From Sphyrna mokarran (lineage: Eukaryota), in contig JAGIQG010000011.1 in the NCBI GenBank assembly GCA_024679065.1, forward strand, positions 68,758,001 through 68,822,000: 64,000 nucleotides of DNA, in the 5' to 3' direction. The translations under genes were made by a program, and so were the position numbers. Below the pieces are notes generated by a model. That model ran no database searches. It had not been told where the DNA came from and saw nothing but the letters and a program-made list of their open reading frames with translations. This document shows, piece by piece, positions 1 to 64,000 of this stretch; position 1 is the first letter of the stretch, and every line of letters begins with the position of its first letter.

Positions 1-112
1 AGAAACCCATGCAGACACGGGGGGAACATAAAGACAGTGATCTGAGGCTGGAATTAAACCCCAGGATCCTGGCACTGTGAGGCAGCAGTGCTAATCACTG
101 TGCCACTGTGCC
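1..112 (-). mobile_element. HE1/V-SINE, 5' tRNA-derived head (continues beyond window start)
   Basis: Reverse complement reads GGCACAGTGGCACAGTGATTAGCACTGCTGCCTCACAG...GGTTTAATTCC (A/B boxes), followed by V-domain sequence. Confidence 0.85.
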
Positions 113-170
113 ACGGTGCCATAGATGGCTGCAAGCCTCATTATTATTGCCATAGTAGCTGCAGACGTCT

Positions 171-478
171 AGAATCATCATAGGATCTCTACAGTACAGA
201 AGGAGGCCATTTGGTCCACTGAGTCTGCACTGACCGCAATCTCATCCAAACCCTATTCCCACAACTCCATGCATTTTAACCTGCTATTCCCCCTGACACT
301 AACAGACAATTTAGCATGGCCAATCAACCTAATCTGCACATCTTTGGACTGTGGAGGAAACCGGAGCACCCGGTGTAAACTCACTCAGACAGGGGGAGAA
401 TATGCAAACTCTACACCGACAGTGACACAAGCTGGATTTGAACCTGAGACCTTGGCACTGTGAGGCAGCAGTTCTGCC
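171..478 (-). mobile_element. HE1/V-SINE, near full length
   Basis: tRNA-like head, V domain (ggaggaaaccggagcacccgg on +) and CR1-derived 3' tail (cagtacagaaggaggccatt on +). Confidence 0.9.
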
Positions 479-491
479 CAAGGAATGAACC

Positions 492-808
492 TAGAATCTA
501 CAGAATAGCTACAGAGCATAAGGAGGTAATTTGTCCCATTGGTTCTGCACCATACAGTCCCATCCATGTCCTATTCCAGTAAACCAGTATATTTACTAGC
601 TAATCCTCCTAACTCTAGGATTAATTTAGCATGGCCAATCGACCTAACTCACACATCTTTGGACTGTGGGAAGAAACCGAGCACTCAGAGGTAATCCATG
701 TGGACACGGGGAGAATATGTAAACTCCACAGAGACAGTGACCTGAGGCTGGAATTGAATCAGGTCCCTGGTGCTGTGAGGCAGCAGCACTTGACCCCCAC
801 TGTGCCAC
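492..808 (-). mobile_element. HE1/V-SINE
   Basis: Same head/V-domain/tail organisation as 171-478. Confidence 0.88.
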
Positions 809-1314
809 TCTCAGGAAAAGTGGATCCGAGAAGGTTGAACAATTGCATTGCCAATCGCAGTCCTTAGGGAAGTCCTAAATGGAAGTTGGGGAATGGCTCT
901 GACTATGAAGAGGGAAACTGGAAGGGGCAAAGGAGATTTGTGGTGAACAGAATCAGTAGGGGGATGTGGAAGAATGGTGAAGGACTGATCAATGGCTGCT
1001 AATGGATCACATGCTTTTAAGGTGGAGCTGGGAGAAGCACGAATTTTTCCTCCTGGGTCCACATTAAAGGTGTATTGACTTTTTTTTGGCAGCAACTTGC
1101 ATTTGTCTCTCTAAAGGCTACTTGTTAGGCTGTGAGAGTGAGATGAGGCTTATCCGAGTAGGGCCAATACTGACCACCTCGGGGCAAACAACTGTTGCAA
1201 TGGGCACCCCAAAAAAGTAAGTTATTTGCACTTGCAAGTAAATATATATAGACCAAGATGTAGCAGTCAGTAGCAAAGGAGCAATGCTTTCTATTTACCT
1301 AACAACATAACAGC

Positions 1315-1689
1315 CTAAGAAATACGAGCAGAAGTAGGCCATTTGGCCTTTCAAGCCTGCTTCACCATTCAACAAGGTTATGACTGATCTGATAGGGGCT
1401 TTAACACCACTTTCCTGAGTTCTCCCCCGTAATCATTGATTTGTTTGTCAATCTGAAATCTACCTAGCTCAGCATTGAATATACCCAGTCCAACACCGGC
1501 ATCTCCACATCATTACATCTACTGACCCAGGCTTCACTACTCAATTCCAAACACTGATGACATTCTGAAAGAAGGAAACCCATTATTTTGAAACAATTCT
1601 CCTTAATCATAGATTCTCCCATGAGGGAAATATCGTCTCAGCATTTACCATGTCAAACACTCTTAGAATCATGTACATTTCAACAAGAT
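1315..1689 (-). mobile_element. Old CR1 LINE 3' end (left part, interrupted at 1690)
   Basis: gcagaagtaggccatttggcc...cctgcttcaccattcaa CR1 3' UTR motif; decayed ORF2 end resumes at 3740. Confidence 0.7.
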
Positions 1690-3643
1690 TTGATAATTAT
1701 ATACCCTGTCAGGCAGGAAGGAAATGGTCGAGTAAGAGAGCCTTGGTGTACGAAAAAAGTTGATTTGCTGGTTAAGAAGAAAAAGGAGGCTTATGTCAGG
1801 ATGAGGGTTGAAGGTTCGGTTAGTGCAATGGATAGCTATAGATTAGCCAGGAAGGAGGTAAAAAGTGAATTGAGGAGAGCTAAGAGGGGACACGAGAAGA
1901 TGTTGGCTGATAGGATTAAGGAGAAGCCTAAAGCTTTCTTTCGATATGTTAAGAATAGAAGATTGGTTAGGGCAAGATTAGGGCCAGTCATAGACAGCAG
2001 TGGGAAGTTGTGCGTGAAGCCTGAAGAGATTGGTGAGGCACTGAATAAATATTTCTCTTCGGTATTCATGCAGAGTGCTGGAAATGTAGCTATGGAGATC
2101 ACTGAGGTACAGGGTTGCAAATTGGGAAGTATTGTAGTAGATAGGGAGGATGTGTTAGAAATTCTTGAGGGTTTGAAGTTGGATAAGTCCCCTGGGCCAG
2201 ACGGGATTTACCCTAGTATTCTCTGGGAGGCAAGAGAGGAGATTGCAGAGCCTCTGGCTCTGATCTTCAGGTCCTCGTTGGTTACGGGTGTGGTTCCGGA
2301 GGACTGGAGGATAGCGAATGTGGTCCCGTTGTTCAAGAAGGGGAAGAGAGACCTTACAGGGAATTATAGGCCAGTGAGTCTTTCTTCTGTTGTGGGCAAA
2401 GTATTGGAGAGAATAATTAGGGATAGGATTTATAGTTATTTAGAGAGAAATGCATTGATTGGGGATAGTCAGCATGGTTTTGTGAAGGGTAGGTCGTGCC
2501 TTACTAACCTCATTGAGTTTTTTGAAAAAGTGACTAAGGAGGTGGATGGGGTAAGGCGGTTGATGTGGTATATATGGACTTTAGTAAGGCGTTTGATAAG
2601 GTGGCCCATGGAAGACTTCTACAGAAAATGCAGATGTGTGGACTAGAGGGTGATTTAGCTAATTGGATTAGGAATTGGCTGGCAGATAGAAGACAGAGGG
2701 TGGTGGTTGATGGGAGATATTCATCGTGGGGTTCGGTGACGAGTGGTGTGCCTCAGGGGTCTGTTTTGGGGCCCCTGCTGTTTGTAATTTTTATAAATTA
2801 TCTGGATGAGGGTATTGAGGGATGGATCAGTAAATTTGCAGATGACACTAAAGTCGGTGGAGTGGTAGATAGTGAAGAGGGGGGTTATAGTTTACAGAGT
2901 GAATTGGACAAGTTGCAGAGCTGGGCCGAGAGGTGGCAAATGGAGTTTAATGTGGAAAAGTGTGAGGTAATGCACTTTGGCAGGAACAATAAATGTGTAG
3001 AGTATAGGGCTAATGTAGGGCTCTTAATAGTGTTGAGGAACAGAAGGATCTTGGTGTATGTGTCAATAGATCCCTGAAAGTAGGCAGTCAAGTGGATAAA
3101 GTTGTTAAGAAGGCATATGGAGTCTTAGCTTTTATTGGTAGGGGGATTGAATTTAGGAGCCGCAGCATCATGTTGCAACTGTACACAACTCTAGTGCGGC
3201 CGCACTTGGAGTATTGTGTGCAGTTCTGGTCCCCACATTATAAGAAAGATGTGGATGCATTGGAGAGGGTACAGAGGAGGTTTACCAGGATGTTGCCTGG
3301 TATGGAGGGCAGGTCCTATGAAGGGAGGTTGAAGGATTTGAGGTTGTTTTCGTTAGAAAGGAGGCGGCTAAGAGGGGATCTTATTGAAGCATATAAGATT
3401 ATTAGAGGTTTAGATAGGGTGGACAGTGATAGTCTTTTTCCTAGGATGGAGAAAGCTAGCACGAGGGGACACAGCTTTAAATTAAGGGGTATGAGTTATA
3501 GGACGGATATCATAGGTAGGTTCTTTACTCAAAGAGTGATTAGGGAGTGGAATGCCCTGCCTGCAGCTGTTGTACATGCGCCAAGTTTGGTGGCGTTTAA
3601 GAGGTTAATTGATAAGTATATGGAAGAGAAGGGAATGGTTTAG
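1690..3643 (+). pseudogene. CR1 ORF2 reverse transcriptase, frameshifted near 2550 and 3017
   Basis: ORFs 1588-2646, 2565-3077 and 3092-3643 are consecutive pieces of one RT/C-terminal region; the endonuclease domain is absent. Confidence 0.92.
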
Positions 3644-3739
3644 TTTGGAGGGGCATTGCTTTTTTATTTTGGTCGGCACAACATCGAAGGCCGAAGGGCC
3701 TGTTCTGTGCTGTAATGTTCTATGTTCTATGTTCTATGT
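1690..3739 (+). mobile_element. Young 5'-truncated CR1 (HER1-like) LINE
   Basis: RT motifs [59 protein letters not shown]; 3' (TTCTATG)n tail; AAGAT duplicated at 1685-1689 and 3740-3744. Confidence 0.95.
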
Positions 3740-4365
3740 AAGATCCCCTCTAATTCTTTGAAAATCAATGAATATAAGCTCAACCTGTTCAACTATTCCT
3801 TGCAAAGCAAATCCCTCATCCCAGGAATCAGACCAGTAACCTAATCTGAACTATTTCCAATGCAAGTATGTCCTTTCTTGAGTAAAGTGCCAAACTGTCT
3901 GCAATACTCCACAGGGTGGCAGGTGGCACAATGGTTCGCAACGCTGCCTCACAGTGCCAGGGACCCATGTTTGATTGCGGGCTTGGCACATATCTACGTG
4001 GAGTTTGTATGTTCGCCCTGTGTCTGCGTGGGTTTTCTCTGAGTGCTTTGGTTTCCTCCTACAGCCAGAAAGATATGTTGGTTAATGCTCAATTGGCCAT
4101 GCTAAATTTTCCCACGGTGTGCCTGAACAGGTGTCAGTTGATGGCAACTAGGGCATTTTCACAGTAACATCATTATAGCGTAAATGTAAGCGTACTTATG
4201 ACTAATAAATAAACTTATTTAACTTTTTTTGGATGGCCACATCAGTATCCTGTGGAGCTGTAGCAAGCTGTCTCCATCTTTCACTCTTCTAAACTTCCTG
4301 CCAAACCGACAAGCTCACATATTCCCACATTTAACTCCATTTGCCAAATGTTCATCCATTTACTG
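3740..4365 (-). mobile_element. Old CR1 LINE (continuation of 1315-1689), interrupted by SINE 3915-4222
   Basis: Decayed ORF2 on minus, e.g. SKWMNIWQMELNVGICE in ORF 4281-4484. Confidence 0.65.
3915..4222 (+). mobile_element. V-SINE with alternative 3' tail
   Basis: tRNA head plus V domain, then gcattttcacagtaac...gtaag...tgactaataaataaactt instead of the CR1 tail. Confidence 0.85.
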
Positions 4366-4424
4366 AGGAGGACATCTTTCCCAACCACAACTTTTCTCCC
4401 CCCACTCCCTGCCTTGCTTTGCGT

Positions 4425-5379
4425 AGAACATATAACATTACAGCGCAGAACAGGCCCTTCGGCCTTCGATGTTGCGCCGACCAATTAACAAAAAGCAACG
4501 ACCGTCTAACCTAAACCATTCCCTTTTCGTCCATAAACTTATCTACTAACCTCTTAAACGCCGCCAAACTTGGCGCATCTACAACTGACGCAGGCAGGGC
4601 ATTCCATACCCTTACCACCCTCTGGGTAAAGAACCTACCTCTGACATCCATCCTATAACTACCACCCCTTACTTTAAAGCTATGTCCCCTCGTGCTAGCT
4701 TTCTCCATCCTAGGAAAAAGGCTATCACTGTCCACCCTGTCTAAACCTCTAATCATCTTATATGTTTCAATAAGGTCTCCTCTTAGCCGCCTTCTTTCTA
4801 ACGAAAACAACCTCAAATCCCTCAGCCTCTATGTTCTATGTTCTCTCCTCGTAAGACCTGCCCTCCATACCAGGCAACATCCTGGTAAACCTCCTCTGTA
4901 CCCTCTCCAATGCCTCCACATCTTTCTTATAATACGGGGACCAGAACTGCACACAATACTCCAAGTGCGGCCGCACTAGAGTTTTGTACAGTTGCAACAT
5001 GACGTTGTGGCTCCGAAATTCAATCCCCCTACCAATAAAAGCTAAGACTCCATATGCCTTCTTAACAACCTTATCAACTTGATTGCCAACTTTCAGGGAT
5101 CTATTAACATATACACCAAGATCCCTCTGATCATCAACACTATTGAGAGTCCTACCATTAGCCCTATACTCTACACATATGTTATTCCTGCCAAAGTGCA
5201 TTACCTCACACTTTTCCACATTAAACTCCATTTGCCACCTCTCGGCCCACCTCTGCAACTTGTCCAAGGCTCTCTGCAAACTATAACACCCCTCTTCACT
5301 ATCTACCATTCCTCCGACTTTGGTGTCATCCGCAAATTTACTAATCCATCCTTCAATGCACTCATCCAGATCATTTCTA
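4425..5379 (-). mobile_element. Young 5'-truncated CR1 LINE
   Basis: ORFs 4836-5309 and 4511-4816 ([29 protein letters not shown]); tail agaacatataacat; TTGCGTAG at 4419-4426 and 5380-5387. Confidence 0.95.
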
Positions 5380-5834
5380 TTGCGTAGGCACTAAAAAACA
5401 AACACAGTACGTGGGAATTCCTCACTAGGCTGTTAAGCATTTCGGACATCCAGCCCCTGATTTTTCCAGCATGGGCACTCCGAAATCAGGGTGGGTGAGC
5501 CTCACAAAACAGCATTTCCCGTTGGCCTCGGGTATGATCCTACGAGCCTCAGGAGGCTGTGCCAATAAAATCAAGGCTCCAGATTGTCTCAAGTGTGCTA
5601 TATGAATCAAAATTCTCTTCTCTCTTTTTAGACATTGTGAGGCAGCATACAATTCACCAGCTAATTGAATTCAGTAGACAACTGTTGTGAACTACAAATT
5701 ACTGAACTGCTAAAAATAGTAATAAATCTTTACTACATTAGGATTTTATATAGCATTAAACTAAACAAAGAATCATGATGTACATGGTAGATGTGTAGAA
5801 TTTTGTTAAATGAACACATGATTAGTGTAGGAAA

Positions 5835-5960
5835 CAACAATTTATGTTACTATAGTATATTTAACATAATAAGTAAAATTTCCAAAAGCATTTCACAGGA
5901 GAATTACAGAACAAAATATGATGAATTTATGGGCTTAAAATCAAATAAGGCCAATTAAGA
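5835..5960 (-). mobile_element. Decayed L2-type LINE 3' end
   Basis: Resembles 16734-16935 (aacaattt...tatagtatatttaacata...tccaaaagcatttcacaggag). Confidence 0.4.
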
Positions 5961-6194
5961 GGTAGTGAGATTTTGATATATGATTATCCTGATTGATAAT
6001 GTGCAGGTTGGAGACAAACTGTTTACTTGATAATTTTCATAAAGTGATAGAGCAGTAGACAAGGGAGATGCTTTTCCCTCCAACATAAGGTCTGAAGTGG
6101 ATATCATCATTAATGATTGACTGATTTTTGAGTATCACTCTTCTTAGATACTAAAGCAGTTGTTGTCCATTTTCAGTAAGAGTTGGACAAAAAT

Positions 6195-6895
6195 CAGACT
6201 TGGGCTGATGAGTAACGTGCTGCCAAAGGAGGCCTGGTGAATTGCTGCAGTGCATTATGTATGTAGTACACACTGCTGCCATGATACATCGGTAGTGGAG
6301 GGAGTGAAGGTTTGTGGATGCAGTGCCAGTTACATAAACTGCTTTGTCCTGTATGGTTTTGAGCTTCTTGAGTGTTTTTAGAACTGCATTCATCTAGCAA
6401 GTGGAGAATATTCTATCACACTCCTGATTTGTATCTTGTTGTTGGTCACAGACTTTGGAAGTCAGGAGATATGCTATTTGCCACAGGATTCTTAACCTCT
6501 GACCTGCCCTGGAAAGCACAGATTTATATAACTAGTTCATTTCTGTTTCTGGTCCATGGCATCTCCAGGATGTTGATAGTTGGGGATTCAGCAATGGTAA
6601 TGCCATTGAATGTCAAGAAACAACCGTCAGTTTCTCTCTTTAGTGGAGATGGTCATTGCCTGGTACTTGAGGGGTGTCAATGTTACTTGCCACTTGTCTG
6701 CCAATCCCTACATATTGTCCAGGGCTTGCTGCTTTTAAACATGGATGACTTCAGTATCTGAGGAGTCACAAATGGAGTTAATGTTGTGGAATCATCTGTA
6801 AACATCCCTATATCTGACCTTATGATGAAAAGAAGGTCATCGATGAAGCGTCAGAAGATTGTTGGACCAAGGACACCGCTCTGAGGAATTCTGAG
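6195..6895 (-). mobile_element. Second CR1/L2-group LINE family (Crack/Daphne-like), RT C-terminal fragment
   Basis: LKKLKTIQDKAV...LHSLHYRCIMAAVCT in ORF 6151-6393; same family as 20795-21500 and 52255-53550; clade name is tentative. Confidence 0.75.
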
Positions 6896-7223
6896 TATTG
6901 CAGTATGACTGAGGTCAAAAGATCACCACTTGCTCTCACACGTATCTTGCTTGCTGCCATCACAAGTGCTCATGCCAGTATTCAAAGAGGGTTTTAGGTT
7001 TTGACAGTACACCAGTAATTTCTCCTCCAATAGTACTGCATTTAAGCTGCTGTCAAAAAGGAGTAGTTGCTTGAGAGAAGCTAAATTTTTGTGTGAGGCT
7101 TTCTGTGTGGTCAGCACTGAGTGCAGTTAGCTCACTGCTAACTGCAAAACCTGGGCCAGTAATGAACAAAAAAATATTTCAGTGGTGACAGCATTCATCA
7201 CACTGTTAGTTAAAATTCTTCTG

Positions 7224-7400
7224 ACTCACAACACAAGGTTAAAATCCAATAGGTTTATTTGGAATCATGAGCTTTCAGAGAGCTGTGCCTTCCTCAGTTG
7301 AGGAAGCTTATGATTGCAAATAAAACTGCTGGACTTTAACTTGGTGTTGTGAGACTTCTTGCTGTGCCCACACCAGTCCAATGCCAGCATCTCCACATTG
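7224..7400. mobile_element. Penelope-like terminal repeat in inverted (hairpin) arrangement
   Basis: ctcacaacacaaggttaaaatccaataggtttatttggaatc is the approximate reverse complement of gattgcaaataaaactgctggactttaacttggtgttgtgag; the right arm matches the 3' end of the PLE at 20250-20337. Confidence 0.75.
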
Positions 7401-7427
7401 TTATTCTGACTCCTATGAGATATTCAC

Positions 7428-7755
7428 TCATAGAATCATAGAATTCTACAATGCAGAAGGAGGCCATTCAGCCCATCAAGTCTGCACCGACCACATTCCC
7501 ATCAAAGCCCTATCAGCATAATCTCATGCATTTATCCTATTTGTCCCCTGACACAAAAAAGGCAACTTAGCAGGCCAATCCACCTAACCTGCACATCTTT
7601 GGACTGTGGGAGGAAACCAGAGCACTCGGAGAAAATCCACACAGACACCGGCAGAATGTGCAAACTTCACAGAGGCAGTGACCCAAAGCCAAGAATCAAA
7701 CTCAGGCCCCTGGCACTGTGAGGCAGCAGTGCTAACTACTGTGCCACTGTGGCAT
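7428..7755 (-). mobile_element. HE1/V-SINE, full length
   Basis: catagaatcatagaa tail, V domain and tRNA head. Confidence 0.92.
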
Positions 7756-8449
7756 CCTTTATTAAGATTAAGAGGTGTTCTTTGGTGACTGGCTTTAAAA
7801 TTGGCCATGCATATGGATAACCCAGAGTAAGATAGTAAACTAATATTTAAACTAAATATTTCTGAGCTGATAAATTACATCTCTTTGTCCATTCCAATTA
7901 AACATCTATAGCCAAATTTCCTAGCTTAAAATTGTTGCTTCCTGTAAAAATTAACAATCACTAATGGAAATGGAAAAAGCAGAAGTTTTTAAACATGAAC
8001 ATTTTTTGTAAATGGAAATTCACTCACAAGGTTGATGATTTTATCCACTCTAATGATCATTTAATCTTCCTCAAGCAGTAAATGAGCCACAACCGGTATA
8101 AATGTCAGGAAGCTAATTGAACATTTATCATAGAATAGAACTAAATGACAAAAGGGTCCCAGTGAAATCTGCAGTGGAGCACCAAAAAGACATGTTGCAG
8201 TGCTGGAGCATACTCATTGGAATCAAAGATTAGCAGGGAGAACGGTGACTGAACAATATGCTGCCTTGACAGAAGAAATAGTGTAAGTTGAGTCGATATA
8301 TGTTCCTATAACAGGAAAAGATAGGGCAAACAAACTCATAATTCCTTGGATAACAAAAAAGAAAAAGATGAAACAGAACAAATGTGCTTGTAACAATGTC
8401 AAGTGGATAACACAATTTAGAACCACACCAAATAAAGCAAGGTCCAAGA

Positions 8450-8545
8450 CACAAACAAAAATTGCTAGAAAATCTCGTCAGGTCCAACAGCATCTGTGGA
8501 GAGAGAATAGAGCCAATGTTTTGGGTCATGATGAAGATTCAGAGG
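8450..8545 (-). mobile_element. Short Penelope-derived terminal repeat
   Basis: tgctagaaaatctc..caggtcc..cagcatctgtggagagagaa shared with 44055, 48600 and 55600. Confidence 0.65.
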
Positions 8546-8599
8546 GAGCTTGGTAAAGTGAGTGAGAGAAACAAAAATACAGTATGAGGAGAGACTAAC

Positions 8600-9350
8600 A
8601 GCTAACATAAAAGGGAATCCAAAACTCCAGTACAAGCATTCAAACAGTAAAAGGGTGCTGAGAGGGGGAGTGGGCCGTTAGTAATCAAAAAGAGGATTTA
8701 CATATGGAGGCAAGGGGCATGGCTGAAGTATTAAAGTATTACTTAAGATAGAAGGTTCTCAGGAAAGAGGAAGTAGTTCAGCCATTTAAAGGGTTAAAAA
8801 GAGAAGCTTTAAGTTGACTGCTTGGTCTTCAGGAGGCATCAAGACCCGATGAGATGCATCCAAGGTACTGATGGAAGTGAGCATTGAAAGTGCAGATGCA
8901 CCAGTCATAATTTTCCAGCCTTCTGTAGACTAAGATGCCAGAGGTCTGCAAACTGTAAATCTTAAACCCCTGTTGAAAAAATGTGTACATTTTGAGAAAG
9001 TGCAGCAATTACAGATCACTCAGTTTAACCTTGATGGGGAAGCTTTTAGAAATTGTAGCATGTATGTGGGGAGCTGATGAGCTAATGTAGGTGTACATGG
9101 AGTTCCAAAAGGGATTTGATAAAGAGCCACCCAACTGACTTGTGAACAAATTTACAGCTAATAGAATGAGAGGAACAGTAGCATCATGGATATAAAATTA
9201 GTTGAATGACAAGAAACCAAGGCTAATGGCGAATGATTGTTTCTAAATTTGAGAAAAAGTTATCTTGAAGTTTCCAAGGGATTAGTGGAAGGACCCTGCT
9301 TCTTATGTGTATTGACCTAGACATTCAGTATACTGCACAATTTCAAAATG
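8600..9350 (+). mobile_element. Old, heavily decayed CR1 ORF2 fragment
   Basis: Remnants of PD.MHP, NYR..SL and VYM.F.K.FDK motifs with many stops. Confidence 0.7.
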
Positions 9351-9364
9351 TATCTGATCATATA

Positions 9365-9510
9365 ACACAGAAACATAGAAGATAGGTGCAGGAGGAAGCC
9401 ATTTGGCCCTTTGAGCCTGTCCTGCCATTCATTACAATCATGGCTAGTCATCCAACTCAATAGCCTAATCCTGCTTTCTCCCCATAACCTTCAATTCCAA
9501 TTGCCCATTC
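9365..9510 (-). mobile_element. CR1 3' end fragment
   Basis: acagaaacatagaagatagg...ggaagccatttggccc tail/3' UTR. Confidence 0.7.
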
Positions 9511-9857
9511 GTATGGGGAGGGGAGCTCCTGAGACTTCTGTGGTTTAGGGGAAAGGTTAATGCAAGTTAAAGAACACCCCTTTTTCTGTGCAGCCAAATT
9601 TTGCCAATGTGTTTAGGCCCCAACCCACTGTCTGATAACATGAACTACACTCCCTTGATTTTTTTTGGCATTGTATTGCAAGATCTGGAGAGAAACCCGA
9701 CCTGTGTCTCTCGAGAGAAACACATCGGTTTTCTCGGCAGAAACATCACTCTGCCAATTTTTTGGTAAAATTTAGCCCAAACACATAAATCACAAAAAAT
9801 TGCAACACAGATTATTATGGCCAGGAGAAAAACAAATATGTAGAACATAAACAAAAA

Positions 9858-10078
9858 CAAGTTCCTCTCCAAGTCACAGACCATCTTGACTTGGGAATGT
9901 GTTACTATACTTTCAATGTTGCTGGGTCAATATACTGAAACACCGCGTGCATCTCTACACCACATGGGCCGCAGCAGTTCAAGAAGATAGCTCACCACCA
10001 CCTTCTCAATGTCAATTAGGGAAGGACAATAAATGCTGGTCTAGCTAGTGACACTCAGATCCCAAGAACAAATCAAAA
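9858..10078 (+). mobile_element. Second LINE family 3' end
   Basis: caagttcctctccaagtcacagaccatcttgacttgg...caattaggga...aataaatgctgg...gatcccaagaac. Confidence 0.75.
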
Positions 10079-10084
10079 CACTGA

Positions 10085-10660
10085 GCTTTATTTCTAGAGA
10101 TCGAGAATTGAAAAGTAGGGAGATTAGGTTAATCTTACATTAAAATTTGATTAGACAACATTTAACGTATTGTGTCTCATCTGACTACATGTTATATAAG
10201 TATCTTGCACTTCACTGCATGCAAAGAAGACTTATAAGGATGATATTAGAACTGCAAAATCACACCATCAAGGAGGGTGAAGAGATTAAGGCTCTTTACA
10301 ATTAAAAATAACAAGCTGAGGGATGATCTAATAATTTTTTTTTAAATCATGAAAGATTTTAATAGAGAATATGTTCCCAAGAACAAAACTAGAGGTCAAT
10401 GATGTAAGATAATCACCATAAAGAATAACTGAACAGTTCAGAAGGAACTTTTGAGATCAATTAGAATGTGGAACATACCACCTCAGGAGTGTTAAGATGA
10501 ATATACAGATGCATTTGGTGGAAGCTGGATAAGCATATGAAGGACAAGTTAAGACAGCTAATAATGTTCAATGAGGGAGAATAGGAAGAGGCTCAAGTGG
10601 AACATAAATGCCTGCAGGAAAGGTCTGACTGAGGGCTGCATATTCCCCTAGTTCTACATA
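10085..10660 (+). mobile_element. Old CR1 3' part (probably continues 8600-9350)
   Basis: Decayed I.R.IE.KSRE, LIR.HL.YC and LRDDLI motifs plus 3' UTR. Confidence 0.6.
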
Positions 10661-11689
10661 ATACTCAAGGCAGCCCTGCAGCACAACACACACGCGTGCC
10701 TTTCCTTTCAAGTTCTGTTTCAAGGATATCCCAAGGCCAGCATTCTAAAATACATTCTTTTCTTTTCTCTAGATTTCTTTAAAAAATTGCTGACAGATGT
10801 TGCTATCAGATCCTAAGTCTCTCATCACATCCAAAGCATCCAATCCTCTGCACAAGTAAACGTGACTGAGAGGTGCAGATCCATTAGTCCGATAGGCCTG
10901 TCCCCCATTGTACTGTGTAGCAAAAGGCATCATAGCTGACATCATTGGAGTCAATGCAATCTCAAGCCAAAGAACAAGGGGCAGGAAACAAGGGGCTGAA
11001 TAGTTTTTAATCTTGCAGCCAGCTGACTCACCCAGTTGAGTGTTCTATGCATCATCAAGGACTGCCTCCTGCAGCCCACTATCTGATCACTCTGGAATGG
11101 ACACATCTGGAATATCCCTGCCTGCAAGACAGGTTCCAGGTAAATGCTGATTTGCCACTTTGAAAAAAAATAGTCAGGACCACAGGGAAAAGAAAGGGAG
11201 TAGTTCAAGGTGAATTTCTCTTAAAGTGAGATAGCACAAACATAGCAGCCCAAATGGTCTCCTGTGATTCTGGGATCTGTTGTATTCCTTCAAAAATGAA
11301 TTTGACCTCAATCTAGTTAGGATGGCATTCACTTCATTCAAGATGTAGGTCAGGGTCTATATAATCTCCTGGACTAGATTTCATGGGATTGTGAGAGGAC
11401 CTTTCAAAGTTTTTTTCGAATCTGTCCTGCTTTTTACAATTCTTATTGAGCTGAGAGACTTGGGCCTCAGAAATGAATTTCATAGCTCAGCAGGAGCAAC
11501 TCATACAGTGATTTAAGAGCACACTAAATAGCCTGCAACTGTTGTATGAGTACCTGAACACGCTGTAGAACATTATGTGTGGCTATTTTAGCACAGCGTC
11601 CCCTGATCAAGTTTAAGTACAGTTTCCAAGTGATACGGGAAGGAAAGGTAGAAATTGTGTAGGCTGTTTGCATGAGCACAGGTGAATAA

Positions 11690-12330
11690 AACTATGGGGA
11701 AAATAGTAGAATTTTATGTTTGATGATAGGGGTAAACATAAAAGGAGATCTTGATAATGATTTACAAAGAAAGGCCTATGCCACAGTTAAGAGTGTTAGG
11801 TTCCATTTTGGAAGCTTCATTACAAAAAAGGCATTGAAACCTTTGAGTGCAAACAGTGCATCTTCACCAGAAAGTTACTTCAGGGATAAGGAACAGTATT
11901 GACAAGGAGGAGATAAGAGATACTGAAACTTCTGAGAGAAGGCAATGACAAAGCACAAATAAAAGCAAAATACTGAGCATGCTGGAAATATGATACAAAA
12001 ACAGACTCCCTGGCAGTTTCTAGGGAGAGAGAAACAGTTAACATTTTGAGTCCATCTGACTGTTCTTCAGAGCGCCAGTAAACTTCAGAGCGGGTTATAA
12101 AATGAGATTGTAAAGTCATCAGGGGTTTTATTTGGGTGAATGGAGAAAGATGACTTCTTCTGATTAGAAAATCAGTGATCAGGTTCAATTGACAATTGTC
12201 TCCAAAATAAGGAGGAGAATGTTTAGGAAAAACTTATTTTTGTAGAGCATGGATAACATGCACAGCACCAATTTTTCTTTTGAGAATCCAACTATATGGC
12301 GAAAAGGATTCTTTAATGTTGCTGGCTGGG
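11690..12330 (+). mobile_element. Ancient CR1 3' fragment, interrupted at 11950-12072
   Basis: ttttggaagcttcattacaaaaaaggcattgaaacctttgag resembles FWSPHYKKDIEALE. Confidence 0.5.
11950..12072 (-). mobile_element. Short Penelope-derived terminal repeat with hammerhead-like core
   Basis: Minus strand CTGAAGA-ACAGTC-AGATG-GACTC-AAAA-TGTT. Confidence 0.6.
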
Positions 12331-12412
12331 GAAAAAAGACTGAATTGGAAAAGCTATAAATACCCATAACATCCTTTGGACAAGTAAGGAAAGTAAAAAA
12401 GCAAATTGGCAT

Positions 12413-12532
12413 ATTAGGAATTTTCCTCTCCCACCGGAATGATAGCGGGTGGGACACAGGCCATTTAGAGGTCTATTGATCTTGGGTGTTTTTTCCAGCT
12501 TTGGGGTCAGTGTGGTCAGAAAATTCGCACCC
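12413..12532 (-). mobile_element. ~120-bp MITE, family A
   Basis: Imperfect TIRs GGG..GAATTTTC; internal GTCAAT.GACC motif shared with six other copies. Confidence 0.65.
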
Positions 12533-12699
12533 ATTGGGTTTGCAGATACAACGAGTAGCCAAGTAATTAGAAAATTATTAAGCAATTTAATGAAATGAAG
12601 GTAAGCAAGGGTCGGAAAATAAAACACTTCAAGATGATAAAGCTGCTTTTAGTACAAAGGGAGTCGCAGAATGGCAAGCAGCGAAAGATTTCCTTCTAT

Positions 12700-13186
12700 C
12701 CTTAGATTCTAGAATATTATAAAATTGAAAAAGGTTTTCATGTAAAATAGAAAGAATTATGGTAAGTTGATGTTAATAGTGACTGTCATTAAAAAAAAGC
12801 AATTCAAGCTCACCCAGTGCAATCAAAAAGGTTTTAAAAGTAAGCAGAAAGGTCACGCCTAATAAATTTGTCATCGCATTTTGAGCATGTGATTGCATTA
12901 TGAAATGATGAGAGCGCGATTGCATATATCTTGACTTTGAGAAGGTTTCGACAAGGTCACTAAAAAGAATTATATCCACGAAATCAATGGTGTAGTCGGA
13001 AATTGAACAGAAAGTTGCTTTGAGAACTACAAGCAGCAAATAGTCAGGTTTTGAGGAGAGAATAAAAGCTTCAGCTGTGTCAATGGAACTGTGTCCAGAT
13101 TTGATCTGGGATTTATGGGATGCTAAATAATTGTCAATGAAATCAAGAATCCTTAAATTGCCGCTTGATACTAAATTTTGTCAGAA
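12700..13186 (+). mobile_element. Ancient CR1-type RT fragment
   Basis: Decayed RS.L.NL, IYLDFEK.FDKV and LK...DTK motifs. Confidence 0.6.
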
Positions 13187-13308
13187 ATTTCATAATGCAA
13201 TCACATGCTCAAAAAGTGATGACAAATTTGTTAGGCGTGATCTTCCTGCTTACTCTTAAATTTTTTTTTGATTGCACTGGGTGAGCTTGAGTTGTTTTTT
13301 TTTAATGA
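12786..13308. repeat. ~120-bp inverted repeat (arms 12786-12906 and 13187-13308, 280-bp spacer)
   Basis: caagctcacccagtgcaatcaaaaa...tgagcatgtgattgcattatgaaat versus atttcataatgcaatcacatgctca...tttttgattgcactgggtgagcttg. Confidence 0.92.
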
Positions 13309-13501
13309 TGTACACAGAGGGATTTCCTACGAAGGGACATAACATTTTATTTGGCAAAAGTCTGGAGATGTTGATGTCTTTAAGGGAAGGCAGAACTATA
13401 CCAAACTGAGTTAATCAAAAACAAAACCATGTGATTTGCAAAGAAGCAAGAGATTGTGAGAGTTTATATATAACTGAAAACATTTTTGCAATATGAACTA
13501 A

Positions 13502-13620
13502 GGATGGGATCTTCCAGCTGTGCTTGCCCTGGGAATTCCTATCCGAGGTAAATGGACCTTAGCACAGTTTGCCCCCACCTGCTATGATTCCTGTGCAGGC
13601 TGGACTTAAAAATTCCACCC
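13502..13620 (+). mobile_element. ~120-bp MITE, family A
   Basis: ggatgggatcttcc ... aaaattccaccc termini; ccgaggtaaatggacc core. Confidence 0.65.
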
Positions 13621-13629
13621 TATACCACA

Positions 13630-13718
13630 AGAGCAACTATACCTCAAAACTATTTTACTGGCTGTAAAGCACTTTGGGCCATCCAGGAGTCATGAAAAGC
13701 ACTATATAAATGTAGGTT
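13630..13718 (+). mobile_element. DeuSINE (SacSINE1/AmnSINE1-like) 3' tail
   Basis: actatacctcaaaa...tggctgtaaagcactttggg...gtcatgaaaagcactatataaatg matches the recalled DeuSINE L2-derived tail. Confidence 0.65.
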
Positions 13719-13978
13719 CATGTACATGTACACGAGTATACATGAGCAGGTGTGAGTATAAATACAATTAGATAATCAGCTGGCAAGAACATCAGGCGAT
13801 GAAAATGACTTAAAGTATTCGAAGAGCTCAGTTCAACCAAAAACATTCTGTTGGTTCATGTATACATTCATGCGCAGGAGTGAGTGTAAATACAATTAGA
13901 TGATCAGCTAGCTGGAACATCAGGTGAAGAAAATGATCTAAAGCACTAGAAGAGTTCAGGTCAATCAAAAACATCCTC
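13713..13978. repeat. Two-copy imperfect tandem duplication, unit ~130 bp
   Basis: ggttcatgta...gcagg.gtgagt.taaatacaattagat.atcagct...gaacatcagg.ga.gaaaatga...aaaaacat occurs twice. Confidence 0.9.
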
Positions 13979-14076
13979 TCTCTCTCTGAGCCATAAGTAT
14001 GGAAGTTCAAATTTTGCATGAGCACATCATCCAGATTGATGTGCAAGTACAATGGAGAAGAAGCGGTTAGAGATGC

Positions 14077-15179
14077 TGGGGGCAATTTCCCAAAAACGTT
14101 CTAAGTGCTGAATTCGCAGGAAAACTGGTGTAAATCACGATTGTTTTTTTCAGTAGGAGTTCACACTCGAATCTCTCACACTGTGTGCAAATGCAAAGGC
14201 CACAATCATGAACATCATTAAAAGCTCAGAGGTGGAGCCTATTCATGCCAGAGGCTGACAGTTCCAGACCTCTGCACATGCAGGGTGGATCCTATTTGCT
14301 GGCCAGTTCAATCATTGGCCAGCCTGGGACCTCGGAATGCTGCCCCTTCCGACACCCCCACGATCTGATCACAGCCCCCAAGAACATTCCTGGCCAGCCC
14401 CGAACCCTACATCCTGGACCATCGAATCTCCAGCATCCCACCCTGAAGTGACGATCTCCCCCATCTGCTGACAGACTCCCACCATGATTGACCACTGCCT
14501 ATCCCCCGCCACAGCAGATCACATCCCCACCCCACCCTAATTGCTGGCTGCCCCTCCAGCCCCGAATGATCTCCATGCAACATGGCAGCAGAATTCCCCT
14601 ACCCATAGCAACCACCCCCTAGGCCCTCGTCTAGGCCCCATCCCAGGAGGCTCCACCCCCAGACCCCTTGGCACTGCCCAATTCCCATACTGGAGTGCTA
14701 AGGTGCACTCTGGGCATTGGCACTTTGCCCATTGGGCATTGTCAGGGGGCACAGGTTGACACTGCCAGGATGTCCATTCCTAGGAGGCTCCTTTCCTAGG
14801 AGGCACCATCCCTTTGCCCCCACCCCTGATCTCCTGGGGCATAGAGGAGATATTGCCCCTTCACTCCAGTAGGGTTGTACCGCTAGTTTCCCAAAAATGG
14901 AGAGCTAGTTTGAACCCCAATGGAGTGAAAATTTACTGGCGGGAGATGCTAACAGGCCCAGAGATTTCAATCCCAGGCCTGCTAATCACATTTAAACAAA
15001 ATTACATATTTAAATTACATATCTGCTGTTCTCACTGGTTTCCAGCATGGCCCCAGTCACACCAGATTTCCAGCACTCTGAGATGCGCATGCGGTGATAA
15101 CCCACAGATTGGCCCATGCATATTCTCTCAGCCTGCCATGCGAAAAGATTAGTGCAGCGGGATGGGAGAATCTATCCTC
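14077..15179 (+). mobile_element. Large GC-rich non-autonomous DNA element with short TIRs
   Basis: Ends gggggcaatttccc / gggagaatctatcctc; 5' region homologous to 25067, 37878 and 59062. Confidence 0.65.
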
Positions 15180-15184
15180 TGCTA

Positions 15185-15330
15185 TTCTTTGGATAAGACC
15201 TTACATTTAGAACTCCAGCTATTAGGTTAGCCAGATGTTGAAGATTTCATGGCATTATTTAAAGAAAAGAGTTCACTGTTTTGTGACATTCCTTCCTCAA
15301 GATGGATTGACCTGATCCATATGTAGTTGA
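15185..15330 (+). mobile_element. Decayed Deu-domain fragment
   Basis: tctttggataagacctta...agatgttgaagatttcatggcattattttaaagaaaagag resembles the Deu core. Confidence 0.5.
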
Positions 15331-16733
15331 AATAACACATTGAAGGATACATGCTTCAGTGCACCCTGGAAAAAATTTCTTTAGGCGTAAGTTCTTCTTT
15401 TTGGATATTGTTCCAGTTATCCAGAGAATCAATCAGATACATGGAATGGATTAAAGAAACAATTAGCATTAATGGACAAAGCTTCACAATATGTGTGAGT
15501 CAGTTTTCAAATGGGAAGGGCAGTGAATGATTTGTCCAGTGCCCACCTATCCACTCAATCCTGTGTATTTTTATGGATGTTAGACCAGGCCTGGGGCAAC
15601 CCTCATGCCCTCATCCAAATTGAGACTCTTAATTGTGGGTCCCCAATTAAATTTTTAGCAACAAGCCAAAAAGCACACTCCCTCCCTTCACATCAATTAA
15701 ATTCTGTGCTATGTTTCACCATTTTTAGGAAGTTTTTGCTTGCTTTATAGCCAATGAGGTACCTTTGTAGGCGCAACACTATGCTAATGCAGCCCATCAG
15801 CTGGCTGATATGGAATCAAGAAATTTCCTAGTGGCAATCTAAAATTACGAGAAATTACTTAACGAAACAATCTAAAAGAGGCCAGTTTCAAAAGGAGAAT
15901 GTCATATACTCATTCTGCCAGCCAAACAATGTGAACATGTGTCAAAATCACTTACTCAGTGAGATTATTTAATTATAGAGCTGTAACTATATCCCCAGCA
16001 TGATGCTAGTTAGATTATTTCCTAACTTAGTTGAGAGGCATGATTTTTAGTTGTTGGCTAGGCTGTGTGCAATTTGACCCAGATACGTTTGGTGCCGTTC
16101 AGCATTGCTGTAAAATCAGATTCTCAGAGCATTAAATAATTTGGAGGAATGTGAGACAAATAAATTATGTAACAGGACAGTCAAATTATTTTTCCATGAC
16201 CTTGTACATTTCTTCCGTTTTAAAGGTAATATCAGCCACTTGGGTTCAGGTTAGCAATAACTCTTTCCACTGTTCTATTCTTCTTTCAAACACAATTTTT
16301 TAAAAATTGTAACAGATCCTTCAGGGGGAAGAAAGCAATAATGCCCTGTTTTGTTGTCAGCTACTACTGTTCCAAACGCGAATTCCCAGACACAAAAGTT
16401 TTACTTAAAAATAGCGTGCAAGTTTTTAACCAGAAATTTTACTTGAATTTGCTGCACTCATGATAATTTTACTTATTTATTTCAAGTCATCATTTAAGAC
16501 GGCGCAACGTCAAATTTATCAAAGTAAATGGACTAACTCATTGCAATAAATTCCCTGTCTTGGTTCATTCATTTTTAGAGAGATTCATGTAAAGAAGGGA
16601 ATATATATGATTAGTAAACATGACATCGTGTGAGCGTGGGGAGATAAATTATTGTTGATATAAATATAAAACAATGTAAAAAAATGAAAGGATGTCATAA
16701 AATTTGGTATACACACTTTGCATTCAATAAGTC

Positions 16734-16935
16734 ACAACTTGTATTTACATAATATCTTTAACATCCCATGGGAGTTCACAGGAATATTATCAAATAAAGC
16801 TTGATGCTAAGATATTAGGATAGGTGACCAAACGTTTGGCCAAAGGTATCCATGTTGTTGGTGCGGTGAAAGGAAGTGAGGGAAAAAGGTTTAGGCAGGG
16901 ATTCCACAGTTTAGACCCTCAGCAGTTTAAGTCAC
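16734..16935 (-). mobile_element. L2-type LINE 3' end
   Basis: caacttgtatttacat...gatattaggataggtgaccaaa...ggtttagg.agggattccacag. Confidence 0.6.
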
Positions 16936-16996
16936 GAGTATGTCAAATGAATTGTGCATTGGGCGTTTGTCGTGTTTTAAAATTACAACATTCACA

Positions 16997-17134
16997 GGCT
17001 AAAATTTTCCTCACAACTCATGTCCCCACCATCGCTGCAAGCCAAGAAGGACAATTTGGCATTTAGCCAAATCTCTGTTCACTGCAGCAGGACCACAGAA
17101 TCCTGCTGGCATGAATGGCTGGAAAATTCCAGCC
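16997..17134 (+). mobile_element. ~135-bp MITE, family B
   Basis: TIRs ggctaaaattttcc / ggaaaattccagcc; interior is approximately the reverse complement of 24733-24841. Confidence 0.65.
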
Positions 17135-17489
17135 TCCCTGTTCACTGAAGCTACCAACAGAACATTACAAGGCAAAGGAGTTTGCACATAGAAGCAAAGA
17201 CCATTTTAATAAAGGTATCATGTTGGCTCATGCACTTTGAATTCTGAGCAGGTCTTTGGTTGTTTGAAGTCACCTTGGCCACGAAGATGATGCAAATAAG
17301 AAGGTGTGGATCATTTTGTAAGGTTTTCCTACTCTCCACAGTGAAAATAGCATCTTAAATTGCAGTTGGCACTTCAAGCTGTACGCTTAGAGCTATAGTC
17401 AGGATGTGTTAAAGCCAAAAAGCCGCTCGGATCAACCAGAATTCTTTTCTGACAGGTTTCATCACTATGGTGATGAAAGTGGCATTGTC

Positions 17490-17850
17490 CATACCTAGGA
17501 ACTGTGTTGACATGCGGTCGCAAAATCCAGGTGTATAACAAGAAACCTGACACCAATGAGCCAAGGCATCATTGAAAGAGTGCAAGGTGCTTCACTAAAT
17601 TCAACCTCAAAGCAGGATACCATTAAATTGAACTTGCGGAAGAATCAAGGTACCTTATAGTACTTCCCACTCACATCTGACTTTTACGAAGGCTCAACCT
17701 TGGACTCAGATCAGCAGCTAAGATATTTCAGCACACATTTCAGTCTGCACTTCAGGGATTTAAAGACATGCCGAACATCACTGATGACATTTTCATCAAC
17801 AGTCACACTGAAAGTGAACTGGCGACACGCCTAATGCATGCCTACAACAT
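17490..17850 (+). pseudogene. Gypsy LTR-retrotransposon RT fragment
   Basis: Hand translation across frameshifts: RNCVDMR...FTKFNLKAGYH*IELAEESRY...FGLRSAAKIFQ...NITDDIFI. Confidence 0.8.
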
Positions 17851-18094
17851 CCTGTGGAATAGTTCTCGGTGAGCGTTATGTCTGGGTTTCACTTATCAAA
17901 AAAAATCACACACTATTGACCAAGAGCTAATGGAAAAAATCCAGGGATTTAGGCATACTTCGATAAAAATGATGTGCATAGCTAGAATTTAGATCAAATC
18001 ATGAGAGCAAGTGATGTATCACTTTCTCCTCAATTACAGGGTGACTCCTGGCTTGATTGCTGGAAAGACTCCATTTACAGGCATCTTTGCACAT

Positions 18095-19030
18095 CCCATG
18101 TATAATGCTGAGGAAACCCAACTGGAAAGAAATTTAGTTTATTATAGAATTCAAAGTAAAACCACTACTGTGGTGTATACACACCAGCCCCTGCTGGAAC
18201 TACAGTTCAGCAGGCCCACTCCAGGGCCTGCCTTATGAAAAACGTAGGTAATTGTTCCCCAGCTGGGCTGGCATTTCCTGTTATCAAGGGAACTAATATT
18301 CAACAAGCCTTACAGGAAGATCATCAGTAATTCCCTATGAGCCTTGTGGGAGTCATCATATTGCTTCCCTGCCAGAGTTTGAGGGTTCCCCCATCTCTCC
18401 CATGATGATGGGGCTTTCTCCGTCTCTTTCCCGTGATCCCATCTCCATTGCTTGTGGAGTCTGGTCAGGGGATGTGTAACAGACAGGTGAATACCTCTTC
18501 TGCAAAGAACATTGAACGGTCACCCTACAGCATTTGTCCTCAGTTGTGACCTCTGACTGAGTGTCTGCTGCATCTGTCTTGATGTCCCAGTGAGAATCTT
18601 TATCAACCAGATGTCTGGCTCTTGAGCTTTAAGAGGGCAGTGGTGGGGCCTTCTTCTCTTCATGGCAAGTTTTGTACCGCTTGACTAGGTTTTCAAAATC
18701 ACTGTCTGTGCCAGGTCATAGACATTGCTCCTTGCAAGCATGTTCATCTTAGAAAACCCTGGGTGGCCATTATGAAATTCTTGAAGTATATGCTGCTACC
18801 CTGAATGCCTGGGTCAATTACCTGGGCTCCATACAAGATGATGCCATTTTCTACACTCATTCCTGATAGTTAGAGAAATAAGGTTTCGAATCTTCTGTTG
18901 GATGCCCTTGTTGTCCACCACTTATGCCTGCTATGTAAAGTTGTGTCTTGTGAGGCATAGGTGCTTACAGGTCAAGGGAACTGATTCCCTGACTGTGGAC
19001 CTTGTGTTGGGGTCTAGTTGCAACAGACAC
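18095..19030 (-). mobile_element. Gypsy element remnant: integrase zinc-binding region plus probable 3' LTR (~18095-18360)
   Basis: Minus translation ENGIILYGAQVI...ILQEFHNGHPGFSKMNMLARS (18720-18870); LTR assignment is weaker. Confidence 0.7.
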
Positions 19031-19049
19031 CTACTAGATAATAAAAGAC

Positions 19050-20337
19050 ACTCTCCTAAGAACAGGATATGGCGCTCAACTCATTGATTGATGTGCCACA
19101 GCGAAAAACCACATAGACCTCCTCAGAAGACAAACACGGGACACGGCGGACAGAGTACCCGTCATTGTCCAGTACTTTCCTGGAGTGGAAAACCTACAAC
19201 ATCTTCTCTGGAGCTTTCAATACATTATCGATGAAGATGAACATCTCATCAAGGCCATCCCCACACTATTTGCCTTCAAATTGCATAACCTCAAAGAAAA
19301 CACTGTACGCAGAAACTAACTAACCTTCAGTAGAACAATAACCATGACACCTCACAACCCTGCCACAGCAACCTCTGCAAGACGTACCATATCATCAACG
19401 CAAATACCATCATCTCACGTGAGAACATCATCCACCAGGTACACAGTACATACTCTTGTGACTCGGCCAACATAGTCTGCTTCAAATATTGCAGGAAAAG
19501 ATGTCCTGAGGCATGGTACATTGGCAAGACCATGCAAACACTACAATAACGGATGAATGGACACTGCTCGACAATCACCAGGTAGGACTGTTCTCTTCCT
19601 GCTGGGGAATACTTCAGCAGTCAAGGGCATTCAGCCTCCAATCTTCAGGTAAGCATTTTCCAAGGTGGCCTTCATGACACATGACACTACTGAGAGAGTA
19701 GTTCTTTACTCAGAAAATAGTAAGCACGTGGAATGTCCTGCCTGCAACAGTAGTGGACTTGCCAACATTAAGGGCATTTAAATGGTCATTGGATAGACAT
19801 CTGAATGATATTGAAATAGTGTAAGTTAGATGGGCTTTAGATTGGTTTCATAGGTCGGCGCAACATTGAGAGCTGAAGGACCTTTACTGTGCTGTAATAT
19901 TCTATACTCTATATAACGCAGAATGGCCAAGCAGAAACTGATAGCCAAGTCCCGCATACATAAGCACGGCCTCAACTGGGATCTTGGGTTCACGTCACAC
20001 TATCTGTAACCCCCACAACTTGCCTGGGCTTGCAAAATCTCATGAACTGTCCTGGCTGGAGACAATTCACAGCTCTTTAACCTGCGCTTAACCCTCTCTG
20101 TGTTCACATTATCCGCACCTGTAAAGACTTGATTAAGACTCGCATTCCAACCATTATCCTGAAATTGAGTTTGTGTCTACATATGCCCTGATTGTGAACC
20201 AAATCCTGCATTCACCTGATAAAGGACCAGGGCTCTGAAAGCTCGAGATTCCAAATAAACCTGTTGGACTTTAACCTGGTGTTGTGAGACTACGTGTTGT
20301 GCCTACCCCAGTCCAATGCTGGCAACTCCACATCATG
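19050..20337 (+). mobile_element. Penelope-like element 3' part with GIY-YIG endonuclease pseudogene and terminal repeat
   Basis: PCHSNLCKTY...YSCDSANIVCFKYCRKRCPEAWYIGKTMQTLQ*RMNGH...HGLNWDLGF; terminal repeat contains CTGATAA...GAAA (20216-20240). Confidence 0.88.
19690..19912 (+). mobile_element. CR1 3' end inserted into the Penelope element
   Basis: ttctttactcag...tggaatg...ggtcggcgcaacattgag...tgtaatattctatactctat. Confidence 0.85.
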
Positions 20338-20794
20338 AGAGTTCTTTGTCACTTTATTTGTAATCTATATTATTTACTACTGCTAATCTCCAGTTTCACT
20401 TCAGCTACTTAATTTTGTGTTTATCCCCTAGCTCTGAGATCACAGTTTTAGATGAAAAACCTACTTACAATAGGAATTTAAAGAAGGGAATTACTATTCC
20501 ATGCGATCTTTTGTTTTTTTTTCAATTAAAATTGGATTATTGCTTTGAACCTCATGCATTTAAAAGTATCTCTGGTGCATTATGAAGGAAGCTGAGAATG
20601 GAAATGACTATGCTTCCTGGAGCAGTAAGAGAGTGTGAAGGAACTTGGCTTCATTGCGAAACCTGGTAACTGTCAATGCAGTTTGGAGCCTTCATTTGTG
20701 GGCTAGCACCAGTTGTCAGTTACGAATTTGTAACCTCAGACCACATATGAAAAGGAGAATTCTTTCTGCACAAAATGATGGACATTTTTAATAT

Positions 20795-21500
20795 TCATTT
20801 GTGGAATGTGGGTGTCACTTCACTGACTAGACCAACATATAATGCCCTTCCCTAAGCTGCCTTCTTAAACCATGTGGTACAGAGTGTTGTTAGGAAGGGA
20901 ATTCCAGGATTTTGACCCAGTGACAGTGAAGGAGCAGTGATATATTTCCAAGTCAGGATGGTGAGTGACTTGGGGGAGAACCTCCAGGTGGTGATGTTGC
21001 CAGGTATTTGCTGCTGTTGTCCTTCAAGAGAGCAGTGCTCATGGGTTTGGAAGCTGCTGCCTAAGCAAATTTGGCAGTGCATCCTGTAGATGGTACATGG
21101 CTGTCACTATTTGTCGATGGTAAAGAAATTGAATATTTGTGGAAATGATAGCAGTCAACCAGGCTGCTTTGTCTTGGATAGTGTTGAGCTGCTTAAGCAC
21201 TGCTGGAACTGCATTCATCCAAGCAAGTGGAGAGTATTCCATTGCAATCCTGACTTGTACCTTGTAGATGGTGGACAGCCTTTGGAGAATCAAGCGGTGA
21301 GTTACTCACTGTGGGATTCCTCTGACCTGCTCTGATGGCCACAGTATTTACATGGCTAGTGCAATTGGTTTCTTGTCACCAATAACCTCCAGGATGCTGG
21401 TAGTAGAGGATCCAATGATGGTAATGTCATTGAATGTCAAGGGGCAATGGTTAGATTAGAAATGGTCATTGCCCGGCACTTGTGTGGCATGAATGTTACA
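20795..21500 (-). mobile_element. Second LINE family, 3' fragment
   Basis: LSTIYKVQVRIAMEYSPLAWMNAVPAVLKQLNTIQDKAAWL (ORF 21039-21293). Confidence 0.8.
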
Positions 21501-21721
21501 TAGATCTGGATGATTTGTGGATTCTACCACCTTGTCAGATACTGTTGTATAGCAATGGTTTCTATTCCTGTAGGCTGACGCTGAATAACATACCAAATCA
21601 GTGACAATCTAAATGCTGAGATTTTAGGAATTCAGCAGTATCTCTCAGAATATAATCTGAATTATATTCAGATATTCCCCTGAATATAATCAAGGCATTT
21701 ACATTCTGATATGTGATAAAG

Positions 21722-22185
21722 ATGACACAGTGGTTAGCACTGCTGCCTCACACAGTGCCAGGACTCAGGTTCAGCTCCTGGCTTCGGTGACTGTGCATTT
21801 GGGTTTTGCACGTACTTCTCGTATCTGTGAGGGTTTCCTCCGAATGCTCTGGTTTCCTCCCACAGTACAAAGATGTGAAGGTTAGGTTGATTAAACATGA
21901 TAAATCACCCCATAGTGTCAGGAGGACTAACAGGGTAAATATGTGGAGTTAAGGAGGGGTATAGGACCTGGATGGGATTGTAGTCAATACAGACATTTGT
22001 GCTGAATGACCTCCCTCTGCACTGTAGGGATTCTATGATTGTATTCTAAGAAAGACATGCTGATTAGATCCTAAATTCTCTCTCAGTGTACCCACACAGA
22101 CGCTGGAATGTCGTGATTGAGGGATTTTCACAGTAACTTCATTGCAGTGTTAATGTAAACCAATTTGTGACTAATAAATAAATTT
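21722..22185 (+). mobile_element. HE1/V-SINE (21722-22040) followed by an alternative-tail SINE fragment (22052-22185)
   Basis: Head, V domain and ctgtagggattctatg tail, then attttcacagtaacttcattgcagtgttaatgtaa...tgactaataaataaa. Confidence 0.85.
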
Positions 22186-23940
22186 TCAATTTCATATGCT
22201 TAAGTATGCAAGAATGATGATTATAGGGAGGATTAAAAGAGTTCTCAGCAATGCAATATTGAGGCATAACTACGGTAGAGCAGCAATCATAGTCAGATTG
22301 CCAATCTGCTCTTAGTTACTTGCCGTGAAAAACAACTGCACATTTCTTGCCCAAACCTGTGGACTCGAGTAATGGGTGAAAAAGGCAGCAGAAATAGAGG
22401 TGTGGATGCTGTTACATATGTTGGGCCATAGCCCCTTTAAGGTGACAAATCATGTCATCTCGAGTGTGGGGTGAGCTTTCGGGATCTGCCCAGAGTGCGC
22501 AATGAGTGTTTGGAATGTGGAATGAATAGACCGAGTAAAAACTGGTGTTCCCTGATACTAACTGTAGGGTAGTTGTTAAAAAGAAACCTCAAAACAATGG
22601 AATTTAACAGAGAGCACACTTCCTTGCTTACAGTAATTATTCTGTAGATAGATTCATAGGTCCAACCACTGTGAGAAGCCAGGGAGAAGGTATGAGAAAT
22701 CCTGACATGGGAACTTCCCAACTCCCTGACCCACTGACCACTGGCTATATCCTGGAACTTGGATGTTATGGGCCATTATCCTCAAATAGGCATATCCTCA
22801 GCCATTCAAAAAGCAAATGCCACATACTTTAAAGACTATAGTAATTCACTGTTTAGCAGCAAACTGAGGCAGACAATTACTTTGTAACAGCCTTTAATAT
22901 AATTACTTAGAAACCATGGTGAACTACCCAGCGATTTTAGCTGCAATGTTTTACAAAATTACTGTCGAAAGTGATTTGATTAAATCTGCACTGTAAAATA
23001 AGACAGTGATAATTGTCCATCACAATGTGCCCCCACAGGAATTGGCTAAGTAGCTACATTTGGAGATAAGATTTACCTCCAAGGAGTAAACTTGGCTTTC
23101 TGTCGTCCCACTTAAGTAGGCAAAGAGATTTTGGTTCTTCCACTGTAATTGCATCCCTCAAACAAATACTAACAAGTATATATTTTGCTGGTGGTGATGT
23201 GCCATCTTGAATGTTAAGCAAACAGCAGTCATTTTTATTGACAAAAGTGAATGCACTGGTATCTACAAACACATTAATATCAATGTAATCAGTCAAATCA
23301 GATATTCATAATAATGCAAGAAACTAGGTTTATCTTTGCTTCTGGTGCTGAACCTGTCGTGTGCTACTGGCAAAAGAAAGCATCTGTTCTTTCATTTTAG
23401 CAGCAGAGAACTGTGTGCTGTCTGTGCGTTTTCTTCTGCTGGTTTCTAGCATGTACCAGTGATACAGAAGTTGAATGCGCTAGCAATTTCCACTTCCATT
23501 AAAAACATTGTCTCAGTGTTGTTCCTTAACAGGAAATTTATCTAATTAGCTGGCATAGCTCGAACTGTAGTTGAGACACAGTGTTTTGTCAAATTAGTTC
23601 CCTGCTAAGGCCAAGTAGTAGGTAATATGTTGGCAGCATCATGCAACAATGTCAGCATGTCCAGAAGGTCGTCCTCATCACCACACTTCCCACTTCCCCT
23701 TGACCCCACCCACCCCAACCATTCCTTCAAATTTTCAAGGCTGAAAGGTTCTGCTCCCTCAAAATGTTGACGAGACACTGACTTTGTAGGGGGCATTTGT
23801 GACTTTAGACAACAGTGTTAAGTGTTCCATTGAAGGAGATGAAAATAATGAGAGTTCCAATACGGAAAACCGATTTGCTATCAGCTATTTTACATTTCCC
23901 AGTCAAAATGACCTCCTCCGACATTTTTTGCAAGCTATTG

Positions 23941-24540
23941 AATTTGGGGATTGAATTTAGGAGCCGCAGCATCATGTTGCAACTGTACAAAACTCTAGTG
24001 CGGCCGCACTTGGAGTATTGTGTGCAGTTCTGGTCCCCACATTATAAGAAAGATGTGGAGGCATTGGAGAGGGTACAGAGGAGGTTTACCAGGATGTTGC
24101 CTGGTATGGAGGGCAGGTCTTATGAAGAGAGGTTGAAGGATTTGAGGTTGTTTTCGTTAGAAAGGAGGCGGCTAAGAGGGGATCTTATTGAAGCATATAA
24201 GATGATTAGAGGTTTAGATAGGGTGGACAGTGTTAGCCTTTTTCCTAGGATGGAGAAAGCTAGCACGAGGGGACACAGCTTTAAATTAGGGGTATGAGTT
24301 ATAGGACGGATATCAGAGGTAGGTTCTTTACTCAAAGAGTGATTAGGGAGTGGAATGCCCTGCCTGCAGCTGTTGTAGATGCGCCAAGTTTGGTGGCGTT
24401 TAAGAGGTTAGTTGATAAGTATATGGAAGAGAAGGGAATGTTTAGTTTGGAGGGGCATTGCTTTTTATTTCGGTCGGCACAACATCGAAGGCCGAAGGCC
24501 TGTTCTGTGCTGTATTGTTCTATGTTCTATGTTCTATGTT
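23941..24540 (+). mobile_element. Young 5'-truncated CR1 LINE
   Basis: Near-identical to 3142-3739; (TTCTATG)n tail; CTATTG at 23935-23940 and 24541-24546. Confidence 0.95.
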
Positions 24541-24574
24541 CTATTGGTTTGCTGTGGTTTGCTGAACCTTCACC

Positions 24575-24611
24575 ACCCCCCCCCCCCCCCCCCCGCCCCC
24601 TTCCCCTCCCC
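24575..24611. repeat. Poly-C tract
   Basis: Run of about 19 C followed by short C runs. Confidence 0.9.
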
Positions 24612-24732
24612 TCATCAACAAACTCTAAAGACTTCTGATGTTTGTTTCACTTTGGGGGGAATGCAACCAGTTATGTGATTCAATTGAAATTGGATCAGTG
24701 TCTTTGGCCTGAACCTTATTACCGTTCATGTT

Positions 24733-24841
24733 GGTGGGATTTTCCCATCTTGCTGCAGTGAACGGGGATTTGGAGATGTGCCAAACTCTCCAACCTTGTT
24801 GCAGCAAGAGGGTGCCATGAATGGCAGGTAAAATCACGCCC
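24733..24841 (-). mobile_element. MITE, family B
   Basis: ggtgggattttccc ... gtaaaatcacgccc. Confidence 0.6.
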
Positions 24842-25066
24842 TTCTCAACTCCTGTTAATTACTGCTTAACATAACCGAATATTTTAATGCTGGGATGGCA
24901 TTTTAATGCATTAATTACTGGTTTACGTGCACTGTATTTTCATGAGCTTGGGGAACAAGTACTCATTGTTAATACTAACAAAACGCCTGCACTATAACAA
25001 TTAATCTTTGCATTCAGATGTGAATCGATGCTCAAACTGGCATTTACATTTCTTAATTAAATACAT

Positions 25067-26220
25067 TGGGACAATCTTACCAAAAAAAGCTAAGTCCAGG
25101 ATGGGCTTGAAACTGGGAAGTTTCTGATCTGTTTTTTTCGGTGAGCTCAAATGTGCCACATTATACACTTAGACAAAAAAAAATTTCAAAAACAGTTTCT
25201 TGCATATAAAAGGAGAGGGTGGAAGAGCTTAAACCACCCAACTGCTGGTTGAAAGCATTGTGTATGGGCAGGACTTTAGCCATGATGTGGAGATGGTGTT
25301 GTCAGAATTCTTACTGTGTCAGGACTTTAGCAGCAGAGGCCTGTCAACCAGCCTCAAAAAACAGATTTGAATATGATTTAAATAAATTATTCAGCCTTGT
25401 GCCAGAAATGAGCGCAGGATTGATTGTGTCGATTTCTGGTGTCGGTAAGATTGCGAGAGACTAGAAATTGGGCGCGAATCTGATTTCTTTGCTCTCGCGT
25501 GATCTTACTGGCTCGTCCTGCCCATTGGCCGGCTTCTTGAGGCTAACGCGTGAGCCCGTGGCCAATCATGGACCTGCTTCCCCCTGCCCGGGCCAATCCC
25601 CTCCCCACCACCGTGAACCTTCACCCAAACCCCCGGCATGATCTCTGGCCTGGTTCTGCTCTCCACCGCAATCATCAGCCCTGGTCATCCTCCTCCTTCC
25701 CCCACCAAACCCTTATGCAGGATGCACTGAAAGCCCCTTCCACTGACCTCAGTTTGGACCTGCCTCCCCAGTAGGCCCACCCCCAACCCCTATGGCCCCA
25801 CTCCTGGTGCCCAGAGGGCAGTGCCAATGTGTCCAATAGACAGTGTCATGATGTCAGGTAGGCAGTGCCAGAATGTCAGACTGGTACTGCCAGGCTTGCA
25901 CCATCCAAGCGGCACCTTTCCTTGCCCCCAGCATCTCCAGTGGGGGGAAGGAGGGGCACCTCAATGGCCTCTGGTTCTACATAACAAGTTTGAAGATGAT
26001 TTAAATAAATTATCCAGCCTTGTACCAGAAATGAGTGCGAGGCTAATTGCACTGATATATGGTTCAGTAAGACCGCGAGAGGGAAGAAATCAGACAGACT
26101 ATGAGGTCGAGCACAGCTGGAAAATCCTGTCCAGTGTCCTACCCAGGTATTCTCCCCGGCTGTATCAGTCGTATCAGTAAGATCACAAATCTGACTTCTC
26201 CACTCTTGCCCTGCCCATTG
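25067..26220 (+). mobile_element. Large GC-rich non-autonomous DNA element(s), probably nested
   Basis: Start gggacaatcttaccaaaaaaagctaagt is related to 14077 and 37878; internal 100-bp direct repeat. Confidence 0.55.
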
Positions 26221-27069
26221 GCCAGTGGGACACAAAGATATGATCTCCCCCCTTGTATACTGTATTTTTATATGTCAAAATCACATTCAGTACCTTCTCA
26301 GTGCTGGCAACACAAAACAGAATTAGTGAAAAGAAATAGAATTACTTAAGATTTCAAAATTCAATTCTGTTTACTTGCAATTATTAATGTATTTTTCTAG
26401 AACCTTAATTCACTTTGCTCAGTTGCAAACTCTGATACACCTGCCATTTTTTCAAAACTACAATTCAAGGCAGAAATACTACTGATCACATATTTTCCAG
26501 TCATGATGTGATCACAACATTTTTGAAATAAGTAAGAATTTTCCAATAATCTCGTTATTTCGGTGATGAAATCATTGTTCAGCATTCAAAGGATTAATGG
26601 CATCTTTTCTCCAACAAAATGCAATTTATTTTAGAAATAGGATCCTAATATGGATCAGCACTCTGGTGAGTTACTGCTGTTGCTCTTGGCATGTTAAGCA
26701 TTTTTTGTGGTCATGTTGTGTGGATAGCATTCAAATGTGCTGATCAGTCCATGCAGGTTTGAATGCATTCTGTTACACTGGAGGAGTTAGCTGGCTGAAA
26801 GTATGGCTGTAATCAGGTATTAAAGAGCAAAAAGGTTGTATTCTAGCAAGAAAAAATCAATCTGCTTTGGATAAGCAAGAAGGAATGCTCAATTGAGTAT
26901 TCTAAATACAACTGACCACAAGCATCAATGCACAAGCTTGATCTCCTCAGGGAACATGAACAAAACATTGTCACGCTTTTTCACTTGGTGCAAATGGACT
27001 GCATTTCAATGTATGATGTGGAAAATACAACTTAAAACACAGCTACTGGAAAGATCTCTTGACAAGGGC

Positions 27070-27500
27070 AACAACATGGCATAGTCATTAGTACAGCTGC
27101 CTCCCAGCATCAGGGACCAAGGCACAATTCCAGCTTTGAGCCACTGCTTGTGTGGTGTTTGCACCTTCTCTTCAAATCTGCATGAGTTTCCTCTGGCTGC
27201 CATAATTCTAAGAAGTGCAGGATTGGTCATGCTCAATTAGCATCCAAAGATGTGTATGTGAGGGGGATTATTGGGGTAAATATGTAGCGTTATGAGGATA
27301 GGTGAAAGGAGAAGATTTTCCGGCTGCACTCGTCCCCAAAACAAAAAATCCTGCCCGATGTCAATAGACCTTTCCATAGTCTGCCCCTCGCCTGTTCTAA
27401 TTCCCGTGTAGACAGAATGGGAAAATTCATCCCTCTCTCCCAGAGAGTCAGTGCAGACTGGATGGGCCAAATGGTCTCCCTCTGCATTGTAGGATTTCTA
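27070..27500 (+). mobile_element. Decayed V-SINE interrupted by a family A MITE (27308-27433)
   Basis: Head, V domain and tail gggccaaatggtctccctctgcattgtagg are split by a TIR element. Confidence 0.75.
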
Positions 27501-28449
27501 CAATGAACCAAAATAAGACAGCGACAAAATAAAATTCAATTACTTCAGTCGCTTCTATTACATTATTTTCCCCTTCCCTAATCATTACTGACCTTGTCAG
27601 AAATAAGCTATTTACTGATTTGACCTGATTCCAAAATGAGCCAGATGACTGAAAATTGTTAATTGATTGACTGGCATTGTTAAAATTGATGGACTTGCAA
27701 TTATTGCACATAAACTTGGGAAAGAATGAACTTTTCGTAATGAAACAGATATGGAAGAGATACAGATGTGATAGTGGTCAAATCAAATTGGACTCGAAAG
27801 TGTATTGTCCAGGAAATGAGGGTCAGAGTTTCAGGAGTTGAAAATACACACTGCAGATTGCCCAGCTCCATTAATCAAAAATGGTGACACTCTAGAATTA
27901 GCACAAATGCTGCACTGCTTTTCATTATTATTTTATTGAATTGTGTGAACTCGTTCTCTAGGCTTTTCGGTTATGTTTTTCCATTTATGTTCTCTAGCTG
28001 CACAGTCGCCTCGAATCTTGACAAACATAATGAAGGTCAAGGGTTACGTTTCATTTGGTTGATAACATGTGCAAAAAGGTGACTCTGCAAGTTATGTTGA
28101 AAGTTTAGTTTGCCAAATTATACAATTAAGGTAGCTTCAGTCGCTGTCAGCGACTGATTGGCTTTTGCAAATAATGAAAAAAAACACTTAATCTGGTTAT
28201 TGAAAAGTTCAAGCAATGAAAAAAGAATCAATCAGATCCAAAAGGAAACCCCTACTGCGAGTTTCCTCGTGATGTAATGTGCAGTCAATGGGAAATCCTA
28301 TTAATAACAACGGGATTACACCATCCCGGTGCTGGTGAATGGAACGTCACCTCCTGGCACAAGAAACACAATGCGGGGAGGCCAGAGAGTCAACACCACC
28401 ATTACCCCACACCCCCACTCTCCACCCCCTACCCCACATCCCACCTGCT

Positions 28450-28815
28450 ACCCATGAATTTTCAGATAAGATGCCACACAAGAGGTTGCAATGAAATATT
28501 TGGGCTCACAGGGTTGAGGATAATACACTAGGACAGATTAATGAACAGAAAAAAAAATGACATTTTGAGATGGGAGGATGTATGCTCTAGAGTTTAGCAG
28601 GATGAGAGGCAATCTCATTAGAACATATAAAATTCTTAGAAAGCATGACAGATCTATTTACAGGCTGTTTGACCTGGCTGAGGAACATTGAACTGGGAGG
28701 TCATAGGCTCAGGATGAAGGACGGTATTGTTTGGAGGGGGGTAACCAATTAGAATAAAAATGAGATAATTTCTTCACTTAGAAGTGCTGTCAATTATTGG
28801 AATTCTTTATCACAG
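28450..28815 (+). mobile_element. Old CR1 fragments
   Basis: DKMPHKRL and RMRGNLIRTYKIL remnants. Confidence 0.55.
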
Positions 28816-28819
28816 TGGA

Positions 28820-29590
28820 TATCTGCCCTTTTTGCAATCTCGTGGATTCGTGGACCATGTCTACATTACATGTTTTAGGCTGCATTTCCTCTTCATTCAT
28901 TGAAAAATCTTATACCAATGTTTTACATAGAACATAGAACAGTACAGCACAGTACAGGCCTTTTGGCCCTTGATGTTGTGCCAAGCTTTGTCTGAAACCA
29001 AGATCAGCTGTCCCATTTCCCATCATTCTGGTGCGCTCCATGCGCCTATCCAATAACCGCTTGAAAGTTCCTAAAGTGTCCTACTCCACTATCACAGCAG
29101 GCAGTCTATTCCACTCCCCAAGTACTCTCTGAGTAAAAAGTATATCTTGGACATCCCTCCTATATCTCCAACCATGAACCTTATAGTTATGCTCCCGACT
29201 AACAGTTTGTACTTCAGTCCCACCTTCCTGATCTATGGGCATTTGGTGCGGAGCTGAGGTAGGAAGGGTTGGGGGTGATTGCAGAAAAGGAGAATCTTCT
29301 TGAGAACATGCTCCTGGGCCTAGCTAAATGTGCAACAAAATGTTCAGGCAGTTGGTCATTGAAGAGGTTGTATGACCTAACAGCCACTCTACCACAGCTA
29401 TATTCATTGATGGGTGTTCCTGGAGAAGGAGAAATAGTGTTTGCAGACACCATCAAGGCCTTCCACGCTCATTGGGCACTGCAGAAACTGGGGTGTATTA
29501 TTGACTCCTTTACTCACATTTTGGTTGGCGTTTTAAGTTTCTCTTCTGCTTTGTTTTTTGTATCAGATGTTCCCTCCTTGCTTTAGCTCT
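28820..29590 (+). pseudogene. Tx1/L1-clade LINE ORF2 C-terminus (zinc knuckle), interrupted by CR1
   Basis: CPFCNL..DHVYITCFRL (28823-28885), then SPTFLIYGH...ENLLENMLLGLAKCA...FHAHWA...CIID. Confidence 0.7.
28926..29205 (-). mobile_element. CR1 3' end
   Basis: acatagaacatagaacagtacagcacagtacaggcc tail. Confidence 0.88.
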
Positions 29591-30023
29591 TAGTTAGTTT
29601 GCTTTAGCTTAATTATTCTACCCAAAAGAAAGAGGGCGAGTGGATGTTCAGTCAACAAGTATTTCCAAGATGAAGAGGTCATTTTTTTTCAGATGCCAAG
29701 GAAATGAATGGATAAGGGAACATGATTAGATAAGTGAAAGCTGTGGAGAATATGGACCACAAATACAGGAATAAATGCAAGAGGTTCAGAATGGGGAGCT
29801 AAAGAAACCTATCTGTACATATTTGTCAGGCTATGGAATTCATTTGCCAGTATTGGTGGCTGGCATGAAAACTGTCGTTATTCGGAACTCTGTTGGAATA
29901 GGCCATAAAGACCAAGAAACATCACTGAGATTATTTGTTTGCATGGAGGATAACTTCCAAAATAGCCTGTTGTAAACTTCTAGACTTGGAAGCAAAGAGA
30001 GCTGTTTCAATGGTGCCAAAAGT

Positions 30024-30745
30024 ATAGAACACAGAACATAGAACATTACAGCGCAGTACAGGCCCTTCGGCCCTCGATGTTGCGCCGGCCAGTGGACCCT
30101 CTAACCTAAACTATTCCAATATCATCCATATGCCTATCCACCGAACATTTGAATGCCCCCAAAGTAGGCAAGTCCACAACTGCTGCAGGCAGGGCATTCC
30201 ACGCCCTCACCACCCTCTGTGTGAAGAACCTGCCTCTGACATCCGTCCTATAACTACCACCTCTTAATTTAAAGTTATGTCCCCTCGTGTTGGTCATCAC
30301 CATCCGAGGAAAAAGGCTCTCACTATCCACTATCCAATCCCTTGATCATCTTATACGCCTCAATTAGGTCACCACGTAACCTTCTTCTCTCTAATGAAAA
30401 TAACCTCAGGTCCCTCAGCCTTTTCTCATAAGGCCTTCCCACCATACCAGGCAACATCCTGGTAAACCTCCTCTGCACCCTTTCCAATGCTTCCACATCT
30501 TTCTTATAATGCGGCGACCAGAACTGTACGCAATACTCCAAGTGCGGCCGCACCAGAGTTTTGTACAGTTGTAACATAACCTCACGGCTCCTAAATTCAA
30601 TCCCTCTACCAATAAAAGCTAACACACCGTACGCCTTCTTAACAACTTTATCAACCTGGGTGCCAACTTTCAAAGAGCTATGTACTTGTACCCCAAGATC
30701 CCTCTGCTCGACAACACTATTAAGGGTCCTCCCATTAGCCCTATG
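30024..30745 (-). mobile_element. Young 5'-truncated CR1 LINE
   Basis: ORFs 30323-30751 and 30106-30330; (CATAGAA)n tail on +; CpGs retained. Confidence 0.95.
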
Positions 30746-31532
30746 AAGCAAGAATCTGCTTCATCCTAAATACTACAACAAGAACATTAATATCTCATCA
30801 TGTCCAAAATAAGGAAATGTTGCTGTTTTTTGGCAATTGCCTCTTGGGGTAAAGTTCCTCCTATCAATGATTATTAAAATATTAGCAGGAGGAAGTTTTG
30901 CCCCAAATTACCCAACTGCATATTCCAATAAATATGTCATATCAAAATGCCTTAATACTTACCCATAATAGCCAGGGCTGTTGCTTTGGTTAAGTATTGT
31001 GCCATTGAGCTGATCAGTTCTAAATTGCCACCTTCCAGGTTACATCTACTGATGATTCCAGTTCCAGAATTAATCCAATACAACTTGTTTTCAGCATAAT
31101 CCATTGAAAGGCCTGTGAGTAAATAACAACATGTTTATTTAAATCATGCACATTTTCAGAGAAACATCATTTGAGGGCAATGCTTTTTTAAAAAATGAAA
31201 TACGTGTTGTGAATCTGAGATAAAAATCCAAAAATAATTGCATCACTGCAGTTCCTTCAAACCTTCAAATATGGAGTTCTTTCTGTCACAAGTAATGGTT
31301 CTGAAACTTTTGGAGCAGTTTAAGTAAATATGCTTTTAAATAATTCAACACCAATGAATTGTTTGCCAAAAGAGCAAACACATTGGCACATATTATGAAG
31401 GCTAAAATTCTAGCTGAGTCGTTGAAGCGGAAGATGATATAACCATTTACTCTTGAATGAAGCTAAAGTGACATATTAATCTGCTACTCTTAAACATCAG
31501 TCCTGATAGAAAAGCCATTGAACTGAAATATT

Positions 31533-31667
31533 GGATAGGATTTTCTGGCCACACACGCCCCAAGACTGGAAATGCCTACCCGAGGTCAATGAATCTTTAA
31601 AATCCACTACATTTTCTTTCCTGCCTGTTACAACTCCCACAGTGAGCAGAACCAGAAAATCTCATCC
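31533..31667 (+). mobile_element. MITE, family A
   Basis: ggataggattttctgg ... ccagaaaatctcatcc; cccgaggtcaatg core. Confidence 0.7.
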
Positions 31668-32664
31668 ATTAACTCTGCTTCTCTCTTCACAGAGAGTGCC
31701 TGACTTGCTGAGTACTTCCAGCATTTCTTTCTATTTATTTCAGGTTCCCACATCCACAGTTTTCTCCTTTACACTTAACGTTTGCCGTTTTGACAAAAGC
31801 CTTGTGCGACAGTGGTGGTTAATAGCTTAATACACTTGTTGAAATTCCTTCTTTTCATTATTTTGATGGAAATGTTAACTGCATCTAATAATTTAAATAA
31901 TAACTGGTTAATGTCTTCCCTAAATTAATAGAAACAGAAATATCAAATAAAAAAGTTAAGAATTCATATATTCTGGTTGTAATCATTGGATAGTAAATAT
32001 CTGTGCCACTGGACATGTTGCTCTCAGTGCTGTCCATGTAAGACAGAATAACACTTTGCTTGGCATAACACAATTCCTCTGAGTGACAATTACCATCAGA
32101 TTGCCTTTCTGCTTCTTTTTTTACACTAAGATGGATTTCAGCCCAGATTTAATTCCAAATCCGATTTCTTCATAAAAGTGGAATATACCCAGGAACCTTA
32201 CTTTGTAGCGCAGAATCACTGGGAGAAGTTGAGACATACCACCTCTTTAACAGCACTGGCTACTGTATTTTGGTCAGTTTTCAACACAGTGAAATGATTT
32301 GGGACATTTACATCATTTTTAATGGTTAGAGAATAAGTGTGAATGAGGTAAGTAGGTAGAATGGCAGGGTGGGCAGGGAGGCAGGGCAATAAGTTGCAGT
32401 GTGAGCAAGTTGGAAGGTTTAATAGGCAGGTAAGCTTGGGTCAGGTTGGGCCACAGGGAGATGGGTATTCGCGGGTTGGAGGGGAGTTGAGGGGTTGCGG
32501 TGAATTTGAAGGATCAGGGATGTTTGGAGTGCAGTTTGAAGGGTCAGAAAGGAAAGTCAGGCTGGGGTAAGGGGGTGTGGGAGGGTTGGAGGGCTGGTAA
32601 GTACAGAGTCGGTTGTGTGGTTGCCAAAGAGTTAAATATGTTTCCTCCTTGTTTAATATTTTAA

Positions 32665-33826
32665 ACATCGAACATAGAACACTACAGCACAAACAGGCCC
32701 TTCGGTCCACAAGTTGTGCCGATCATATCCATACCTACCAGGCCTATCAATAACTCTCAAACCCATTAAATCCCATGTACTCATTCAGAAGTCTCTTAAA
32801 AGACCCCAGTGAGTCTGTTTCTATCACCACCGACAGCAGCCGATTCCACTCAATCATCACCCTCTGAGTGAAAAACTTACCTCTGACATCTCCTCTGTAC
32901 CTGCTCGCCAGCACCTTAAACCTGTGTCCTCTTGTAGCAACCATTTCAGCCCTGGGAAATAGCCTCTGAGAATCCACCCTATCTATACCTCTCAACATTT
33001 TATAAACTTCTATCAGGATGCCTCTCAATCTTTGTCTCTCCAGGGAGAAGAGACCCAGCTCCCTCAACCTATCCTCATAAGGCATGCCTCCCAATCCAGG
33101 CAATGTTCTTGTAAATCTCCTCTGCACCCTCTCAATAGCTTCCAGATCCTTCTTGTAGTGAGGCAATCAGAACTGCACATAGTACTCCAAGTGGGGTTTG
33201 ACAAAGGTCTTATAAAATTGCAGCATTACCTCCTGACTCCTAAACTCAATCCCTCGATTAATGAAGGCTAGCACACCATACGCCTTGTTGATCACATCCT
33301 CCACCTGCAAGGCTGATTTAAGAGTCTTATTGACCCGGAACCCAAGGTCCTTCTGCTCCTCAAAACTGCTAAGAGTCCTACCCTTGATATTGTACTCCTT
33401 CATGCACTACACACGGACCACTACACATTTATCCACCTTGAAGTCCATCTGCCACTTCTCCGCCCAGTCTTGCATCCTATCTCTGTCTCGCTGCAACTTC
33501 TGACAACCTTCCAGACTATCCATAACACCACCAACTTTCGTGTCATCGGCAAACTTACTAACCCATTCCACCACTTCCCCATCCAGGTCATTTATGAAAA
33601 TGACAAACAGCAACGGTGCACTCCACTAGTGACCGACCTCCATGCAGAAAAAGATCCATCCACAACCACTCTCTCCTTCTGCAGGCAAGCCAGTTCTGGA
33701 TCCACAATGTAACAGCCCCTTGGATCTCATGCCCTCTCACCTTTTCAAGAAGTCTTGCATGGGGGATCTTATCCAATGCCTTGCTGAAGTTTTGCATGGG
33801 AGACCTTATCAAACGCCTTATCAAAC
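32665..33826 (-). mobile_element. 5'-truncated CR1 LINE, distinct subfamily
   Basis: [30 protein letters not shown] and LERQRLRG in ORFs 32747-33824, with stops. Confidence 0.93.
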
Positions 33827-34254
33827 TAGACAGGTAAGTAAGTCAGAGCCCTCTGACGCCTTTGGAGCATTTTTTAGAAGGCACCAGGTGAAATGGAGTT
33901 GCCCATTTGATGTCAAAACTTCCCAGCACAAATTCTACGGAGTCCTCGTGTTGGGACTTCCAAGGTATCTTGAAATGCATCTTCCAGGGCACATAAAAAT
34001 TCCAATCTTCTTCAGACCAAAACATCTGGGCCAATATTTCACAAGATCAAACAGTGATATTATGGGAATCTTAGAAGTTCAATGATTTGAATTCACATCA
34101 TGTGAAGTTTGACCTTTAAATTTCCCAGAGCCACTTTATCTTACAGTCGACATTTATTAGAAAGCCTCAGAATATATTTGAAGGAAAAGTTGAATTACTA
34201 CAGAATGTTTTGTACTTGTCCTTCAAAATTGCAACAGAAATGTGAACAAATAAT

Positions 34255-34630
34255 GGGACGCAATGGCATACTGGTATTATCGCCAGATGATTATGCCAGA
34301 AACTCAGTAAATGTACTGGGAACATGGGTTCTTATCCCACCATGCTAGATGGTGGAATTTGAATTAAATTAAAAATAAACTCTAGAATTAAAAATCTTCT
34401 GATGACTATGAAACCATTGTCAATTGTCAGAAAAATCCATCAAGTTCTCATACGTCCATTAGGGAAGGAAATCTACCATCCTTACCTGGTCTGACCTACA
34501 CGTGACTCTAGAGCCACAGCAATGTGGTTGACTCCCAAGCACCTTCTAACAAGGGCAACTAGGGAAATTAATTTATTGGGAAATCAATGCCTATCAGCCA
34601 GTGACACACATGTCTTATGAATGAATAAAA
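34255..34630 (+). mobile_element. Non-V tRNA-headed SINE with the second LINE family's 3' tail
   Basis: A box tggcatactgg, B-box-like ggttcttatcc, body agggaaggaaatctaccatccttacctggtctg, tail aagggcaactaggga...atgaatgaataaaa. Confidence 0.75.
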
Positions 34631-34719
34631 ACAAAAATCCAAAGGAACATAAGAGTTGCAAAATGAGAAAAAATCATAAATAATCTGATTTATCTTTTCC
34701 CATAATGTTTTTTTTTTCT

Positions 34720-35081
34720 TTATTTTTTCATGGGATGTAGGCATCTCTGGCAAGGCCAACATTTTTTGCCCACCCTCTAATTGCCCTTGAACTACATGGC
34801 TTACTGGGCATTTCAAAGTGCAAGTAGGAGTTAACCACATTGTTATAGGTCAGGAGCAACATAAACCAACCAACTAAGGACTGAAGATTTATTTTCCTAA
34901 AAGATATTTATGAACTAAATGAATTATTTAACAATCACTGATGGTTGCCACGGTCACTGTTGTTGAGACTAGCTCTTTGTGTGAGCTGATATGGTGGGAT
35001 TTGAATCCATATCTCCAGAGCATTAAACTGGGCCTCTGGTTAACTAATACAGCGACATTACCACTATGCTACCATGTTCCC
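34720..35081 (-). mobile_element. Same non-V SINE family, opposite orientation
   Basis: Reverse-complement homology to 34255-34630 (head at 35081, tail at 34720). Confidence 0.7.
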
Positions 35082-35967
35082 AGATGATTTAAAAGATAAC
35101 GATTTGTTGGCGAACTATTGCAATTAATCTTTGTTAATTCATCTGCAGGACACCTAAAAACATGAGGGAAGTCCCTGTGATGGAGAGCTTTTGGAAATCT
35201 AGATCCAAAGTCACATTTTTTCCTCCCAAACTATTAAATTTGGCCACATCGCAAACTCAAACTGGGGACATGACATGGAGTCTACCCCAAAAGTTCTGTT
35301 TTCAGGTGAAATATTTAAATAGCTTGCAAAATCATCTAACAATTTCTTCCTTCAGAAATATGGTAAATTCTATAAATATTATTTCAGAAAACAACTCCTA
35401 ACCCATCACAATTAATTTTGAATTCAAATATAAATCATGAATAAATATCCCATATGTACTATTTGTATTCAAAAAAATGAATTTCCAAAGTTATACATGT
35501 TATCATATACGTGATTTTTTTTTCCAAAATCAAACAGGATTAATGTTTAATTTCTTAAATTTTAGAATCAGATTTCTTCTGGTTGATAGCTTTAGAGAAT
35601 TGATTGATTTTAGAAAAGTTAACTCAGGGAAAAAGGTTTATTTTTCTATGCACGGGAGGAATTGAAAAGTTAATGGCACAAAACAAAAGATTAATGGGGC
35701 AGAATTTGCTGAATATCGTGGTGTGCAAATAACATATGCCATTAGTAATGTGCAAATCAGCCAGCAACTTCTGGTCAGAGATACCCCATTAACTGTGAAC
35801 CATGAAAGATCTCTGCCTGATTGTTCTGCTCTGCTTTAAGCTTCAAAAAAACTTCATCACGTGCTTAATGTCCCAGCAATTTTCAAGAGATTGCAGAATT
35901 AGTGCAGAAATGAGCCAGTAAACTTGTCACAGAAAGTTAAATGGAAGAATCAATTCCATTTGTATTG

Positions 35968-36410
35968 GGGGTGGTGTGGCACCATGGTTAACACTGCTGC
36001 CACAGTGCCAGAGACCCAGGTTCAATTCCTGGCTTGGGTCACTGTCTGCGTGAAGTTTGCACGTTATGACATAGAACATAGAACAGTAGAGCACAGTACA
36101 GGTTCTTTGGCCCTCGATGTTGTGCGAAACTATGTCCGAACCCAAGATCAAGCTATCCTACTCCCTATCATTCGGATGTGTTCCATGTGCCTATCCTGTG
36201 TCTGCGTGGGTTTCCTTCAGATGCTCCAGTTTCCGCCCACACACCAAAGATGTGCAGGTTGGGCTGATTGGCCATGCTGGAATGAAACTGGTGTCAGGGG
36301 GATTGGTAGGGGAAATGTGTGGGTTATGGGAAAAGAGCCTAGGTGGGATTGTGATTGGTGCAGACTATATGGGCTGAATGGCCTGCTTCTGCACTGTAGG
36401 ATTCTATGAT
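35968..36410 (+). mobile_element. HE1/V-SINE interrupted by a minus-strand CR1 3' end (36068-36195)
   Basis: V domain split at gtttgcacgtt|...|cctgtgtctgcgtggg by acatagaacatagaacag... Confidence 0.88.
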
Positions 36411-37877
36411 CTATGTACCCTTTTAATGATGTGATTATTGTCACAGATTGCCACTTAACACCTCTTGTCCAAAAAGTAAAAATGTTGGTGTTCTGTTCCT
36501 TTAAATGGTAAATTGGTGAAGATTTTAAATATTAGTTCATTTCATATTCTTCATACTGTCTCTTGTTAATTTCCCTTATTCCAATCTTTTTTCCCTTTCT
36601 TTATACCTGACCTGACATTGAATGCACCCATTCTAATTTGCTCTCTTTCTCAGTCCTTCCTTTGTTTATTTTTAAATCACCAGTTAAGGAAACACACTTC
36701 GTATATTCAGATCACAGAGGTGTGATTGCTCTTTCTGCACCTAAACAGCTCACACTTCCGATAATTTTGTGGGCAAAAGTATTTGAGCTGGAGGTGACAG
36801 GAGTGTGCCTAAGTCAGAGTTCCACTCCAGTAAATACAGCGCCAATAAATTATTGAGACCAGATTTGGTATCAGCGAGTTTCAAAAATTAGAAGTTTTTC
36901 AAGCATCACCCCTAACGTGAACTTTCCATGAAAGAACAAGTGGGAATTCAGGTGGTCAAACGAAGCCTCGACACTGAAGGCTGCCCTTTGGGAATGCAAA
37001 GGCGTTCTCTGCTGAGTAGAAAAGAACAGTGGATAGCCAGGATTCTGCTTTCATTTTCCAGCACCATCCTGCAGCAAGCTGTACAGTTAATTGTGAAGTG
37101 CACAGGATTTCACCAGCAGAGAACTCACACCTGAATTGGAAGACTTTGCAAGAAAATGGTTAAGCTTTAAAGCTCAGCGTGTATTTACTGTAGCTGTGGG
37201 ATGGGACAAATTTAAAGTAATAATTTGCAGAACAAAAATGTCAAGGAAATGCAATCAGAGAGGATAAATGATTAAACACAGATCTATTGGTCTTCTTCTT
37301 AGAACCGTGATTATGGCATTTTTGACACTTCAATTCATGTTTAGCAAATATCCTACTGCTGTCTTATGTTGTTTTTTGGCCAGTTTGGTTTCTGATGCAA
37401 ACCTATCACTATGCTTAAGGATGTTCAAATTAATCTACTAAAAGATTCACAAATTTAGATTTATTCTGTTTGCCAGAGAGGTGGGGTGCTGTTGGCCACA
37501 AAAGCCACCTATTGAAAACTCAGTTGCAGCTGAAGATAAATTAAATCTTGGTGACTCTTACGTGTATATGAAGATAAAGCTGAAATTTAACTGGATAAAG
37601 TCAATGCTTAGTCACAAAACAATAACGATAAATGTCCATAATGCTCCTCTATATTGAAGCGCCGCATCTATTGGGACATTGACTTGATGATTTAACTGAA
37701 ACCAAATGATAGGAATCACAAGTCTGAATGTCTGTCCTACTTCTATATTCAATAAGAAGCCAGACTGACTGATCAAACAACTGTAATGCTCTCTGCTTCA
37801 AGTGTTTCAGGATCATAAAATCTGACATGGAGGCTTAATTTAGTTCATTTTTCTATCACAGACACGATGTAAGAGCT

Positions 37878-38548
37878 TGGGGGAATTCTCCCAAAAAAAT
37901 ACTAAGTGCCGAGTTCATGGAAAAACTTGAGTAAATGATGCTTTCTTTTTTCAGCAGGGCTTTCAAAATGAATTTCCCACATTGTGTTCATCACAGAGTG
38001 CTCTAATATGAATTTTGTTAAAAATCAGTGGGCAATGCCTATTCCCACTGAGGCCAGCAGCATAGCACTGAGCAGTCACTGTGTATGCAACAATCTATCA
38101 GTGCTGAGATTGGTGGATGTATAGTCGCCCCACATTGCCAACCTCCCGATTGCTGACCAACTCAATCGCTGGCCAGCTGTGCGACCCCACATTGCTGGCC
38201 CACCAATCCCCCAATCCACTGATCACTCGCTTCCCGGCTTGGCCACCCTCCTAGCCCGTCTTGATCTCCTGCTGCTGGGCAGTCCTGATCTCCTGACCCC
38301 CCCCCCCCCCCACAACATTCGCAGTCCCAACCCAGAGGGCAGTGCCAAGGTCAGTCCTAGGCATTGTCACTTTGCCCCTTGAGCAATACCAGAGGTCAAG
38401 TTTGGCACTGCCAGACTGCCATTGACCTGGGGGCACCTCCCTTATCCCGGGGGGTCATCTCCAGAAATCCATACCCAGTGGAAAATCCGCTACATAGCCT
38501 CTGCTTAGACCTACCAATCCAGTTAAGTGAGCTGGGGAATTGTCCTCT
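37878..38548 (+). mobile_element. Large GC-rich non-autonomous DNA element
   Basis: TIRs gggggaattctccc / ggggaattgtcctc; homologous to 14077 and 59062. Confidence 0.7.
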
Positions 38549-38924
38549 GTTCCACAAGGAAGACCTATTTACTTAACACTATGACCCAGTAATTTTTTTT
38601 CCCAATTTAAGCTCCGGACATTTCTGATTAAAGTTGAAACAAAAGCGAGTAACTGTATTAGATTTAAAACAATATTTTCATGGGCATTCCACTCAGTTAT
38701 ATTGGTTATTTCTTTGCCCAATTTGGTCAAAATATAACTGATGCAAACGGTTGCAGAACTTGATGTGTAATTTGAGTTTGGTCAAGCCCAACAGCCATGA
38801 TCTGTTATATTAGATTGTACTAGAATCATTGTACTACAAATTATTATACTAGAAATAATCCCTGCTATACAACTGCTCACACCCTCAAGATGAATTAATC
38901 AGATTTGGGAGTTTCTCTCCAAAG

Positions 38925-39450
38925 CTGCAATTTTCTCAGGAGACTAAGGAAATTTGGCACGTCCGCTACGATTCTCAGCAATTTTTATAGATGCACCATA
39001 GAAAGTATTCTTTCTAATGTATCACTGCTTGGTATGGTATGGCTCCTGCTCGGTCCAAGACCACAGTAATCTACAAAGGGTTGTGAACGTTGTCCAGTTC
39101 ATCGTTCAAACCAGCCTCCCAGCCATTGACACTTCTCACTGCCTCGGAAAAGCAGCCGTATTATTAAGGACTCCACACACCCCAGACATACTCTCCTTTA
39201 CCTCCTTCCATCAGGAAAAAGGGAAAATAGTCTGACTCTTCCCTACTGCCATCCAACTTTTGAATGGACCTACCTTATATAAAATTAATCTTTCTTTATA
39301 CCCTAGTATCAGTATAATTCTGCATCCTCATCTTTTCTTCTTTGCTGTGTATTCTATGAACGGTATGTTTTGTCTGTATAGCACACAAGAAACAATACTT
39401 TTCACTGTATACTAAAACATGTGACAATAATAAATCAAATCAAACCAAAT
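38925..39450 (+). mobile_element. Rex1/Babar LINE 3' fragment
   Basis: FLRRLRKFG...FYRCTIESIL...WYGSCSVQDHSNLQRVVN; tail tgtgacaataataaatcaaatcaaa. Confidence 0.85.
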
Positions 39451-40307
39451 ATATGAATGTGGTATCACCCATCAGGTGATGGTTCCACTAGCTTGATCTG
39501 CAGAACTTCAACAGTAATTGTTTTTGCAATTTAGCACTAGCTCTGAGACCATGTATGCAACTATAATTAGTTTAGCACTAACTCCTAGATATATGAGCAT
39601 CTTACATGTCTGATTTCCCAGTTAATGTCTGCACATAGCAAACATTTTCTTTCAACAAGGTAAAGGGGCCTAGGTAGAAGAGAGTTTACAACACAATTTA
39701 GATGTTTTAGATGCTAAAGTCAACACCAAATTAATCTTAATTGTTCATACAAGTGATTCTAGCAAAAGAGTATGCCAGCTGTGAGCACTATTCCCCAGCC
39801 GAACAATTGATTAAAATCACCCAGAAGTTTCCTCCTTGCACTTACTCCCGGAATGCAATTTTGTAAAAGTCTAAGCTCAGATTTTCTCATCTTTAATTCT
39901 TTCTGTCTTATCCTTACAACATCTCCTAGTCTTGCATTGCAATAAGCACAAATTCCTCTTGCAATAGTTGTCCATGGTCCATTTCACTGCTCTGTGCTCC
40001 ATCAGCAATTGTAGAGCCATTAGGCATCACAGCCCTACACTTTAGAACACTGTTATCATGCTACCTGCCGACCGATCTTTAAAAGCCTTTAGAAAACATT
40101 CTTATCTGATCATATCTCTACTAATGTCAATCTTGGGTCCTGTCGATTACTCTTCCCTATAAAGTAGCTCAGGCTGTTTCGTTACACGTGAGGCTATATC
40201 AAAATGCATTGTTGTTATTTATGTTATTGATCAGAACACCAAGATATAGATATATGAAAATAATTACTTTAGCTGCTTAGATTTTGCGCAGAGTACCTAC
40301 ACATATG

Positions 40308-41218
40308 ATGGTACAGTGGTTAGCGTTGCTGCCTCACAGCACCAGGCGTCCAGGTTCAATTCCCAGCTTCGGTCACTATCTGTGCAGAGTCTACATGTTC
40401 TCCCCATGACTGTGTGGGTTCCCTCCAGGTGCTCCCATTTCCCTCCCATTCGTAAACCACACTTTTTATCAACATTATTGAGGATAGCCTTTTAATTTAC
40501 ATTCATTAATTAATTGAATTTAAATTCGCCTAGCTGCTGTGATGGAATATAAACCTGTACCCCTGGAGCACTGACTTGAGTTTTAGGATTATTAGTCCAG
40601 TAACATTGCCATGACGATAGAATCATGGAAGAATCATAGAATCCCTACAGCACAGAAGGAGACCATTTGACCAATCGGGTTTGCAGTGACACAATCCACC
40701 CAGGCCCTATCCCCCTAACTTCAAGTTTTTATCCTGTTAGTCTCCCTGACAATGAATGTGCAAGTCAGGCAGGTTGACCATGTTAAACTGCCTTTTAGTG
40801 TTCCAAGATGTGTAGGTTAAAGGGGACTGGGGCGTATATTTATGGGATTCAGGGATAGGTTAGGAGTTGGCCTAGGTAAGATGCTCTGTCAAAGACTCAG
40901 TGCAAACTTGATAGGCCAAATGGTCTCTTTATGCATTGTAGAGCTTCATAGAATTATAGAATCCCCATGTATTTAACCTGCTAATGCCCCTGACACTAAG
41001 GGGCAATTTAGCATGGCAAATCCACCTACCCAGCACATCTTTTTGCACTATGGGAGTAAACTGGAGCACCTGTTTCCTGTTAGCACGTTGGCCATGCTAA
41101 ATTCTCCCTCAGTGTACCCGAGCAGGTGCCAGAGTGTGGTGACTTGGGGATTTTCACAGTAATTTAATTGCAGTGTTAATGTAAGCCTACCTGTGACTCA
41201 TAAATAAACTTTAACTTT
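40308..41218. mobile_element. Cluster of SINE fragments in alternating orientation
   Basis: V-SINE head + (40308-40450), non-V SINE head - (40500-40615), V tail - (40618-40752), V body/tail + (40755-40948), V body - (40950-41071), alternative tail + (41085-41218). Confidence 0.75.
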
Positions 41219-42007
41219 AGCACATCTTACAGGTACCATGATGCCAAATCTTGCTTCAGAGTGAAACCATGGGAAAATATAGAATGAATTATTTTGCACT
41301 ACAAATTTTGACAGCATGGTTATCCATGTATTATATTTTGTTACATTAATGAAATTATCACATTTATTATATCAATAAACCTCAATCAAACAGAACAAAT
41401 AGAAATAAAAGTAAATCTGGATGAAAAGCTTAAAAATGATGGAGTAGAAAAGAAAAGCACTGAGATTAAAATTGGCATGCTTCCCAAGACAATGTCTGGT
41501 GATTTAAGGCACACATGTTGGACCTCCTGAGGAGAAATTCTCACAGCATCTGCATATATGGATACATGTTTCCAGTTGTGAATATAAACTTAGTGAAGGG
41601 CATGCTTGCAAAAAAGGACTTGCATTTATATTCTTACTTACTGTACCAAAAATAACTCCCTACATTTCTCAGACAATAATTCCCATCTTCATTATGCTGT
41701 TACATAGCAATCACTGGAGCCAATTTAGATGAAGTGAGATGCCAGAAATCTGAATGGGGTTAGATGAAGAAAAGGAGGGAGGAGGCCCTCGTGGAGCATT
41801 AAGAGCTGAGAGGTTTATCAGGCTGATGGGCTTGTTTCTGTGCTGTAAATACAATGCAGAACAGTGAATAATTGAGTGGTGATTGAGTGACAAATGTAGG
41901 TCAGACTGCAAAGAGAGATGGTGGAGAATTTTATTTTTCTTCAGAACATTGCCATTTGATCTTGCTTCTAATGGGCAGATAAGGTTTTGATTGAACATTT
42001 TTATTTG

Positions 42008-42430
42008 ATAAATCCCTACTGTACAGAAGGAGGTCATTTGGCCTCTACTGACCACACTCTGACCCAGGCCCTATTCCTGTAATCCTACATATTTACTGTG
42101 CCAATCCCTGACACTAAGGGTCAATTTAATACGGCCAATCAACCTAACTCACACATCTTTGGATTGTGGGAAGAAACCAGAGTGCCTGGAAGAAACCCAC
42201 ACAGTCACAGGCAGAATGTGCAAACTCTACACCCAAGGCGGAATTTTCCCATCTGGCCTGCTACAAGAATTGTACAGGCAGGACACAGACCACGCAAAGA
42301 TCTGTTGATGGGATTTTCCGGCCTTGGAGCAAGTGTGGCTAGAAAGTCCCATCCCGACAGTCATCTAAGTCTGGAATTAAACCCAGTTCTCTAGCACTAT
42401 TGCCTCACAGCACCAACCGCTCTGCCACCA
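42008..42430 (-). mobile_element. HE1/V-SINE interrupted by a family A MITE (42237-42355)
   Basis: SINE sequence caaactctacac|gacagtca split by ggcggaattttccc...aaagtcccatccc. Confidence 0.85.
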
Positions 42431-43230
42431 AAACTACTATGCCTCCCAGCAGGTTCCCTAGGTCCTGAAAAATGCAAATTGTTCCAAATAATTTTCAACA
42501 GTACGTGTAAAACTTGACTTCTATTATACGCCAAATTCAACATAGCTTCCCCTATAAGGTTTGCTTTGACAGTGTACGTTTTGTGTTTCAGAACAGCTAT
42601 TAACATTTCCATCTGAAATTGTACGCATAGCTACAACCTCCTGCATTGTCATTTTTACAAATCTGTTTAAGCATTTATCACAAAATCTGTGCAGTGAGGA
42701 ATGAGATGAATGTGATCCGATATCTATCCTAGTTAATTAACTACTTGAGAAGTACTAAGTAATCCTTATTACTCTTCATGTAATTGACTATTTTGTACAC
42801 GCATTCCGCAATCTCAAGCGGAACTTAGTTTCAGTGATAGGAGTTCTCTTCCCTGCCCCATCCAAACTGGCTGGAGAACTGGTGGGAACCCTGCATTACT
42901 TCTCTCTGGATTGCCTTACTTACATGCAATCAGCAACTTAAATGACCAGCATCAGGCCTGCTGTGTGATCAAGGCTCAGTAACCTGCCTCAGATAGCAGC
43001 CACTCAGAAGCTGTTGACTCTCCATTAACAGCAACATTATCGAGCACTGTGGCTGTTGACAACAATGTTCTAAGGGGTTACTAGAGATCACCACTGGATT
43101 CCTGGTGAATGGGACAGAATGGGATCATGGGAGGGGGTTGGCTAGTAAAGGGCTAGATGCAAGGGCAGCAGTATGATTTTCAGCAACATCTTCCTTCTCC
43201 ATTTGAAGCTGTGTCCCTCAATCAGACAGA

Positions 43231-43358
43231 GACTGGAATTTTACCACCCTGCCCACCATGGGAATCAGGGTGGTCAAAGGGCAAGACAATGGGAAGGTCA
43301 GTTGACCTCGGGTGGGATTATATGGTTTCAGGACAAGCGCGGCTACAAAATCCCACCC
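43231..43358 (-). mobile_element. MITE, family A
   Basis: actggaatttta ... aaaatcccaccc; ggtcagttgacctcggg core. Confidence 0.7.
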
Positions 43359-43589
43359 AGCATGTCTGTCAACAAAGGATCCCTTGGAGTCAGCACGCCA
43401 ATCTGAAAGGGTTTCCTGGTGCCTTTGTGTCTCGTTATATCAGTGACCCACCATTAAATCTGTGTGAGCTCAGGGGTCACTGATATCTTGGCACCAGAAG
43501 GTAGGATTCCCCCGTTTAGTCCTTCCCATCCACCATTAAAGGTAGCTTTTCTGACATCAGGAATCAGGCACAGGTACACATGCCACCGA

Positions 43590-43688
43590 CTCCCCTCCCC
43601 ACGCTCCCTTACCCCCCCCTCCCCCCTTCCCCCCTCCCCCCCCCCCACTCCCCCGCACCCCCCACCCCCACACTCCCCCCATCCTCCA
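43590..43688. repeat. C-rich low-complexity tract
   Basis: About a dozen C3+ runs in ~100 bp. Confidence 0.9.
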
Positions 43689-44054
43689 CATTATCATGTC
43701 CATTCTGACGAGTTCTGTTTAATTCCATACCCAAGTTTGTGACTGAAATCACATTGTGCAAAAGATTTGTTTGCAAATTGCATATTTCAGCTGTTTTTGA
43801 TAGTGGCTCAGAACTATTGGCAAAGCAAAGATTAAATCTAGTCTTTAAGCAAAGAGGATTCAACTGTTGTGAAGGAATACCTAATTTCTACATAGCCAAT
43901 GAATTACAGGATACAAATCAAATTGATGTAAAACACACAGAGGTCAATTTTCACTGCTTCCACCTGGAGTTAATGGAGGGATAACAATCTCCAGATGGGC
44001 TCAGTAGCCTTAACACTCTGTTAATACCAGCCATGTGAGCAGCTCCAGGCTAAT

Positions 44055-44255
44055 CGGCAGAAAATGCTGGAAAATCTCAGCAGGCCAGACAGCATCTGAG
44101 AGAGAGAACAGGGCTGATGTTTTGAGTTTGGATGATTCATCACCAGAACTGAGGACAACTGGAAATGGGATCAAATCAATATTCATATTGTGTTGGGGGG
44201 TGGTGGGGAGACACAATAGTAAGGCAAAAAAGATAAAAAGTGGGATTTAAAAAAA
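44055..44255 (-). mobile_element. Penelope-derived terminal repeat
   Basis: aaatgctggaaaatctcagcagg...cagcatctg...gatgttttgagtttggatga. Confidence 0.65.
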
Positions 44256-45299
44256 ACGCAAAGTTAAAGTTTATTTATTGGTCACAAGTAAAGCTTATAT
44301 TAACACTGCACTGTGAAATTCCCCCAGGGAAAAAGGGGAGGGTGAGTGATAGAGAAATGAATCATACTAACAACTCTTTATCTCTACACCACATCTTAAG
44401 TTCAAATAGTGTCAGAAGAAAATTCATAAAAAATAACTTTTGTAAAAATCTCAACTTTTATTTGGTTTATCGAATCTGACTACTTTTTTGTACAGATTTG
44501 GTCCTCAAAATCAGCTTTTGCACATTAGGTATTTGAGAGACATGATGGAAACCAAATAGCTCAATAAATAGCTTTTGTATCTTCAATATACCTGAGCTCT
44601 ATGAGTCTTGCAGGTTGAGTGATGTGAACACACTGCTCATACCTAAGTGAGACAATTTACATTTTCTATGCATTTTAAATTCACACTTCAAATGGTGTCA
44701 CAGCACTATCCCATCTCACGTGGGATTCACTTATATTAACAGTTCAACCTCATCAACTCATAGCTAGGTTTTGGTTTTGTGTTTATATAAACATTACAAA
44801 GGCATTTTCAAGTTATCTGAATGCAAGACTAAACACTTTATTTAATAAGCATACCTATCCAGGAGTTAAAAGCACATTTTTTTAAAATTCTACTGATGTG
44901 AACTAAATATTGAGACTAAGGTGTTTTAATGTTTTCTTTCGAATAAAATGCTTTACATTGCAATGTAACAAAGCATAGCAAAATGTAACTAAATGCTCTG
45001 TAAAAAACACATCAGTTACGTTATCTACATCTGCCATATTAGGTTGAGCAAAATATGCAACCAAATTTTCATTGCTTCATCTTTTTTTCTTTATTGCTTT
45101 CCATCATCAATACAATCCATTCATCGTAATTTAGCTGAAGCTTTACTATAAGGTCTATGCACAGTAAATATGGTTACAGGAATAAGAGCCATAATTCTAC
45201 AGACTCTTAGGAGACTAGTTTTGGAAATGAGTAAATTTTGCAGTGTATTTCCTATCTGGAGAGCGGGGTGGGAAATACTCCCAATTTCACTCTGAAGCT

Positions 45300-45530
45300 T
45301 TTGATTTGATTTATCATTGTCACAGGCATTGGGATTGAATTGTTTCTTGCATGCTATACAGTCAAAACATACCATTCATAGAGAACACAGCAGAGAAGGA
45401 AAGGAGAGGATGCAGAATATTGTGTTATAGTCATGATTAAAATGCAAAGAAAGATCAGCTTAATATATTGTAAGTCCACTCAAAAGTCTGATGGCAGCAG
45501 TGAAGAAGCTGTTCTTGAGTTGGTTGGTAC
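45300..45530 (-). mobile_element. Rex1/Babar LINE 3' end
   Basis: ttgatttgatttatcattgtcaca tail; homologous to 45992-46225. Confidence 0.75.
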
Positions 45531-45991
45531 ATGGTACATAATATACGTACATAATATGGAGTTGGTACATAAATTCATTAATTAGACATCAGCAACCCTG
45601 CCATTACCAAATGGGTTGACTGTCTGGGCACCGTATTTAATCGTCACCCAAACAAACACAATACTCTGACCTGGCCTGCTGTGCGCAGGAAATTTCCTGA
45701 CATGACTCCACCTAAGTAAAAAAGCTGTTCTCAGTTTCAGCAATGACTGCCTTGAAGCCCTCATTCATTTACAGCCCTTACAGGGCACAGCTCAGCACAC
45801 AATGCAGACATGCATAATCCCCAATTTCTCCTTACAGCAGACATCCAGGAGCTGTGTGAGTTTGAGAAGGATGCTGCCGAGCTGGCAGTCAAAGAGACAG
45901 ATGGTTCCTGCGGAGGAGGCAATATTGACCATTCCCAGCCAGCCAGTATGGATGAGCCCTCTATAAGTTGATCACATTCTGATGATCACTT

Positions 45992-46762
45992 TTGATTTGT
46001 TTTATTATTGCCACATATATTAGTACACAGTGAAAAGTATTGTTTTTTGCGCACTATACAGACAAAGCATGCCATTCATAGAGAAGGAAATGAGAGAGTA
46101 CACAATGTAATGTTACAGTCATAACTAGGGTGTAGAGAAAGATCAACTTAATGCAAGGTAGCTCCATTCAGAAGTCTTACAGCAGTAAGGAAGAAGCTGT
46201 TTTTGAGAGTCAGTTGGTGCATGTCCTCAGACTTTTGTATATTTTTCCCGACGGAAGAAGATGGAAGAGAGAATGTCCTGGGTGTGTGGGATCCTTAATT
46301 ATGCTGGCCACTTTTCTGAAGCAGCCGGAAGTATAGACAGTGTCAATGGATGGGAGACTGGTTTGAGTGATGGACTGGGCTTCGTTCACGGTCCTTTGTA
46401 ATTCATTGTAATCTTAGATAGGGCAGGACTCATCCCAAGGTGTGATACAACTGGAAAGAATGCTTTCCATGATGCATCTTAAAAGTTGAGAGAGTTTAGC
46501 AGACATTCCAAATTTCCTTAGTCTCCTGAGAAAGTGAAGGTGCTTATGGACTTTCTTAATTATCACATCTGCATTGAGGGAGCAGGACAGGTTGTTGATG
46601 ATCTGGACATCTGAAAACATGAAGCTCTTGACCATTTCGAATTTGTCCCCACTGAGGTAGACAGGGGCGTGCCGTCCACTATGCTTGCTGAAGTCGATGA
46701 CTAACTCCTTCATTTTATTGACATTGAGGGAGAGATTATTGTTGTTGCAACAGTTCACCAGA
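45992..46762 (-). mobile_element. Rex1/Babar LINE fragment
   Basis: NNLSLNVNKMKELVIDF...HFLRRLRKFGMS...CIMESILSSCITPW in ORF 46414-46863. Confidence 0.88.
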
Positions 46763-47937
46763 GTGACATGCAATATTGTATCTGGCTGCTTATGAACTGA
46801 ATATAACTTCTGTCCCTTGTTAAGTCCCTGCAAGTGGCTGTCTCTAACATGCTGGAGACGCAATGACTAGTTGTGGAAAATCAGATAGAGTTGCGAGAGG
46901 CAGTAAATAGACTTTGGTGAAGGATGGAGGAGTCTGACATTCCGTCTGATGTTGTAGTTTGGATGTGCGAGTGTCTCCTTGGGAAGAGTGACAGCTGCCT
47001 TGAAGACTTTAGTCCGGTAGATCCTACCAGATTTGCACTTGGACCTGTACTCCATGGCATTGGTGGAGCCATCAGTGAATAGGCAAAAGAGGTTCAGGAC
47101 ACCTTGACCTCCCACTAATAGTCCCTTCTCCTCAGGGAATCAGGCAGGGGAGGGTGGAATGGTGGTCAGTGCGGGCTCCTTCTGCACTTTAGCAATTCTA
47201 TTCTATGATTCAAAAATCACCACACAGACAAACTAAGCATCATATATAGCCCCTCAGCATGAAACCTGGGAACGGATGAACATAGCAGAAGAAAAAAATC
47301 CTGAGTTCTCATGAAAGGTCACAGGCCTCGAATTTTAAGCTCTGTTGCTCATTCCACATGATGGGGCCAGATTTGCTGAGCGTTTCCAGCGGCATTCTGT
47401 TTTTGCTCAATCCTGGAGTTATTTAAGGGGGCAAAAAAAAACTGGGAACTTCTTCTTTGAGTTCCTCAGGCAGTGAAACAAGACATCAAGAGATCATAAT
47501 TGTGTATACAGTATCTCTATGATTTTATCCCAATCAGTTACAACCAATAGATGATAGAAAAGTATTTTATCACACCACATTTGCAATACGATCCTTCCAA
47601 CTTCCAACCATGCAATTACATGGGTAGTAAAATGGTTTGATTGGAATTTGGAATACCCAGCGTAGCTACTCAGAAGTAGATTGCTACTTTGTTTGTACTC
47701 CAGATGTCTTATAAAAATGATAGCAGTTAAAGTGCCTGTCTGTTTCAAACACCGGACCCTGCTGGTTGGTAAAACGTGGCCCTGTGTCCCTCTCCTGCCA
47801 CATAAGGACACAATCATTGGGATTCTGAAATCCAAGCAACAGTCAGGGCCTTTGGATCATCAAGAATATGATGTCTGCTGTTGAACTCATTGAATAGCAA
47901 AGTCAGTGTCATCTATCAGCTACCTACCTAATCAGCT

Positions 47938-48178
47938 GGGGCAACATGGTCACACAGTGGTTAGCATTGCTGCCTCATAGCGACAGGGACCCGAGTTTGA
48001 TTCCTGGCTTGGGTGACTGTCTGTGTGGAGTTTGCATGATCTCACCGTGTCTGTGTGGGTTTCCCCCCACAGGCTGAAAGACATGTTGGTTAGATGCATT
48101 GATCTGAGTGGGACAATTTCACAGTAACTTCATTGCCGTATTATAATGTAAGCCTTACTTGTGACAAATAAAAAAAAA
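47938..48178 (+). mobile_element. V-SINE with alternative tail
   Basis: Head plus V domain, then tttcacagtaacttcattg...gtaagccttacttgtgacaaataaa. Confidence 0.85.
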
Positions 48179-48599
48179 GTCTACCTCATGAAGTAATCTT
48201 AGGTCAATTAACTATTTTACTTTGTTCAGTTTCACTAGGCAGGACACAGAGATCCTGATTGATACTTGGCTCACATACTTGATGCCTGAAGAAGAAAAAT
48301 AATGTGGCTGCAAATTTCCATGTCTTCCATTGATTATTTTTCAATAGCAAGTGTCCATTGTGTTAATACTCCACCACTGGCCTGCGGCAGGATCTCTCAA
48401 TCCCATCACTATCAATGGGGTTTCCTGTTGATGGTGGACTCAGTTGCGGGGTTACCTATGGTAGGGAGTTGCTGTCGACAGGATCAGATGATCCTGCTGG
48501 TGGAAAGGCCGGGAAGATTTCGGTCACTGAGTTCCTTTTATATCTTCTGAACATTGATTTAGAAAATCGCTTTCATTATCGTTCACCAATATACCAAAA

Positions 48600-49380
48600 G
48601 AGAAAAGCAGGTCTGGCAGCATCTGTAAGGAAAGAGAAGAGCTGACGTTTCGAGTCCGGATGACCCTTTGTCAAAGCTACAAGGCATAGAAATTGGGAGA
48701 CATTTATAGAGTAGGGGGGAGAGAATGAAAGATAAGTCATAGCCACAGAAACCATAGGAAAGTACTGATAATAACTATCAATAGGGACAATAAAAGGTGT
48801 GCATGGCCAAACAACTGAGAAGCTAAAATGAGAGTAAAAACTGTGACAGATGAAGATGTTGGGGGAGGGGGGAAATGGGACTGAAGTAGAATGTAGAAAA
48901 GAAGAAGCAGGGGAGAAAAGGTAAGGAAAGGGGGATGAAATAGAGGAAAGAGTGAGGAGGGAGAAAAAGGAAGAAAGGCAATAAAGAAATAAAAGGTAGA
49001 GAACAGTAAAAAATTAAATAAAATAGAATGAAAACAAAGGGATCTAGGTGGGGTAGAGTAAATCATCTGTTAAATTCAATGTTGAGACTAGAAGGTTATA
49101 AAATGTCTGGCCAGAAGATGAGATGCTGTTCCTTCAGTTTGCGATGAGCTTTACTGGAACATTGCAGCAAGCCAAGGACAGACAGCTGGGCATAGGAGCA
49201 GGATTGTGTGTTAAAATGGCAAACAACCTGAAGGTCAGGATCCTGACTGTGCTCAAACCAAAGGTGCTCAGCAAAGTGATCACCCAATCTAAGCTTGGTC
49301 TCTCCAAGATAGAGACCGCCACCTTGAGAGCAGTGTGTTTGATTGTAACCTAGAATAAACTTCAAGCATACAAATAAACG
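48600..49380 (-). mobile_element. Penelope-like element 3' part (GIY-YIG remnant, pyrimidine-rich UTR, terminal repeat with hammerhead-like motif)
   Basis: GLYLGETKLRLGDHFAEHL...VVCHFN...LSVLGLLQC...RKLKEQHLIF (ORF 49096-49455). Confidence 0.85.
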
Positions 49381-49487
49381 GAATTTGAAGTACAGGAACA
49401 TGCTGTTTAATCCTGATGTTTCTGTTCTTCCTAATTCCTCAAAACCTATTAACATATCATTTTCATCCTTTCTTCCTCATCCTGGTC

Positions 49488-49880
49488 TCAGGAGGTGAGC
49501 ATTGCAGGCCCAGCCAGCATGTTTTGCCCATCCCTAACTGACCTTGAGAGGTGGTGAGCTGTCTTCCTGAACTGCTGCAACCTGTGGTGGTACAGATACA
49601 CCCACAGTGCTGTCATGGAGGGAGTTCCAGGATTCTGATTCAGCAATAGTGAAGGAATGGTGATATATTTCCAAGTCAGGATGGTGAGTGGCTTGGAGGG
49701 GAACTTGCAGGCAGTGGTGTTTCTATATGTCTTTATTCTTCTAGGTGGCACAGGTCATAATACTTTGAAAGTGCTGCTGGAGGAGGCTTAGTGAGTTGCC
49801 ACAGCGCACCTTGTGGATGGTACATACTACTAGCACTATGTATCGGTGATGGAGGGAAAGAAGGTGGTGGATTGGGGGAA
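49488..49880 (-). mobile_element. Second LINE family, 3' fragment
   Basis: CKFPSKPLTILTWKYI (ORF 49488-49751); homologous to 20795-21120. Confidence 0.8.
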
Positions 49881-50804
49881 GGTTTGTTAGGCAAGGAGCA
49901 CAACAAGTAAATCCATGCTCCTCTTGACACCTGGGATGAGGAGCTTCCTCTTTCAAAGGCACTCATTGCCTGTTCGAGGGACAGAGCAACAGGAAAGCCA
50001 CATCCTCTGTTCTTGTCTCCAAATATTCTTCCCTACCTTCCTCAAAAGTCTCATGTCAGGACCCATCCTGCAATCGTTCACGTGCAATCTTGGATCCAGC
50101 GAGGAGACTAGAGCTTGAGTGCTGTACTGGCAGCCACCACTATCTCCCTGTGGCATCGCCATTCAATTGGGGCTGCCTGCTTTTGATGATCTGGTAGCTC
50201 TTGATGACGACTTCCACCACCAAAGATCTTCATCCCAGGGAAAGCCCATCACTGTCCAGTTAAGCACTTGAGTGACACTTAATACAGCTGGCCTTCCTTA
50301 AAGGAGGTGATATGAGACTCCAGCTAGACACAGCCATACTCTCCACATTGACCCCTATTGACCCCCATCATGACCTCTTCAACCTTTCCCATTCTGGAAG
50401 GATGATGCCTAGCTTATTTGAACTTTCTTGACAGCTATGAACTGCAGATGGGGAAAATGTGAAACAGTGACACTCCGACTCCTACAAAAGAAAAATATAC
50501 ACATGTTGGCGAGTCTCTTCATCTCTCCTAATAAAGCTGAGTAAATCATTGCTCCTTTCCCCATGTTCCTTGCTTAATATTATAACATTATAAATGAGCT
50601 TTCCCATCAAACTCTCTCCCATTCCCTCCCTGGAGCTCAGTAGGGATCATTCCCACCAAAACTAGGAATGTTAAAATTGGAGATTAGTCAGAATGTATGA
50701 AAAAATCAAGCCATTCCACATTAATTGCTCTCTCCCATTGGCTGACAGTGTTAAAATCCCCTTCATTTACCACTCCTGTTGAGCTGCTTATGATAATTTT
50801 GACA

Positions 50805-51090
50805 ATCATGGAATCCCTACAGTGCAGAAGAAGGCCATTCAGCCCATTGAATCTGAACCAACCACAATCGCACCCAGGCCCTATCCCTGTAATCTCACGT
50901 ACTTACCCTGCTAGTCTGCCTGACACTAAGAGGCAAATAAGTATAGCCAATTAACCTAACTTGCACATATTTGGAGCGTGGAAGGAAACCCACATAGAAT
51001 GGGGAGAACATACAAACTCTACACATACAGAGACCCAAGACAGGAATTGAACCTGGGTCTCTAGCACTGTGAGACAGCAGTGCTACCACA
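50805..51090 (-). mobile_element. HE1/V-SINE
   Basis: aatccctacagtgcagaagaaggccattc tail, V domain and head. Confidence 0.88.
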
Positions 51091-52254
51091 GATACTTTAC
51101 AAATGTCTAATTTTCCAATTTACAGCCAAATGAATGTGCCCTCAAAAATAATTTGTTCTTTTCCTTTAAAACCAGTGTCAGAAAGAGTTTAAATTGTTAT
51201 GCTCAGACATTTCCCTCAAGAAACGTCTGAAATCCATTGAATACATTTCATCAAAGTACAGATGCAAATACATGAAGACGCAAAGATAAAATCCAGGTAC
51301 CTGAAACTACTGGTAATACTAGCAAAGCTTTTAGTGAAATGTATACCATATCTTCATGCATCTCCACTATGATGTTGGGAGTGTAATTGTTTTAATGACT
51401 CATCATACAAGGAAAGTAGAGACCAAACAGATGAAGGCTATCAATTTATATTTGCAGCAGAGTCACTCGATAAACCTCATTTTGCCCAGTCTGACCAAAC
51501 GGATTCCAAAAATAAACCAAAACAACTTAATTTCCAAGCACTTCTCTGAAAACTTATATGAAAAATTGATTATTTTTTTTGCATTGCTGGAAAACGATGA
51601 ACAGTGAATAAATCTTCATTAAAACAATCTCAGTTTCAACAATAGCTCAATCAGATCACAGATTCGAGTGAAATAAGAATACAAGCGGAATAAGAAAAAA
51701 GCTATTCTGCCAATACAAAGCCCCAAGGTAGTCATTAGTCATTGCTCGTCAGCAAAAGCAATTGCAATTTGGAATAACTTTGATAGCATGTGATGTTGTT
51801 GTATTCTACAACGCTGATTTGTACTTCAGTTGGCTAACCACTCACACTCTGAAATAATAATGTTAATTTAAATGGGCGATGAGCCATACTGGTAAAGTCA
51901 TCCCCAGTTGCAGAATATATGCTACTTTTTAAAACTGACTTTATTCAAAATTTGCATTTTAACTTCAATAAATGTGGTATAAAGAACATACAGTACAGTT
52001 GGGAAGCACGTTCAAAACAACAAATTGAAACAGGGAAGTAAATCACCTGCAATTTTGCAGAGGGAAAAGGCTGCTTTGTAATAAAATTTAACGCACATTG
52101 TTTTGATTATTCTGCTGCTAAGCAACTTCAAGTATTTTAAGAAATTGCTGATAAAAATATTATTAAAATGCCTGTGGATGTTTGAAAGCAGAAACACTGC
52201 AGCATCTTCAGCCTGAAGTGCTGAGTGGATGATCTATTTCAGCCTCCAGCATCC

Positions 52255-53550
52255 TCAGATGCCAGTTTTCAGCCAATTCACTGAACAGCTGAAGGCACTG
52301 GATACTGGAAAAGCTATGAGCCCTGACAGCATTACAGCAATAGTGCTGAAGACTTGTGTTCCAGAACAAGTTCTGTTCCTCGTCAAGCTGATCCATTCAG
52401 CCACAACACTGACATCTACGAGACAATGTGGAACATCGTCCAGATATACTCTGTCCACAAATAGCAAGACAGATTCAATCCAGCTTATTACCTCCCTATC
52501 AGTAGATAGAAGGGATCATCAAAATGCTATCAGTACTTACACAGCAATAACCTTCCTTGTGAATGTTCACTTTGGGTTTGGATTGGGATACTGCGCTCCT
52601 GATCTCATCACAGGGCACCACTGCAGAAGTTCCTCAGGGTAGTATTCTAGGTCCAACCATCTTCAGCTCCTTCATCAATGGTAAGAATGTTCATTGATAG
52701 TTGTATAATGTTCAGTACCATTTGCTATTCCTCAGATACTGAAGAAGTCCATATCCAAATACAATAAAATGAATATTAAGGCTTGGGCTAATAAATGGCA
52801 AGAAATATTCATGCCACACAAGAGTCAGGCAGTGACTATCTCCAACATGAGAGAATCCAATCATTTCCCCTTGACATTCAACAACATTACCATTGCAAAT
52901 CTCCCACTGTCTATATTCTGGGGGTTACCACTGCCCTGAAACTGAACTGGACCAGCCATATAAATACAATAACTACAAGACCAGATCAGGAGCTTGGAAT
53001 TCTGCATGGAGGAAACTCACCTCCTGACTCCTCAACACCTGTCCACAATCTATACGCCACAAGCCAGAATGTGATGAAATACTCTACTTTTGTCTGGATG
53101 AGTTCAACTCCAACAACACTCAAAGAGCTAGGCACCATTCAAGCTGAAGAAGCCCACTTGATTGGCATCTCATTCAACATCTTAAACATTCACTTCTTGC
53201 ACCACCGTGTAGCATGTACAAGATGCACTGCAGCAATGTGTTAAGGTTCCTTTGACAGCAACTTTCAAATATATGACTGCTACCATTGAGAAGGACATAG
53301 GCAGAAGATGCATGGGAAAATTACTTACAAGTCCCCTTCCAAGGCACACAGTAATACTGACTTGTTACTATATCACCATTCCCTCATTGTCATTGGCTGA
53401 AAATCCTGGAACCCCTGTCCTAACAGCGCCGTGGGTGTATACAACCACATGAGAGTAGTTCATGAAAGTGAGTCACATCACCTTTTCAAGGGCAATTTGG
53501 AATGGGCAACAAATGCTAGCTTCACCCAGCAGTACTCACATTTGTGTAAG
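52255..53550 (+). mobile_element. Second LINE family, decayed RT to 3' end
   Basis: LKALDTGKAMSPDSITAIVLKTC, VPQGSILGPTIF, ILGVT...LNWTSHIN, MKYSTFVWMSSTPTTLKELGTIQ. Confidence 0.85.
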
Positions 53551-54314
53551 GATAAGAACAGATTTTGGCACCAATCTCCAAAGATGGGCAATTGGCTGTC
53601 TCTGTTTCACAACCACATTAATCTTTACTAATTAAGCTGGGTTTGATTTACTAAACTCTTTTGTGGATTGCTAATTGCTCCATTTAGCCATATATGCCCT
53701 TTTATTATCAGTAATGAAGAACCATGTCTTAGTATTATTCTTGCAGATGTATGGGGAATTTTTCAGTCTGTCACGTCCAGGGAAGCAAATTGCTGAACAC
53801 TATCTATCTCTAACTCAGGTTGTTGGTGTTGGCTTGAGACCTTCCGTCTCATATCCTTTTCTTACACATTTTCCATGATCATTATTAAAAACCACAGGAG
53901 AGGTTTTGTGTAACTAAGAATACATGTAGGACGAAGATTCATTTCTGTACATCTTTCAATTCAAAACTTGACGAAATTAGTTCATTTGTTAATTTGCATT
54001 CATTATCTTTACAGTAAAGAATTAACCCAGAAATCGTATGATTCTTCTTTAGCAATTCCAGGCTAAGTCTTCTGGGCAATGTCTTGAAAATGATAGGAAA
54101 CTAGATCTGTCAGATTTGTATCCTGTTTAACATTGCCCATTGATCACTGTGAGATATCATTTAGGACACTTACACAAACTGATTTAGATACTTTACATAT
54201 TGGAAAGGCTACATATCCAGGATGCTTTTCCAGTGGGCCCTGGATGAAATATTGCAACCATTAATTTCTGAGTTTCCAGATATATTACGGCTCAGAATCG
54301 CTCCTGCTCTTTTC

Positions 54315-54730
54315 AAGACCACAAGAAACTACAAAGGATTGTGAACAAAGCACAGTCCATCACTCAAACCAGCCTCTCATCCATTGACTTTGTCTACACT
54401 TCTCACTGTCTCGGAAAAGCAGCCAGCATAATCAAGGACCCCACACACATCGGACAGTCTCTACCTTCTTCTGTTCAGAAAAAGATACAAAAGACTGAGG
54501 TCATGTACAAATTGACTCAAGAACAGCTTCTTCCCTGCTGCCATCAGACTTGAATGGACCTACCTCACCTTAATTTGATCATTTTCTACACCTTAGCTAT
54601 GACTAACACAACATTCTGCACGCTTTCCTTTCCTTCTCCATGAATAGTATGCTTTGTATAATGCATAGGAAACAACACTTTTCATTGTCTACTGATACAT
54701 ATAACAATAACAAATTAAATCAAATCAACA
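54315..54730 (+). mobile_element. Rex1/Babar LINE 3' fragment
   Basis: KKLQRIVNKAQSITQTSLSSID..YTSHCLGKAASIIKDP. Confidence 0.85.
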
Positions 54731-54908
54731 ACTGGACAAATAGATTACAAATAACAAGTGGACAGGCAAGGTTTCAATTCAAGCTAGCAAGCTATTTATC
54801 TTCCATAATAAAATTAATCTTGCATTAAAAAGAATATGAACAAGATAAAGGAAGGCATAAAACAGTACACATTTCCACATTGGGAGCAAGAGAAGGATTA
54901 CAAACCTA

Positions 54909-55035
54909 GGGCAGGATTTTATGGCCTAGCTTGTCCCAAAACCATTAAACCTTGCCTGACGTCAACAAACCTTTCCATTGTCCACCCCTCACCCATTCTA
55001 ATTCCTGTGGTGGTTGAGATGGTCAAATTCGGCCC
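54909..55035 (+). mobile_element. MITE, family A
   Basis: gggcaggatttt ... aaattcggccc, flanked by TA on both sides. Confidence 0.7.
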
Positions 55036-55599
55036 TAATATCAGTGCTCCTCCCAACAAAACTGGGCCACATGAGATCTGTAGTATAAATCTCTTTAACT
55101 TGTTTAAGTACTAAACCGTTCTTGAACCTGAAGGTTATGATTTGCCAATGGGTCAAGTTTTTAACTCTGTGACTGTTGTGGGCATTCTTTAAAATCTATT
55201 AATAAAATAGTCCCACTGAACACCTCGGTGATTGAGTCTCCTTTGGAATTTTTTACGTTGTGCCCTACGTCCTGACAGAGATTTGCAGATGTTTTCATCG
55301 CATTTCCAGTCTATCATAGGTATCCAAAATAGCCATTAATTGTCCCATTGCATCTTCACAGGTGTGGATTCCCATTCCTGGCTTAAAATACTGTCAGTGG
55401 GAAAGAAGAAAATGTCAATAGATTTCAGGAATCTTAATGTCTATTTCAATAAATATAAAGTTCAATAGAATGTGCAAACTCACATCTTCAGTTTGAAAGG
55501 CTTTCTACCATTATGCCCTTTTAGTGTGGCACAGTATCACTCAGAGCCGTGGAATTTGACAACATCCTAGCTATACTACTGAAGACTTGTGTTCCAGAA

Positions 55600-55700
55600 C
55601 TCTCCGACAAAGGGTCACCCAGACTTGAAACATCAGCTCTATTCTCTCTCCATAAATTCTACCTGACCTGCTGAGATTTTCCAGCATTTTCAGTTTTTAT
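55600..55700 (+). mobile_element. Penelope-derived terminal repeat with hammerhead-like motif
   Basis: CCGACAA-A-GGGTC-ACCCA-GACTT-GAAA-CATC-AGCT. Confidence 0.7.
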
Positions 55701-55849
55701 GAGGCTTGGATCGCTTTGAGAGGCACAGATATTGTACATGGAGGCTGTAACACCAATGTTGACAATTTTGTGTTTTATAGATGCTACGAAAAAGGATTGT
55801 TTTCTACAATGGAAAGTACTGAACACAACTTTAATGAAGTCCCGCTTCA

Positions 55850-56960
55850 CTTTCTCCAAGGATCCTTCCTTTATCTTGGTTTTTCAATTTCCATTTATTC
55901 TCACAATGCAAGCATTCTCTTCCATATCAGTAGAAGATATTTCTTCTTTTTTGCTCAATCAAGAACGTCCCACTACTATAATTTACCTGGGCTTCAACCT
56001 TATCTGTTTATTTCCAGCACCACTCCAAACCCTTTCTTCTGGAATCACCCTTTCATCCTCACCTTCAACTCTGCCAACTTCCAAGTTTCATGTATAATCA
56101 TCCATTTCTAACAGTTCCTGTAATGTACTAACAGACTCATTTGTTCCTCCCCTTCCAGTACTCTGAAGGGGCCATTCCCCTCTGTCACATCCTGGTTTAC
56201 TCTTCTATTATCCTTAGCATTCCTTCATTTCCCAATGTACCTGCTCAAATGCAAGTGATGCAATATCTCCCTGCTTCTCACCATCTCTTCAATTCAACAT
56301 TTTTAAATCATAATCATTGTGTTCATTTCCCTGGACAGCGGGAGTCATTGTTCAATGCTCATTTAGATCTTCTCTCAACTCATATTTTGATATTTTTTTC
56401 CAAAACCTTCTTTTGCTCTGTAACATCATCCCATTCAGTCATTTAATTATTCCTGTTCTTCATGATATCATTTTCCTTGTTCTTTCTTCCACAGACCCTA
56501 TCCATGAAATCCCTGGCTCTATATTTGCTTACAGAGATTTCACAGTGTCACATTGGGTAACACTGCTGCACAGCGCTGGGGACCCAGGTTCGATTCCCAG
56601 CTTGAGTCACTGTCTGTGTGAGCTTGCACTTTCTTCCTGTATCTGCTTGGGTTTCCTACGGGTATCCGGTTTTCTCCCACATTCCAGAAGACATACTGGT
56701 TAGGTGCATTGGCCATACTAAATTCTCCTGAACAGAGGTGCTGAAGTGTGACGACTAGATGATTTTCACAATAACTTCATTGCAGCGTTAATGTAAGCAT
56801 GCTTGTGACACTAATCAATAAACCTAAATTTATAAACTGTTAAATCACTAATTTCTTCTATTTCTGACTTAATGGTTATTGCTCTGCAAGATGAATTCTG
56901 CTTTTCTCTCCACAGGTGCTTTCTGACCTGCTGAACATTTCCACCATTTTCTGTTGACCA
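55850..56960 (+). mobile_element. Decayed Penelope-like element 3' part, interrupted by SINE 56540-56830
   Basis: ISSFLLNQ, PFILTFN and IIIHF remnants typical of the PLE RT-EN linker; terminal repeat ctctccacaggtgct..ctgacctgctga. Confidence 0.55.
56540..56830 (+). mobile_element. V-SINE with alternative tail
   Basis: ggttcgattcc B box, V domain and ttttcacaataacttcattgcagcgttaatgtaag tail. Confidence 0.85.
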
Positions 56961-58034
56961 TTATTTGAGATGCAGTACCTGAACTAACTTATTGGGTTTG
57001 AACAAACCTTTTGTACCTGCTTGACTTGTTCAGCGGTAAAACTAAATTTTAGAAAGCCACAAATATTCAATTCTTCTAATATTACCTCTTGTTTTCCTAA
57101 TTACTTCCTGTTGTTCTTGCACTTTGAAGTTCATTTCCTCCAAGTGGCTTGTGAAATTAATGGGAAACTGAGTCATCTATTTGGTTTTGCTGAGAGTTTG
57201 CCAAAAAGGAAGCAATCCAGCTCATGGTGTTGACAGCTAATTGATGTAAACTTCAAAGAAAAAAAGCTCAAATCAATCTTGCACTGGAAACAATTAGCAA
57301 GCTGCACCAGGTTACACAACAATTTAATCAGGAAGGCCAGTTGCTTTCGAATTGAATGTTTTCAGAAGGCATCGATTAATTGCACCATCAAAAAAATCTT
57401 TATTGCTGTCTTCTGACCCTTTGTGTTGCAAAGTGGCAAATGCAGTGGGTACTAATCATGGCTATTACCTCTTACTGATTGACTTCTCAAAATTAAGGCT
57501 GTCTTTCAAATACGTTTGACTGTAAAGATCCAAAGTTTATGATTTTAATGAAGGCTAAGGACCCAAAATGTTCTTTCTCTCTACACACGATGCCTGTCCT
57601 GCTGAGTCCTTGGCAGCATTTTTCTATTTTTATTTCAGAAACCCAGTGTCTGTAATTTGGATAGATGATTCAGACTTGGCTACAAGAGAAACAAAAGCCA
57701 GATACTACTCCGAAAGTAATTTGAGGTAAAAGTACTATCAGTAGAAAGGCCACCAGCAATTAACACTCAACGAAAGAGTGTTTGTTGACACTTCGTAAAA
57801 AATGTTAAGATAACTGTTTAAATGAGCTCAAAGGGCATTTTTTTTGAGTTCTTCCTCAGATTTCTAAGTTGCTGGGTTACTTGAAAGGAATTCACCAACA
57901 AGATGTTTCTTGTGATTGTAAATTTTTTTTCGCAAATAGAGATGCTGGGTAATTTAGTCTGTTGCAAAGACGGCCAATATGACTTGCATTAATTATCTTC
58001 TGAAGTGACAGTGACTACTACAACAAATGTAACT

Positions 58035-58142
58035 GGGGGACGCAATGGTCTAGTGGTGTCATCGCTAGACAATTAATCCAGGAACTCAGCTAATTTCTGG
58101 GGACTTAGGTTCAAATCCCACCATGGCTGATGGAGGAATTTG
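58035..58142 (+). mobile_element. Non-V SINE tRNA head
   Basis: gggacgcaatggtctagtgg...ggttcaaatcccaccatgg, homologous to 34255. Confidence 0.75.
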
Positions 58143-58159
58143 TGCCAAGTCGTATTTCA

Positions 58160-58572
58160 ATATCGTACTGAGGAAATGCTGCATTGTTAGAAGTGTTAAC
58201 TAGTCAGATGAGAAGTTGCAATAAGACCCTTCGTATCTGTTCAAGTTAAAACATAGAACGTAGAACACTACAGCACAAACAGGCCCTTTGGCCCACAAGT
58301 TGCACCAATCATATCCATACCAACCAGACCTATCTATAACTCTCAATCCTATTAAATCCCAGGTACCCATCCAGAAGTTTCTTAAAAGTCCCCAGCGAGT
58401 TTGCCTCTACCACCACTGACGGCAGCCGATTCCACTCACTCACCATACTCTGAGTGAAAAACTTACCCCTGATTGTTGAGGTTGATGTAAAATATCCAAT
58501 AGTATAATTTTAAAAAGTTGAGATTCTCTCAATATCTTCTCCTACATTTATTAATCAATCAGCATCACCAAA
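58160..58572 (+). mobile_element. Deu-domain SINE remnant interrupted by a minus-strand CR1 3' end (58250-58470)
   Basis: gtactgaggaaatgctgcattgttagaagtg...cagatgag...|aggttgatgtaaaatatcc...catttattaatcaatcagcatcacc; insert is the same subfamily as 32665. Confidence 0.65.
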
Positions 58573-58692
58573 GGGGTGAGCCTATTGGGGATGAGGGCCT
58601 ATAAGGCGGGGGCCACTATGGAGTAGAGATCGGTGAAGGTGGGAGTTGGGACTGCCGGTTGGGGACGAGGGGTCAAGGCTGACCCGGATGTT

Positions 58693-59015
58693 GGTATGGT
58701 GGCACAGAGGTTAGGACTGCAGCTTCACAGTGCCAGGGACCTGGGTTCAATTCTGGCCTTGGGTCACTGTCTGTGTGGAGTTTGCACATTCTCCTCATGT
58801 CTGAGTGAGTTTCCTCTGGGTGCTCTGGTTTCCTCCGACACTCCAAAGAGGTGCAGGTTAGGTTGATTGTCCATGATAAATTGACCCTTAGTGTCAGGAA
58901 GATTAGCAAGTTAAGTATGAGGAATTAAGGAGATAGGGTCTTGATAGGATTGTGGTTGGTGCAGAGTCGATGGGCCAAATGACCTTATTCTCTATTGTAA
59001 TGTTTCTATGATTCT
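58693..59015 (+). mobile_element. HE1/V-SINE, full length
   Basis: ggtggcacag head, gggttcaattc B box, V domain and CR1 tail. Confidence 0.9.
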
Positions 59016-59061
59016 TTGATTCTTACACCAGGTTTTCTGGCTTTTTTTTATTGTTTGCATA

Positions 59062-59490
59062 CGGGCAGTTTTTCCAAAATAATTTAATGTGTCAAATGCT
59101 AAAAAACAGGAGTAAGTCCCACTGTTTTTGTCGGCGGGAGTTTCGAAATGGATCTCCTGCACTCTGTGCAGTGCAGAATGCACTAGCGTAATTCGTCCAA
59201 AAAAAAAAAATCAGTGGGATATTCCTGGCAGCATGGCGCTGGGAGGGCCATTACTCATGCACCAATCTGTCAGTGCCGAGATTGATGCATGTAGTGGCCC
59301 TGCACTGCCAGCCTTCCGATCGCGGGCCAGCTTGACAGTGGGCCAGTTCCACAACCCCTCACACAGCCCGCTTACTGGCTTCCCAAATATGTCTGGGCCA
59401 GGCTCGATCCTCTCCCTTCCTGCCCGGCCTGCCCTGATGACCCCCATCCCGGACAGTCCCAATCTCCCAAATTGTATGTTGGCAGCTTGA
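59062..59490 (+). mobile_element. Large GC-rich non-autonomous DNA element, 5' part
   Basis: Homologous to 37878-38250 (aaaaatcagtggg...caatct.tcagtgc.gagattg). Confidence 0.65.
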
Positions 59491-62061
59491 ATCGTAACAG
59501 TCACTTCAGTCCAGTTTTCAGAACCTGCCTGCTTAGCAGCTAGGCAACCTGCTTATAGAAATGTTGTTCTGAAATTCAAAGCCGAGAGAAGAGTGAGCTT
59601 GGCCTGGTGAGAATGGCTTACACCTCAGTTTACACTGCTTGACTATATGAAGCTATGGTACATATTTCAAAAATGCCTGGTCCTAATCTGTCTTTAAGCA
59701 GCAGCTTGAAATCAAGAAATCGAAGTCTTGGGAAACATAACCAATAAATAACTTCATTTGGATTTGGAATAGGTGGAAATGTTACACGTTATCTCCTGTA
59801 CCTCCAGCCTGTTCAGCTGACAGACTCAAAAGTAATCCAACACTAGTGATAAAATTTATTTCAGCATTCATAAAAATGAAATTCTGCTTGTTATATGTCA
59901 CAACAGAAAAAACATTCATGGAGTTCGAACCATATGTTCAGTCTCAGGATACAGGTTAACAAAGTACTAATGGGGTTGACTTTTTCGAAGCCCAACAATT
60001 GGGTTACTGCTTTGCAGATCTTGAACATTCTATATCTTATAAATTGTTCTGTTGTGATACAAAACATTAAGGGTCATATTCAATTGGAACTGCTGGTGCC
60101 CTTAAAATGTTGTAATGGATGTTACTTTGCAAGAAATATCTTTTAATTGCTGCAACAGGTCAATGTAATTTTGCAAACAGGTTCAGGTATGAAGCAATTG
60201 CTGAAATGATGAAATAAAGGGTGCACGTTACATCTGGGATGGACACTCCAATTACCGTATCACATTTTCTGTTTTGAAACTATTGTAACGCCGGACTGGA
60301 TGTGTTAGTGAGATCTAACTAAACTATTGTAGAAAAATGAGCTTTAATAATTTGCTTTTGACACATGAAACCGACTGAGATTCTCCCCACAGAGCACTGG
60401 CTAGAATTACACTGAGGAAAAAACAGAACTTCCTTGCAAAGCAAATTGTAAAATGCATTACAAGTTTGGCAATAAAAGACATATTTCTATTTGCAAACTT
60501 GAGGATAGACTCGATCACTGACTGGCCAGAACAAACATTCCATTTGCCAATAATATGGTTTATTTTGAGTTTTAACACAGGAGTCCACGCAAAATTGATA
60601 TTTAAACATACTCTCGGAATTTTTAAATCTCAATTCCCTTCATGTGAGGTACAATAATAATATGTCATTCCTCTTTATTGTTTCACCATATGCTGTGTAA
60701 TTGATATTTATATTGCTGCTGAATCTCCTTTGGGTAAATGCAGAATTGACTAATGTTTAAACAAAGTATTTAATACTTTGCCCTCACCAGTAAGAAGCAA
60801 AGCAACTTTCCATTAATATTCCCTATCTAGCAATTTAACTTTTCTTTTTAAATTGGTGCCATCTGTCCAATACAGTAAGTTGCTCCTAAATATAGGTGCA
60901 TCAGAAATAAAACTTATCTTAACTGGATGAAGCAAAAATGATTAATGTATTTCTACATAGGGTTAATACTAGTTTGTGACAATCTTACTTTACCTATGAC
61001 TCGATGCCAGCAAAAGTATTACAAGTCACACTGAAAAGGCACATTCTGTCTCAGTTTTACTGATATTTACAAAAAGAACACGATAGATTCTAGAAAGCTG
61101 CACTAAAATGAGAAAGCATCAGAAATACTAGGCAGGTCATGCAACTTCCGTGGAGAGAAAAGCGAAGGTAGTGGCTTTTCTGGTGCTGTTTTCGGTGCTG
61201 GTGAGGACGGGGGGGCATCAGCTACGGAAGAAAGAAATCCCATAGGAGTCCTAAAATCTGGTTTACGCTAGCAGGATTTTCCATTCCATTCTCCCACACC
61301 TCCCTACCCCCTACCAATGACATGTTGGGAATCCGGGCATTGAATTTAGGATTCTGCATTTGAATATATTTAAATATTATTATTATTAAGCTTTTATGCC
61401 TTCCTCGCCCATTAGATTATCCATTTATGTTGGCACGAAGGCATGTTGACGTGAAATATGACAGATGCCCCACGACATGCACCTGGTGAGCAGAACACGC
61501 CAGAGGCCTGCAAGTGAGTACATTCCCCAGGATGGTTATGCCTGCTATTATCCCCTGGCATTACCCTCGGAACTGTCCCCAGGCATTGCCCCTGGCACTG
61601 CCAGCCCAAGCACTGCCCTCTGATTGACAGAAAGCTCAACTGCCTAACTGCGCTCTCAATTTGAGTCTGATGTTGTGGGACCTGCCCTTTAACTTTTCTT
61701 CCTTGCTAAAAAGTCAAAGGAAACCACAGGCAGCTTCTGTTAGGTTTTTCCCACTCACTGTGCAACTCTGCCTAAAAATGAAAACATTCCACCCAGTTTG
61801 AACAGCTGCACGGGTTCAGACAGCAATGAGACCAGAGACAACACACCACCTCCCTCAATGAGAAACATGTTGCAGGGAGGCCAGAGAATCCGCCCCCACC
61901 TCCGGCATTTCAGGACAGTTCATCAGAATTAGAATATGTCACAGCTATAAATGGTCCTCTAGATTAAACATTTTTTGTTTCCTCACTTGTCATATTATCA
62001 TCCCTTTTTATCTTGCACCATCATTTCTTTTGTCATTTAATTACCTCGTTTTCCACACTAG

Positions 62062-62494
62062 AACAAAGAACAAAACAGCACGGGAAACAGGCCCTTCGGC
62101 CCAACGAGCCCATGCCGCCACTCCGATGTTCCCACCTCTACCCGCGATCCCTGTCCATGTTTATAGATCTATGGATTAAAAACCAAATTTGAGACAATTT
62201 AGGGAGAATTTGTTTTGCCAATTAGCCTAAGAGCACATCTTTGGGATGTGGAGGAAACCGGAGCACCCGGAGAAAACCCACGCAAGCACGGGGAGAATGC
62301 GCAAACTCCCACAGACACAGGCCCAAATCCATGTATCTGCACAGCACAGCTATAGTCACTGTGCTGTCGTGTTGCCCATCAGATGGTCCAGGTCAAGCGT
62401 TCACTAACGACGTGAAGCAGTAGGATACTCTCGAAAAAGATCCAAGAGCAGTCCTCTCACGACCCATTGCGTGTATGCCCCTCGTTAGACAACA
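62062..62494 (-). mobile_element. Atypical young V-SINE with a ~120-nt structured 5' extension
   Basis: CR1-type tail (agaacaaagaacaaaacagcac on +), intact V domain, remodelled head, ACTAG duplicated at 62057-62061 and 62495-62499, many CpGs. Confidence 0.75.
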
Positions 62495-62884
62495 ACTAGT
62501 GTAAACCTTCTCATTTGTTCTTTTCTCCTGCACCCCCTTCTCTGCCTCTGTACTTGCTTAAAACCTAATATAAATCCATTTTGTCTGGTTTCAACCTGGA
62601 ATACCGTTTTCCCTGCATACTACAGTATATTTCCAACTTTGATTCTGCGACACCGATAAGTAATGCACGCGGTAGAAAAATTCTGTCACGTGATGATAGT
62701 GATACTGAGCAGAAAGCACTTGACTTGGGTTGGAACCCCTATTGAAAAGTTTTTTTTTTGACGGGGTTTTATTTCTGAGCTTTAATATTAAGAAGAGTCA
62801 ACAGTCCTCTCTCAAGTATCATAATTACATGATTGATCACCTCATTGTGTGTATCACTGTATGAAAATGTAAAGGGATTGCAAT

Positions 62885-64000
62885 TATAGTCATGGAGGTT
62901 TACAGCATGAAAACAAGCGTTTGGCCAACTTGTTCATGCCACTCAGTTTTACCACTATGTGAGTCCCAATTGCCCACATTTGGCCCATATCCCTCTATAT
63001 CAATCTTACCAATGCAACCTGCCAAAAATGCTTTTTAAAAGGATAAATTGTTTCCGCCTCTATTACTACCCCTAGCAGCCCGTTTCAGACACTCACCTCT
63101 CTCTGTGTGAAAAAATTGCCCCTCTGAACTCTTTTCTATCTCTCTCCTCTCACTTTAAACCTTTGGTTTAGTCTCCCCCATCTTTGGGAAAAGATGTTGA
63201 CTATCTAGATGATCAATGACCCTCATTATTTTTTAGGCCTCTACAAGATCACCCCTAAGCTTCCTCCCTCCAGTGAAAAAAGTCCAACTTTTCCTTGTAA
63301 CTCAAACCATCAAGTCCTGATAGCATCCTACTAAATCTTTTCTGCATTATTTTAGTTTAATAATATCCATTCTATAATAGGGTGACCAGAATTGTGTATC
63401 TTATTCCAAATGTTTCCTTACCAATGTCTTGCACAACTTCAACAAGACACCATAACTCCTGTATTCAATGTTCTGACCAATGAAACCAAGCATGTTGAAT
63501 GACATTTTCACCACTCTGATCACCTGTGACTCCATTTCCAAGGAGATATGAACCTGTACTCCTAGATCTCTTTGTTTTATAACTCTCCCCAGTGCCCTAC
63601 TATTAACTGAGAAAGTTCTGCTCTTGTTTGATCAAACAAAATGTATCACCTCGCATTTGTCTAAATTAAACTCCATCTGCCATTCATTGGCCCACTGGCC
63701 CAATTGATCAAGACTCTGTTGCAATCCCAAATAGTCTTCTTCACTGTCCACTATGCCACAAATCTTGGTGTCATCTGCAAACTTAATAACTATGCCTCCT
63801 ATATTTACATCTAAATCATTATTATAAATGACAAATAACTGTGGACCCAGCATTAATCCCTGAGGCAGACTGCTGAGAACAGGCCTCCAGTTTGAAAAAC
63901 AACAGTCTACAACCAACTTCTGTCTTCTGTCATCAAGCCAACTTTGTCTCCAATTGACTACCTTATCCTGGATCCTGTGAGATACAATCTTATGCAAAAC
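62885..64000 (-). mobile_element. Older CR1 LINE (runs past window end)
   Basis: LPQGLMLGPQLFVIYNNDLD...KFADDTKI...WQMEFNLDKCEVIHF (ORF 63632-63997). Confidence 0.92.

What the first reader, a model, noticed from the sequence alone, without database searches (positions are those of the whole stretch)
62062..62494. V-SINE with a novel structured 5' RNA module in front of a decayed tRNA head
Seen: the insert is bounded by ACTAG/ACTAG inside an older repeat and is CpG-rich, so it is probably young. It has a CR1-type tail and a normal V domain. Its tRNA head has no B box and now forms a perfect 9-bp hairpin (62341-62349 with 62359-62367). About 120 extra nt lie upstream on the minus strand, absent from every other SINE here. 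They can fold into a three-way junction: 62404-62410 with 62482-62488 (7 bp perfect), extended by 62414-62419 with 62476-62481; a 14-bp stem 62422-62435 with 62441-62455 (one bulge); and a 4-bp stem 62458-62461 with 62470-62473. All five non-Watson-Crick positions are A.C on plus, i.e. G.U on minus, the SINE's transcribed strand. The module also contains U5, a Pol III terminator signal. Inference: a retrotransposed chimeric RNA whose 5' domain is an unrecognised structured RNA (ribozyme, small-RNA-derived head or Pol II leader) mobilised by CR1.
Basis: partly seen in the sequence, partly recalled or inferred. Interest (0 to 1): 0.75.

Follow-up and report, generated by a model that had tools for sequence, protein, structure and literature searches.

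The report
Folded RNA module in LINE tail
The insert is not a new SINE but the cut-off tail end of an abundant CR1 jumping gene whose untranslated tail holds a promoter-dead SINE and, in front of it, a segment whose predicted RNA fold is kept across five families, likely because it helps the element's own RNA survive and be copied.

Summary
The stems, the ACTAG duplication, the lost B box and the T5 run are there. The reading as a SINE with a new 5' head is wrong. The insert is a 5'-truncated copy of a CR1 LINE. 83 of 90 position-ordered copies run on upstream. One copy has an esterase ORF1 and an unbroken 991-aa endonuclease/RT frame. 0 of 30 copies start at the SINE head.

The 'module' lies mid-3' UTR. 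Five CR1 families share one block: a splice-acceptor-like CAG|G, the 132-134-nt module, a decayed tRNA head and the V domain. Hypervariable DNA flanks it.

The module's sequence drifts (68-90% identity), but 27 of 38 changed pairs stay paired, against 40% under neutral simulation (0 of 300 reached it). The conserved fold is a three-way junction with a long rod.

Rfam gave no match. I found no cleavage pile-up and no recurrent spliced copies. Function is inferred: likely a cis-acting element for RNA stability or RNP assembly.

This scan has already noted the LINE-plus-V-SINE chimera many times elsewhere in this genome. My paper searches did not find it; Repbase and Dfam could not be searched.

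The parts
62495..62499 (.). Target-site duplication ACTAG, copy at the element's 5' side
   Evidence: sequence; flank colinearity in L448
62378..62494 (-). Structured module of the CR1 3' UTR (positions 1-117). The full module starts 16 nt further 5', right after a CAG|G motif; those 16 nt are lost in this copy
62480..62494 (-). Remnant of the small conserved hairpin (module -2..4 with 9..15); its first three bases are truncated here
   Evidence: 97% of cells paired
62396..62479 (-). Long conserved rod with internal loops (module 16-54 with 60-99). This copy breaks two pairs (G27A, T94A)
   Evidence: 34 pairs, 91% of cells paired, 4 with changes on both sides; one search gives another register for the middle part
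62422..62455 (-).
62385..62390 (-). 3' strand (TGGACC) of the closing helix of the three-way junction; its partner GGTCCA is truncated in this copy
   Evidence: 100% paired, nearly invariant
62318..62377 (-). Decayed tRNA-derived V-SINE head: A box mutated, B box deleted; forms the hairpin 62341-62367 and the start of a second one; 34 of 58 letters match free V-SINEs, 85-98% identical among the five LINE families
62201..62317 (-). V domain and following conserved block; 69 of 77 letters match free V-SINEs; 91-99% identical among the five families
62120..62200 (-). Hypervariable segment (35-81 nt among families)
62062..62119 (-). CR1 3' tail with terminal TTTGTTC-type repeats; 95-100% identical among the five families
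62057..62061 (.). Target-site duplication ACTAG, copy at the element's 3' side
   Evidence: sequence

Best explanation
The insert is a 5'-truncated copy of an autonomous CR1 LINE, and the module is part of that LINE's 3' UTR, where a predicted three-way junction with a long rod likely acts in cis to keep the LINE's own long-tailed mRNA stable and competent for copying. Shown: the place of the module; the ORF1 esterase and ORF2 endonuclease/RT upstream; five families that share the block; retention of pairing while the sequence drifts. Inferred history: an ancestral CR1 took a V-SINE and about 130 nt of upstream sequence into its 3' UTR. The Pol III promoter decayed because the LINE's own transcript now carries it. 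Selection in the active lineages kept the fold of the module, two hairpins in the old head, the V domain and a pyrimidine tract ending in CAG|G. Inferred mechanism, untested: the tract, 19-159 nt behind the stop, and the folded domain bind host proteins that protect or export an RNA with a 3' UTR of about 400-600 nt. The window copy is a dead by-product of incomplete reverse transcription.
For: Module 20-mer: 3,298 exact hits; ORF2-end 20-mer: 20,007, and 29 of 30 of these run into the same UTR. 83 of 90 copies extend more than 6 nt upstream of the window's 5' end. 0 of 30 copies anchored behind the V domain start at the head. L179: 991-aa frame with RVT_1 (E 6e-30) and endonuclease; upstream frame with GDSL esterase. 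Five families share the block between unalignable segments. Head and V are 85-99% identical among families, while fourfold sites of ORF2 between family 1 and the others are 62-66% identical. Alifold on five family rows, module plus head: -76.1 against -45.3 +/- 4.3 kcal/mol for column shuffles (0 of 200), SCI 0.94; reverse strand -49.5, without a shuffle control of its own. Neutral evolution along the same tree: 27 of 38 changed cells stay paired (0.71) against 0.40 +/- 0.09, 0 of 300; mean energy of the other four families -55.9 against -41.8, 0 of 300. On 12 real copies 93% of cells pair and 5 of 57 pairs change on both sides. Precedent for protection by a pyrimidine-tract binder near a stop codon: PMC4764554 (abstract and section list).
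Against: No experiment and no RNA data. Changes on both sides alone are not significant: 29 of 300 simulations reach the 5 cells and 86 of 500 shuffles reach the 5 pairs. The five families are related and share one genome. The structure was derived from these same sequences. The middle of the rod has two registers. A single copy does not stand out on a blind grid. The module's letters are no more conserved than fourfold sites in three comparisons (78 vs 87, 79 vs 82, 90 vs 90%). Many CR1 copies in the same loci have a short tail without the block, so it is not needed for CR1 in general. Exchange of 3' UTRs between families could inflate the conservation; not tested. The invariant CAG|G is more than a protective tract needs.
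Confidence: 0.68

Rival explanations
1. The CAG|G motif is a working 3' splice site, and the module is the structured start of a terminal exon. Splicing from a donor in the LINE would give a shorter RNA (for example ORF1 without ORF2) that sets the protein ratio or limits activity.
For: All five family rows keep a branch-point-like TTRAY, a pyrimidine tract and CAG|G, although the spacer varies from 19 to 159 nt and the letters on both sides of CAG|G vary (splice consensus recalled). The conserved block starts exactly there. One copy (L286) joins ORF2 at GAG|GT to the acceptor. One (L393) joins another CR1's ORF2 end there.
Against: Three genome-wide patterns for family 1 gave 174, 35 and 202 hits. 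In 110 loci read (50 of 174, 30 of 35, 30 of 202; some are the same place) no join recurred. Where both flanks could be read they often continued one older repeat, as insertions do. Both joins have 4-6 nt of microhomology, and the L393 join is single in the genome. The patterns cover 13 of 14 strong donors. Other families were not tested, and spliced RNA need not be retrotransposed.
Confidence: 0.15
2. The fold is a neutral passenger: captured structured DNA whose pairing persists through recent shared ancestry, UTR exchange between families, or template-switch repair of inverted repeats.
For: Module identity is near the fourfold-site level in three comparisons. Few double changes. No peak on the blind grid.
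Against: Changed positions keep pairing far above the neutral simulation. G.U pairs favour the sense strand (z -2.8 and -3.4 against -0.9 and -0.6), which DNA-level repair would not give. The module keeps its length (132-134 nt) while both neighbouring segments gain and lose up to 140 nt.
Confidence: 0.11
3. The module is a self-cleaving ribozyme or small-RNA precursor of an undescribed class that processes part of the LINE RNA.
For: Conserved three-way junction with a long rod. A CUGANGG-like stretch follows the closing helix in three of five family rows. 5' ends are about twice as dense from -65 to +48 as further upstream (24 in 114 nt against 15 in 195 nt).
Against: No Rfam match over the module at E 5-10 in the window and six family copies. 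My descriptor scan, which had no positive control, found no HDV-like fold and no hammerhead core with GAAA on the sense strand. No sharp pile-up of 5' ends. Cleavage would part ORF2 from its tail, yet most copies read through. The junction strand is variable.
Confidence: 0.04
4. One reading: a non-autonomous SINE-like element whose 5' head is this structured RNA.
For: The window copy and a few others begin within about 3 nt of the same place (L025; 2 of 90; L066 by eye; 1 of 30).
Against: 83 of 90 copies run on upstream and 5' ends form a continuum. The window's 5' end cuts the conserved fold. No Pol III promoter is left.
Confidence: 0.02

Closest known systems
Canonical CR1 LINEs with an esterase ORF1 (PMC13343379, passages seen); HER1 of sharks and rays (table row in PMC3747384)
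   Same: Esterase ORF1, endonuclease/RT ORF2, conserved 3' tail with short repeats, 5' truncation, short target-site duplication.
   Different: A 3' UTR of about 400-600 nt with a conserved structured block. The survey has one hit each for 'UTR' and 'SINE' in its main text and the passages shown describe no such tail; its supplements and the HER1 sequence were not seen.
HE1 V-SINE of sharks and rays (PMC3747384 table row; PMC4824008 passages; the original paper was not held)
   Same: tRNA-like head, central V domain of about 80 bp, CR1-type tail. The label rests on recall of the V motif and on comparison with free SINE copies of this genome, not on a published consensus.
   Different: No working promoter, no free copies (0 of 30); it travels as part of a LINE mRNA.
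MER6/MER6A, a mammalian Tc1/Mariner MITE with a headless V-SINE (PMC6887750, abstract and passages)
   Same: A V domain without its Pol III head is spread by another mobile element.
   Different: MER6 moves as DNA and is extinct, and the paper's passages show no selection on the V part. Here the carrier is an RNA-copied autonomous LINE and the V part is far more conserved than neutral sites.
Rous sarcoma virus RNA stability element and PTBP1 protection (PMC4764554, abstract and section list; PMC5580461, search listing)
   Same: Works-like candidate: pyrimidine tract close behind a stop codon on a retroelement RNA with a long 3' UTR.
   Different: No sequence or structure comparison was made; binding and protection are untested; the motif here ends in an invariant CAG|G.
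LINE-1 chimeras with Alu, small RNAs and exons; SVA (PMC13174262, passages)
   Same: LINE RNA joined to SINE or foreign RNA sequence.
   Different: The passages seen describe single insertions or non-autonomous composites. Here the chimera founded at least five coding families with tens of thousands of copies.

Membership tests
CR1 LINE | ORF2 with APE-type endonuclease and reverse transcriptase | tested here: met
   L179, 991-aa frame: PF03372, PF14529, PF00078
CR1 LINE | Esterase-type ORF1 | tested here: met
   GDSL/OSK hits in L179 and L182; feature stated in PMC13343379
CR1 LINE | Variable 5' truncation, fixed 3' end with short repeats | tested here: met
CR1 LINE | RT phylogeny within CR1 rather than L2 | not tested
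   No tree with reference elements was built; the clade call rests on the esterase ORF1, the tail and recalled ORF2 motifs
V-SINE (HE1-like) | Central V domain | tested here: met
   66-69 of 77 letters match the majority row of 14 free copies in this genome; no published consensus was compared
V-SINE (HE1-like) | tRNA-derived head with A and B boxes | tested here: not met
   A box mutated and B box deleted; no B-box motif in any of five family rows
V-SINE (HE1-like) | Independent short unit with a defined 5' end | tested here: not met
   0 of 30 start at the head; 83 of 90 continue upstream of the module
Known self-cleaving ribozymes and other Rfam families | Match to a family covariance model | tested here: not met
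   No hit over the module at E up to 10 or 5
Known self-cleaving ribozymes and other Rfam families | HDV-like double pseudoknot or hammerhead core | tested here: inconclusive
   Own descriptor scan negative but without positive control
Known self-cleaving ribozymes and other Rfam families | Site-specific self-cleavage | not testable with these tools
   Only indirect: no pile-up of 5' ends
Spliceosomal 3' splice site | Branch point, pyrimidine tract, YAG|G | tested here: met
   Seen in all five family rows; consensus recalled, no scoring model run
Spliceosomal 3' splice site | Use in spliced RNA | tested here: inconclusive
   No recurrent spliced retrocopy in 110 loci of family 1; no RNA reads were laid
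RSE-like stability element | PTBP1 binding near the stop and protection from decay | not testable with these tools
   Only the position of the tract, 19-159 nt from stop to CAG|G

The most novel reading that the evidence does not exclude
A CR1 lineage has domesticated a SINE and an upstream folded RNA into a new multi-part cis-element (splice acceptor, three-way junction, refolded tRNA head, V domain) that controls the fate of its RNA, possibly through a spliced subgenomic transcript as in some LTR elements. The V domain would then act without Pol III, and its function could be read out in a LINE retrotransposition assay.
Probability: 0.3. Interest if true: 0.8.

Novelty: new variant of a known kind. 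Interest (0 to 1): 0.52.

Why it matters
The function of the conserved central domains of SINE superfamilies is stated to be unknown (PMC4824008 abstract). Here an autonomous element with an unbroken ORF2 carries the V domain without its promoter and keeps it far better than neutral sites, so the domain can be deleted or swapped in a standard retrotransposition assay. The module in front of it is an RNA fold without a match in Rfam, with natural variants in five families that show which pairs matter. For annotation, short copies like this one will be miscalled as a new SINE.

Tried and rejected
Rfam scans: no hit over the module; the miRNA-like hits in L400 lie in an unrelated palindrome. ARAGORN: none. 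HDV-like registers, hammerhead and twister motifs were tried by eye from recalled consensus and by script and rejected.

A search for free SINEs with this head and an intact B box gave 10 hits, none with the module among the 7 read. A parent LINE with the same ORF2 end and a short tail was not found (29 of 30 carry the block). Coding potential of the module: by eye one frame is open for about 30 codons in three families but broken in family 1, with mostly replacement changes; rejected, no test run. Spliced retrocopies: see the first rival.

Other organisms. 17 runs hold half or more of the sampled words, under 8 coded organism labels and metagenomes. Of 4 runs laid, two raw-read runs gave 0 reads and two contig sets each held a 166-nt piece without differences across the ORF2 end, spacer and module start. 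Relatedness and contamination cannot be told, so I draw no conclusion on range. No RNA run was laid, so expression and splicing stay open.

Literature. Nine searches showed no title or abstract opening that describes a CR1 with a V-SINE or structured module in its 3' UTR. PMC5786205 (passages) did not either. Repbase, Dfam, the two original papers on HE1 and V-SINEs, and all supplements were not seen and may hold this consensus.

Full report
Observation. The five stems, the five A.C positions, the T5 run and the ACTAG duplication are in the sequence as described. The host is an older repeat: both flanks lie in order in 2 of 6 homologous loci, and in L448 they overlap by about 5 bases. No other SINE copy in the window matches the module. 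The window copy folds at z -2.2. It differs from the majority of 120 copies at 9 positions, so it is young.

What it is. The 120 nt recur at 98% identity, and a 20-mer from them has 3,298 exact matches. In most copies the same sequence continues upstream. Of 90 copies taken in genome order (90 of the first 100 listed), 83 begin more than 6 nt upstream of the window copy's 5' end, 2 begin at -3 and -1, and 5 begin inside the module. One of the 83, L066, begins near +2 by eye. The upstream sequence is the end of a reverse transcriptase frame. Copy L179 is about 4.2 kb, with an unbroken 991-aa frame holding endonuclease and RT domains and an upstream GDSL-esterase frame; an esterase ORF1 marks canonical vertebrate CR1 (PMC13343379, passages). 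A 20-mer from the ORF2 end has 20,007 matches, and 29 of 30 read run into the same UTR; the other is inverted after the stop. A 20-mer behind the V domain has 29,735 matches. Of 30 read, 23 reach upstream of the module, 4 start in it, 3 start in the V domain and none at the SINE head. The insert is therefore an ordinary 5'-truncated LINE copy. That the host is a shark or ray is my inference from the repeats.

The captured SINE. Against the majority row of 14 free V-type SINEs from these loci, the LINE's V domain matches at 69 of 77 letters and its head at 34 of 58, with the A box mutated and 18-19 nt around the B box deleted. One older copy (L345) still has a degenerate B-box stretch, which fits capture followed by loss. 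In the head hairpin three neighbouring pairs changed on both sides relative to the free SINE (GTG/CTC to ACA/TGT) and now all pair (read by eye). The names V-SINE and HE1 rest on recall and on PMC3747384 (table row) and PMC4824008 (passages); no published consensus was compared.

Five families. Divergent copies in the fetched loci led to four more CR1 families with the same block; one marker of family 4 has 4,143 matches. The majority rows rest on 27, 15, 5, 29 and 20 copies. Between families the spacer behind the stop is 19-159 nt and the segment behind V is 35-81 nt, both poorly alignable. The module is 132-134 nt at 68-90% identity, the head 85-98%, V 91-99% and the tail 95-100%. Fourfold sites in the ORF2 end are 62-66% identical between family 1 and the others and 74-90% among the others. 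So head, V and tail are conserved in sequence. The module is above the neutral yardstick for family 1 against families 2 and 2b (80 vs 62, 79 vs 66%) but not for family 4 against 2b and 2, or 2b against 2 (78 vs 87, 79 vs 82, 90 vs 90%). Of 355 profile hits reaching the module's 3' end, 353 were followed by head or V motifs (a sample biased by how the loci were fetched).

The fold. Alifold on the five rows gives a three-way junction: a closing helix GGUCC/GGACC (-8..-3 with 105..110), a hairpin (-2..15) and a long rod (16-54 with 60-99), followed by two hairpins in the old head. Energy is -76.1 against -45.3 +/- 4.3 for 200 column shuffles, SCI 0.94; the reverse strand gives -49.5. On 12 real copies 93% of cells pair and 5 of 57 pairs change on both sides; the latter count is reached by 86 of 500 shuffles. 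The tool's own consensus keeps the outer helices and the apical stem but sets the middle of the rod in another register. As a control for relatedness I evolved the family-3 row along the module's own tree: 27 of 38 changed cells stay paired against 0.40 +/- 0.09, and the other families fold at -55.9 against -41.8 (0 of 300 each); double changes alone are reached by 29 of 300. It arose because this copy lacks the 5' strand of the closing helix and has two private changes in the rod. Against over-reading: on a blind 90-nt grid over L179 the module windows score -1.9 and +0.1, and the two sense peaks (-4.6) are an ORF2 window and the head. The case rests on comparison, not on one copy.

The splice-like motif. 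In all five rows the block starts right after a branch-point-like TTRAY, a pyrimidine tract and CAG|G (consensus recalled). In two families little more than this motif is left of the spacer. I looked for spliced retrocopies of family 1 with three patterns (174, 35 and 202 hits) that cover 13 of 14 strong donors, and read 110 loci. They were point changes, truncations, inversions or insertions into older repeats. Two joins fall at a GT, both with microhomology and neither recurrent; L393 was dropped by the filter, so its far flank was not read. Use in splicing is unproven.

How it most likely works. Shown: position, coding capacity of the carrier, conservation, retention of pairing. Inferred: selection acts on the RNA of active masters, since genomic copies are dead. 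The simplest role for a folded block and a pyrimidine tract just behind the stop of an intronless RNA with a long 3' UTR is protection or export and RNP assembly; PTBP1 bound near a stop shields long 3' UTRs from decay (PMC4764554, abstract and section list). Recognition by ORF2 itself is expected at the terminal stem-loop (PMC4176376, abstract and section list). I put 0.68 on a cis-acting role of this kind, 0.15 on functional splicing, 0.11 on a passenger, 0.04 on a new ribozyme or small RNA and 0.02 on a free SINE.

Known and new. The carrier is a CR1 LINE by every feature tested. The V part fails membership as a SINE but descends from one. The nearest precedent is MER6, a DNA element with a headless V-SINE (PMC6887750, abstract and passages). 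Rfam has no match. Nine paper searches showed no description of this tail; Repbase, Dfam, the original HE1 papers and supplements were not seen. Earlier notes of this scan report the same chimera on other DNA of this genome (36 and 68 notes fit the look-ups, 8 shown each), while a look-up by sequence found nothing. I reached my reading before those look-ups, and they are not independent support. What this report tests itself is the five-family comparison of the module, the neutral control and the negative search for spliced copies.

Verdict. First reading: partly supported. New variant of a known kind; interest 0.52.

Noticed in passing
L345 (reverse strand, near 2543 in that orientation): An older module-bearing CR1 copy keeps a degenerate B-box stretch in the head that the five families have lost; a possible earlier stage of the chimera.
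   Followed up: partly
L179, ORF2, about 2,940 nt upstream of the module: A 90-nt window in the endonuclease region folds at z -4.6 on the sense strand only; perhaps another cis-element near the ORF1/ORF2 boundary.
   Followed up: no
L286 (G000:C783, near 1103523): A copy in which ORF2 is joined at GAG|GT exactly to the splice-like motif, about 1.5 kb missing; splice product or 6-nt microhomology deletion.
   Followed up: partly
L393 (G000:C335, near 758195): The ORF2 end of another CR1 family is joined to the same motif at a point where a homologous copy continues with GTAAG (L306); single in the genome.
   Followed up: partly
window 319-421, 652-737, 7591-7697, 21791-21877, 36195-36272, 42134-42227, 58759-58869 and 4000-4113, 56611-56728: Two types of free V-SINE occur in the window: one with a CR1-like tail, one with a different tail ending in AATAAA-like sequence.
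   Followed up: partly
L425-L444: Family 4 ends in a run of A rather than the TTTGTTC repeats of its four sister families.
   Followed up: no
L400:240-352: A long near-perfect palindrome that scores weakly against several miRNA models; probably a small DNA element.
   Followed up: no
module positions -65 to +48 in 90 copies: 5' ends are about twice as dense here as further upstream, which could reflect stalling of reverse transcription at the fold or T-rich microhomology; the second sample is too small to confirm it.
   Followed up: partly
window 62052-62066 and 62495-62505: The empty site reads ACACTAGTGT, a short palindrome centred on the duplicated bases.
   Followed up: no
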